DNA of 62,967 nucleotides, filler included, from Globobulimina sp. (lineage: Eukaryota), in the NCBI GenBank assembly GCA_003354225.1. It is 31 parts of 31 records of this genome, joined end to end, with 100 filler letters (N's around TTAATTAATTAA, not from the genome) between each part and the next. Parts side by side here need not be neighbours in the genome. Positions count along the whole stretch, not along the records: positions 42,735 to 44,668 come from PIVH01010440.1; 30 more parts are not named here. The stretch is one strand, 5' to 3'. This document shows, piece after piece, positions 1-62,967 of this stretch. The notes beneath the pieces were generated by a model, which was given only the letters and a program-made list of their open reading frames with translations, was not told where the DNA came from and ran no database searches. Every line of letters begins with the position of its first letter. Within the stretch, counting starts at the first letter, position 1. A program made the translations under genes and the position numbers.

Positions 1-199
1 CAAAGCTCTCCGACGATGACCTGCCCGAGGGAACCCGGGCAGGCTACTGATGCTCCTCTACGCCGACGCAGTCGCGCCGATCACGAAGGTGTACGTCTTC
101 GTGCCGGATGCCTTGCCGTCCTTCTTATTCGGTCGCCCGACCTTGAGTGCGACGAAGGGCACGCCTCAATACGTGGACACGCTCGGTAGCACGCATCGC

Positions 200-540
200 A
201 TTGTAAACCCCAAAAAGAAGCGCGAAAACTGGGTACGTAGCTCCATTGGCCAATTATTGATATTATGTGGCCAGATCTCGTGGACCAATGAGTGCCATAA
301 AGGCTTATTGGAGTTAGCCAAAGGCAACAAACACGCACTTAAAAAGTTGAAAAAACAATGGAAAAAATATTTGGATCGCTTATCGTTAATGATACGAAAT
401 ATGGGACAACAAACCCAATCGAATAATAGCAACAATACGGATGTCTCAATGGATAGCAATCCCAAGTTATTACGCAATAAACTGCAGTCTCTAATTACCG
501 TGCGGTACAACTAAGGGGTATACTAAGTACGCGATATATC
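200..540 (+). pseudogene. Dynein heavy chain fragment (linker/N-terminal region 2), degenerate
   Basis: RENWVRSSIGQLLILCGQISWTNEC...NKHALKKLKKQW...KLLRNKLQSLITV resembles the dynein R.NW...Q..L...QI.WT..KL..LIT segment. It stops at 514 before the expected xHARD motif, and its 5' end joins unrelated GC-rich DNA. Confidence 0.65.
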
Positions 541-549
541 TATTAAAAC

Positions 550-1875
550 TTAAAAAAGATTGTTATTTGCATTTGTAAATATAAAAGTATTTTGTGCTGG
601 TTTTAATAAAATTAATAATTCATTATTTGCTTGATCACCTTGCATTTCTTGCCAAATATCATCATTTTCTTCCATACTCCCATTTGTTGATAGACACGAA
701 TCAAACTCATATTCACCTGCATTAATCTCAAAACATTTATCCATCATTTCCTTCACTGTCACTTTTTTTGTAATCCATATTTTTTTTGGATATCCAATAT
801 CTGAACAATAATCCGTTGAACATAAAATATTTTGAACTTTCCCTAATCGCACAATAATTGAAATGCAGACACTTCTAAATCACCCATAACATTCAATAAT
901 TGCTTATCATTCCGCACAATCAAAACATTCACATGACACAATCTGACATTTTTGTCAAATACTGCAGCATAAATATTCTCCATATCATAACATTTAAATC
1001 TATTTGCTGTACACAACAATTGGTGGCACCAAGAAGTGGATGAATGTGGATATAATGCGGCGGAAACTGATAATAAATCATTTAAAACATATGACTCAAA
1101 TCTAGAGAATGTTGTGGTTGCGTCCAAACATAAAAACTGCACATTTTGTATTCTTTGTTGATGTCTGTCGAAATATTGCAGCAATGTGATAATATGTCCT
1201 TTGATCTAAAATATAAAATAATTTGTTTTTTTCCACTTTTCGATGAAGAAATTCTTTGTTATCATTCAAAATCATCGCTTGATATATAGAACTGTGCATT
1301 TTTGTGGCTTGTAATATCAACATATTTTGCAATGGGACCATATATTAGATCTGATTGAATATAATTGCATCAATGAGTGATATTTTGTTTTTATTTTTGA
1401 TTTAATATCTAACTCAATCGGATATTTATAATCATTTTGTCGAATTAATTCACTCCGAACGCAATCAAGGCATTTGGCGTCGAGGTCCTTTTAAATTGTC
1501 AGATCGATGTCTTTTCTCTGCAAAAGTCACAAATATTGAATATGGAGTCGGTGGACAAATAATTAAAATATGTTAATTTTATTAATATTTTCATCTTTGC
1601 CATATTTATCGACAATTTCTTTGAGTTGCGCATCTTTTAAGATTTTAACAATTTGTTTGATTTGTTGTGTGGTGGCTGCTCGGATTAATGTTGAAATAAT
1701 GTCTTTTTTGCTGTCGAATGAGTTAATTATATCGTCATAACAAGAAATAATAACAGTATCAGCTAAACGACGCAATAAATATCTTAATTCCAGCTAACCA
1801 ATCTGCCACATTCTCTGCAGCTGATTTCTTGTGATAAGTTAAAGCAGCAAATTGAGTTTGCCTCTTAGAAGGCAT
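550..1875 (-). pseudogene. Frameshifted gene with an F-box-like segment and a USP7-type ubiquitin-like segment
   Basis: ATG near 1875 (MPSKRQTQF), then coding-like sequence split over several frames (1563-1775, 1102-1341, 843-1184, 550-852). FNYLSTDSIFNICDF is F-box-like; LQYFDRHQQRIQNVQFLCL resembles USP7 UBL repeats. Confidence 0.5.
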
Positions 1876-1936
1876 GAAACTATTGACACGAAGACGCGTT
1901 GTTGAGGAGGCTGAGATTTTTCTGTTTTTTACAACT

Positions 1937-2036
1937 NNNNNNNNNNNNNNNNNNNNNNNNNNNNNNNNNNNNNNNNNNNNTTAATTAATTAANNNNNNNN
2001 NNNNNNNNNNNNNNNNNNNNNNNNNNNNNNNNNNNN
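1937..2036. other. Artificial contig-joining spacer (first of 30 identical ones)
   Basis: N44 + TTAATTAATTAA (stops in all six frames) + N44 recurs about every 2035 bp. Contigs: 1-1936, 2037-3972, 4073-6008, 6109-8043 ... 61035-62967, with lengths falling from 1936 to 1933. ORF-track tails such as XXX-LIN come from this spacer. Confidence 0.99.
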
Positions 2037-2074
2037 TTGTTTTCACTCATGAATCTAAAACAAGACTTGCGTTA

Positions 2075-2905
2075 ATGATACCAGAGGAAGCAGAGATAGA
2101 TACACCTTTGGTGGTCGAGACTGAATCTGAACATACAACGTATAATAATGAGATTAGCAACATTATATGTTTTGGTATAATATTGGGCTTTATTGACATA
2201 TTTGTGATTCCAATCATGGCCTTAGTTTTAGGATTTGACACATTAATAATGTCTGGTGAAGGTAGTCAATATGCAACATGCGAGGATATCAATGCCGAAT
2301 ATGACTGTGTTTGCCAGAGGTTGCACAGTTCCAATGAGCAGACATGTTCTCGAACAGACGATGATTGGTTCATTGCCATCCATGTCTTTGCCATTATGTT
2401 TTGTTGCTTGTACGAAGGATGTGTTTTTTTGACACAATTAGTTATATGTTCTTATGCTGTGTTACAGAAAGAGGTTATATTAAAAATCCGGATGATTCTC
2501 GGTTTTACCGGTTTAAGGAAATTGCCTCATTTTAATAGGGTTAATTTTGTTGTTCGATTGATTGAGTTCATATGGAGTTTAGTTTTGGTGATGGCATATA
2601 AAGAGATTGTATCATGCCATTGCTCGGGAAGGGAAATAGAGGCTCATTATACGGATTTGTTCCATCGGAGGAGAGAGTTGCATGCATATTGCGAGGTTTT
2701 GATGATATTTGCGATGATATATTTAGCGAGTAGGAAATTGATGCTTTGTTGTTTAAAAAATAGGACTGTAAATGACGAAATTCAAGAATTATGGTTACAA
2801 TTATATGTCTCAAATAAAGAAAACACATCTGATTCTAGTATTGTTTGGTCAGACTCCTTACGTTCTCCGTGGGTTGCTGGAAAGGATAAATTTACACAAC
2901 TTTGA
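2075..2905 (+). CDS. Multi-pass membrane protein, unknown function
   Basis: 276-aa ORF with about 4 hydrophobic helices and Cys-rich loops. Confidence 0.65.
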   Translation: MIPEEAEIDTPLVVETESEHTTYNNEISNIICFGIILGFIDIFVIPIMALVLGFDTLIMSGEGSQYATCEDINAEYDCVCQRLHSSNEQTCSRTDDDWFIAIHVFAIMFCCLYEGCVFLTQLVICSYAVLQKEVILKIRMILGFTGLRKLPHFNRVNFVVRLIEFIWSLVLVMAYKEIVSCHCSGREIEAHYTDLFHRRRELHAYCEVLMIFAMIYLASRKLMLCCLKNRTVNDEIQELWLQLYVSNKENTSDSSIVWSDSLRSPWVAGKDKFTQL

Positions 2906-3028
2906 ATATGCCATCCACGAACAGTATTAAATTGTTGTTATATTTTTAATTTGTATAACCATTGTCGTTATTCCTTTCACTTAAAATACGTTTTTGGGAT
3001 CTTTTTGTCCGCACATATAATCATCATC

Positions 3029-3972
3029 ATGTTGCCATTAATTATAACCGTCTTAGCAACTCTAATGACAATAAATTCCAAACAATTAAGTTATAATTTG
3101 AATTATAATGGACCATTCAATACAAAACAGCAACCATCACTTCGCGATCGAAGACTTCTCGACATAGACACTTCTTCTTCGTCACAAAATGTATCATTTT
3201 ATCATGGAGTCGCTTCTGGAGATCCATCTGATGTCGATGTGTTGGTAAATTATATATATTTCTGTGTTTACTTTGCCCGTATTCGTATTTAGAAATTTCA
3301 CATTTTCTGATTATCATAACACATCAGGAAGATGGTGAAAAATTTGCCTTCTAAAATCTAAATACCAGTACAGGCAAAGTCTCAAATGGACAAAAAATAT
3401 AACCTTTAATTAATTGCAAAAGCTATGGACGAGAGTAACACCGCCATATCAAGACGAATATGGTATAGATATTAGCATCGCCAATTTAACAAAATTAAGC
3501 AATTTAAAAACAAGATATGCAACAATCCCACTCAAATATGCGATTGCTATATCCGAAGATTTAATAAATTTTGATTGTGAGGATGCGTTTTGTGGCATTA
3601 TTGATACGAATGTCAATATAGATTACACAGTAAAAGTGAGAGTTGATGATTTAACCCCAAATACTTGGTATTATTATCAATTTAAAGTTGCTTCTACAAA
3701 ATCACCGATTGGTAGAACAAGAACGTTGCCAGCACCAAACCAGAACGTCGATAATATACGTTTTGCATTTGGAAGTTGTAAGCAATGGGCACATGGTTTC
3801 TTCAATAATTTGGGTGACATTGCAGTTCGAGATGATTTAGATTATATGGTATGGCTTGGCGACTACATTTATGAATTCCCAAATGATGCTCTTGTGAATG
3901 GCAGTGCCATTGATCGAATACCATTCCCTCCCAATTATTTATATAATTTGAGCCATTATCGAGGCAGATATA
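3029..3972 (+). CDS. phoD: Secreted alkaline phosphatase D (PhoD family), 3' partial, intron 3245-3422
   Basis: Signal-like N-terminus, FYHGVASGDP, splice-restored DVL|LWTRV, GRTRTLP, FAFGSC and WLGDYIYE motifs. The GT-AG intron joins ORFs 2951-3292 and 3414-4028. Confidence 0.92.
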
Positions 3973-4072
3973 NNNNNNNNNNNNNNNNNNNNNNNNNNNN
4001 NNNNNNNNNNNNNNNNTTAATTAATTAANNNNNNNNNNNNNNNNNNNNNNNNNNNNNNNNNNNNNNNNNNNN

Positions 4073-5522
4073 TATTTATACATTCTATAATGAGATACAT
4101 TTTGGAATAATTTTTGTTTGATTAACTGGAACATCACACCTTCCACAAAAGAATGCCGTAATTTCTGCCCAGCCACAGATAAATATTCACATGAAACAGT
4201 ATTGCTACGTCCCTTCATTATATGATGTATATCCTCATCATTCCAATTATTTCTATTCAAACCTTCGCCACCACGGATATTAAAATCAGGCTCATTCGCC
4301 TCAGTCTCCCAATTTGTCAATATTTCATCATCAATCCATAGCTCACTCGGAATAAAAACCGATCGGTTTTCATCTTGTTGTCTGGATACAAATTCATTCA
4401 CAGTTTGAACATAGTCATCATATCCGGCTTTCTGTATATTTCAGAGTGTGTGTTATTAATTTGTGCGATATGTATCATACTTGTTGCGTTGCTGGGATTG
4501 CGTTTAAATATTTAGACCCAGAAATATCTGCATATAGTGATTCCATCACAGTTTTAGGACATCGTGCCGGATGGCCATAATTTTTATTTTTGGATATTGT
4601 TTTGCCATTATATAATGACACAAATTCATCCATTTCATATTGAATTAAATGCGAATATGCAAACCATAAACAAGCCAAATGGATCGGATTTAAATTATCC
4701 AATAATTGTATGGTCTGTAAATGGTAGAATTCCAATCTAAATATCCAAATACATTTATCATGCAATATCCTCCAAAACCTCTCAATGACTGTATTTCTTT
4801 TACTCGATCCAGTAAATACACTGTCTGGCCCCATATTATTCCACATCAATTTTTGTAATGCTGCTGGTTCGCGACCGCCATCAAACTGCATCTCAAATGG
4901 CAATACAAATCGCATATGTTCAAAACCTGACATTGCTGATAATAAAATTGAACAGCGATGCTTGTTTCTGAGACACACACAAAATGGCACATATCGGGAA
5001 TGTCGATCCCGGCCTCCATATATCATGAAACCACAGGGCCACAATTTTTCATATTGATCACAGTGTAATCTGTGAAATGGACCACATGATAATATAGGAA
5101 ACGGGCCATTAATATTTCTGACCCCAGTACGTGGATTTCTTAATGCTACCAAATCACCGGCAGCTAAACACATAATACATTTTAATCTTGCATCCGGAAC
5201 ACGAACTAAAAAACATTAAATATTTGTATGTTATTTGTGTGCATTGGATAAACAAACAAGTGTATACATACTATTTCGTGTTGCCAGAGCAGGCTTTAAA
5301 AATTGAAAACCGTGTGTTTGTTTGTGACTTTCTTGCAATTCTTTGATGATTGCAATCAATTCTTCATCAGATATGCTGTTATATGTAAATATGTTATATT
5401 TTGAGCAATATCTATCTAAAGTTTTTCTGTTAACACAGTAACGAGCAGCTATCTCCTTGTTGGTGACGTTATGTATTTTCAACGCTCTGATAACCTCAAC
5501 GTCTTCAACAGGGATTTTAGGA
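4073..5522 (-). mobile_element. IS3EU-type DDE transposase (HTH + integrase core), introns 5206-5271 and 4432-4480
   Basis: HTH segment EIAARYCVNRKTLDRY...ISDEELIAII; core GPFHRLHCD..KLWPCGFMIYGGRD..SR..QFDGGRE..FTGSSKRNTVIERFWR with D-D-E intact. Two GT-AG introns join three ORFs in frame (ATRN|IRVP; TQQ|KAGY). Confidence 0.85.
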
Positions 5523-5581
5523 CTAAGAAAAAGTCTTTAGCTCAAAATGTTTTTATGAGCATGTCTCAGTCACAGCAAAGA

Positions 5582-6008
5582 TCAAAATACAACGGTCCAT
5601 TTACCATTATTTGCAATGGAACCACATTCCGGACAATATGTACGTGTGGTATTATCAACTTTGTCATGTTCCTCTTTTATATCTTTCGCCAAACAGCCGT
5701 CATGAATATAGCGCACAAGACATTTATCACAGACATAATATGGTTTTTTATATTGCGGCGCTATTCTTTTTTTACATTTATAACATGTAATCTGTGAATT
5801 TGTATTTGTTGGGGATGGGGTTTTAATATCATTTGCTTTTACATCATTCGTTTTATTTTTATAATTAGTTTTATTTTTATTTGTAATTTTACTTTTATTG
5901 TTACTCAAATATTCACCGAATCGCCTGCCAACAACACATGGATATTGAACGATATTATTTAATGTTATTGGTATTGCCGCATTGTAATGAGATCCATCCC
6001 AAATTGCT
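5582..6008 (-). CDS. OTU-like His motif followed by a PHD finger, 5' partial
   Basis: The frame is open from the contig end: AIWDGSHYNAAIP (OTU-type HY motif), then CYKC...CDKC...HDGC...CPEC (C4HC3). Confidence 0.65.
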
Positions 6009-6109
6009 NNNNNNNNNNNNNNNNNNNNNNNNNNNNNNNNNNNNNNNNNNNNTTAATTAATTAANNNNNNNNNNNNNNNNNNNNNNNNNNNNNNNNNNNN
6101 NNNNNNNNC

Positions 6110-8043
6110 TTTTATGATTCTGCGGTCACAGTGCATGGGGATATTGCCGGTGATGTGTACATTGCAGATCACAGCAATGGCAGTAGCGGTGGCTATATGT
6201 GCAGATATAGTCAATTTAATATAGGTTCTATTGGTGGTGCAATGAGTTTGAGTCAAACTGGATTGAGAGGCTACGCTTTTGATAATGCAGTGTTTAATAT
6301 TGGTTCAATTGGCAGTGACTTATTAATAACGGATCAAGCCGGCACTGGGCGAGCATTACAAAATGCATTGTTTGTGTATGAGGATATCGGCGGTGATGTA
6401 ATTATTCGCGATGACAGTGGAACGTCCGGTGGGTTATCCTGCTATTCAGCAAATTTTACATTTGGCCGTGTTGCAGGTAAAGTTGATATGGTTATAACTG
6501 GTGTGGTGGGGAGAACTTTTGAAGGGGCTACGTTCACAATGGATTCTATTGGTGATGGATTGTTAATAAATGATATTGGTGGCAGAGGTTTTTATGATGG
6601 CGTTTTCACAGTGAATGGAGATGTCGGCGGCGATGTAGTTATTCGCGATGAAAGTGGAACGTCCGGCGGGTTGTCATGCTATTCAGCAGCTTTTATATTT
6701 GGTAACATCGCAGGCAAAGTCGATATGATTATAACTGGTGTGGTTGGAAGGACGTTCGAAGGAGCTACATTCACAATGGATTCTATAGGCAATGGCGTAA
6801 ATGGCGGTGGATTGTTGATAAATGACAGTGCTGTTGGTGGGAGAGGTTTTTATGACGGTGTTTTTACAGTGAATGGAGATATTAATGGCGATGTATCCAT
6901 CATAGATAACGGTAATTATACCGGATATACTGCGTATTCAGCAGACTTTACATGGGGCAATGTGCACGAAGTGATGCTGATATCTTCCAGTTGGGGAGCA
7001 CACTCATTCCGGCTGGCTACGTTTACTATGGGTGATCTGAGTGGTTCTTTGTTTGTGGTTAGCAATGGATTTAGAGCACACTCTTTGGAAACAGCCATAA
7101 TTACTACAGGTGATATTGATGGCGATGTAATAATCCAAGATCACAGTGAAGATCCCTCATATTCTGGAGGTAGGCTCTGTGTCGGCGCGCAATTTGTATT
7201 TGGTGATATTGCCGGTAACGTTGATTTGATATCAATTACTGGCCATGGACATTCATTCGAATCTGCCAACTTTACCATTAATTCCATTGGAAGCGATCTG
7301 ACCGCACATGATATGTCTGACGATGGCAGGGGATTTTTATACGCACATTTTGATGTCGGTACTGTTTCTGGAAACGTTTTATTCCGAGATGATGCGGATG
7401 GAATATCATCAGGTGGAGCAGCGATCAGTTCTGCAGATATTTTGATATCTCATATTGGTGGGAATGTTGACCTTATCGACTCCTCTGTGGTTGGTCGCGC
7501 ATTCTATGAAACTAACTTTGATTTTGGATTTATTGGTGGTAATTTATATGCAGAGGCTGTGAAAGCTACGACATGGAGTCAAGCATTCTTCGAAACGAAT
7601 TGGCTGATTGGCACAATTGAAGGCAATGCGACGTTCAACGCGTATGTTGACGGAGCATTTTGGGGATATACGAATGCGTCGACATTACATATTGGCAATA
7701 TAAGTAATTATGTGTCTATATTTAGCATTGGCAATGATGGTTTACGTAATTTACACTCGTATTTTGGTGGAAATCCTCATGTCGAGATTATTGTGCAAGG
7801 CGGTAACAATGCATTGTATTCGTCAATGTTTGATTGTAGAGATTGTGAGACATTTACATTGCGGTGTAACGGTGCAGATTGTGATGGCGATGTAGATATA
7901 TGGTGCCCGCAAAATAATTCATTAGATGCATGCAATATATATTGCGATAGAACTGCTTACTGTGACGGAATGAATGTATTTACTACAAACGGCTACTGTG
8001 AAGATGTGCGAATGAATTGTTTAGATACACTTACAAATGCATG
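6110..8043 (+). CDS. Gly/Asp-rich repeat (beta-solenoid) extracellular protein with Cys-rich C-terminal part, partial at both ends
   Basis: More than 640 codons open, about 26-28-aa repeats (F..A.F..G.I.G...I.D), a near-exact about 80-aa internal duplication, and a Cys-rich tail. Confidence 0.85.
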
Positions 8044-8143
8044 NNNNNNNNNNNNNNNNNNNNNNNNNNNNNNNNNNNNNNNNNNNNTTAATTAATTAAN
8101 NNNNNNNNNNNNNNNNNNNNNNNNNNNNNNNNNNNNNNNNNNN

Positions 8144-9067
8144 TATAGAAACAATGTTCCATTGGCATTGGTGAGAACTATTTTACTTTTTTACAATGAG
8201 ATATTTTATTGGAAATTTAAAGGTAAAGAATTGAAGCGATTTGTATCCAGAGAAACTCAACAATGCATTGCTAGCAAACCACGCATTGTGAATGGGATTA
8301 AAATGCAATATCTGCTATATCCGCGAGGCACAACCGACAAAACTTTAGATTTGGTTGGAATGGTTGCCCGCATAATGAACATTGCAAATAATGTTGAATA
8401 CGTTGTAATAAATTTTGCCATTCACAATCCAGAATTTGGTGTTTGTAGATATATGACGATCAGATATGATACAAATACCACACGAAAAGGGAGCATTTTG
8501 TTGAAATTTGAACAATGTGTTAACATGAAACAGATTAATTTTTGGTGCAAATTAAATGTATTAAGAATTGAAGCAAAAGGTATTAAAAATAAAGTATTAT
8601 TTTGTAGAAAAGGAATTAAATTTAAAAAAGAAGTTCATGTAAAATGGCATTTTGATGGCGAATTAATGGCGAAATTAGCATCTGAATTTGGCGAAAAAAT
8701 ATTAAAATGTAATCCTTTACATTCGAAATTAATTGATAGTAATTGGTTTATTACAGTTTATACAAAAAATAATACGCATCGCGTAAGGTTTGGTTTGTTG
8801 AAATTGCCGCATCTCATTAAACAAATTGAAGTCAATTGGTGCATGAAAGTGAGATATAATGGAAAATATATAATTGACGACGCGTCGGCGCAAAGAATAT
8901 TTAATTATGACAATATCTCTCGCAGTATCGGAGTATGTCACACATTCCAAGGATTGGAACAAACAGACACAATATGTGTTGTGTTGGATATTTTATTATT
9001 AAAAATATTTGATTTTGAGGATAATGAGATTGCAATGAATGCATGGCCTCAATATGGTGTTATTTAA
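8144..9067 (+). CDS. Tandem MATH/TRAF-like domain protein, 5' partial
   Basis: FYWKFKG..LKRF...YLLYPRG and a second HVKWHFD..LMAKL...WFITVY beta-rich repeat; N-terminal VPLALVRTILLFYNE motif. Confidence 0.65.
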   Translation, partial: YRNNVPLALVRTILLFYNEIFYWKFKGKELKRFVSRETQQCIASKPRIVNGIKMQYLLYPRGTTDKTLDLVGMVARIMNIANNVEYVVINFAIHNPEFGVCRYMTIRYDTNTTRKGSILLKFEQCVNMKQINFWCKLNVLRIEAKGIKNKVLFCRKGIKFKKEVHVKWHFDGELMAKLASEFGEKILKCNPLHSKLIDSNWFITVYTKNNTHRVRFGLLKLPHLIKQIEVNWCMKVRYNGKYIIDDASAQRIFNYDNISRSIGVCHTFQGLEQTDTICVVLDILLLKIFDFEDNEIAMNAWPQYGVI

Positions 9068-9181
9068 TGTAATTTAGTGAGTTGTAACTCAGTGGTTAGC
9101 ATGGTGCTTTTTTTTTGATTCTACAATCGAAACTTATAAAATTCTATTATACAATGAAACAAATTTCACAATGGCATGGAT

Positions 9182-10078
9182 TTATGTTTGTTGCACAATT
9201 ACTGCGGCATTCTGCACATTTGTGCGTATGCAGCAAACACAACATTTGTAGCAATATATGTCACATAAATTGCATAGTTTGTAATACATTTTTTTGTTAT
9301 ATTTTAAGCTCAAATACAAACAAACAGCAATTCCGGTTAACGCTAATGCTCGTAACTCATATATTAGTTGACTTAAATACATATTTTGTTCAAATCCGCC
9401 ATTCTGATTCAATGAAAACCATCCAATAACATACATAATTTGATTAAACAAAATAGCAAATCCGCTTAACACAGTATGCCGACAAATTACTTTCATCAAT
9501 CTTATTGAATGTTGATTCAAATCAAATGACAATGTGTTTTTCTTAGAGATTGCATGTATTTGCAGCTGTGAATGCGGCGTATCGTATGATTCATATCCGC
9601 CACGATCAAATATATAGTTTTGTTCAATATTGATTGTATTAATAATTAATTGTTGCAATTTCTTACTGAATAAATACAATAAAAAACAGCTTAATATCAT
9701 TTCATCGCTCATTGTTACTATGGTTATATAATACGCATATTTATCCTGTTTTGATTCATTATGCGCAAATATCAAAGATAAGGAACAATATGCCATTGAT
9801 GATAATATTTCAATCCATATTTGAATGGCAAACAGCAAAACCAATTGGTTCGACAAACGAAATGCTGTATTACTGAATGTAAAATAGACACGAAAAAATA
9901 ATATCAGATTCAATAGATTTGATGCTGTAAAATAACATATATTTGCTGCAAATTTTAAATCTGTAAATTTATCATCTAACATTGGTGTGTTGTCATCATA
10001 AGCAACATATGCATGATATGTATCAATTGCAGTGCATGTCAGACACGATAATGTAAAGCCTATAATACCAAAATTTGT
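9182..10078 (-). CDS. 7TM/GPCR-like membrane protein, 5' partial
   Basis: Open from the contig end; multiple TM helices, FFRVYFTF, LYLFSKKL and a C-terminal YYKLC..CD..C..CC tail. Confidence 0.7.
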   Translation of the reverse strand, partial: TNFGIIGFTLSCLTCTAIDTYHAYVAYDDNTPMLDDKFTDLKFAANICYFTASNLLNLILFFRVYFTFSNTAFRLSNQLVLLFAIQIWIEILSSMAYCSLSLIFAHNESKQDKYAYYITIVTMSDEMILSCFLLYLFSKKLQQLIINTINIEQNYIFDRGGYESYDTPHSQLQIHAISKKNTLSFDLNQHSIRLMKVICRHTVLSGFAILFNQIMYVIGWFSLNQNGGFEQNMYLSQLIYELRALALTGIAVCLYLSLKYNKKMYYKLCNLCDIYCYKCCVCCIRTNVQNAAVIVQQT

Positions 10079-10262
10079 NNNNNNNNNNNNNNNNNNNNNN
10101 NNNNNNNNNNNNNNNNNNNNNNTTAATTAATTAANNNNNNNNNNNNNNNNNNNNNNNNNNNNNNNNNNNNNNNNNNNNTTGAAAAAATTCAGGTTGCTTA
10201 CATAGGAAAATTATTATTATTATTTTGTTAAACGAATAAATAATATTTAAATAAATGCACAG

Positions 10263-12113
10263 GAATTGAAACTAGGTTTAGGTGATATGGAACGTCAGAC
10301 ATTGAGAGGTGTTTGGAGTTTATGCATTAAACATCGACACATTCAATATAATGCAGCCACTTTTATTCATTTATGGAAACAACATTATGTTCCAGATGAA
10401 AATTATAATGTATTGCCAGATAAACCAAGAGTAGAATCACCAGAATGTATGATCTGTGGCGAAATTGATGATGAAGAATATTTTTTATTTTGTAATAATA
10501 ATACAATTGAAAAGCATGGTGCACATAGTTATTGTTTAGATTCACATTCATCACAAATGCGACAAAATGAATGGTTTTGTGCTGAATGTTCAGATAATAT
10601 TTATATTGAATGTATTGCAAAAGAATGTATTTATTGCAATGATCAAAATCAAGAAAATTTAATGGTTTGTTGCACTGAAAAATGCATAAAAGTTTGTCAT
10701 TTTGAGTGTGCACAAAAAGCAAATCATATAAATGAAAATAAATGGAATTGCATGGGATGTTTGAATAAAATCAAGATTAATATTCCAAAAAAACCAACAC
10801 CAATTACGCCATCATTCCAAGACGATGATAGCAGTGATAATAATGTAATATTACAAGTTCAACGAAAACCAAAACGAAGACCAAAAACAACGGGGAAAAT
10901 ACGCAAAATGAAGATGATTAATTATAAACATAATAACAAAGAAAACAATAAAGATAAAATGGTTCAAATAACACTTCAAATGTTGTTAGAAATGACGTCG
11001 ACAAATAAAAAAGATGTGTCGCTGAAGAATATATATGATGCTATTAACAAATGTTTATTGCAAAGAACGGATGATTTATGTTTTAATGTAATTCAACTTT
11101 GGAGGAAACGATGTGATGTTGCACAACAATTAAGATATTGGCTGGAAAGTGCAATGAATAAACTATCAAATAAGTTGACTACTAAAAAAACAAAAAAAGA
11201 TGCAGTTAGATTAATAATTGATATATTTAAGTTATTTAAAAAGATGAATGAATTAAAAATACATTGTTATCCATGTTGCAAATTGATGAGAGCTATACAT
11301 TTGATGACGAATAATTCTGCTTTGGATATTTCCATTATTTATGCTGCAAAAAATTGTATGAAATTATTTGGTTATGTTTTTTGTGAGTCAATAAGGATAA
11401 AATCAAAATATTTCCCCAAATTAGATTGGATTCAGATTATTTATGGCAAATATGATGCAGTAAAACATGAACATGAACAGAAATATAATGTTTATGTTAC
11501 ATTGCAGGATATTGATGGAAATGTATTGAATTCACCATTTGATATTGGCGATTGTGATGAATTATATATTGCTATAAAAGGGAGGAAGAAAGTACATGTA
11601 CTTGATGCCGCAGCATCGTATAAACATATTATTAGCAAATATAAAGAGTCTCGATATCGGGAAAGAGAACGTAAATATGATCGCGATGGAATATATTATA
11701 CAGCAAAATATGAAAGAAAAGATGCTGGGGATGGTACGGGAAGATGTAAAGATAAAGAAAGCTATAAATATGATGATATTATTGAGCAGAAAGAAAATAA
11801 AAATAAAGTAAATATAGAAAAAATAGCTTGGTATCGTGTGGAAAGAAAGAAGAATGGAAGCGGAGAGATTGAGTATTATTTTTGGAATAAATTAACAAAT
11901 GAAACTACTTGGACTCAACCGGAGTTATGGATGGATTATTACAGTGATATCGGTCAACATTCGACAAGTGAGAATACTACGACTGAACTCACAAATTCTG
12001 ATATTGATTTCAGGCGAACTATTGATGAATTTAATATTGATGACGGCACGAATGAAGAAAATGAGAAATTGAATTTATATCATTCGTTAGAAATAAGCGT
12101 ATCACCAAAGAAA
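10263..12113 (+). CDS. PHD-finger (x2) and WW-domain protein, partial
   Basis: CMIC...FC...HSYC...WFCAEC; CIYC...CC...CHFEC...WNCMGC; WW motif WYRV...YYFWNKLTNETTWTQP. Probable acceptor at 10262. Confidence 0.8.
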
Positions 12114-12297
12114 NNNNNNNNNNNNNNNNNNNNNNNNNNNNNNNNNNNNNNNNNNNNTTAATTAATTAANNNNNNNNNNNNNNNNNNNNNNNNNNNNNNN
12201 NNNNNNNNNNNNNCCGGAGATGCTAATAATAAATTATTGGAAACATTATTTATAATTTGCCCATTCATTAATTTTACAGAAGTTGGATTATCATTTA

Positions 12298-13530
12298 TTA
12301 TTTCAACACACTCTGAAATATTTTCTTTTTTTCATCAGCTTCCTCTGAGTCGACGTCAAACCATTTACATTTACCATTATTTGCAAGGGAAAGACTTTGA
12401 TGACATTTATTGAGTACACACTTCTTCTCAGTTTTTAATTTATTATTTTCAGCCACTAATTTTGTATTTTCTTGAATAATTTGCTGTTTTTCGTGACTCC
12501 GACTTTTTCGTTCTTGTTCTAATAGTTTTTGCAATATTTTTACAGTATTCCTTTTTTGAGCTAATTCTTGCGTCAATGCCATATTTTTGTTGGTCATCTC
12601 TGCAATTTGTTGTTTATATTTTTCAATCATTAACTCTTCGTCATCTAATTCAGCGTTGTCCGCTTTGTCAGCATTATCGACAATGTTTGCAAAGTTGCTT
12701 ATTTTTGCAAGTATTTTGTTATACGTTTTTGCATTAATTAATAAATCAATCCTTATGTTTAAATTGTTGTTTTTATCGATCATATTTTGAACCGCTGCTT
12801 TATTTGCATTCAATCGATTTTGTGTTTTATTAAATTTAGCATTTGTTTGTGCGGCAATATTTTTTATATTTTCTTTTCTTTGTTTCCTATCTCGATCAGA
12901 ATTGTTTGAATCTGCTGATTTTATCATATTGTCACAAGTTTGCAGTTAATTTGAGATCTCATTCTTTGATAAACGCACAGTTTTAATGCAATTTGCAATG
13001 ATATCATTTTCTTTCCCTTCACTCAGATTTTGCTGTTTGTTTACGGCGGATTTAATATTTTCTAATTGTTTGAATAACATTTCTTGTTTGCTGTGCAACG
13101 CAGTTTTAATATCATTGAATGTTTCATTTATATATTTTACTTTGGCTTTCTTCGATTTGCTTTAATTTGATATTTTTAATACGCTCAATGCTTTGAGGAT
13201 ATTTTCTTTTCAATCCACAAAATATATTATCAAATTTATCCAATTCAGTTAATTGTCGCTTCATTTTCTCCATTGCCAATTCTTCATCTTCTGTGATGAC
13301 ATGATATTCGTTGGATATTTGCAATTGACATATTTTATTGACAGCATTCATAATATTCGGGAACAGAGATGCTTTGCCAAATAACTGTGGATCACTCATC
13401 AAACCTTGCAACTCCTTTGATGACATTGACAAAGACTGCGGTTTGACTGCGTCATGTTTGATAAACATCTTCCAATCCATTCTCATTGATCCACGCCTCG
13501 AAATTGAATGCTGTGCCTTCACCTTCATTA
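12298..13530 (-). pseudogene. Frameshifted SAM-like/coiled-coil protein
   Basis: FEAWINENGLEDV, then IKHDAV...LMSDPQLFGK in another frame; coiled coil continues across further frameshifts near 13130 and 12945. Confidence 0.55.
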
Positions 13531-13639
13531 CTTGTGTGCAGCATGTTTCAGGACTGAGTTTAAGTAAATTTACAACCTCAAAACTTTTTCTTTACTCAAA
13601 TTTTCTGGTTTCTGCGAATTGGACAGTGTTGTTTTTATA

Positions 13640-14148
13640 TCATACGAACCAAAACAACATTTACAATAGCTTTCATTGCCATTTCTGTGTCGCTGTCACA
13701 ATTATTTTCAATTCGAAGTAAAACTGTTTGTTGCAATTTATATCCATTCGATTGAATATTTTTTATATTTTGCAAATCTGAAATGTAATGCCAATCTTTT
13801 CTTTGGCTTTAATTATGCCGTAATTTGTGATATTGTCAACCATTTTGGTAATCCATTGCTTGTATTGGTTGCATTTGTAAATCTAAAATGGACGCTGCTG
13901 TTGCCTGCATTATGCATCATATGTTTTTTATGTTCAGTTTCGCCAAATTTTATAAATGGAAATGAAACTTCTGTTGCAATCTCAAGTTGTTGCAATTGAT
14001 TGTTATCGAATTTGTCCTTATTTTGAAGGATCTCTTTCTTCATTTCATTTCGCAACGAATTATCAAATATATTTGCGGCATACTTCAAATGAGCAAACAC
14101 CGGCTTATGATCACTTTGCTTTTGTTCCATCGACAGCCAATATTTCAA
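13640..14148 (-). pseudogene. OCRL/INPP5B-type inositol 5-phosphatase C-terminus plus ASH domain, frameshifted
   Basis: SDHKPVFA motif, ASH-like N.G...HFRF...PKWL; continuation YGIIKAKEKIGITF, LQQTVLLRIEN and CCFG lies in shifted frames. Confidence 0.75.
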
Positions 14149-14248
14149 NNNNNNNNNNNNNNNNNNNNNNNNNNNNNNNNNNNNNNNNNNNNTTAATTAA
14201 TTAANNNNNNNNNNNNNNNNNNNNNNNNNNNNNNNNNNNNNNNNNNNN

Positions 14249-15079
14249 CATAGACAGCGAATATTGTTACGTTTTTCATTCATTTCGTTGTATATTATCA
14301 GTGGTGGAACGATATTATTTGCCTGGAATTTTAAGAAATATTACGCGGATCCACGGAAGGAGCTATTTGAGAAAGATCCAAAATATTCGCTTGATACAAA
14401 AACTAGAGATAAAATGATCAAAGATATGGCAAATAAATTTGACGAGAATATGCAATTTATAACAGATAAAAATGAGAGTATTAATGGTTTGGATGTTTTA
14501 TCAAATGGAAAATTCTTTATTTTATATTTTGGAGTTCCTAATTGCAATGATAAATGTTTGCATATTTTACAAACTATTGAAGCAAGTTTAAAATGTAAAA
14601 AATTGCAAAAATTAAAGGATTTTTTATGCGTTTTGTATATTGATATAAATATATATGATTCAGTGGAGAAATTGAATGAATTTCTGACTGAAACGTTAGA
14701 TGCCTCCGATGTAAATATTATTGGTTTAAAACCTAAAAATATGGAGACATTAAAGGAATTAATGAATGCTTTTTCTGTTTATATCTATAAATGTGATGGG
14801 GATGGAACAAATCTGGTGTTGGATCATTCGAATATAATATATTTTGTGGACAAAGATGGATTATTATATGAAATATTGGGTGGCGATGATGAAATAAATG
14901 AGGAAAATATTATTGAGCGGACATACAATTTATTGTATCACAGTGAGTCTACATTCATGGGGAAATTGAGAAATACTCTTTCTTTGACATTTCAAACAGT
15001 AACAATGAGGCAAATGCCAGATCGTCATGTCAAAAGCCAGCAAGTGCCCGATCAACTAAACGATGGTCAAAGTATATAG
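14249..15079 (+). CDS. SCO1/SenC family copper chaperone-like protein, 5' partial
   Basis: TM anchor, GKFFILYFG..NCNDKC (CxxxC) and DHSNIIYFVDKDG (conserved His). Confidence 0.82.
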   Translation, partial: HRQRILLRFSFISLYIISGGTILFAWNFKKYYADPRKELFEKDPKYSLDTKTRDKMIKDMANKFDENMQFITDKNESINGLDVLSNGKFFILYFGVPNCNDKCLHILQTIEASLKCKKLQKLKDFLCVLYIDINIYDSVEKLNEFLTETLDASDVNIIGLKPKNMETLKELMNAFSVYIYKCDGDGTNLVLDHSNIIYFVDKDGLLYEILGGDDEINEENIIERTYNLLYHSESTFMGKLRNTLSLTFQTVTMRQMPDRHVKSQQVPDQLNDGQSI

Positions 15080-15123
15080 CAGCAAAACTTATAAAACTGT
15101 AAAATGAAAACTTTTAATTTATT

Positions 15124-16183
15124 TTAGTGCGTATTGATACGCTTTGGAAATATATCATTTATCTTTTCCAATATTTGATTATAATTGTCTTGCTTTTCTT
15201 TTTCCTTTTTGTTTAATCCAATAATAAATATTTTTGTTTTATGAATGCCAAAATATTTATATGTTTCTGAATCAGTTTCTCGATTTCCAAACCCGCCAAC
15301 AAATGGATAATTATCAAATGCATTAACAATCATATTCAATGTCTGTATTTTAAAATCCTGTGGTCTTTTTTGTATAACCTCCCTATACAAAGAAGCTCTG
15401 ATTGTCGAAGCGGAACATATCACCGCACCGTTTGGCACATTTAGCTCATTAAACAAATACTTTCTTGTCACCGATGATTGTCCAATACCCCTCGCAGTTA
15501 AATATATGATACGATATCTTGAAGAATTTAATCTGTTCAATATTTTACAAATGCCATTTTGTACATAATCAAATCCAATTTTTGGTAATAAATGTCCGCC
15601 CAAATCCGATTTAGTAATGGTTCCATCCACATCGGATATTATTATTTTATCCGACTTATTCCATAAATATATATTTCCAAAAACCTTTCTTTCTTTGAAT
15701 TTAAAATCATTTCCTGTTTCTGTTATATTTATACCATTAATAACATCATCATCGCTGTCCTCATTTGCTTGGATAGGTTTTATATTTTTTGTTTTTGTAT
15801 AAATTCGTTTCTTAAATTTATCCATTTTGGACGGCGTTTCTATAGTAAAAACAATGTTATTTTTGCCATTTTTTAATTTGGAAATAAATAATTGTATCTG
15901 TTCATTGTTTGGAATATTATTAATATTAATCACATCGTCTTCGATCATGTTCTGATTTATATGGATCAAATATATTTTATTTATTATTATTTTATATAGC
16001 AAACCGAGATATAGTTCTTTACAAAATATCTCTTTTTTGTTTTCTTTTCTTCCTTTTGTTGATCAGTTTTATTTTCCGATCCTCCCCAATGTGACCATGG
16101 AGACTGAACAAATGCCTTTACTTTGTCACGTTTTCTGGTTTGTTTTTTACTTTTATCTATTTGTATATTTCCATTATCAGTTA
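15124..16183 (-). CDS. Lipin/PAH1 phosphatidate phosphatase (LNS2 domain), 5' partial, intron 15952-16004
   Basis: LKNGKNNIVF, IYLW...IIISDVDGTITKSD..GH, YLTAR, REVI..RP..FK, GFGNRETD. Confidence 0.92.
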
Positions 16184-16408
16184 NNNNNNNNNNNNNNNNN
16201 NNNNNNNNNNNNNNNNNNNNNNNNNNNTTAATTAATTAANNNNNNNNNNNNNNNNNNNNNNNNNNNNNNNNNNNNNNNNNNNNTGATGGACTGTTTTTTT
16301 TTTTTTAACTTATTCAAGTATAGATTCCATCTCATGATATTTTTAATTTTCGTTTTTTTTTTAAGCCAAAACTCGAGTCAACTGTTATTTTTTCATGGCA
16401 AACTAAGC

Positions 16409-18218
16409 ATGAACTCAAATCGCAACAGTTACACATGGACCATTGACACATTGGATGAACTGATCAATGCAAACAATGGCGATGTCTTCAAAAGTCACAC
16501 ATTCCAACTTGGTAACATTGAGTGGCTGATCGAATTATATCCCAATGGCGAGGCAGAGCATAACATCGGTTGTTTTATCGTGTTATTACAACCAACATTA
16601 ATCCCAACCTTATGGAAGAAAATCAGCTATTGCCGAACCATTAAATGCAATGAAACCGAATGCAGCAACACCGGCATAACACACATATTCCACACAAAAA
16701 ACACCTCGCCGCACGCCACCGGCTGGATGGATGAAACTATGTCGTTCCGACAATTCCAGCAAACCACAAACATCCACAAAACAATCACATTTGCCATCAC
16801 TATCAATATCTTACAGGTCGCACTCCAAAACGATTATATTTTACACATATTTAAACCCAAAAAGACATTGCCAAAACAAGAGACATTGCAATGGCAAATA
16901 AACAAAGACTTATTATCTAAATTTATCTCCGCGCCGCAGACGCCAAATGGCCAGATCTTCGAAAGTCAAATATTTAATAAAATGTGGTGCATTTCGTGTG
17001 ACATTCGCCCGCAGGCAACAGACATGACCATATACCTCCAATTATGCTCATTGCCGCCACTTATTCACAAAATAGACATAAGTTACACTTTTAAATGCAA
17101 CCAAACCAAAACTATCCAGAATGAATGCGATGAATTCAGTTTAAATCACCAGAGTTCCGGATCGAAGCAAGCATTTATTAATCTTTCGCAATTAAACAAT
17201 TTAAAACTAGACTCAATTGTCATTTTCCTGCATATTAAATATTTACGAACGCATTCCAAAGCAAATGAAACCAACGATATCGAGATGAAGGAACCGGTGC
17301 AATGCCACGAAAATAAGACACATACAGATAAATATAAATATGCATTGACTGATTTGATAACCACAATGAAGGCGCAGTTACAGCCCCGAACTTGCCACCG
17401 ATCGCTGAAAATCAACAAATTACGGAAATTGGCGCAGAAACACTATGCCAGAAACAAAGTAGTGATAGAATCGCACAACAAAAACGATGCAGCATATTTT
17501 GATGAAATTATCAAATATCTAAACACAAATAAGTCGCAAAAAAATGGCCGCGGCAATATTTCCATCCATTGCGGTGATGAATTGATTAAACAGCAAAACG
17601 CGTTGAAAATATTTATTATTGATGGCAATGATATCGATCGAGTGCGCAATCCATTGTTAATTGGACAGAGAGGCTTGAAAACGAGGTCTGAGATGAAAAT
17701 ACCGATTGGCACCGTGATTGGGGAATATTTTGGCGGAGAATTCCTAGAGAATGAGTTCGATGATATTTATCATGGCACAAAACAGTTTGTGGACATTAAT
17801 GAATATGCATTGAGCGCCACAGTGGAGGTTGAGATTAAACATTCGCGCATTGGATATTTTACCAATACGCATGGCAATGATGCGGCGGATGCGGCAGAGG
17901 CAGAGGCAGAGAATGACTATTTTGTGAAGCAGGAGTTTAGCGTAGTTATTGATGGTTTAAACTTGGAGTGCAAAAGAAAAGCAATGTTGATCTATATGAA
18001 TGATTGCAGGAAAGACATAAATATGACACAGAAAACAAAGGAGGATGAAGAGTGCCAAAATGTGGAGTTGGTGACGGTTTATCACAATGGATGGCCGAAA
18101 ATATTTGCAGTGGCAATTCGAAATATTGAGGGAGGCCGTGAGTTGCTGACATTTTATGGAAAGTCGCATGTTGGCTGGGAACAAGATAAATTGCGGTATG
18201 AGTCCAATCATAGGTTCA
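16409..18218 (+). CDS. MATH-MATH-SET domain protein, 3' partial
   Basis: YTWTI...WLIELYPNG and LQWQI...MWCI MATH repeats; SET motifs GQRGL...IPIGTVIGEYFG, YMNDCR, NVE, AIRNIEGGRELLTFYG. Confidence 0.8.
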
Positions 18219-18320
18219 NNNNNNNNNNNNNNNNNNNNNNNNNNNNNNNNNNNNNNNNNNNNTTAATTAATTAANNNNNNNNNNNNNNNNNNNNNNNNNN
18301 NNNNNNNNNNNNNNNNNNCC

Positions 18321-19337
18321 AAGATAGAAATTGCAACGTGGACGGAATGTGCACGTTATCCCGGAACTGAAGCTGCGACATCGAATCTCATTGCAATCAA
18401 TGCAAATGATTATGTTGTAGCGAGTAAAAATGCATTGATAAAATATAACAGAGATCTGAATAAATGGAGTGTTTACAAATCATATCCAATGGGATTTAAT
18501 CAATTTGCGTGTTATGGAACGAGTGCAATAGCTTTTGACGCAAAAACCTGTTCTTTGTACATATTTAACAAAAGCAGCGCATTAATTAAAATCAACTTAA
18601 ATGAGTTTGCAATCAGCAAAAAATCACTCAATTATAAAATTTTTAAACTAAATGCGTATAATAATCAAACCAAATACAATCAACACTCTTCCTTAATATT
18701 TGTGAATGGCGAATTGCATATAATTGGCGGTGACGGCAATAACAAACATTATACGTTTGATGGAAAAGGCCGATTCAGACAAGTTCATAAATTCAAACAG
18801 CATAAACCTGGCTTTTCGAAACATTCATTGGTTCGCATCCCATCACAAAACAGATTGTTATTATTTGGTGGATTCAGCGCAAATCATGGCTATGTTGATA
18901 CAATTTATTCATTCTCGTTGAGTGGTTGTAAATGGGTTAAATTATCGACAAAGTTACCAAAGAAAGCCAGTAATTTGTCGTGTGTTGTTTCACGGGATGG
19001 AAAATACGTTATTTTGCTGGCGGAAATAGTGAGTTTGGACAATGAAAATATAGCATGGTTTATGGAGTTATCGACGTTTGAATTCAGAACAAGCAATGTG
19101 AATATTGGAGGTATGATGGTGTGTCCATTGAAAGCAGTTTTAATGGATAATTATTCAGCAAATAAAGTTTTGATTTATGGATTTTTGAGGAATATATGGG
19201 AATCGTTGAAGAAATATAATTTACGATTTATTTCAGATGATTCAATGCGAATAATATTGTCACTGTATGGCGACGATGATGTGCATGTGCTTGATGTGAA
19301 GGGAAATCATTATAAGATAAAACTGGATGTTTTGTGA
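18321..19337 (+). CDS. Kelch-repeat protein, 5' partial
   Basis: LHIIGG..NNKH, LLLFGG...YVDTIYSF...W, and C-terminal VLIYGFLR...ILSLY motif. Confidence 0.82.
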   Translation, partial: KIEIATWTECARYPGTEAATSNLIAINANDYVVASKNALIKYNRDLNKWSVYKSYPMGFNQFACYGTSAIAFDAKTCSLYIFNKSSALIKINLNEFAISKKSLNYKIFKLNAYNNQTKYNQHSSLIFVNGELHIIGGDGNNKHYTFDGKGRFRQVHKFKQHKPGFSKHSLVRIPSQNRLLLFGGFSANHGYVDTIYSFSLSGCKWVKLSTKLPKKASNLSCVVSRDGKYVILLAEIVSLDNENIAWFMELSTFEFRTSNVNIGGMMVCPLKAVLMDNYSANKVLIYGFLRNIWESLKKYNLRFISDDSMRIILSLYGDDDVHVLDVKGNHYKIKLDVL

Positions 19338-19386
19338 ATTGTGATAGTTTACTTGAGCCACAGAAAATCTTTTTAGCTAAAACATA

Positions 19387-19938
19387 ATGGGACAAACGTG
19401 TTGCACTTGTAAAGAGGGAGAAGCTTCGCAACATACCACTCCTAATACGATTAAAAAACAATCACAAAAGGAACGATTGTTGCAAAAAACAAATGAATCC
19501 GTTGCTGAGCCTGGTCAATTACCAGAGTCGCAACAAAAGATTTTAGATAATATGGAATTGAAGCAATTATCAATGGATTTATTGAAAGAGAGTAAGGGCG
19601 CCTTTGTGAAATTTGCTGCTAAACATTTAGAGAAAATATTAAATAAAGTATGGCCCAAAGTAGATGTGAATAAAAAGGGATATATTGAGACTTCAGAGCA
19701 GATTGCAGAGACCATCGGGTTTATTGTGATGGTGTATAAAGGTTCGAGGAAACAGAAGCCAAAGAAACAGGAAATGTTAACTCAGATACGACATATTGCC
19801 ACATGGATAGTGACCAGATATGGACAGAAAGACGCAAACACCGCAAATGAGGAATATGTGTTAAAATTAACAAGGAATGAATTTCAAAATAATATCAATA
19901 AATGGATGGTTCAATATGTTGAAAGCGATGCTGCCTAA
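19387..19938 (+). CDS. Small acylated EF-hand-like protein
   Basis: MGQTCCTC N-terminus (myristoylation/palmitoylation pattern); DVNKKGYIE EF-hand-like loop. Confidence 0.65.
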   Translation: MGQTCCTCKEGEASQHTTPNTIKKQSQKERLLQKTNESVAEPGQLPESQQKILDNMELKQLSMDLLKESKGAFVKFAAKHLEKILNKVWPKVDVNKKGYIETSEQIAETIGFIVMVYKGSRKQKPKKQEMLTQIRHIATWIVTRYGQKDANTANEEYVLKLTRNEFQNNINKWMVQYVESDAA

Positions 19939-20353
19939 ATTTGTATTTTGTTGCTCGTGCTTTCAAATAATTTAAGAGAAAATGACAATGTATTTTTGTT
20001 GATTATATATTAATTGTTTTTGTCTGAATTGACTAATGTCAACTAAGTTCGGAAACTTAACATTTTAAAGCATGTCACTTTTACAGTCACTTCTAGCCGA
20101 GATTGGATTTTTAAACTACGATAGCAGTTTACATACGAAACATCTATGCAACATAAACATATGCTATATTAGTTTAAAAGCGATCTCAAAAACAACAGGC
20201 GATTTTGCCACAAAAAATAAAAAAAAAACAACAACAAAATCATATATATAGTCNNNNNNNNNNNNNNNNNNNNNNNNNNNNNNNNNNNNNNNNNNNNTTA
20301 ATTAATTAANNNNNNNNNNNNNNNNNNNNNNNNNNNNNNNNNNNNNNNNNNNN

Positions 20354-21069
20354 GATTTATCAAATGCATTGGATGTGACAAATTTGTTGTGTCCTTTTGT
20401 AAATCTACGAATATCTCGAAACCGTTTGTTTGTTTTGTAGGTATTCTCAATCAATGAACAAATTACATCCGTTCTCTCATCATAGGTATCATCACATTCA
20501 TTATTATTATTATTACCATCTTTTGCTTCGTTTAGTTTCTTTTCGATTGTTTTTGCGGACAAACGGAGTGTATGACTCATATAACAATGTATATTGTCCA
20601 TTAATTCCTGGAATGCGATGTTGTTTAACATATTTGCAATGTCATTACGATTACCATCAATAAAAAATAATGCCTTTGTTTTGTGGGTTTGTCCTCGATA
20701 CAATGCTCTGTCTCTGTTGCTTCTCTTTAATATGTAACATTGACTCGCATCGCAATCATAATCACTTTTTTTATTTTCCTCTTCGTCGCCAATTAATAAT
20801 TCTTTATTTTCTGTCACAAATTTAAAGTCGACAGCTAATAAATTGCAGTGATACTTATTTGATAAACCAATATTTACTGCATCATAAAAATTATTATTCT
20901 TTTTTTCTTTTTCTTTTTTGTTGATCCACAATGTATATAATTTTAAGATGATTTTAATTCGTTTCAATGAGGATTCGCTTTGTTTATATCCTATATTATC
21001 AGTCATATTATTAAATAATGCATTTAATGCTTGTTTAATCGACCCATTCTCATCTGCAATATTTAACAT
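20354..21069 (-). CDS. Hypothetical protein of a repeated family, 3' partial
   Basis: About 240 open codons; shares motifs with 27556-28073 (see findings). Confidence 0.6.
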
Positions 21070-21289
21070 TTTTAATATGTCTCTCGTCGTCTCATGTTTT
21101 TCCTTTTTTTGTTTTGTATGTGTCTTGTTTATGCATGATATATTTATGTATGCTTAACTAATTTGACTGCATCACTCGTTGCAGTCGCAGACGTCGACAT
21201 AAATATATGTTACCTGACAATATCTGATGTTCTGTAGGTAGTTTGGTCGAGAATGAGTTTTGAAAAATACTTAAGCTTAATACTACACT

Positions 21290-22271
21290 ATGTCAGCAAA
21301 CATCAGATCTGAAACAGATATTTGGATATTGTTATATTATATTGGCGAAGTTATTTGTGTTTCCATTTTATTGTCCCAAATCGTCGGCCTTTGCTACAAC
21401 TCCTCACGTTTACACGCGTTAAATCACCAATCATGGGTATCCAAACAAGGCGCAACCAATAAAATATTGACCTCATTATTTACAACCTACACTTGTTCAA
21501 TAATTGGCATTGCGATCGTTATCTCGAGAATTGGCAATCATTGGTACGATCCGATCCTTTGCCAGTACACATATATGATATCATTTATGCTCTTTGCAAC
21601 AGCAAAAATTTGTAACTATTATTTCTTTCTACAAAGGTAATGTATTTCCACCTCACTACAAACCGCAAAATCGCAGAATAATCACCATATATACACCAAA
21701 CAGAGCAAAACTGGCACAAGGTTTGAATCAGATATTACCTGAAATTGCATTTGAACGGATATTTCCTATGCTATTTATAGTAATGTACATTGTATATATA
21801 ATTATGATCATATTGTTACCATTGGATGGCACCACGCAAATCTCTGCCAATACCGGGCGAATGTTATGTATTTGGGATGCGCCCGATGTCGAACATGCAA
21901 TAATATTTTTTATATCTACAATATTCGACCTATCCATGACTATATTTTTCCTCTATTTATATGGCAAACCAATGTGTGACATCGTACGCCATTCGACCGA
22001 GCAACGTTCCCCTTCCAACACGTCAAACACACACGAAATGAAATTGCGACGCTGCATTATTGTGAATTTTATATGTTCGTCAATATCGACAATACATACA
22101 GGCATTATAGCTTTGACGTGGTGGAACATCTCGTTTATGTCATGGTGGATCGTTATGGACAATGTGGTAAATTGTGCGTGTTTGTTTGGAATGTTTGCGT
22201 CGAACCGGCGGCTATTATTACATTGTTGCTCGTACATGGAGCCAAGCGTATGTGGTAAAACGAAGAGATAG
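21290..22271 (+). CDS. 7TM/GPCR-like protein, intron 21637-21703
   Basis: The GT-AG intron joins two ORFs (FLQR|AKLAQG); seven hydrophobic segments; LYLYGKPM and DNVVNC motifs. Confidence 0.8.
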
Positions 22272-22388
22272 TCTGTTATTTTTTTTTTNNNNNNNNNNNN
22301 NNNNNNNNNNNNNNNNNNNNNNNNNNNNNNNNTTAATTAATTAANNNNNNNNNNNNNNNNNNNNNNNNNNNNNNNNNNNNNNNNNNNN

Positions 22389-22557
22389 ATAACAACATGT
22401 TACCCCCTAATAACATTTTATTTGGTATATGAAATCTCAAAAACAATTTTTTGTTTGAGAAAAGTTATTTTTTTTGTCATCCATAAAAATCATCAACGCC
22501 TTCATTTTTGTATTCATCACTGCCTTTTATTGATTATTAGGGGTAACATGTTGTTAT
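22389..22557. mobile_element. MITE-like element with 24-bp inverted termini
   Basis: ataacaacatgttaccccctaataa (22389-22413) versus ttattaggggtaacatgttgttat (22534-22557), one indel; no ORF. Confidence 0.55.
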
Positions 22558-22594
22558 AAAAACTGAAAATGTAATAATATTTATATTTACAAAC

Positions 22595-22912
22595 ATTTAA
22601 TATGTCCATTGTCAAATATATTTCTCCCTTATTTTGGCCATAACCAATGTCTGGATAATATAATAATTTTAAGGTTTTAATCATTGCAAATTCTTGCCAT
22701 ATTTTGATTAGTTGCCTCTTATTTTCGTATTTAAATACTTTTGTATAATATACGGCCTTTGGGTTATTTACATGATGCGTCAGATGTATTGATTTGTCAG
22801 CTGATCGATAGTGTTCTTCTCCTAATCTCCATCGTTTTGACCAATTTTCAAAACTCAATATCTCATCAAACAGAGGCCATGGAAGAGTGTCGTTTTTATA
22901 CTCGTATTCCAT
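22595..22912 (-). CDS. First exon of a divergent protein kinase-like gene (N-lobe)
   Basis: YYTKVFKY...IWQEFAMIK...IYLTMDIL has beta3-Lys / alphaC-Glu / hinge spacing; followed by a GT donor. Confidence 0.45.
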
Positions 22913-23150
22913 ATTCTTTCTCTCTCTCTCTTTCTATTTTATATCTTAGTTTGCTTGCTTTAGGTAGTTGCTATGCTCTTTCTTAAAAAGGCAAGGAAAA
23001 AGTTTTTAGTGTTTTATTAATATAAATTTGAGAAAATCACCGTCCTCTACGCTCCTCACGCTTCTCTATCGTACTCCAATCGAATCGAATTAACTATTGT
23101 CCTCTTTGAACGCTTTCTATCCGATTCCCAATTGAATCAATCCAACAAAA

Positions 23151-23880
23151 ATGGGCAACCAAATCACTAGAAACAACAGAAAGCATCGATTCACATCATA
23201 TCCATTGCAACAAACTACCTCAATAATAGTGTGTGACACCGTCCAATTCATTGCCAATTGTGGTGCACAAATGAAACCAGCAGCACGCCGCAAAAAATTG
23301 AAATTGAAATTGGTAAAAACATTGGATTTATTTAATTGGCAAACCAAACAAGACCCAGAACGAATTAACATTGTATTCGTGACGAAGAAAAGAGCTGTCT
23401 TATTGTGCAAATACGGGGATCCTTCCATTTTTAATTTGATTATCGAATATTTAAAAGCTGAGATCGGACCAACCATTTTATTTAGGTTTGTTATTGGTTT
23501 GTTATTGGTTTGCTTTTAGTTTTCTTTGTTTCAAACTTGTACAATGTAATGTTTTCTTATCTTATTTTAGCGATTTCAGTTTATCGATGGTATTGGCGGC
23601 TGAATTGGAGCAAAAAAATTTAGAAATGAAGGAAGCAGAAAATGACATTAATATGTTACTCGACGAATTGGATAAGAAAGACCAAATAATATTTTCTCTT
23701 GGAAGTAAATTAAAAAGTATGGATTTTGAGGCTCCGGATCCGGAGAATGAACATGAATTTGAGGATGTTGTGGATGGACATGTGGGTGAGTTGGAGGATG
23801 GCGCTGTAACTGCTGTTGTAAAATTAAAGAATATCACTGAAACATATAAAATATCAGATCAAACTAGCACCATACTGTAA
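23151..23880 (+). CDS. Hypothetical myristoylated coiled-coil protein, intron 23486-23570
   Basis: MGNQ start; the GT-AG intron joins ORFs 23151-23519 and 23488-23880 in frame. Confidence 0.65.
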
Positions 23881-24423
23881 CTTGTTTTTTTTTGTTTCTT
23901 TATTGTGAATAACAGTTTACTGTTTTTGTTGTTTTGTTTTTTTGTTGTTTTCTTCTTTGTTGTGTTCATCAATATTATTGATTTTTTTAATTGCTTTAAT
24001 TGTAGTATTAAGTATTGCGTCTTGATAACTTGCTGCATGTCCGAATAGAATACAATTAATGGAATGCATGGAAATGGATTGCGATATTGTATGGCGTAAA
24101 AATGCATGCCATGGCTTAAACATGTTTCGACTTCAAAATTTTCCGCATGCTGAATCGCGGATTTTGTTTTTATTTGTCACAGAAGCATATTGTGAACTCA
24201 AAAATAAACTTTTTGTTCTAAAATTAAAATAACAATACAATCCATGAAAAAAAAACCAAAAGAAAAAACAGAAAAGAGAGGCAAAAAAAAAAAAAAAAAA
24301 AAAAAAATACACAAAAAAAAAAANNNNNNNNNNNNNNNNNNNNNNNNNNNNNNNNNNNNNNNNNNNNTTAATTAATTAANNNNNNNNNNNNNNNNNNNNN
24401 NNNNNNNNNNNNNNNNNNNNNNN

Positions 24424-25960
24424 CAATCTGCCATTCCCCAGACAGTTATTTATCAGTTAATGAATTTACAAAAAATTCTCAAAAATGTCAAAATATTGAC
24501 ATCTTATATTAGATTGACTCTTACTGAAAAACAAACTAAATTTGCTCAAGAACAACAAAGTTAAGTGTACTGATTATTGCTAATTGTTATTATTAATATT
24601 TATATTTATATATTTAGTGTTGGATTATTTGTATAAACAAAGATTATATGTATTACAATCTGAGGAAGAAGAAAATGCATTGAAACAAAAACGAAAATCA
24701 GACGAAGTTACCCAAAACAGATTGAGTGCGATTGGAAATATTCAAAAATCGGTCAAAGAAATGTTAAAACAACAAAACACCATAAAACAATTAACAATCA
24801 ATGATGTTGAAAACAAACTGATTCATCACAGAAAAATAAGTGAAATCGAGCATGAATCGTTGGATAATTCAGCAACATTAAACCAGTTAGAATCAGATAC
24901 CCGAAACGCATTAAGTTCAATGCATTTGCAACAGCAGATAAAGGCACAGCAATTAAAATTACAGAGATTACAACAACAATTTGACCAAAAAGAAAAACTA
25001 AAACAACAATCATTGGAACAAACATTGTTGGCAAAGGATAATTTATCAAAATTTAAATGTATTAAACAAAAACATTTATGGTCAACAATTTCAGAGTTAC
25101 AAAATAAATCCGATTTAGAACAATTAATTAAAAACAAGTTAAAATTGGAATCAATAATAAATGATAATCGAATCAAACAAATTGAAAACAAAAATGAATT
25201 TACGGATTCCATGAATCAGCAACTAAATATTACACAAAATATGATTGAAAAACAAAATAAATTACAAAATATTTGTAAAAAACAGGAAGATTTTGAAATT
25301 GATACAATGACAAACGAATATAATAAATTTGTACAAAATATTGAAACGAAAAAAGAAAAAATATTAGAAAATCATAAAAATGAATTATTAAACAAATTAA
25401 ATAGACAACAAATAAAATTAAACAAATTATGCAAACAACAGAGATTAAAACATTTTAAACATGTTTTAAAAGAACAAGAAAATACTATAAAATCGGATTT
25501 GAATTCAAAAGATAAACAACTCGAAGAAAGCATAAATTTGATACAGAAAGAAATTCAAAATTTACATGAAAAAGAAATAGAAATCGATTTAAGAGATAAA
25601 GAGATTTTGGAAAAAAAAGCATTTGAATGTATTGCCAAAGATGCTGAGGCCCAAATTGTCAATCAAGAAAAACAAAAATATTCAAATATTCGGCAGGAAA
25701 TGTTAAAAGAAATGAAAAAAAAAGAGCTGTGTTTGAAAGAAAGACATGAAAAGGCTATGAATAAATTGATGAAAGAAAGAGAAGAGGAGTTGTTATTAAT
25801 TGCGCAAAATGCTAAAAATAAAGTGTATGACAAAGAAATGAGTGAATTACAAAAAGAGTATGAAAATAAAAACAAAGAATTGGCAGAATTAAAAGAAAGT
25901 TTTAATGAAAAACAAAATAAGATCAGACATGAATTACTTCAACAATCAAATGATGAGTAG
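24424..25960 (+). CDS. Long coiled-coil protein, 5' partial, intron 24560-24617
   Basis: K/E/Q-rich heptad ORF; upstream exon joins in frame. Confidence 0.75.
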
Positions 25961-26458
25961 AGTGAGTGTAGAATATTTTGCTTGGTATTTAATTAATTTT
26001 AAACATTTTTGTAAAACAATATGAGAAATATTTGTGTACGATTTTCGAAAGGGTTCTGAATTTTTGGATTCTGTAGAGAAATATTTGGATTCTGAATAAT
26101 TGTAGAAATTGGAATAATTCTTGAAATCTTGAAAAACTGTGGTATTTTGTATTTTTAGTCTAAAAAGAGGGAAAAGATAATCCAGATTCCACAATTTTAG
26201 TAATTTCATTATGAGCAAATAGTGCCAAATACTGCAAATTTCCATAATTTCTAAAAAGTAATGATATATATTGCAAAAAAGATAATATCAACATAGGAAA
26301 AACCCAAATATTTCTTGTAATCCAAATATAATATTAATTACATAATTTTTATCACCAANNNNNNNNNNNNNNNNNNNNNNNNNNNNNNNNNNNNNNNNNN
26401 NNTTAATTAATTAANNNNNNNNNNNNNNNNNNNNNNNNNNNNNNNNNNNNNNNNNNNN

Positions 26459-26897
26459 TCAAATGCCAACGTGTTGGATTGCCCGCGCTGCGCGCCCCAA
26501 TTTCCAGAGATTGTATCTCGGAAAGTTGATATATTAAAGACGCCGAAAGTGTTATTAATACATATTGACCGTGAGGATGATAATGAGTTTGGATCGGATG
26601 CGAATACTAATAATTATGGCGGCTATTACGGTGCTTTGAAGAAAAGAGATAATTTAATAAAATATAAAGTGAATGGATTGAAATTTAAGAATGATGTGTA
26701 TGGCTTGTTTGGTGTGGTGGTGCATCATGGACATGGCACAGACTTTGGACATTATGTTGGTTTTGTGAGGAGTTTAGCAAATGAGAAATGTATAAAATGA
26801 ATGATTCCTCGTGTCTCAAATGCAGAGTAAACAACAACAACTCGTTTCAAATAATGCGTCGGTGTTATTATATAAGAAACAAAGTCAAAAAAAATAA
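26459..26897 (+). pseudogene. Ubiquitin-specific protease (USP) C-terminal His box, frameshifted
   Basis: PKVLLIHIDR, YGLFGVVVHHGHGTDFGHYVGFVR; the expected W-Y-K-M-N-D-S is out of frame (aaatgtataaaatgaatgat). Confidence 0.8.
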
Positions 26898-27099
26898 GAA
26901 TGAATGAATGTATTCGATAATTATAGCATTAAATAATACCACATGGAATTTCAGACAATTGTTGTATTGAATATATCTTGCAATGTTGTTCTGATTTATA
27001 TCGTTTTATTATTTCATATATGGCTAGAACTTCTTGAATTTAATTTGTGTATTTTCATTGGTGAAATTTGCTTACATTCTGTTAATTATTTATATTATA

Positions 27100-28073
27100 A
27101 CTTGTTTGTAAGGCTGTTTGTTAAAATCCAGGATTGTTTCATTCGTTTCTATCCTTGCACTCGACAGCCATATGTTTTCAGTTATTTAAATCAATTGCGT
27201 TTTTTTGTACTTCACAGCTCGCACTGACCACATCACGGAAGCAATGCTGTCAAAATCTAATCACAAATTCTGATGCATTCAACGCAACACAAACTTCAAC
27301 ACGCAAAGAAATTGTTGATTTAAGAAGAGTAATTATTGTGATTAATCTCAGTTCAACTCAATTTATGATAACATTTTGACAGATCCTTTTTTTATATTTC
27401 CTTCAAAATATAAGACGTCTTTTTATTGCACAATGTGAGGATGATATGAATGAATGGATTAATAATATACAAAATGTATTAAATAATAATAATAATAATA
27501 AATAATAATAATGTATTCACAGTTAATCAATATTTGATTTGATGAAAATATTTGTATGAAATATCCAAATAATTTAAATGATGAAATTGATTATATCGCA
27601 AAATGTGAAAATAATAACAAAGCAAATGATAACGATACAAATATGACTGACTGTAGTGATATTACAAAATGTGAGTCATTAAATGGAATGATTAAAGAAT
27701 TAAAATTGTATTCGAATTCAAAATGTAATGAGAATATAAAATATAAATATAATTATAAAGAAATAATAACTGATTTTCATTATATTACTTATTAGAATGT
27801 CATTTAACTGGCGATATTTTGAGTGTAATTGAAATAAATAAAGCATTTAAATATATTATGAGAGAATGGAAAGAAAGTGATATAAATAAATGTAAAATAT
27901 ATGTTCGAAATAACAGACAGATAGAGAATGGGAAATGTGTTGTAAATGAGAAATATATCAATTTAATGGATGTAATTCATTCCTATTTTATCCATTCAGT
28001 TGACATTGGATTTAATATTGTAAACGATATAAATATAAAGAATGAGAATAATATTTATTATAATAAACAATAA
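27100..28073 (+). pseudogene. Degenerate PH domain followed by a frameshifted repeated-family domain
   Basis: KEIVDL...FIAQCEDDMNEWINNIQNVL (PH C-terminal helix) with stops; ORFs 27556-27795 and 27819-28073 are separated by a frameshift. Confidence 0.55.
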
Positions 28074-28493
28074 GAAATATATTAAGAAATTATCCCCTTG
28101 ATGAGATATACGTAGTATATACTCAAGGGTTTATAGAGAAGATCAATCATTTTTAATTAATTAATTAAAAATTTCACTTTTACCTTTAGGTATCCGAAAA
28201 ATTATCTAAGTATTCTTCAGACATTTGATAGATTTTCATGTTTGTAAGCCAATAACTCTTGTTCTATTGTGTCTTAATGGCTATAATTTTGTATTTATGC
28301 ATTTAACCATTTTTTGTACATACTGTCCAAATTTAAAATTTTTTGGTGAAAAAATTCCTAAAGAGAGTTACTTAAGGAATGAGATCTGAGATCNNNNNNN
28401 NNNNNNNNNNNNNNNNNNNNNNNNNNNNNNNNNNNNNTTAATTAATTAANNNNNNNNNNNNNNNNNNNNNNNNNNNNNNNNNNNNNNNNNNNN

Positions 28494-29737
28494 TTATCCC
28501 CACAAACCGTATCAAACCGTTATCGATGGCACTCCCTACGATAATGCACAAAAAGCCTGAAACAACAAATAAGCCATAAACGACAGTTTTGTACTTTATC
28601 CAAAAAGCGTTTTTATCCTTAATTCCAAATATATCGATTAAACAAAACAGCCGTAAAAATGCATTTTTATTTTTTCCCGATCTGTCATCATCGGTTTGTT
28701 TATCCAAAACTTCGTTATATACGTAAAATGTGGCAATGCGGCCATACACTGCAGCGGCGACTGTCAGGCAAAAATATAAAACTAACCAACATGTCATTGC
28801 TAATAATATATAACGCAAAAATAATTGACACCAAAAAGAATCTCTTAATTGTGAGGTTTCCCCGAAGTCTGTCTGTTGAATTTAGAACAATTATATTTAT
28901 AATAATGTTATGTATACACAAAATATGTGTTATCTTAACTTCAAAACTTGCAAAACTTGGTAGAGCTAAAATGGTGGCAATAACGCTGCAAATTATTATT
29001 GATAATCTCCAGTGAACAGCCATAAAATACTCACTTGTAAACCCTTTTAAATTGGTTTTGAATGTCGTTACTTTGGAGTCTGTGATATTCTCGTTGCCAT
29101 TGTCATGGATATCGTCGTCATCATCTTTATGTGCGTACTGTTTTAATTTCAAATGATGCTGTTGATAGGCGATATTATCCGCGATATTATCAACATTTAT
29201 TGACCAAGATGCCATCATACCGTATATTAAAAATCTTATGAATGAAACATTGACAAACCATAAAAATGGTAAAATAAGTAATGCCAGCAACGATCCATTC
29301 ATATAATTCACAATGCAAACCACAAAATATTCGTACAATAGATTTAATATAAATGAAAGATATAATATTAATATGATACAACAACATACAGATATCAATA
29401 TTCTTAATATATTTCGAAGTAAAGATAACTGTGTCCATAATTTAGTATATATCATTTTATTTTCTTCTTCTAATGTAATTGTATCTAAATTGGCATAAGC
29501 ATCGGTGTTATGCGATAACACTGCTCGTAGATATAATTTCGATTCAGACCATTTGCTTCGCGACGTTTTTTCATCACATTTGGCTTTTAGATAACTCAAT
29601 GAGAATGTCGTAAATTTCGATGCATAAATGATATGCACAATTGTTATTACGATCAGAAACATAGTGTCCAGCCATACTGGCGGTGCTTCGCGCTGTTGAA
29701 AATTGGTAATTTGGTATAACTCTTCAGCGAGAGACAT
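28494..29737 (-). CDS. Multi-pass membrane protein, 3' partial, intron 28873-28939
   Basis: The GT-AG intron (ASFE|TDFG) joins ORFs 28715-29824 and 28438-28818; many TM helices; likely start MSLAEE. Confidence 0.7.
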
Positions 29738-29920
29738 TCTGTTACTAACAGTATAAACGTTGAAAATACCAGAGAGACATTCTGTTACTAACAGCGAGAG
29801 ACATTCTGTTTGACAAAATACCACGTCACATCAGAAATATATAAATAACACTCAAAACAGTCAAACCAAAACAACAGCACAAAAGGACAAAAAAATATTT
29901 AATAATATACATGTATATTT

Positions 29921-30428
29921 TTAGCAACAACATTGCCATACTTCATATTGCTTCACCTTAAAGTTCTTTTTTCCTCCATTCAAATGATATCCACCAGGAT
30001 GATCATACGAAGTCTCATCATTAACTTCACCATGTCTTGGATGTAAATCACAATCTGATTCCACATAAATTGCACCACTGCTTCCAAAAATACATAAACA
30101 ATCTTCATATTCTTGAACCGCATTACTTATATCACTTTCTTTGATTGGATATATATTTGGTGCATGATTTGTTGACGACCGAAGTAACACTAAAAATGCA
30201 TTTTCATCTTCAGCCCATTCACCTGACTCAACACTGCCCCATTCATATTCCGTATATCCACCAAATACATTATTAGTACTGGTTTGGATCAATGTTAATG
30301 TTTTACTGCGTCCTTTAACTATTTCTGATTGTTCATCCCAATTAAATGTATCTCGCGAACCTCGATATATCAATTCAAATTGATTTACATCTCCAATGTC
30401 TTTATCGTGCGTTTTCAGCAACTTTTTT
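29921..30428 (-). CDS. TLDc domain protein, 5' partial
   Basis: LIYRGSRD...TLTLIQT..NNVFGGYT..W...DENAFL...YLNGGKKNFKVKQYEVW-type motifs. Confidence 0.92.
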
Positions 30429-30528
30429 NNNNNNNNNNNNNNNNNNNNNNNNNNNNNNNNNNNNNNNNNNNNTTAATTAATTAANNNNNNNNNNNNNNNN
30501 NNNNNNNNNNNNNNNNNNNNNNNNNNNN

Positions 30529-32463
30529 TGGAATTCGTGGCTTGCCAACGCCGGCAACAACATGACAATTAACAACAGTCCGAGCTTAGAGATGTACGAT
30601 GGCAAAGATTTTGGTTTACATAAAGCCAAAGTAAATTACAGAGTGGCATCGCTCAACATTGATTGGAAAGGTATCGGTGAATGGATACAGACGCTACAGA
30701 GTGGTCTCAACAGCTCTGAAATATTCGACGCATATAAAAAAGCGATATTACAACCAAACCAATTGATCGCTGAAATTAATCAATCACAGAGCAACCGCAA
30801 CGTGGCAGAGAATAAAGAAGACACTGAATCAAAGAATGAGGCAGAAAATGACACGTCACCTCCGACACATTCAACAACTCACGACATTGACATGTCTGAA
30901 TGGAGCAAAAATTTAGAACATTTAGGCGGTGAAATGCCTGACAGCAACGCCGGGCGAAAACCAGCACCGTCATTCTTACAAAAAATGAATGAGAAACACA
31001 GACAAAAAGAGTTGGAAATATCGATCAGAAAGAAGAAAATCGAGGATTTACAAAAGAATATTGACAATGCAGCACAAGAACATTGCACAAATTTGATAGA
31101 AAATGCAGGTTCGATCGAAAATAAGGTGCGAAGACACGTTGGCGGCGCAAACAAAGCCGCTCTAGCTCCCGGTTTAGACTTCTTTCATCCGGGTATTATC
31201 AACAAATCCGACCAAATCAGAGCTGAAGAGATCGTCAAAAAATACAGCGGCGGTCAAATAAAAGAGAAAGACGTACATCAATATATGATGAACAGTATGT
31301 TTCTTTACGTTTCAGTTTGTATGTTTTTGTCTGCATGTTACGGACTTAGTTGTTTGTTAATTTCTGAACCTTTACACATCATTTCTCTCTTTTTTATGTT
31401 CTCTTTTATCTCACGTAGTATCACTGCACAGTCAGTCTAAGTTCACCCTCAAAGTGCTACATTGTTAACAGTATACAATGATGATTAGCACTGTACGTAC
31501 AAACATATCTCACCACATCTCACTTTTATTCATATTCCATCACAGATATGTATGATTTTGAGAATTATAAAAAAGAAATGGCAGCACTTGACCATGAAAT
31601 GAACGGTGAGTTATCAAAAAGTAAAAAATTGAGTGCAAGGCTACATTTTTATGAGTTTTGCACGGAGGGCGGAGGTGACGTCATCCACATTTTACGTTAT
31701 TTAGCAATGATTGGTGAATTAAATTGGAGCAAAAATCATTTTAACATCGATGCATGCATTACGTCATTTATTAAATCCAAAACTGCAGCATTTCAATTCG
31801 TCCGAATGATTGCAGACGCACTAAATACATTATCTGACGTACATAAAAAAGAAGGTAATACAGTGCAATCCCTCGAAATTAGCATTTATTTATACATTCA
31901 AGCCTTACAATGGCGTGAATTGGGCAAATTTATTGATAACAACCTTCGAAATTACCTTCAAAATGAAGAAGGATTGCAAGCGATGAACTATTTATTAATT
32001 CAACGCAGAACGAGATTCAACACCGATGGCAAGAAAGCATTGGAAGCAGTAAATAACAGATTATTCCTCAATTCGTGGAAAATGGACATTATGGCAAAAG
32101 AACATGAAAATAAAATTGAAACACGTGGTTTTAATATCGCTTTAAACAAAATTAAAACCACGAAGACAGTGCCAAAGCCCAAAGCAACGCCGACAGCATA
32201 TGTTCATCCTCAAAACACCGACAATTATTATCCTTACCGTGGCCACGGCAGAGGCAGAGGTCGAGGAAGAGGCAGAGGTCGAGGCAGAGGCAGAGGACGT
32301 GGACGTGGCCGTGGCAGAGGCCGTGGAAGAGATTTTCACCAAAATTACAATCAAGGATTTGACTATAATCAATATACCTACCGACAACCACAATTCCCCC
32401 AGCAACCGCACCATTTTCCTCCACCACCTCACAACAATTTTCCTCCAAGGCCCTACAGTGCAT
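30529..32463 (+). CDS. Hypothetical protein with RG-repeat tail, partial, intron 31295-31545
   Basis: Both exons are open and splice in frame (MMN|NMYDF); about 15 GR dipeptides followed by a Q/P/H-rich tail. Confidence 0.7.
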
Positions 32464-32563
32464 NNNNNNNNNNNNNNNNNNNNNNNNNNNNNNNNNNNNN
32501 NNNNNNNTTAATTAATTAANNNNNNNNNNNNNNNNNNNNNNNNNNNNNNNNNNNNNNNNNNNN

Positions 32564-33214
32564 ACCATTCCTTTGCTGATAAACATCATCCATGGCACTT
32601 TCCATTGTGTCCTCCATTTGTTTATAATGCCTTGAGAGCGCATTAAAGCCACCAGGAATGGACTCGATTTTTCTAAGTGACTGGTCATTATTTTTTCGGA
32701 GTTCATTGGCATAATCTTTGTTTGTGGCAGCTTTCATTATTTGTTTCAGCAAAGCTGGATCTTTCAACGCATGCCGCATTTCAGGATTACGTTCCACAAT
32801 TTTTTGTAAGACAGGCGACGAATTAAACATATTCTGTAACATAGCGGGATCATTAAACATCTGTTGCACCAAAGGACTGTCCATTACTTGTTTTAAGAAC
32901 TGAGGGTTTTGCATCGACATTGGATTCGCATTGTTATTATGATTTACTTCTTCCTTTTTCTCTTCTAAGGGTTGAGCTAAATTGCTATCTTTCTTTAATA
33001 GAACGTATAGCTTGGAATTGTTTGTAATGTTTAGTGATTGTAATGTTTCGTCATTGTCACATACTTTGCCTTTAAATAGAAACGTTTGTTTTTCTGGTGT
33101 TGTGTTTAAGTCTTCGCAACAAATTGCTTTCAAATCATAAATTGTGAGGTCAGGATCAGCGTTTGTTTCCACAGTGACACCATTTGTTGCTTTTATTTTT
33201 AAAGATAATGACAT
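32564..33214 (-). CDS. Ubiquilin/DSK2 family protein, 3' partial
   Basis: N-terminal UBL domain (FLFKGKV..NDETL), STI1 repeats (NPEMRHALKDP) and IESIPGGFNAL. Confidence 0.92.
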
Positions 33215-33367
33215 TGTATCGACGATTGAGTACGGGAATACAAAATAATTGTTTATAAAATAATTATAAATAGAATCATAATTGGTTAGATGTAGCTGAC
33301 TCATTCATATCCGTTAATAAAGATTTTCAAGCTGATTGCCAATAATCTAACTCCGTAGCCAGTCTCA

Positions 33368-34498
33368 ATGGCATTTTCTACTGTATTGAAGGAGCCACCG
33401 TTATTATACGATAACACGAACTCTCTTGGCTCACAAACAAATTCTGCAAATAGCGCCAGCGCCACATTCCGTTAAGAAACAACCCTTTAAAACCGTAGCA
33501 GATATATAGACAAACACACATATATACGTTATCACAGCATCAATGCGTGAATTTGCAATGTTAACGACAACAACCACTAGCACTCCAACTCGTAAATTAT
33601 TCCAATCATTCTCTACAACTGCGGATGATATGAATTGTAAGGCAGTAAAATTTGATTATAGAATGAATGATGAAACTTCAAAATCATTCGGAGCCAAAGT
33701 CTCCAATAACTCGGATGGAATACATTGCAATGTTTTTAATTGGAAATCGCAGATTAGAATCTGTCCAAATACGGTGTGTAATAAATGTCGTTGCAAACAG
33801 ATATTAAAACAGAATGTGGAAGCACAGAAAATATGGTCTGAATCTTATCGAATGAATGTTTCTAATGTTAATCCTAAATATGATAACAGAAAAATTGAAA
33901 TTGTATTTTTTGATGGTGTTTTTGCTAAATTATTAGAGTACTTTCAATCTAATGTTGATTCGCATCGAATGCCACAAAAATATGAAATATGTGAATCAAT
34001 AAAATATTTTGGAGGATTTGCAATCAATAAAAGTAATGATATCGTCATTGATAGATGTCATTTTGTCGTATTTTGGAGATGGTATCGAGGCATAACAGAT
34101 ATAATTAAAGATATTTATAATTTGTACGACTCAAAATTTCCGTTTAGATTGGATTTGTTTATCAACAGACAAGAATGTCAAAGTATTCTTGAAGCAGCAC
34201 CAGCCGGTATGTTGTTGTGTTGTTTTGTTTTATAACATCGGTTTATGTTTGTTGTTTACAGGAACGTTTGTTTTAAGATTGTCCCAATCTCAAATGAATG
34301 GCCTTGTTTTATCGTATTCGGAACCAACATTCAATCGAAATATAACTATTAAACATCTTTTATTAATAAGACAATCACAGCAGAATTATATCACAAAAAC
34401 AAATCAAAATTCGAGTCAATCGTCATCAATAAATAAATTAATAAGAAATTTTATAAAATTAAAATTTGTTTACACTCCAAATCGCATTTATAAAAAAA
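33368..34498 (+). CDS. STAT-type linker-SH2 domain protein, introns 33471-33537 and 34207-34261
   Basis: FWRWYRGI.DII.....LY.......FINRQECQSILEAAPA|GTFVLRLSQS...LVLSY...IKHLLL. Head-to-head with ubiquilin, 153 bp between the start codons. Confidence 0.82.
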
Positions 34499-34600
34499 NN
34501 NNNNNNNNNNNNNNNNNNNNNNNNNNNNNNNNNNNNNNNNNNTTAATTAATTAANNNNNNNNNNNNNNNNNNNNNNNNNNNNNNNNNNNNNNNNNNNNAG

Positions 34601-35587
34601 ACCGATCCGCGACGATTTACAATTAAGTTGTTGCGCGTTTGTAAAAACTGGAGGTTATGTTGCCTTTGTAATGATGAATTTTGGTTCCCTGTGATACAAT
34701 TTATACTGCGAGGCGGTAAAAAACGTGGTATGACGTGGAAAAAATTAATGACTGTACCGCATACATATTTAGATGCATTTTGTAGATGGTACAATGTGGA
34801 CAGTATGACAGCGCAAGAAAGTGAGCAATATAAAAATATATTGACACAAAGTTATGGTGATAGTGACAGTGATAGTGATTATGGCGTTGATTTCGGTGAA
34901 GGATATCCTCAATTGGCTCAAACCAATATATTTTTAACCATCCAATGTCTGAAATATTGCAGGAACACTTCCAGTCTCTATTTCTCAGGAATGCTATGCG
35001 ATGATTTGTTTTATGCGGTTGGTAAATATTGTAACGATTTGCGCAGTTTGTCTGTGCCATATATACAGAGTGGGAATTGTGTGTGGTTTCTGCATTTAGT
35101 GTCGGCTGAGAGTAAATGTATGGATACATTGTTTGAGATTAATTTAGAACGATCCTATTGGTGCAATGATGAAGCTTTGCTGTATTTGGGCAAATTAAGG
35201 AACTTACAATCAATCGAAATGGATCGGTTATATGATATAAGTGGCAGAGGTTTGCAGTATTTGTTTGAAAGCGAGGATGGTGAAGTTCGAGGGAAAGAAA
35301 TGAGAAATATTTATTTGACGCGCGGCATGGAATATTATGATGAAACTGTTGATTTTATGAAATTAATGATTAAAAATGGCAGTAAAATGATTCAATTTGA
35401 TTTCAGTGAATGTAAAGGATTTAATGATGATATGTTGCTATTGTTGCATGATCAAAATGCATTGCCAGATTTGAGAGCAATAAGTATTCGCTATACTGGC
35501 TGTTCAACAAAAGCGGTCAGGAAATTACAAGCTAAAAGACCTAGTCTTCAGATTGATTTTGAAGAACGTGAAAATTCGGACTATTGA
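34601..35587 (+). CDS. F-box/LRR protein, 5' partial
   Basis: F-box tail LLRVCKNWR; cysteine-containing LRRs (CNDLRSLSV, LRNLQSIEM, ISGRGL, FSECKGFND). Confidence 0.82.
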   Translation, partial: TDPRRFTIKLLRVCKNWRLCCLCNDEFWFPVIQFILRGGKKRGMTWKKLMTVPHTYLDAFCRWYNVDSMTAQESEQYKNILTQSYGDSDSDSDYGVDFGEGYPQLAQTNIFLTIQCLKYCRNTSSLYFSGMLCDDLFYAVGKYCNDLRSLSVPYIQSGNCVWFLHLVSAESKCMDTLFEINLERSYWCNDEALLYLGKLRNLQSIEMDRLYDISGRGLQYLFESEDGEVRGKEMRNIYLTRGMEYYDETVDFMKLMIKNGSKMIQFDFSECKGFNDDMLLLLHDQNALPDLRAISIRYTGCSTKAVRKLQAKRPSLQIDFEERENSDY

Positions 35588-35605
35588 TTGACAACTTATG
35601 ACAAG

Positions 35606-36532
35606 TTATAACTTAGCCTTATAATTAAGTTCAATTCTAGCAACAACACGATGATGGACAGCATCAGGCCCATCACCAATCCTTAAACAACGACATAACA
35701 CATAAAAATACGGTAAATCCGTATCTTGTGAAACACCAATAGCACCATAAATTTGTATAGCTTTATCAATCACATTACAACACGCGTTACAAACTGCATT
35801 TTTTATCATCGATATATATTGCCTCGTATTGGAATTTTTTATGCCATATTTATCCATCAGACACGCAGTTTGAAAGATTAATAACCGTACTTTTTCAATA
35901 TCTATTCTTGAATTTGCAATATCATTTTGTATGCTTGTAAAAGAAGATAACGATTCACCGAAAGCAAAGCGTGACAATGCTCGATTTTTCATTAAAGCCA
36001 ATGCTTTTTCGCTCATTCCAATAAATCTCATACAGTGATGGACTCTGGCCGGCGATAAACGAACTTGCGCGATCTCAAAACCTGCGCCTTCTTCACCCAA
36101 CAAACTATCTGTCACAGACACACGAACATTATCAAATATTATCTCACAATGTCCCTCTTCATAACCAAAGCAATTTAGCTGACGAACAATTCTTACGCCC
36201 ACACAATCCATTGGTATGATGAGCATCGTTTGTTTTTTATCATTGATTCTGCCCATTAATATTGAAAATGCACAATTTGGATGAATAGCACCCGTTGTCC
36301 ACCATTTACGACCATTGATAATGTAATATTTGTTATCACTGCTTTTCACAATGGAACATTTAATATTTTTAGCATCTGACGATGCAATATCTGGCTCAGT
36401 CATTGCATAACAAGATGATATTTTCCCTGCTAACAATTGTTGTAAATATTGTTCTTTTTGTTTGTTGGTTGCATATTTACGTAAAATGTAAACATTTGGC
36501 GCATCACAATTGGTTGCAACAGGGGCTAATAA
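35606..36532 (-). CDS. Acyl-CoA dehydrogenase (ACAD10/11-like), 5' partial, C-terminal AKL
   Basis: CYAMTEPDIASSDA, INGRKWWTTGA, GFEIAQVRL, AIQIYGAIGVSQD, RIGDGPD; AKL* is PTS1-like. Confidence 0.92.
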   Translation of the reverse strand, partial: LLAPVATNCDAPNVYILRKYATNKQKEQYLQQLLAGKISSCYAMTEPDIASSDAKNIKCSIVKSSDNKYYIINGRKWWTTGAIHPNCAFSILMGRINDKKQTMLIIPMDCVGVRIVRQLNCFGYEEGHCEIIFDNVRVSVTDSLLGEEGAGFEIAQVRLSPARVHHCMRFIGMSEKALALMKNRALSRFAFGESLSSFTSIQNDIANSRIDIEKVRLLIFQTACLMDKYGIKNSNTRQYISMIKNAVCNACCNVIDKAIQIYGAIGVSQDTDLPYFYVLCRCLRIGDGPDAVHHRVVARIELNYKAKL

Positions 36533-36632
36533 NNNNNNNNNNNNNNNNNNNNNNNNNNNNNNNNNNNNNNNNNNNNTTAATTAATTAANNNNNNNNNNNN
36601 NNNNNNNNNNNNNNNNNNNNNNNNNNNNNNNN

Positions 36633-38390
36633 ATCTGTAAAGCATACGATAGAGTTTGGCGAGAAGGACTATGGAAGAAACTACGAGATTACGGTTTTCC
36701 CGATAAACTTATACGAGCAATAGAAAGTAGTTACCACAATCCAGGAGCGATATTACAATTTCAAGATCAAAAAACAGAACGATTATCAATGAATGTAGGG
36801 TTACGACAAGGATGTACAATGTCCCCGATATTATGGAACTTATACATAGCTGATTTAGGAAGAGAAATCGAAAAATCAAATTTAGGAATAACGATAGGAA
36901 CTAACAATAACAATAAAAATATATCAGGAATTTTCTTCGCAGACGATATGTTACTATTTGGATCTTCCGATTACAATATGACTAAATTACTAAAGATTGT
37001 TGGTAACTACGCACAGAAATGGAAAATCGAATTCTCCGGTCCAAAAAGCTTAATCATTCCAATAAGAAGAGAAATCGATAACAATAGAAAATGGAAACTA
37101 GGCACAATGTTTATATCCGAAAATGAAGAGTCAACGATATTTATTAAAGAAGAAAAGGAAGCTAAATACTTAGGAATTACACTCAGCAAACACAGAACAG
37201 ATATTCTATCTAAACACAAAATCAGTTTATCCGATAAAACAAAAAAAGAAGCAGGAAGATGCTACAAACCAGCGACATCAACAGCAAGACCAATTACATA
37301 TGGCGCAAAAATATGGAACACATACGTGAAACCAAAAATACTACATGGAATGGCTGCAATACCCTTCAGCGACAATACCTTCACTGGAATCGATATTCAA
37401 CAACGAGAATTCATCAGGATGATTGCAAAACTACCCAGACATACACAACAAGCTGTACTATATGGCGAAACAGAATTAATTCCAATGATAATGGAAGCCG
37501 AAAAACGAACAATAAACTATTTTAACCATATCCAAAAACTTGACGACAACAATATAGTCAAATTAGTTATAATCGAACAACTAGAACTTTATCACGAAAA
37601 TCCAAATACGATAACATGGGTTCAACATGCAATAAAATGCTGCGAAAAATACAATATAAACTACTCAAATATTCCATTATCAACTACAATAAGAACTATA
37701 GTAAACGATAAATGGCTAGAAAATTACAGAAATATGGTACAAAATGCAACAACATTAAAATACTATAGAAGCAAAACTACACCAAAAACCAACTATAAAC
37801 TCAATTTGAAAGCCGGTGCTGAATACTGGTTAAAAGCCAAGTGTGGTTCACTATTTCTCAACGAACGAAGTGCTACAATATGTTCAAGATGCGAAAACAA
37901 CGAAATTGAATCCCTAGAACATTTACTATGGCTATGTCCCGATAACTATAAAATTACGAAAAATTCAGATATTCTCAAAAATCTATGGGGCATGTTACCA
38001 CAAGTATTAGAAGGTGAAACAAAATCAACAACTATACCAATAACAATTAATAAATTTATCGAAAATTCCATTATATGGTTATTAGACGATAATGTACACG
38101 GTCATATCCTAAACATGACAGGAACGATAATCAAAACCCTATATAAAAGCAGACCAGAAATCAAGATATATGAAGTAATAAACAATAATAACGATATTCT
38201 TATTCACATTGACGAAATAATCAACCAAGTCATAAATGATAATACGATATATCATAATGCTATAATCAACCAAATTGATGATGATGGCGGAGAACCTCAT
38301 TCAAACGAAACGACGAACAGACGAAATCAAGACGAAGAAACCGACAGACGAAATCAAGAAGTTCCTGACAACAGAGAAGGAATCACCTGA
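36633..38390 (+). mobile_element. Non-LTR (LINE) retrotransposon ORF2: reverse transcriptase plus C-terminal zinc knuckle, 5' partial
   Basis: KAYDRVWREGLW, GLRQGCTMSPILWNLY, FFADD, KYLG, CSRC..EIESLEHLLWLCP; uninterrupted frame with A-rich strand bias. Confidence 0.93.
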
Positions 38391-38898
38391 AAAAGATAAG
38401 AAGATGATATATTATGTGTGCAACGAAACTGTGATAACTATATTATATTGTGTTCCCTAGCTATACTTATTTTATAAGTGCTAACCCAAGTAAAATTGCC
38501 GTCCCAAAAATTGTGTGACCATATATTAGAAACAATCCCATAAAATGACGTTGATGTCAGACAGAGNNNNNNNNNNNNNNNNNNNNNNNNNNNNNNNNNN
38601 NNNNNNNNNNTTAATTAATTAANNNNNNNNNNNNNNNNNNNNNNNNNNNNNNNNNNNNNNNNNNNNGTCCCCTTATTAACATACTACACGAACTTTTGAA
38701 AATTGGTGGACTTATTGAACTGACTGGAAATTTAGAAGCTGTTTGACAAGTTTTTTAAAAAATCAGTACTTATCGGAAACCCCTATTTTTAACTAAAACA
38801 TCAAACACTTCCCACTTTCCTCTCCCAAACAATCCCTCACTAAACACCAGTTGTAAGCAGTAGCAATTAGATTATCAATCAATTAATCATACATTTTA

Positions 38899-40151
38899 AT
38901 GGAAGGTTTAGCAACAATTAAAACAGAAAATGTAAATTTGCATTCGGCAGTACGCGTATTATGCAGACATACCGATGATATCGTAGCACGGGCAAAATCA
39001 TTGCATGGTTTACCAAATACAGCTAAATCATCAACAATGTATTTTTAACTGGGTTTACTGGCGATGTTGGCGCTTTTCTTGTTCGCGAATTATTAAACCG
39101 TAATAACACCGTTTATTGTTTAGTAAGACCAAGTATTGAACCTGTTATATCTGCAAAAGAACGCTTTATTGAACGTTGCAATAGATTGGTAATTAGTGAT
39201 TATTATAAAAATAATAAAATACATTTTATTGGCGGTGATTATTCGCAAAAACGATTAGGAATAAATGATCGCGATTGGATTTTTTTATCACAAAATATTA
39301 ATGTTATAATTAGTAGTGGCTGTCGTGTGAATTTGACCATGTCATGGAGTCAGGGCGTAAATGGCATTTTGAGGCCTACCAATACGTTGATTGAATTAGC
39401 TTTGACCAAACAATGTAAACCATTATTTGTTATCGGTAGTTCAGGTTCGAGACTTGCTTTGTTTGGTACTCCAGGCGAAGAGTTCTGTCGTGGTTATCAG
39501 ATGGCTAAATTTGTTGATTTGGAGAGATTAAAATATTATCATTATACTACACATCATCCAGTAAAAGTATTAGTTATAGGTTATATAGATCGACATCAAA
39601 TTGGACCACCAACATTTCGTCAGACTTTTCATAGTTTTTTTTGGACATCATTTAAATTGAACATATTTCCGATGATTGACGGTCCAATTGATTATGCGAA
39701 TGCAGCTATCGTTGCAAAAAAAGCATTGGATTCCATTTCATTTAAAACAAATAAATTAATTTATGGTGCTTATGCTGAAAAAAAAGATCATTTACACCTT
39801 ATGGCTGCATTTAAAATGATGAAGCAAATGCAACCATCAATCAAATTGGTCTCCGTTGAGGAGTTTCGTGCTGCCATAAGGCAGATGGACAAAATGTGGG
39901 GGACAAATTATAGACCTTTATTGAATGCAGATGCAATATATTCTAGTAAGGATCTCAATTTAATGATGTATGCACCACCATCAAATAATATTGATTTTAT
40001 TCAAGGTCCAGATAAAAATATGATGTTTAAAATATTGACTTATATTAAGAATGCATCATTTCAAGAGTTTACAACAAAGATTAATCCATCACCATATTTT
40101 GGATATCCATGGTGGAATGATGTCGATGTACCGCTTAAATCCAAATTATAA
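38899..40151 (+). CDS. Thioester-reductase/male-sterility (extended SDR) protein with one frameshift near 39027 and C-terminal SKL
   Basis: VFLTGFTGDVG (GxxGxxG) lies upstream of the ORF-track start; VYCLVR, GDYSQKRLG, GYQMAK (YxxxK). The ATG at 38899 is one base out of frame. Confidence 0.8.
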
Positions 40152-40700
40152 ACATGACTTGTTTCAACTTTCAACATCTGTCCGGTAAGGAAATATTTGA
40201 TTTTTAAATGTGATGATAAAAACACATTCTAATTATATAATTTAATTTCATTTTTTTTACAATTCCATAAACAGATATCACGCGACAGAAAGTTTTTGGC
40301 CTCAGAATTGTGTCTGGGGACATGTTTCATATTGAAAGAACTGCATTTATCGCAGAGGTTTTAGGTTTCATGTTTTTTATGTTTAGATCTTTTTAATAGC
40401 ATCGTTAAGATTTTAATTTGAAGAAAAAAAAAGAGAATGAAATTAGAGTTAATCAAACACAAAAAAGAATACTGAACACATCAAATTAACATATGAAGAA
40501 AAAAGAAATGAGCAATAAAAACAAATAGGGACAGAAAAAAAAAAAAAGTAAAAAAAAAAAAAAATAAATTTAAATAAAAAATAATAAAAATTAAGTATTT
40601 NNNNNNNNNNNNNNNNNNNNNNNNNNNNNNNNNNNNNNNNNNNNTTAATTAATTAANNNNNNNNNNNNNNNNNNNNNNNNNNNNNNNNNNNNNNNNNNNN

Positions 40701-42634
40701 ATGAAACAAAAAACACTTAGATATACATACTGATTGTTAGCGCACAGCCGCGCTCATTCACGCAGTACAGTAGTGTTCCAGCTAAGATACACATGTATGC
40801 CCCAATATCATATATAGGACTTTGTGCGTGTTCTGCCTGGCGGTGGTCACAGGACTTTGTGCGTGTTCGCCTGGCGGTGGTCTCAGGACTTTGTGCGTGT
40901 TCTGCCTGGCGGTGGTCACAGGACTTTTCCTTTTCATAACTCTCCAACCAACACAATCCCAATATTAATATCCATAAATCACTCCAATCCTAATGCTGAT
41001 AATAATATCTATATTTTGTATGAAACGTTTTAATACAAACGTTTTTGTATAATAAAACATGAACTTAACTGACATATCCATAGTGAATACACCATTATCC
41101 ACTTCCTAGTTCTTTGCTGCAGAGTAGCATCGAAAGGATGATGCGTGATGTGTGATGTGTGAAGTAAGGTGAAATTCTACTAAAAACTTTTTGCATTTCA
41201 ATGTCTGCATTAGGCTTGATCACACTTGCTTTTTGAGTTGTTGTATTGTGTGTGTATTGTATGAATCAGATAGGTTCTAAAAGGAAAGACTTCAATTCTT
41301 CGATTTGGCAAAGTTAGAAATTGCTAAAGAGCATCCGGTCTTCAGCGTCAGATTTTTATTGAGGCAAGGTATACGCAAACCGTTTCTGGTGACTGATAAA
41401 GGTAAAAACAATATAGGTTTGCCTTCGTCAGAAACAATAAAAATCTGACGCTGAAAACAGATCACAGATATTTTGTTTGATCTGTGAATTAAAGAATATA
41501 TTTCGTCATTTTGCTTGCTTTTTGTGTTGTTGTATTGTGTGTGTGTATTGTACCAATCAGATATAGATTCTAAAAGGAAAGACTTCAATTCTTCGATTTA
41601 ACTGGTAAGAATTTGCTAAATTTTCACTTTTTGGAAAAGTCGATCACATGTTTATATTTTGTTTGTTGTGTTAATTAAAGAATGTATTTTGTTGTTTTGC
41701 GTAATATAGACAGGACAAACAATTCCAATCAGTTCAATTAACAGCAGATTTTATGAAGTTAAGGTTTTTATGGCCGATGGTATCTGTTTTTATATTTTGA
41801 CGATATATACACAAAACAATAGAAATAAAAAGTAATGAGAATATACATATATGATGTGAATAAATCGGAGAATATATATATGAATCTAATTAAATTTATT
41901 TGTGAGATTCAACAAATAATTAAACTCTGATGATTATGGATATTCATTTAGAATTACTATCATTTTATCATTTTACGATAAATTGGATGCTAGATCTATA
42001 TTATGATATGATTGATGCAATATTATCTCATTAGGAATTGTTCAATTTAATTTTAAGCAAATTAATTCATATTTGACACAAAATGTTTAATATAAATATT
42101 CTGATTAGCTTTACATATATTTACATTACCATTTAGTCTCATTGATGATTATTTAATTTTATTAATTATATTATTTTTATAATGAATGAAACAAAAAACA
42201 CTTAGATATACATACTGATTGTTAGCGCACAGCCGCGCTCATTCACGCAGTACAGTAGTGTTCCTGATAAGATATACATGCATGCCCCAATAATATATAT
42301 ATTACTTTCGATCATATATAAATAAATGTTGGACTTGTCAAGGAATCATATAAGATAATGGAATTGTTTATATTCTTGTATATATTACGCAAAACAACAA
42401 AATACATTTTTTAATTAACACAACAAACAAAATATAAACATGTGGTCGACTTTTGCAAAAAGTGAAAATTTAGCAATTTCTAACTTTGCCAAATCGAAGA
42501 ATTGAAGTCTTTCCTTTTAGAACCTATCTGATTCATACAATACACACACAATACAACCACTCAAAAAGCAAGTGTGGTCAAGCCTAATGCAGACATTGAA
42601 ATGCAAAAAGTTTTTAGTAGAATTTAACCTTACT
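40701..42634. repeat. Non-coding mosaic of direct, inverted and tandem repeats
   Basis: Direct repeat 40701-40815 / 42186-42300; inverted repeats 41163-41328 / 42469-42634 and 41514-41708 / 42381-about 42575; three 35-mers at 40816-40927; inverted repeat 41341-41361 / 41435-41455. Confidence 0.9.
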
Positions 42635-42840
42635 NNNNNNNNNNNNNNNNNNNNNNNNNNNNNNNNNNNNNNNNNNNNTTAATTAATTAANNNNNNNNNN
42701 NNNNNNNNNNNNNNNNNNNNNNNNNNNNNNNNNNTAAGAAAAAATGTTAAATGTCAATTAATATTTGAGTATAATTAAGGATTATTAGATAACAAATGAT
42801 TTTTCATTGATACTTTGTGAAGTTTTGTTAAGTTCAAACA

Positions 42841-43482
42841 ATGTCAACTCTTTTGCGCAGATTCGCAAGATTAGATCGGCGATTTTTTTCAACCACAACG
42901 AACCCTTTAAGATGCACAGAAAGTTTAATTCAAGAACACAAGACAATAAATCAAACATTGGATGCATTGGAAATTATAGTTGAAAGAGAGCAAGATTTGA
43001 ATGAATATATGGTGAATGATATCGGCGATTTCGTACATTGGTCCATTAACTTCTCAGATAAAATACATCATGAAAAAGAAGAGAGGATTTTGTTCCAAGC
43101 CATGGATGAACTCAAAATTCCTTTTTTATCCACCACGGCTGGTTCGATTAAAGAAATGATTTATCAGCACGACGTTTTGATTTATCATATGGATGAGATC
43201 AGGAAGGCATTGAAGATAGAAAACAATAGTTATGAGCTTAAATATCAATTATCAGAATATGTCCAGTTATTACGTTCCCATAACCGCCACGAAGACAATG
43301 TGTTGTGGCCTATGATCATTCAAAAAGTGTCTGATCATGAAATGGAGCAAATTTCGAAGGAATTTGACCGTGTTGACAAGGAAAATGAAGCAGAAATAGC
43401 CGTATTGTTCCAAATAGCACAGAGACTCATAAACAAATATACGCCAACAGTCTATGTGCATGATTTTACTCATTTTAGATAA
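42841..43482 (+). CDS. Hemerythrin (HHE) domain protein with mitochondrial-like presequence
   Basis: QEH...KIHHEKEERILF...YQH...LRSHNRHEDNVLWP di-iron ligand pattern; N-terminus MSTLLRRFARLDRRFFST; complete and intronless. Confidence 0.9.
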   Translation: MSTLLRRFARLDRRFFSTTTNPLRCTESLIQEHKTINQTLDALEIIVEREQDLNEYMVNDIGDFVHWSINFSDKIHHEKEERILFQAMDELKIPFLSTTAGSIKEMIYQHDVLIYHMDEIRKALKIENNSYELKYQLSEYVQLLRSHNRHEDNVLWPMIIQKVSDHEMEQISKEFDRVDKENEAEIAVLFQIAQRLINKYTPTVYVHDFTHFR

Positions 43483-43702
43483 TTAATATGTATCACAAAT
43501 TGTGAATTTGTGAATAAAAATATTATTTTTGAATACTTGTTAGTGTGATGAATGGTATATAATTTTTTTTTGTGATGTGTTTGAATGTGTCTGTGATAAA
43601 CTATAATTAACTTATATATATCCTTGCACAATTTAAATTATTTAATTTTTGTTTACAAACCAAAGTAAGGTTTTTGCAAAAAACGCCATTGGTTCCTTTC
43701 AA

Positions 43703-44668
43703 ATGTCACGCTTTGTCAACAACGCTCATTGTACAGTATTTATGATAAGATCTAATAATCCTAAATTAATACATTTAAATTTCAATTTTAGAACCTGTTC
43801 AAAGCGATATTTCTCAACTCGCACAACACCATTAATTGCATATTCTGATGAACATCTTGAACAGTATAGAGTCATTGGTGATGAATATGCAGATTGTATT
43901 GTGAAGGAATTATATGACAAAAACCCCAATCCAATAAAATCATTGTCACCTTTGTTATATTTACAAAACAACCAAGAGCCGCCAGATGATTTACCATCGA
44001 TATTGAAAGAATATTTCGCTGTTTCAAATATCAAATATCCATCGTGGTACAATGCAAAACGAGTATTAAAGGGACAGGAATTTGGAACTACACATTTAAG
44101 CCAGTTAATATCGCAGAAAATGTCATTATTATCGTATTCGTTGCCAGTTTCATATGGTTTTCGAGGTGCAACAGTATTATCGTTATCTGAGCAGTTATTA
44201 AAAACGCTTCCGACAAATGAATTTCTTCAACATGTGATCGCATTGAATTCTTTCTCATTGGATGGTGATTGCAGTCATGGAATTAGATCGCTTCAAACAA
44301 CGCGATTGATTCATGCAGCGATACGCTATCATTTCTCTCATAAAAATGTAGCTGAAACGGACACTAAGCATTCTGATATTGATTATTTACCGGTGAATCA
44401 GACTGCATTATCACATACGTTGTATGGCGCATTTTATTTAAGCAGTTTAGAAGGGATTGTTAAAAGTGGTCAGAGTTACAATGAAGAAGAACAAAAGGAT
44501 TATATGCATTTGTGGACTGTTTGTGGACATTTCTTGGGCATTGATGAAAGTTTATTGATTTTGAATGATGATATTGATATCGTTAAAAATCAGTTGATTA
44601 CAAATATTAATAAACATGAACTTATTTTAGGTCATATCAATTATACAATACGGAGCAAATATCATTGA
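43703..44668 (+). CDS. Lcp/MpaB (DUF2236) heme oxygenase-family protein with mitochondrial-like presequence, probably 3' partial
   Basis: GDEYAD, PSWYN..RVLKGQEF, SLPVSY, RLIHAAIR (heme His), PVNQ, DYMHLW..CGHFLGI; presequence ends RTCSKRYFST. Confidence 0.85.
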   Translation: MSRFVNNAHCTVFMIRSNNPKLIHLNFNFRTCSKRYFSTRTTPLIAYSDEHLEQYRVIGDEYADCIVKELYDKNPNPIKSLSPLLYLQNNQEPPDDLPSILKEYFAVSNIKYPSWYNAKRVLKGQEFGTTHLSQLISQKMSLLSYSLPVSYGFRGATVLSLSEQLLKTLPTNEFLQHVIALNSFSLDGDCSHGIRSLQTTRLIHAAIRYHFSHKNVAETDTKHSDIDYLPVNQTALSHTLYGAFYLSSLEGIVKSGQSYNEEEQKDYMHLWTVCGHFLGIDESLLILNDDIDIVKNQLITNINKHELILGHINYTIRSKYH

Positions 44669-45442
44669 NNNNNNNNNNNNNNNNNNNNNNNNNNNNNNNN
44701 NNNNNNNNNNNNTTAATTAATTAANNNNNNNNNNNNNNNNNNNNNNNNNNNNNNNNNNNNNNNNNNNNATTCATCCCATTATCAAATCCTGTGACGATAA
44801 GCAAAGACAGAAGAAAATAAGTATGCAAATTAAATTAAATGAATTCGAATCAGAATCAATTGCAAGCAAATTGAGTGAGTCATTGAAACCATTTCCGATC
44901 AAGCAAATCATTGTAAAACAACATCTGAAATTATATCAGTGTACAATTGTAAGTTAAACAACATATGAATTGAACAACATATTGAGAGTGGTAAACAATT
45001 AAATCTGTTTTCTGTTAAACCATCGTATGATTATAATCAAAAAAGAAAATAAATCCACAAAGAAAAATACAAATAATTATCATTATTTTGCTTTTCAGCG
45101 TTTTTAATTTAAATCATGATAATGTTTATGTTTTCATTTGTTTATTTTGTTTTTGAGCATTTTTATATGCTGTCACCCAATCTGTTTTTTATTGATTCAT
45201 TATGTTTTTTGCATGGTATATTGTGTTGTTTCAAATAGTAAATGGTTTGGCTTGGATTTGTCAAATATTTTAATGTTTGAAATAAAATTTGTGCCAAATA
45301 ATTGATAATCACATTTATAATTTAAATGTTTCCATTCATTCACTGGTATTCATTAATAATGATGTTTTGATTGGATTTGATTTGATGCACAAATCGCCAA
45401 CACTTCAAATTTAGATTCAAGCAATGCGGACATAATAGGAAT

Positions 45443-46702
45443 TTATAAAAAATATTGTTTACAAATATTAAATTCACCATTTTTAATCATTTCTCGTAAT
45501 ATTTTCTTTGCCATTTTCCTGTTAGGAGTTTTGGGCAATATATCCAGAAAAAAAATATCTTTTACTCTAAGTGCAGGGTCACCCATCGCTTCATGACACA
45601 TTTGCATTAATTCCTGTTTGATTGCATTTGTATCATATGCTTGCATTGCATTGCTTGTTTAACACACAAATGCCACCGGCACCTCACCTGACAAAGATTC
45701 ATCAATCAAAGAGTTTGGATAACCGACCACAGCAACTTCCTCCACCGCTTTATGTCGGTATAATACATTTTCAATATCAATGGGTACCATCAATCTACCA
45801 ATACTCGTTTTAATTCTATCATTTTTCCTCCCTAATAAATATAACAAACCATCATTTGTGTCAATATAGCCTTGATCTCCAGTACATATCCAGCCATCAT
45901 CACTTTTAACAGTTTCTGTTAATTCTCTGTTATTCAAATATTCCACCATTGCCGAATCATCTTCCTTTTTAACCATAATCTCCCCATCATTTGCAACTTT
46001 AATTAATATTTTATCATAAAGTGGAGTACCAACCGGAACATGAATGTTCATATTATCATTCACTGTAAAATCAGCAATTAATGTATCCAAAATGGATGGA
46101 TCTAACTGAGATATCCAAAGAGTTTCCGAAGCACCATAACTATGAATGAATTTTGTATTTGCTGAAAATAAATGTTTCTTTAAATAGCACACAGTTTTAA
46201 ATGGTATAAAGTCTCCGCTATATCCTACAGCCTCCATATTATTGAATTTTTTGTTCAAATGATAAATATCACTTTAATACATATATAGTGAACGTTGCGA
46301 TATATCCCATTGGTTAACCCCTTTGTTGATGACGAATCAAATGGAGGGAGCGGTACGATCAACCAATGACATATATCGTTTAATCAATATTTTACCTTAA
46401 TGCACGACCAAAAAAAAGTGTACGTGATATGGACGGGTGCTTATTTTCACATAAATCATGCCAATGTTCAGGACTTTGAGATTTATGTTTATTTGCATAT
46501 ACAATCGTGCTGCCTTCCAATAAAACAGACATTCTCTGTAAAACACCTGGGCCGGCGAGCAATGGACATAATACTAATGTTGAGTCTTTATTTGGTATTG
46601 TTTTGCCAGCAAATGTAGTGTGCGTAGTATTTGTTCCATGAAATATCGTATTATGCGAATATAAGCAACCTTTGGGTGATCCAGTGGTTCCCGAAGTGAA
46701 TA
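45443..46702 (-). pseudogene. AMP-dependent acyl-CoA synthetase/ligase, 5' partial, intron 46272-46395, one in-frame TAA at 45659-45661
   Basis: YFTSGTTGSPKG, YGASE, GWICTGDQG, GRKNDRIK, LPKTPNRK; the C-terminal ORF is in the same frame after the stop. Confidence 0.8.
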
Positions 46703-47120
46703 NNNNNNNNNNNNNNNNNNNNNNNNNNNNNNNNNNNNNNNNNNNNTTAATTAATTAANNNNNNNNNNNNNNNNNNNNNNNNNNNNNNNNNNNNNNNNNN
46801 NNAGGTTCTGAAACGAAGGGGATCGACGACATGATTTTGCCAAAAACAGTCTTTTTAAAACAAAAGTATAGGGTGAGAGTCTTTGCAAAACATGGTGTCC
46901 CTGCTTATGTTTTGATACGAATTGACATCATTCCAGATGGATGTATCCAAATATTGGTTTTGCATTAACTTTGATGGCTTTGTACTCGATCCGGCGTAAT
47001 CATATCGCCCTAATTGCTTTTGTAATATGCCTTTTACATATTTGAAGCATTTTTATCTAAAGACTACGAAACATATATATTTAAGCTAGCTGTTTTTAAT
47101 CAACACATTTAAAATACTCA

Positions 47121-48520
47121 ATGGAATCTTTACGACAGTATGAGAAATCACTGGTAAATGGATATTTTATGTTCCATTTCGCTAACTATACACCACACGA
47201 AATCATCAAAATATGCGTATATTATTGCTTTGTCCTCGATGAATTTGTTCCAAGCATTTCCAGAAATATGAAACTCAAAGGAATAAACAACTCCATTGCT
47301 ACTTTGCATCCACCAGTACCACATGGCACAAATAGTGAATCTTTGGTTGCAATGATATCCACAAGAAATATAATCAAATCAGCAACAAAGTATCATTGGA
47401 CATTTACCATAACAAACGCAAAGAAATCAACATTTGAATTTAGATTAGTTGACAATAATAATTACAAAACAAACAAAGCAACATCGGCATCAGTGTGTTT
47501 TTGGGATTCCAACAGAAATGGTACATTTACATTAGATATCTATTTAGATACAGAGCTTAAAAAAGTGACAAATAAATGCGGGAATAACACCGAACATAAG
47601 AAAATCACAGCATTCGACGAAATTAATGATTGCAGATTATTTTTACAAATTTATATTCCTCAAAATGTAGCATTGCCATGTCCCACAATTGAGATGCTTG
47701 AATATCATGCTTCAAATCTATATATTCAACAATTAGTATACAATCCAGACGATGCAATGGCAAATGTTGGATATGCAAATTGTATCTATGATATTAAACA
47801 GGAAATAAAATGTTATGCAAAAGCGCTATCGGTTCTGCCTTATGTTGAGCTATGGAATAATAAATATTTAAATTGTTTGATGGATTTGGGTCAATATGAT
47901 GTTGCATATAATCATGCTTTGCAATTCAAAAAAGGTCACAATGCGATAGTTATATTGATAGCTCATTATTATGATAAGGATAAATATGAAAATTCATATA
48001 AATTATTAATGTTATTGGAAGCACAGCATTTGCATGAAAATGATTTGTATTTTGAAATTGCATTTTGTTGCAGCAAAGCTGGAGACAGTGATGGTGCGTT
48101 AAAGTATTACGCAAAATATTTAGCTGCACATGATAAAGATGAGGGTGATGAGAATAGAGAAAATATATTCGATTAACAGCCAATTGGACCAATTTTGGCA
48201 CATTTTTTGCTGTTTTATCTCAATTTGATGCGGCTATCAATGGATGTCAAGGAAAAGCGGTAAAAGGATTTACTGTAAAAGATGCAGAGATAATTGGTTT
48301 ACTATTTGAATCTGATAAATCAATCCCGCCATATATTGAGGATACATTTAATATGTTCAGATATAGTAAAAAAACATTAAATATAAATTTAGAGTCACTG
48401 ACAGAAAATTATCCATCAGTTTTGCAAGAATTGATTGTGGAATCGTCATATAATTCAAATTCTGTGGTTTATGATCAAGATAATGGTAAACAGGAATGTA
48501 ATGAATGTCTAGAACAATAA
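47121..48520 (+). CDS. TPR-containing protein with N-terminal F-box-like motif; frame continues about 115 codons past the TAA at 48174-48176
   Basis: LVNGYF...TPHEIIKICVYY; TPR-like YAKALSVLP, LGQYDVA, AGDSDGALKYYAKYL. Confidence 0.7.
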
Positions 48521-49071
48521 TCTTCAATTTTATCTACGCTACTTCTTGTCCTTAATTCTGTTGACATGATGTGTTGCTAACGCTCTGCGATTTAACTTTA
48601 CCCAGAAAAAACTATCCCTTTGGTCGGTCTCTTCGAGCCACGCTATGCTTTCCAGCTAAAAAATTTCTCTTGAAAAACGTTATAAATCTTTGTTACTGGA
48701 TAAAACCTATGAAAAGGTTGAAAATTTTGACTTTAANNNNNNNNNNNNNNNNNNNNNNNNNNNNNNNNNNNNNNNNNNNNTTAATTAATTAANNNNNNNN
48801 NNNNNNNNNNNNNNNNNNNNNNNNNNNNNNNNNNNNGGACACACCGTTGTCACCATTGGATGGATGGATGGATTGCGAGATATCAGCATAAAAATAATAA
48901 TGAGATACTAGTAAGAGAGGCATCTTTCGATTAATCTATAATTCTAACAATTGTTCCACACTATTCCTCATTCTTCGCAATATTCCCATTATTCCACTTT
49001 ATGTGACATTAAACTCACGTTTTGAGTTTGGAGACTTAAGAAAAAGTTAGTTTACATTAATAATTAATGTA

Positions 49072-50769
49072 ATGCATACGTCAAAGTCTTCAATTAATCG
49101 CGAAACGCCTGAACTTGTCCTTATATCAATATTTCGACGCTATGACGCAGACGGAAACGGCCACTTAGACCCAGAAGAATTCGCAGCCGCCCTCGACGAC
49201 TTAGGCATTATTGACACCTATGAGCAACAGGCACTATTTGCCCTGGCCGACGAATTTCTGCAACTAATCAAAGGCCACGATTTCGAATACTTATTATCCA
49301 ATCGCGAGGATTACTTATTTGTGATTGAAACATATAAAACTTTCCAAGAATATGACCAAGACGGCGATGGCGAAAGTAACTAACTCTCCATCCATCCCTA
49401 CATACACATCCTTGCACATTTTTCAGTTTAAAACCAAAACTAAAACTCATTCAATTGCAACCAATTTCTTATATAGTTTTAGTTTGAAACTGATCGATTT
49501 CCACAAAGTTTGCTGGAGCGAATTCTATCATTACCTCTCGAGTCATGGCTATACTCACGAATACATTTCGCAATATTGGCATGCTATGGACGAGGATAAG
49601 TCGCAAACCATCTCATTCGAAGAGTTCTGGAAAGGCTTCAAAGCCCAGGCTCAGACATTGAAGCAACAGGCATTGCACAAGGAGATGAATGAGCAATTGC
49701 TGCAATTCAACAATAGCGACGACAATGATGACTCGGAGCAGGACCACGAGATCACGGATAATATGAACGGGCACCACCACCACTTGCAAGTGCACCATAT
49801 GTACGCCAGTACGCCCATGTCATTCGAGCACGAATTGGCGCATTCGCTGTCATATAAACGTACCACATCGCATAGAGCCAAGTTGTTGGGCGGAAGGGGA
49901 CATCGCCGCATTGACAGTCTCAAAGCAAACGCATCGTGGAATCAAAAGGACAAAAATAATATATTTCGAGTCATGAAGAGACACTTAAAAAAAACCAACG
50001 TCAGACTTTCAGTTTCAAACTGAAAATAGCAAATATCTCCGCAATGGGAATGGACAAAGTTGCATTGATATTTTTTCATGCAGTTTGAAACTGAAACTCT
50101 GAAAGTCTGAAATGTGGATTGTTTGAAAGGTGAAACAGCGGAAAAGTACGCTGAGATTAGGGCGAGTTTTGTCGAGCGATGACAGTGAGAGCGAGGAGGA
50201 AGATGATGGCAAATCGGCATCGGAGGAGTCATCGAATTCGAGTTCGAGTTCCAGCTCCGATATGGTTCTACCAATGGATTATTTGGCATTGCCGGTGAGC
50301 AATCCGATGATGCGCCAGGTGCAGAGCATGGACACTCTGATAGGGAACAGCTATCTGAGTACACCGTCGGACGAGTCGGACTCTGAGGAGTCTGAGGAGT
50401 CTGGCTCTGAGCAGGAGAGCAGCAGCGAGTATAGCGACAGTGACAGTGTTTCTGATTCGGGCACCATGAGTTTAGACGTTATTACCGACTACGAAAATGA
50501 GTCACAGGTTGAGGATACTCTGCATTTCAGTGATATGGAGGAGGACGTACAGATTCGTCGAAAAATCAGTCAAACGATTGAGGGGAATGAGGGAATTGGA
50601 ACATATGATGAAAAACAGGAAAATGATAAGAAGATTGAGAATGAGAATGACGATGAAAAGGAATTGCAGCCAATTGCAGTATACGTAAAAAAAGAGGAAG
50701 TTAATATTACGCAAAAAATAGAGAAATTGGAGAATATTAAAGAAAAATCGGGGAATGCGGATGATGAAA
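49072..50769 (+). CDS. EF-hand calcium-binding protein with acidic Ser-rich tail, introns 49376-49508 and 50000-50129, 3' partial
   Basis: DADGNGHLDPEEF, splice-restored DQDGDGE|ICWSEF, DEDKSQTISFEEF. Confidence 0.85.
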
Positions 50770-50869
50770 NNNNNNNNNNNNNNNNNNNNNNNNNNNNNNN
50801 NNNNNNNNNNNNNTTAATTAATTAANNNNNNNNNNNNNNNNNNNNNNNNNNNNNNNNNNNNNNNNNNNN

Positions 50870-52327
50870 GGCTGGACAACTTTTGGAAGCTACCAATAAA
50901 GGCTGAGGATAGGAAGGGGGACAGATAGAAACAGAAGAACAATTTGGTTGATTTTGCTGATTGTGATGATTTTGATTAAAATATCTTTGATGTCTTGGTG
51001 CTCTCTGCCGATATGAATGGTGATTATTATGATGCGTATTATGATGTGTATTATGATGCGAATGGTGAGCACGAAAAGACATGGTTTGTACTCGTGAATG
51101 TGCGCCGTGAGGAGGTGGCGCGCCGTGCGTTTGGAGTGTATGAGGTGGTGGTGGTGGTGCGCCGTGAGGAGGAATATGCGGATAATTATAGTACGGTACA
51201 CCTGCATGGTGGCTATGGCCATGATGCCATAAACCTGTTTGCTGAGTATATGAATAATTATCATGCATTTGCCGGTTAGGCTGATGATTCTGGTTTGGCC
51301 CAACATTAATAATCTCATTATCAGCTTCCATGGATTTACTTTCCTGGTTTTGCTCCCAGATACTTTCTACAACTTTCTCTCGTTCGCGTTCTGCGATTTG
51401 TATATTTTCGACTGTTAATACCGCAGCTTTTTCTTTCTCTTTTTTTGCGTACGAAGCTAATAAAGAAACATATTGATTTAAACCTCTTCCAGTGGCCCAA
51501 TCCAAGGCGGTTTTGCCGCCAATATCGGATTTATTCACACTACAGCCTTTGGACAATAATAATTTACAAATATTGTAATGTTTACCTAATACTGCACAGT
51601 GTAGCGGCGTCGCCATATCGTAGTCGATGGAATCGATGCTCTCCGCAGCTGACATATCATATTCATTCAACATTGTATTGATTAAGAAGTTTACGATTAA
51701 TTCATGACCGCGGGCACAGGCTAAATGTAATGCGGTTGAACCATTCCATTTTACTTTACGACGTAGGAACTTTCGAAATAAATATTTCCATTTTAATTCC
51801 GAAAAAGTCTCATCGTCATTGATTTCTTCTGGCTGCGTGCCAACAATATTGTAGTTAGCATCGTTGCCGATGTCCTGGTCCTGGTCCTCAGTCTCGGTCA
51901 GTAACATTAATTCGTCGCCATATTCGCTTAAATATTTGCGTTGTTGATGAGATATTATATGCTCAACAATGGCTAAATGCCCATTAAAAGACGCGTGAAG
52001 CAAAGGACTCCAACCTGATGAGTCTACAATGTCTAAATCAATTAAAAACTCATAGTCTTTGTCTAATCCTGCCGATGATTCTTGTTTTAGAGTGGATACA
52101 AATTCTGAACATGGGCCATTTCTGGCGATTTTATTTAACTTTTCGTTCATTGTGATTTTTGTTGACTCATCACGCGATTTCCAAAATAGTGATGTATCTA
52201 AATCATCGATATTTAATTCGAACTGAATATTTGGCTCTGACATTATGCACCTGGAAAGTTGAAGTAATGGAGTTTGTTTTCTGAGACACAAAAAGTGTTT
52301 GGAAAACATCCCGGCGAGGCTGCACAT
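50870..52327 (-). CDS. Ankyrin-repeat protein with His/Pro-rich tail, 3' partial
   Basis: GWSPLLHASFNGH, GSTALHLACARGH, ATPLHCAVLGKH, GKTALDWA; the true start may be MSEP at 52243. Confidence 0.9.
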
Positions 52328-52902
52328 CTAATATGAATTTATCATCTCGTCATTCTCGTTATCATCATCTGTGAATGGTGGTTTTTCCACTATTTTCAAC
52401 CAGAGATGATAAATTCATATGGAAATCATCTCGTGATCGCGACCATATTACAAGTCTGGTTTTAAAATGCAACTTTGTATATGCAAAGTTTGGAAATGCA
52501 AAGAAGATATAAAAAGCATGTATAACACCTATACTATCTTACATCGTTCTTTTTTGTCACGTACGTACAAAACAGACTGTCTTCAAAAACAAGCAGCGAA
52601 AATAAAATATTTAATTTAAATTTTACCCCCTTTTTCTTTTCTTTTTAATATGTTGCGGAATTTGCTTCTTCCCTTTATTTTTATTTTTATTTTTCGGATC
52701 ACCAATGTCATAAATCTGAAACGTATCACTTGAACCACTGCCACCTTGTGCTCCTCTGAATGTTTTCTTTTTCTTTTTCTTTTTATTTTTCTCTTTCTGT
52801 TTNNNNNNNNNNNNNNNNNNNNNNNNNNNNNNNNNNNNNNNNNNNNTTAATTAATTAANNNNNNNNNNNNNNNNNNNNNNNNNNNNNNNNNNNNNNNNNN
52901 NN

Positions 52903-53224
52903 TTGATTTGTTTTTATGTAAATTTATGTCAGGTAATGGCTGAGATTTATTCTGTTCCGGTTTTGATGATGATGGCAATACAGGTATAGCTCTGGAATAA
53001 TTGCCCCAGCTATTTGGGAATTTAATTCTTTCGGCAATATCGGCTTTGTTAATCCAATCGCCCTGAGACTCCGGATAACCGCTGAAAACTACAAACGCTT
53101 TATCTGAATCGATTTTGCTTATGGTTGCGTCCCATAGCGTTGTTTTATCATCATATCGTGTATCTGTACATTTAACGGCCATCCCCAATTTTAATGTAAT
53201 TTGTTGACATGTTAAGGTTGTCAT
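52903..53224 (-). CDS. N-terminal Tudor/chromo-barrel-like domain protein, 3' partial
   Basis: LKLGMAVKCTD...WDATISKID...FVVFSGYPESQGDWI. Confidence 0.65.
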
Positions 53225-53272
53225 GTTTCACTTAACAGTTTTCCTTTTCGTATTAGTCATTACTACTAAATA

Positions 53273-54408
53273 ATGGGCCAGTCGCCAGAACATCTTGTGT
53301 TAGCATTTGGATTGACTCTTGCAGCGGGACTAGCAACTACATTTGGAGCAGCATTAGCTTTTTGTATTCCTCCCACATACATTGAAATATTACCAATATC
53401 TTTAGCGTTCTCAGCAGGAGTAATGATATATGTGTCATTTATTGAAATAACACAAAAAGGGCTCGATGCATTTGAAACAGAACTAAGCAAAACACATTCA
53501 ACCGACAAAGCAATATATTTGTCGCACATTTATTTATCAATTTCGTTTTTCTGTGGGATAATTATTGGATATCTTATCGATTTTATTGTGCATCTTTTAG
53601 GATACAAACATGACATTGATATCGAACAAGAAATCAAACATAAAAACGATGCCAAACCAAAACCAAAACCAAGTGAAAAGTTGCATGTTAAAAGCAAACA
53701 TTACTCGCAGATGCTGTATTTCTTATGTTCTACAAACAGTAATGTCTGCTTTTAAAATTAATGCAACTTTTAAGTGTTTCATCTATGGAATTATTGCCAA
53801 ATAAGCATATACATTCATTGGGTGCGTGTGCTAATGATATAAGTATAGAGTCTATAGACGCAACGGAAATAACTTCGCTATCTCCACGCCATTCGGACGA
53901 GAATGAAGAAGTGAATGAATCCACTGCAGAAAAGGAAACAGAGCGAAAAGCATTGATTAAAATGTCATTAGTTACTGGCGTAGCCATTGGAATCCATAAT
54001 TTCCCGGAAGGATTGGCAACATTTGTGTCAACATTGGCCGATCCGACGTTGGGTGTAAGCATAGCAGTGGCCATTGCAATTCATAATATACCGGAAGGAA
54101 TCTGTGTGGCTATGCCTATATTTTTTGCAACGGGGAGTAAACGCAAAGCATTTTTTTGGGCGTTTTTAAGCGGATTATTTGAACCGATTGGTGCGTTGAT
54201 TGGTTATGCTATTATTGATTCCATGTTTAATGATGTTGTATTTGGTGTGTTGTTTGGTTTTGTGGCTGGTATTATGATTTATATCTCATTTAAAGCAATA
54301 TTACCGACTGCGAGGAGGAAAGATAAAAATGATAAATTTACGTCACTTCTAGTGTTTACTGGATTTTTAGTCATGGATATTAGTCTCATCTTGTTTAAAA
54401 TAGCATGA
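53273..54408 (+). CDS. ZIP family zinc transporter (ZupT-like), one intron at about 53680-53774
   Basis: LAFSAGVMIYVSFIEI, IHNFPEGLATF, IHNIPEGI.VAMP, GLFEPIGA; intron boundaries are tentative. Confidence 0.92.
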
Positions 54409-54605
54409 TTCTTTCATATTATTTATATGTTTTTGTGTGAGGTGTCTCGATATCAAATTTGTCAAATCAGGGAAAAGGCCAAGTTTTTTACTAGTGAAGT
54501 TTTTTATGTGAAGCATATCTCAAAGTGTAGAAACACATCATTATGGCCAACATATGAGTTCCTCTCATAATCATATATGCCGGACTCTCATAATCAAAAA
54601 ACCGC

Positions 54606-54835
54606 ATGGCGAATATCCACACAATGGAGGACTTGCGACCAGAAAGCAGACCGTTGCCACAAATGCCTCGACCGAATGCTGGAACCACCAACACATCGCA
54701 GTCTGCTGTAAATAAAAATTGGCGTGACATATTAGCTCCTAATTTCAGTCTAAAATCTTTCATTTTCGTCATTTCAATGGTCCAAATATGTGTATTTATT
54801 TTGGAATTGCTGCTTAGCACATTTATCAATGACAG
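54606..54835 (+). CDS. Rhomboid protease-like N-terminus, 3' partial
   Basis: PNFSLKSFIFVISMVQICVFI resembles the first TM of protist ROM1-type rhomboids; the catalytic region is not in the contig. Confidence 0.55.
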
Positions 54836-55100
54836 NNNNNNNNNNNNNNNNNNNNNNNNNNNNNNNNNNNNNNNNNNNNTTAATTAATTAANNNNNNNNN
54901 NNNNNNNNNNNNNNNNNNNNNNNNNNNNNNNNNNNACAAAGCAAATTGACAGTTATTGTATCGAATAACAAAGAAATGTCCAAATGATATTATTGTTTGT
55001 ATTTTTTTTATTCATAAATTATTGTTCAAAGTTTATCGGTCGCTATTGATCGGATTTTAGAAACATCCCACAGTCGTGAAAAACTGCTGTTGCAATAATA

Positions 55101-56775
55101 ATGGTGTTTGACAATGATAATATTTTACGGAGCACCGCGTTAACCCTCGCTGGAATTGGCACTTTTATTTATTTGCCAGTAGGTTTATATTCATTGTATC
55201 AGTATTTTATTTATCGTAATCATGTTATATTACAAAAACATTATGCTGAAATAAATCAATATATGGTGACGTCGTCTTTACTCAGTTTATGTTTCCAGCA
55301 AATGTTTATATTGGTTATTGGTAGAATAATCAGCGAACGACTCCTAGATTTTGCATCAATCCCAGCATTATCTTTTACTTTTATCAGCACCGTATTGTTT
55401 GCCTGGAGATGTTATATGAATTATTTCTGTATAAAGTATTCCAACGCTCTGGATAGTGATCAATGGAAACAATTAATAAATCCCTCAACATCCACCAATA
55501 ACTGGTTTATAATAAATAAACATTCCTATGGGAATTATAAATATTTTTATAAGTATGTAGCTGTTGCATGCTTATCATTTGTAGCATTCTTAGGGGCGCT
55601 TCGTTTAATATTCTGGGCTGAAGACGAGCGAACAGTGAAATTACGATGGTTGACAATGATGTTAAGCCTCTAATAATATACTATGTGGCTTTCAATTATT
55701 CAATATGTACAAAAATACACTTATTTGTAATAAACATTGACATTTTAGGGGTTTAATAACCGTTGCTGTTGTTGTTGTGGTTGCATTGATTGCTTTTATT
55801 TATTGTAAAACACCAAAGTACGGCGATATTTTTTACATTCATCAAGAATTAAGGCTGTTGATTGTGATATATTTAATTGGCATTGGTACAATGAGTGCGT
55901 TTGCTGCTGCTGACTATTTTGTGGTTAATATGAGTGTTAGAATTGGGATCAGACTATTTATGGTGTTTGACTTTTCTACAATGTTTATCATCGGAATTGT
56001 GAGTCAAACATTGTTTGTTATCTATAAAAACAAGCATTGGCTGCTTATGGCACATATGGAAGGAAGCGCATTGAATATAGAATATGAACTGACAAAAGAA
56101 GTAAATTCTGCGCCATCACCCTCCTCAATATCCAACAGCCGCAGTAAAGGTGGTCTTGATGACGTATTAGGCGATAAAAACGGTTTTGACTCATTTATGT
56201 TCCATTTAAGCAAAGAATTTAGCACTGAAATATTATTAAGTTTGTTGGAAATGACTCAATATAAAGAATATATATTAAATTCTTATGGCCATGACGGTGA
56301 TGAACAGACCTGGGATACTTCAAAGTGCATTAAATGGCCACAAAAATCGAAAAGTTTTCCAAAATCGTACATTGTTTATAGTGAATTGGATGAAAAATAT
56401 AAGAAAGATTGTATTGATTGTAGTTCGGCGGCAGATATAAATGAATTAATGATTCGCGCATTTCTGTTGTATAAGAAATATGTAGCGAGACAAGCCACCT
56501 TTGAAATAAATATATCTTCTGCAGTTCGAACAAAAGTAATAAATATTATGGGCGATTATGATGAATGGATGTTGTTTGAGGAGTTTCAGTCATTAAAAAA
56601 CGATGAACAATTAAAATATTTGTATGCAGTATTTGATGAATGTATGTATGAAATGATGTCTTTATTAAAAAATTCGTTCACTCGATATAAAAAAACGTTG
56701 ATATATGCGGAATTTATGAAATTGACAAAAATAAAGAGCAAACCTAAATTGTTAGATCCATTGTGGGTATGGTAA
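55101..56775 (+). CDS. 7TM-RGS protein, intron 55649-55748
   Basis: Seven TM segments, DIFYIHQEL, then RGS motifs FMFHLSKEFSTEILL, LYKKYV...FEINISS, SFTRY. Confidence 0.88.
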
Positions 56776-57208
56776 CTTTTGCACGAGAAAATGCCTAGAA
56801 ATATGAAGTAGATATATTGTAGAAATTACAAAACTTAAAGAAATATGATACAAGATTAATAGAAAAAANNNNNNNNNNNNNNNNNNNNNNNNNNNNNNNN
56901 NNNNNNNNNNNNTTAATTAATTAANNNNNNNNNNNNNNNNNNNNNNNNNNNNNNNNNNNNNNNNNNNNGCCTGGTTCTAGGGTTGAACTAAGGGTTTTTA
57001 AGTAAAGTTTTAAAGTAAGGAGTACCTAATAAGTTAGATACAATAAATCAAGAGGATTTAGGATAAAAGGTCAGTTCCTTACAATCAATCTTATATAAAT
57101 TGAAAAAAATCACAAAATTGCAGAAAATAAAAAAAAACCATCACCCAAACACACAATACAATACACGATAGCTATATGGATATAAAAACTAAAAAGAAAT
57201 TATAATAA

Positions 57209-58901
57209 TCATTTATTCATTTTATAAATTTGTTTTTCCAATGGATTTCGAAAATCAATAGTATCATTTTGATTAAATGCTTTTCGACATTCAGGACATT
57301 TCCGGACATGTTTACAACACGAATTGCACAGTAAATGTCCGCATTTAATCAATACTTTATTCACCGGATTTGTCTGACAAATGCAACACGTCAATGCATT
57401 TGAAGTATTTTCAATCTCTGTTTTTAATTCGCTATTTTCGCTTTTTAATAGTTTGTTATTTTCATTTGTTTTTTCCAGATTTTTCCGATACAACAGATTG
57501 TCTCTCATCATTTCTTGCTTATTTGCATCCAAATTCAAGCCCGCTCTCGACATCATATTATTCATTGTATCCATTAATTCGTCGATATCTTCGTCGTTCT
57601 CCTTATCCTCCACTGCAACGTCATTATTTTTATTACTTTCTTGTTTTTTCTCTTCGATAATATTTATTTTACTCACTTTGAGCGGAGAGGATGATGCCGA
57701 TTCATTTAAATTATTTAAATTGGATTTAAAACTAAAAACGTGATTCGATGATAACACAATATGTTGGCCGTGAAGATTATATTTTAATTTTAATTTAGAA
57801 AACACATTCAATGCTCCTTGTTTTACCTCGATGACATTTGCATAAATTAAATCATTTTTGTTTTGATTTTTACTTTTTGGGTTTGTAATGGCCACAATTT
57901 CATTTTTCAAATATTTTCTGAATGGTTGCTTTTGTAAAAATTGCATATCGTCGCTGGTTATTTTTGCACCGCAAATACCGCGCAACATTCCATTTTGTGT
58001 GCGATCATTGCGAGATATTCCCATTATATCCAATAAAACATCATTATCTCCGTTGGTATTTACATTTGTTTTGTTATTAATAATATTTAAATTTGGTATA
58101 AATAATACCGACGATAAAGCAGTAATCATTTGCGGAGTGTTAATATTTAATATGTTACAAATGCAGGTCGCCAAAATAATGGACGAATACATAATATTCT
58201 GAATGGGCCACAATAGGTATAAAATATTCTTCTTTTTATTAAAATAAAAGAACACATTATTTGTATTATTTTTATATTTCAACGCCGTTACATCCAATCT
58301 TTTAAATGTTAATTTTGTATTCAATTCGCAACAATATTCAATACACATTTTGTTTAACGCACAATTTATCATCTCAGTGGTTGGCAAATTCAATTTATTA
58401 AACTCATTATTATTATTTGCATATTTATTGCTTAGTATATGATGGCGAATAATCCGCTCAATATTCACACATAAATGCTCATTGTTATGCAAATAATTAT
58501 TAATCACATCATTGTTTATAACTATTTTTTTATAATGATTGATTTTTTCAATAATCGCTGCCGATAACGCTAAAATATTCAATTTATCACAAATGGATAA
58601 CGACAGGGCCGAATGTACCAAATTTATGCGGTTATTATTCGCGTAATCAATGCGCGAAGACAAATAGGTGTCGTCATTATACACACATTTATTGCTCCAA
58701 CGCAAAATACCGCACTCGTCCGGCACCAATAACTTATCGATTTTATTCCTGTGATCAATCTGTTTGAATATTAGCTAAATGATATTAATCACCGCATTCA
58801 ACTCATTGATATTCAACGGTTTCCCTCGATGATTTTCATACAATTCAACCAAAAACGAATGATAATCCGCTATCTGCGGCTTTTCCTTCGTTCCCAATGC
58901 C
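57209..58901 (-). CDS. Sacsin-like protein C-terminus with RING finger; in-frame TAG at 58775-58777; 5' partial
   Basis: LNINELNAVI, LLVPDECGIL...CVYND, LVH..LS..ICDKL, PFRKY...EIVA, CCIC...CGHLLC..C...CPECR. Confidence 0.8.
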
Positions 58902-59129
58902 NNNNNNNNNNNNNNNNNNNNNNNNNNNNNNNNNNNNNNNNNNNNTTAATTAATTAANNNNNNNNNNNNNNNNNNNNNNNNNNNNNNNNNNNNNNNNNNN
59001 NGTCAGTCACCGTCAATTGTTTTACGGTGAATTACGGTGATTTACGCGTTCCAATTTACCGTTCGTCGTTGACGATCGTTAACGATCGTAATTTGGCCGT
59101 AATTCAGCGTCATAAACGGTCGTAATACG

Positions 59130-60905
59130 ATGATAAATCAGTATAATCCCTATAATGGCATGAATACCGCCAACCGAACCAATCCATTCTCCTTTGTGCA
59201 AACCAACAATGCAAACAATTACTGTCGTACCGCCACAGCCAATGCAAATTCTATTAATCCATATTCAGCCAATAATGCATATCAAAATTCATTCAATCTG
59301 TCCATTCTCACCAATCCAGCCTTTATAGCGACGTCTGTACCCAATGTCGCAAATGTCGCAAATGTTAACGTTGCCCATCACGTGTCGCCATCACGTGTAC
59401 ATAACCATAATATAAGTAAGATGATACCATTTATAAATAATATGAACAATATGAACAATATGAATGTAGCCAATGCCTCCTTGGCAGCATATGGCATACC
59501 AACCATTGGCCCGCTTACTACCAATATGCCCGTCGCCCAAATTTCTGGACCACAATCCATTGGATCCTCGGTGCCAATATATCCAAACCAACATCCGCAG
59601 CAACACCATCCGCAGCAACACCATCCGCAAATAATTAATGCATTCTCAAACACTGTAAATACCATAAACTCAATCAACAAACATTTCAACCAAAATAATA
59701 ACTATTATCACCAGTATCATAATCATAACAATCCCAATCAGAATAAGATAATTGTCATCAAACCAAAAGAAACCACTGTCTGCATCATTTCCAATGAGGA
59801 GACACAGGCAAAAAAAGACCAATCCATTCAACATAATAATAATGACAGTAAGCCTAAAATTGAGGAGAATCCGAATGAGCATAATAATAATATTGATAAT
59901 GGTGTCGAGGATGAAAAGAAAATCGAAGCTGAAGCAGAAGAAGACCAAATTGAGGAAGAAGTCGAGGAAGAAACAGAAACAGAGCAAGATGAGGAAGATG
60001 ATGATGAAGAAGAGGAGGCGGTTAAGGTCGAGGTTGAGCCGTTAGGCGTAGAGGTTGAGAGTGATGCGGCGCCGGAACAGAAGGGTTTTACTGATGATAT
60101 GTTCGCCGATGCCTCGCCACGGACAAAGGAGTTATTTCATGGCTTAAACTTTGACGAAGAAGACGAAGTGTATTCGCTTGGAACGCCACCGATAAAAAGT
60201 CATAACAAAAAAGCAATTCCGAGGGCAAAATCATTCCATACCAATCTGCATCACCCGGACCTTTATACTGTTAACAATAGGAAATCTTCATCGTATGGCT
60301 CGTTGAGAAATAAATATAATGAGTCATTGCAGCAACAACACTCTCGCTATATGACTATGACTGGTAGGGATACGTCGCCATTTCATTTAAAAAGTATTGA
60401 TGACACTGCGCGGCAACATTCACATGATGGGATACATGGTATTCAGCGCACAAAATCGGAACAAAATATAGTTCTGGCGAATGCGCATAATAATTATCAT
60501 AACAGATATGGCAATAATGAGGATAGCAATAATCAGAATAATCAGAACCAGAATCTCATGTATCAAGAATATTATTATCAGGCACCGCAGCCAGATTATA
60601 CTAGTAATGACTCGACTTTGTATGCATCAGATTTCCATAATCAATCTGGTTTATATTATAATAATAATAATAACAACAATAATGAGAATGATAAGAATTT
60701 AAAGGCGCGAATGATTAAATCACATTCGTTGCCATCGTTGAAGGTGGTGAATGATATGATCTCAATGCATTCGAAACATCAACAATTTCAACAATTTCAG
60801 CAATTAAATCAAAAAAAACAAACACAACATCATCAACATGAACAATTAGCTTCACCCATTCAGGAAAACCATGCAACGCAAATGATTGATATTTATGGTG
60901 ATTGA
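59130..60905 (+). CDS. Low-complexity (N/Q/H-rich and acidic) disordered protein
   Basis: 591-aa ORF with no recognisable domain. Confidence 0.7.
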   Translation: MINQYNPYNGMNTANRTNPFSFVQTNNANNYCRTATANANSINPYSANNAYQNSFNLSILTNPAFIATSVPNVANVANVNVAHHVSPSRVHNHNISKMIPFINNMNNMNNMNVANASLAAYGIPTIGPLTTNMPVAQISGPQSIGSSVPIYPNQHPQQHHPQQHHPQIINAFSNTVNTINSINKHFNQNNNYYHQYHNHNNPNQNKIIVIKPKETTVCIISNEETQAKKDQSIQHNNNDSKPKIEENPNEHNNNIDNGVEDEKKIEAEAEEDQIEEEVEEETETEQDEEDDDEEEEAVKVEVEPLGVEVESDAAPEQKGFTDDMFADASPRTKELFHGLNFDEEDEVYSLGTPPIKSHNKKAIPRAKSFHTNLHHPDLYTVNNRKSSSYGSLRNKYNESLQQQHSRYMTMTGRDTSPFHLKSIDDTARQHSHDGIHGIQRTKSEQNIVLANAHNNYHNRYGNNEDSNNQNNQNQNLMYQEYYYQAPQPDYTSNDSTLYASDFHNQSGLYYNNNNNNNNENDKNLKARMIKSHSLPSLKVVNDMISMHSKHQQFQQFQQLNQKKQTQHHQHEQLASPIQENHATQMIDIYGD

Positions 60906-61034
60906 TTATGTATTCGTTTATTTTTTGTACATGTNNNNNNNNNNNNNNNNNNNNNNNNNNNNNNNNNNNNNNNNNNNNTTAATTAATTAANNNNNNNNNN
61001 NNNNNNNNNNNNNNNNNNNNNNNNNNNNNNNNNN

Positions 61035-62967
61035 GAATTAGAGAAAAATTTCCAAGTTTATGTAGGTATGATGGGCATCTGATACTTTGTATTGATTTGT
61101 GTTGAATGTGTTTTGCTTTGATCAGGTATTGATTTCGGAACAGATGGAACGGGCTTAGCCTATGCTCTTCCAACCGGAGAAGTATTTGTTCACCAAAAAT
61201 GGAAAGGTTATAAACGATCCGTCGAAGTAAAACCAAAAACACGAATATTACTAGATAAAGAAGGTAATTTTTTAGCTTTTGGACAACCAGCGACCAACTC
61301 CTACATTACTATGGGAGGAGAAAAAACGGGTTGGATGCTCTTCGAACGATTTAAGATGGCATTGTATGGTATGTTATTTCTATTATATTATCCTTGCGCA
61401 CCATACACACAATACACACATCATACTCATCATTCTTTGTAGAACAAGAGCAAGAACAACAAAAACAAAAACAACAATCACAAGACCAAGACCAAGACCA
61501 AGCTAATAATAACAATGATGACAATGACAACAAACAAACAGATCTTTGTGATTTATTAACTGCGGTGAATGGTACACAGTTCTCTTCTGATCGTGTATTT
61601 ATTGAAGCATTAAAATATATAAAATCGCAAGTTTTTAAATTTTTTACAAAAAATAAATTACAAATTGACAATATTGATGATATTCAATGGATTTTGACAG
61701 TGTGTAATACGTAATGTGTGTTCCATTGTATTGCATTGTATTATATTTTATTATTGATTTAGGTGCCAGCCATTTGGAGTGAAAAAGCAAAGTATAAAAT
61801 GGAGCAATGGGCGCAAAAGGCCGGTTTAATTAATAAACAAATCCCAAATCATTTAAAAATTGTTTATGAACCTGACTGTGCTTCGCTGTCCATTCAATAC
61901 GAAATACAAAAATTAAAAGAAAAGAAAGAGAAAAATAAATTATCCTCTTTATCAGTCAGCAATCTCCACTCCAATCACAAACAAGAAGATAAACAAGAAA
62001 ATAAACAAGAAAATAAACAGGAAAACAAACAAGAAAATAAACAGGAAAATGAGGAAAATAAAGAAGCAAATGATGAGGACAATGATGAGGACAATAAAGT
62101 TGATGGAGAAACTGAGGACAACATTGAAGAGAATGAGGAAAATGTAGCAAACGATGCTGCTGAAAATAAGGAAAACGGTGAAAATGTAAAAAAGGCAGAG
62201 GTAGAAAAGGAGAATGAAGAGAAAGACGTGGAGTCGTCGCGGTCGTCAGAGAGAGAGGAGATGTCTTCGCATTGGTTGCGTGGCGAGAAATATATATTGA
62301 TAGATGCCGGCGGCGGAACGTGCGATGTGGCCTGTCATGAGATTTTGGGTGATTTCGCCGTTCAAGAAATCGTTCATCCGACGGGAGGGCCGTGGGGCTC
62401 CACCTATATCGATGACTGTTTCATTAAATTATTATACAAAATATTTGACAAAGAATGGGTTTCTGAATTTCAAAAAGAAGATCCCGCCGCCTACACTGAA
62501 TTAATTGACAATTTTCGTGTCGCAAAACAAGAGTTTTGGAAATGTGAAAATAATCAAGAATGGCCTTTAATGAGTAATATGATTTCAGAGAGCAAAAAAA
62601 TAGAATTAATGCGTGACAAATGGCATAATGTTCAGTTACCATTTGATTTTTGTACTTTTTTGGAAGAGAAAGTGGAAGAAATGAAAGAAGAAATATCGAA
62701 TTGTGATTTGGAAACATTGGTAGAAGAGACTCAAATAATTGATGGTGTCGACCCTAAAGATACTAAATTAGCCATATTAGAGGACGAATATTTGCGATTA
62801 AATTATTTTGTATGGACGCATGAATTATTTGATTTAATAATATCTCCCATATTATTACATTGCGAATACTTATTAAACTCAACGATAATGAAGAACAACA
62901 CAAATTATATTTGTTTAGTTGGCGGCTTAGGCTCAAGCAAATATTTACAATATAGAAGAACAAAAAA
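61035..62967 (+). CDS. HSPA12-like atypical Hsp70, partial, introns 61066-61125, 61369-61442 and 61700-61762
   Basis: YV|GIDFGTDG, FERFKMALY, WILT|VPAIWSEKAK, YEPDCAS, LIDAGGGTCD, GGPWGSTYID, LVGGLG. The last exon is open to the window end and therefore missing from the ORF track. Confidence 0.92.

Follow-up and report, generated by a model that had tools for sequence, protein, structure and literature searches.

Do two neighbouring genes of the foraminifer Globobulimina sp., one for a hemerythrin-like di-iron protein and the other for a homologue of the haem oxygenases of the Lcp/MpaB family, form a working pair, or do they merely lie side by side? The window, by which we mean the whole stretch of 62,967 nucleotides that was analysed, consists of 31 contigs of about 1.9 kb with no relation to one another, set in length order (1936-1933 bp) and joined by identical spacers, so that genuine context is limited to the contig holding both genes (42735..44668; 1934 bp, GC 0.319), which has N44-TTAATTAATTAA-N44 spacers on either side. 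This restriction had been overlooked in the initial annotation, as had the incompleteness of the second gene. That annotation saw in the two co-oriented genes, 220 bp apart on one contig (an arrangement whose coordinates we confirm), the best candidate for a new system: an organelle-targeted, laterally acquired module. On balance we lean towards another reading, namely that a Globobulimina-like foraminifer has here two nuclear genes independent of each other, both host-adapted, of bacterial type and furnished with import-like extensions.

Any reading of the pair depends on the contig itself. In its probable source run (X1) the read depth is about 5-6, and the contigs of this run break off at 43611 and resume at 43798, which leaves the intergenic join without an independent bridge; nor did a bridge across 43612-43797 appear among the pieces listed from the four runs. 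The AT-rich intergenic spacer of 220 bp (43483..43702) has parts without cover in three of these four runs (43612-43797 in X1, about 43450-43680 in X6 and X10), which carries no information on transcription units, and contigs of another study have loose ends at 43649 and 44071. The low depth, the break in X1 and the loose ends could be taken as signs of contamination or of a chimeric assembly, the pair then being no real foraminiferal locus. We hold this to be extremely improbable. Two X1 contigs show no differences from the window and no conflicting continuation, contigs of three other organisms cover both genes, and the hemerythrin-like protein has 87% identity to the product of a G. turgida transcript (EukProt P010213) and bears an extension that is absent in bacteria. 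The base composition of both genes is now like the host's, in overall GC and in GC3 (0.366 and 0.269, which we read as at or within the range of 0.24-0.34 found for ten other genes of the window). In run X5, which comes from another study, 49 of 56 pieces are at least 99% identical, and contigs that are 90-99% alike occur in two further runs whose material is taken, as a guess, to be RNA; none of the runs listed is recorded as such. As for the linkage between the two genes, it has been seen only here, on a single contig of low coverage.

The first gene, ORF1 (42841..43482, + strand), is a complete coding sequence for an HHE hemerythrin-like di-iron protein of 213 residues, closed by a TAA stop at 43480-43482 and preceded by an in-frame TAA 9 nt upstream of its ATG. 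It scores above the gathering threshold of PF01814 (60.3 bits versus 25.3, E 3.4e-16), and the match takes in positions 4-127 of the 127 in the profile. Across 60 sequences the ligand columns H33, H76, E81, H110, H147 and E151 are invariant, with H77 and E80 conserved in at least 90%, and the ligands sit on helices 24-48, 55-90, 101-125 and 130-162 of the AlphaFold (AF2) model, a helical bundle with a pLDDT of 92. As modelled, the fold is a four-helix bundle like that of solved HHE proteins: the structures placed highest by Foldseek are 3cax and 2p0n (prob 1.00, E 3e-3 to 3e-2), followed by FBXL5 Hr and 6q09; no row reaches E<=1e-3, and classical hemerythrin is absent among the rows listed. 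A phmmer search of PDB sequences gave no match below E 0.14, and the ESM Atlas returned bacterial hemerythrin-HHE clusters at 0.85-0.87, under the 0.9 level, which serve as a lead only. Classical O2-carrying hemerythrin binds O2 reversibly at a site of five His, one Glu and one Asp. The ligand pattern of ORF1 is of the HHE/RIC/FBXL5 type rather than that of a demonstrated O2 carrier.

In domain and mature length ORF1 is like the stand-alone bacterial HHE proteins (about 180 residues, PF01814; NMB1532, 2p0n, and PF0695, 3cax), to which it is 28-37% identical, with the same invariant H/HH..E/H/H...E columns and the same four-helix bundle. Unlike them, it has a basic N-terminal extension of 23 residues and an extra C-terminal helix pair, and it clusters with eukaryotes, namely foraminifera and metamonads. 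We know of no established function for these bacterial proteins. A second comparison is with RIC/YtfE/ScdA/DnrN, which resemble ORF1 in their hemerythrin-like four-helix di-iron domain and its His/Glu ligands. RIC has a ScdA_N domain, however, whereas ORF1 has PF01814 only, and the match of ORF1 to the RIC model TIGR03652 covers residues 130-201 only and lies far under the cut-off (E 2.8e-5, 24 bits versus 204.7). ORF1 is therefore not a member of RIC, and we borrow the RIC mode of action as a hypothesis. RIC proteins are known to counter the harm that NO and H2O2 do to Fe-S enzymes, and the protist Trichomonas has them as well (PMC9268430), and Campylobacter hemerythrins are cited as protecting Fe-S enzymes in the Monocercomonoides genome paper (PMC6759080). 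Excerpts of the protist literature also connect the hemerythrin-type genes of Mastigamoeba, Monocercomonoides and Spironucleus with oxygen stress or sensing (PMC8136499, PMC6759080) and describe the Monocercomonoides set as mainly LGT-derived. The hemerythrins of these anaerobic or microaerophilic protists are like ORF1 in being bacterial-type di-iron proteins of low-oxygen eukaryotes, but organelle-targeting extensions such as that of ORF1 go unmentioned in these excerpts.

Besides the 87% identical protein, G. turgida has a second EukProt protein that is 51% identical to ORF1, and further relatives occur in the EukProt sets of Nonionella stella and Bolivina argentea. The hemerythrin-like gene belongs to a multi-paralogue family present in at least three other named foraminifera (G. 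turgida, N. stella and B. argentea), and is not confined to this locus. In the tree the foraminiferal proteins adjoin metamonad proteins within a bacterial spread, with SH-aLRT supports of 88 and 90 that are under the tool's star level and with a composition bias flagged for the foraminiferal rows. Metamonad proteins are the closest non-foraminiferal eukaryotic relatives of ORF1; they differ from it in carrying two domains in tandem and a Cys-rich tail, and in having no comparable extension. Our literature search found no relevant paper on hemerythrin in foraminifera, and the main texts of Woehle 2018, Woehle 2022 and Gomaa 2021 contain no mention of hemerythrin, although the Gomaa supplements might list such transcripts.

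The second gene, ORF2 (43703..44668, + strand; 321 codons and a TGA), is an incomplete homologue of Lcp/MpaB, and its putative 5' exon (43703..44629, + strand; 309 codons and one base) is identified by homologues, profile and Foldseek as that of a haem oxygenase homologue of this family. On its own ORF2 falls under the PF09995 cut-off (17 bits versus 23, E 0.0063). Despite this score we regard it as a true member, because PF09995 is present in nine of nine homologues (47% identical for P0001/P0002/P0003, 30-33% for those of Cytophagales type), because a profile of ORF2 and its homologues matches residues 55-353 of Lcp K30 (5o1l/5o1m) at E 2.4e-46, and because Lcp is the sole significant Foldseek match of its AlphaFold model (5o1l, E 2e-6, prob 1.00). 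The initial description of the two products as bacterial-type di-iron and haem metalloproteins is upheld.

According to PMC5522427, His198 of Lcp K30 is the proximal haem ligand and belongs, with Arg164 and Thr168, to the conserved DUF2236 residues near the haem, while Lys167, conserved in only 59% of Lcps, is the distal ligand and Glu148 a base in the substrate channel. By HMM alignment to 5o1l, His198 corresponds to His204 of ORF2 (codon 44312..44314, + strand), which is invariant across 56 sequences together with T171, the equivalent of Thr168; at position 167, the equivalent of Arg164, at least 90% of these sequences have R and ORF2 has K. The Glu148 column is an invariant Gly in the ORF2 family (G155), and the Lys167 column holds P in ORF2, R in close relatives and E in bacterial relatives. 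The equivalents of Lys167 and Glu148 being missing, a rubber-cleaving role of the ORF2 product is unlikely. ORF2 shares the fold of Lcp K30, which with fungal MpaB (PF09995/DUF2236) is its closest known counterpart, and it differs not only in these two columns but also in bearing an import-like N-terminal extension in place of a secretion signal; its gene, moreover, is cut at residue ~310. In the tree the MpaB clade (support 100) lies inside a radiation, its named members being mostly Bacteroidota.

The contig ends with the TGA of ORF2, and some 12 codons ahead of it the homology gives out: similarity to nine of nine relatives stops at ...HELILG, residue ~310, 39 bases before the contig end. 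These relatives (345-415 aa) extend about 100 residues further, nearly invariant columns included, and ORF2 as it stands lacks the C-terminal helices of the domain. The break lies between AG and GT (TTAG/GTCATA), GT-AG introns are present in this genome, and the AF2 pLDDT is below 50 for residues 307-321; the non-homologous tail that carries the TGA (44630..44668, + strand) is probably the start of a GT intron. A joint at 44630 was reported in none of the four runs, and the X5 and X6 contigs are colinear across 44630-44668 and onward, so the TGA could also be the genuine stop of a shortened protein.

Both proteins begin with an extension that may direct them to an organelle. In ORF1 it spans residues 1-23 (42841..42909, + strand) and includes R14-F-F/S17, a motif like the R-3 motif of MPP/Icp55; in ORF2 it spans residues 1-38 (43703..43816, + strand) and ends in R35-Y-F/S38. 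The acid-poor extensions ending in RRFFST and KRYFST that had first drawn attention are there, the motifs being located at residues 13-18 and 34-39 respectively. A single acidic residue (D12) precedes residue 27 of ORF1, and the first one of ORF2 is D49; the net charge is +4 in the first 20 residues of ORF1, with that one acidic residue, and +6 in the first 35 of ORF2, with none. Most ORF1 homologues of about 180 residues begin at query residue 24-27, and bacterial ORF2 homologues begin about 40 residues further in. AF2 gives ORF1 a low-confidence helix at 2-13, detached from the core, and ORF2 a pLDDT below 50 at residues 1-41. Of the relatives examined, eight of eight foraminiferal or environmental hemerythrin-like proteins and two of two long MpaB proteins likewise start with a net positive charge and have at most one acidic residue among their first 20; the means for 93 bacterial hemerythrin homologues are 3.7 acidic residues and a net charge of -1.3. 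Just before the conserved domain, R-F-F-S, R-C-F-S, R-Y-F-S, R-F-C-S or R-L-C-S occurs in the Globobulimina-type hemerythrin-like proteins and the MpaB clade, and the motif R-x-[FYLC]-[SA] is absent from the B. argentea proteins P0039 and P0040. Among the 45 ATG ORFs of at least 100 aa in the window, four have the motif and ORF1 alone combines it with the charge criterion, while the ORF2 extension falls under a criterion shared by five of the 45. Between species, ORF2 has indels of 27 nt and 6 nt (multiples of 3) inside and of 5 nt just upstream of its ATG; thus the contig of one related organism lacks 27 nt, in frame, at 43712 and has 5 extra nt immediately before the ATG.

Presequences are cleaved by MPP and Icp55 at R-2 and R-3 motifs, and a variable sequence with a conserved composition is typical of them. 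From composition (hydroxylated, positively charged and acid-poor), cleavage motif and comparison with relatives, both extensions are probably mitochondrial presequences. They might instead direct the proteins to the ER or a membrane or to compartments associated with peroxisomes, or be lineage-specific tails with no targeting role, which we consider unlikely. In favour of such a reading, the ORF2 extension is weakly amphipathic (hydrophobic moment over 11 residues of 0.55, versus 1.03 in ORF1), with only two basic residues and few Arg in its first 20, and fungal MpaB is ER-bound according to its Pfam description. Extension sequences also differ widely between paralogues. However, this variability goes together with a conserved composition, a hydrophobic signal-peptide core is lacking, the ORF1 extension is short, Arg-rich and amphipathic, and a common R-x-F/C-S motif precedes the conserved domain by a handful of residues, in the one family as in the other. 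A PTS2-like peroxisomal motif was not seen by eye in the ORF2 extension.

Two proteins probably sent to the same organelle could have been acquired or retained together and act jointly in the mitochondrion, for example in the hand-over or buffering of O2/NO under hypoxia. The two genes run in the same direction with 220 bp between them, their extensions are alike, with near-identical R-[FY]-F-S-T ends, and both appear in runs of the same related organisms. For an organism living at low oxygen, a haem enzyme that depends on O2 could moreover gain from an O2-binding partner, a hemerythrin-oxygenase partnership for which bacteriohemerythrin and methane monooxygenase provide an analogy. We nevertheless find such a module improbable. 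Adjacency in bacteria did not emerge: at E<=1e-3 there was no HHE gene among the 5845 ORFs (750 kb) of 99 bacterial or metagenomic loci of MpaB homologues, scanned over flanks of about 5-6 kb around each locus with a positive control at 4.5e-62; these loci are of 25-36% relatives. The hemerythrin-like protein is moreover found in the EukProt sets of G. turgida, N. stella and B. argentea, whereas no EukProt MpaB homologue appears among nine matches or among the best 120 of 903. Further, its ligand pattern is not that of a demonstrated O2 carrier, and the pairing is confined to the contig discussed above. Our literature search returned no paper on hemerythrin together with DUF2236.

What survives of the proposed module are the presequence-like extensions and a plausible bacterial ancestry of both proteins, and what lacks support is the joint acquisition and action. 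In phylogenies against bacterial homologues, the relatives of the two proteins belong to different bacterial radiations. We see here two ordinary, host-adapted genes, acquired separately as we infer. A mixed scenario, in which low-oxygen foraminifera have a lineage-wide imported HHE family, related to that of anaerobic metamonads, that buffers NO or O2 or guards Fe-S enzymes within a mitochondrion that denitrifies, while one copy in the Globobulimina lineage is coupled, genomically and functionally, to an imported O2-dependent haem oxygenase, is very improbable; if true, it would be the organellar counterpart of a hemerythrin that feeds or shields an oxygenase. With a two-gene system unsupported, what makes the locus valuable is each gene by itself, together with its probable targeting.

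Under our preferred reading of two separate genes, these would lie head-to-tail by chance on a small contig. The first encodes a complete four-helix-bundle di-iron HHE protein of a multi-paralogue family of several low-oxygen foraminifera. Of the second, a gene for a haem b oxygenase with a globin fold from the Lcp/MpaB (DUF2236) family, the contig covers the part for the initial ~310 residues, and what remains would lie past the contig end, probably after an intron. Coming from bacterial-type families of different radiations, each would have gained a basic, acid-poor extension ending in R-[FY]-F-S-T, a putative presequence cut by MPP/Icp55, and the mature proteins would work in the mitochondrial matrix. 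There, by analogy, the HHE protein might guard or repair O2/NO-labile iron or Fe-S centres, or sense O2/NO, and the MpaB homologue might use O2 at its His-ligated haem to cleave a C=C bond of a lipid or isoprenoid-like substrate other than rubber. The identity of the genes, their fold, the conserved ligands, the extensions and the occurrence in related organisms are established here, while import, function, the intron and the independence of the two genes are inferred.

Foraminifera that denitrify and tolerate anoxia are of importance to the marine nitrogen cycle; to our knowledge, the way in which their mitochondria handle NO and fluctuating O2 is poorly understood. The conserved and apparently mitochondrion-directed HHE family of Globobulimina, Nonionella and Bolivina is a testable candidate for coping with NO and O2, and a foraminifer-wide family of presequence-bearing HHE proteins would be mildly new. 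With the MpaB/Lcp homologue, that compartment would also contain a haem enzyme dependent on O2, which is unexpected.

The 62,967 bases of the window are 31 unrelated contigs, sorted by length from 1936 to 1933 bp, with an identical spacer (44 N, TTAATTAATTAA, 44 N) between each and the next, so that any neighbourhood across a spacer is a concatenation artefact. The genuine context of the gene pair is 42735-44668 only (1934 bp, GC 0.319). Other pieces carry eukaryotic genes (ankyrin, kelch, RING, ubiquilin, lipin LNS2, RGS, SET/MATH, reverse transcriptase, integrase core), and retroelement fragments with RVT_1 reverse transcriptase and integrase-core ORFs lie on separate contigs at 36633-38387 (+) and 4478-5215 (-). 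On its own contig, the pair has the layout described in the initial annotation: ORF1 (42841-43482, +; 213 aa, its ATG preceded at 9 nt by an in-frame TAA) and ORF2 (43703-44668, +; 321 codons and a TGA) are co-oriented and 220 bp apart. The reported strings RRFFST and KRYFST are found at residues 13-18 of ORF1 and 34-39 of ORF2, and the extensions that contain them are indeed nearly acid-free, with D12 as the only acidic residue before residue 27 of ORF1 and none before D49 of ORF2.

ORF1 matches the hemerythrin family PF01814 (E 3.4e-16; 60.3 bits vs a cut-off of 25.3). The ligand positions H33, H76, E81, H110, H147 and E151 show no variation across a 60-sequence alignment, and H77 and E80 almost none. 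Its AlphaFold model (pLDDT 92) has long helices at 24-48, 55-90, 101-125 and 130-162, two helices towards the C-terminus and, with low confidence, one at 2-13; the top Foldseek rows are HHE proteins (3cax, 2p0n, the FBXL5 hemerythrin domain and a Rv2633c homologue), all at E >1e-3. Assignment to the RIC (YtfE/ScdA/DnrN) iron-centre repair proteins was rejected, as Pfam finds no ScdA_N domain in ORF1 and its score against the RIC model is 24 bits vs a cut-off of 204.7. A word-index search returned only two relatives, both Globobulimina turgida proteins from the transcript-derived EukProt sets (87% and 51% identity). An exhaustive HMMER search gave 1247 proteins at E<=1e-3, with one at E<=1e-30 and the remainder 23-40% identical and mostly of ~180 aa. 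Names, recovered for part of these matches only, include the foraminifera Nonionella stella (P0033, P0147) and Bolivina argentea (P0176, P0039, P0040), the EukProt transcript P0111, two metamonad isolates with tandem two-domain forms, and bacterial MAG proteins. P0033 and P0176 are almost identical (same 90% cluster, tree distance about 0.005), which may reflect cross-contamination of transcript sets or a shared source. In a quick tree of 78 rows, a branch with SH-aLRT 88 sets 7/7 foraminiferal rows apart, with two other rows inside the group, which adjoins metamonad domains (SH-aLRT 90) within a bacterial spread; because the foraminiferal rows are flagged for composition bias, this placement is suggestive only. 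The closest non-foraminiferal eukaryotic relatives there (SH-aLRT 90) are P0027 and P0030, from metamonad isolates GEM-RC1 and TZLM3-RCL, which have tandem double HHE domains and a Cys-rich C-terminal tail.

ORF2 alone falls under the Pfam threshold for PF09995 (17 bits vs 23), the Lcp/MpaB family, and the domain is present in 9/9 of its database homologues. A profile of ORF2 and these homologues matches Lcp K30, a rubber oxygenase, over its residues 55-353 (E 2.4e-46), and the Lcp K30 structures 5o1l and 5o1m are the only significant Foldseek matches of its model (E 2e-6). We mapped the active site of Lcp K30, whose residue roles are described in PMC5522427, onto ORF2 through the profile alignment. 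The proximal haem ligand His198 corresponds to an invariant H204, and of the conserved DUF2236 residues Thr168 corresponds to an invariant T171 and Arg164 to a Lys (Arg in relatives). The distal ligand Lys167 is replaced by Pro (Arg or Glu in relatives), and Glu148, which acts as the base in the channel, by a Gly invariant in 56 sequences. This mapping suggests that the product is likely a haem-binding oxygenase, and not likely a rubber oxygenase. The profile search gave 903 matches at E<=1e-10; the best 120 contain no EukProt protein, and their named members are mostly Cytophagales and other Bacteroidota. In the tree, ORF2 groups with three environmental proteins (45-47% identity, support 100) on a long branch inside this radiation.

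Both proteins begin well ahead of their homologues: most ~180-aa hemerythrin-like proteins start at ORF1 residues 24-27, and bacterial MpaB homologues about 40 residues after the ORF2 ATG. The ORF1 extension has a net charge of +4 and one acidic residue over the first 20 residues, is strongly amphipathic (moment 1.03) and ends in R-F-F|S; the ORF2 extension has +6 and no acidic residue over the first 35, is weakly amphipathic (0.55) and ends in R-Y-F|S, these R-[FY]-F|S ends being read under the definition of the R-3/Icp55 cleavage motif. In 8/8 foraminiferal or environmental relatives of ORF1 and 2/2 long MpaB relatives the N-terminus is net-positive, with no more than one acidic residue among the first 20, vs an average of 3.7 acidic residues and a net charge of -1.3 in 93 bacterial homologues of ORF1. 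The motif R-x-[FC]-S precedes the conserved domain in Globobulimina-type hemerythrin-like proteins and in the MpaB clade, and is absent from two Bolivina argentea paralogues. Among the 45 ATG-initiated ORFs of at least 100 aa in the window, four have the motif in their first 45 residues, five (ORF2 included) have the first-35 charge pattern, and ORF1 alone combines the first-20 charge pattern with the motif. Translation of ORF2 from 43703 is supported by a related organism's contig, where the indels inside the frame preserve it (27 nt deleted at 43712, 6 nt inserted after 44380) and the one immediately before the ATG, an insertion of 5 nt, does not. From these sequence features we consider mitochondrial import of both proteins together reasonably probable, and import of the ORF1 protein on its own more probable still. 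An ORF without Pfam match at 33510-34232 (+) has a front of similar R..F.FST flavour (M...TRKLFQSFSTT) and may encode another presequence-bearing protein. SCO1/SenC and acyl-CoA dehydrogenase are typical mitochondrial proteins, but their genes here (14249-15076, +, and 35609-36532, -) are unusable as reference presequences because their N-terminal side lies beyond the contig.

It is unlikely that the contig is a contaminant. The GC3 of the two genes (0.366 and 0.269) lies within, or at the edge of, that of other genes in the window, and among named proteins the nearest to ORF1 derive from foraminiferal transcripts and carry the same extension. Near-identical contigs are also present in the run of a second study (99% or more for 49/56 pieces), and two further runs contain contigs that are 90-99% alike. 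An assembly chimera is harder to dismiss. Depth is about 5-6 in the likely source run, and its contigs 42766-43611 and 43798-44668, with 0 differences from the window, leave the spacer between the genes unbridged, although neither shows a conflicting continuation; contigs of the second study's run offer alternative joins, departing from the window sequence at 43649, after which 96 letters differ, and at 44071, ahead of which 255 do.

The pair had been proposed to be a laterally acquired two-gene module, a proposal for which we found no support. No HHE domain was found at E<=1e-3 in 99 MpaB-homologue loci (19 from genomes and 80 from metagenomes, together 750 kb with 5845 ORFs of at least 60 aa), with a model that scores the ORF1 protein at 4.5e-62. 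The nearest relatives of the two families differ in their trees, and the hemerythrin-like family occurs in the transcript sets of three named foraminifera, while no EukProt MpaB homologue appears among the 9 database homologues or the best 120 of 903 profile matches. We regard the two-gene system as unsupported. Our literature searches found nothing relevant on hemerythrin and foraminifera and nothing on hemerythrin and DUF2236, and hemerythrin is absent from the main text of the three main foraminiferal omics papers. Hemerythrin-type genes of anaerobic protists have already been reported (PMC8136499, PMC6759080). PF09995 is a known family, and each gene would be a new addition to an already known family type.

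The mature HHE protein would be a di-iron protein of the mitochondrial matrix. By analogy with RIC proteins (PMC9268430) and with the Campylobacter hemerythrins to which the Monocercomonoides genome paper refers (PMC6759080), we favour a role in guarding or repairing O2/NO-labile iron or Fe-S centres, or in sensing O2/NO. Such a role would be relevant in organisms for which expression of denitrification genes and of a pyruvate:ferredoxin oxidoreductase is reported (PMC8153729). With haem b bound at H204, the MpaB homologue could use O2 to break a C=C bond in a lipid-like substrate.

ORF2 is incomplete: its relatives have 345-415 aa, and its alignment ends at ...NINKHELILG (residue ~310), the homology breaking at TTAG|GTCATA. 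The TGA forms the final triplet of the contig; neither it nor the 11 codons before it match anything, and model pLDDT is <50 from residue 307. This tail is probably the beginning of an intron that the end of the contig interrupts, a reading that is unconfirmed because no splice joint is reported in any sequencing run compared and contigs of two runs continue colinear past the break. Canonical GT-AG introns are used in this genome, as seen in an AMP-binding enzyme gene (46230-46440, -) interrupted by a clear intron, AG|GTAAA...AAAG, about 120 nt long. A ZIP zinc-transporter gene (53270-54405, +) is split into two overlapping reading frames around 53743-53752; a frameshift, a misassembly and a very short intron are all possible causes.
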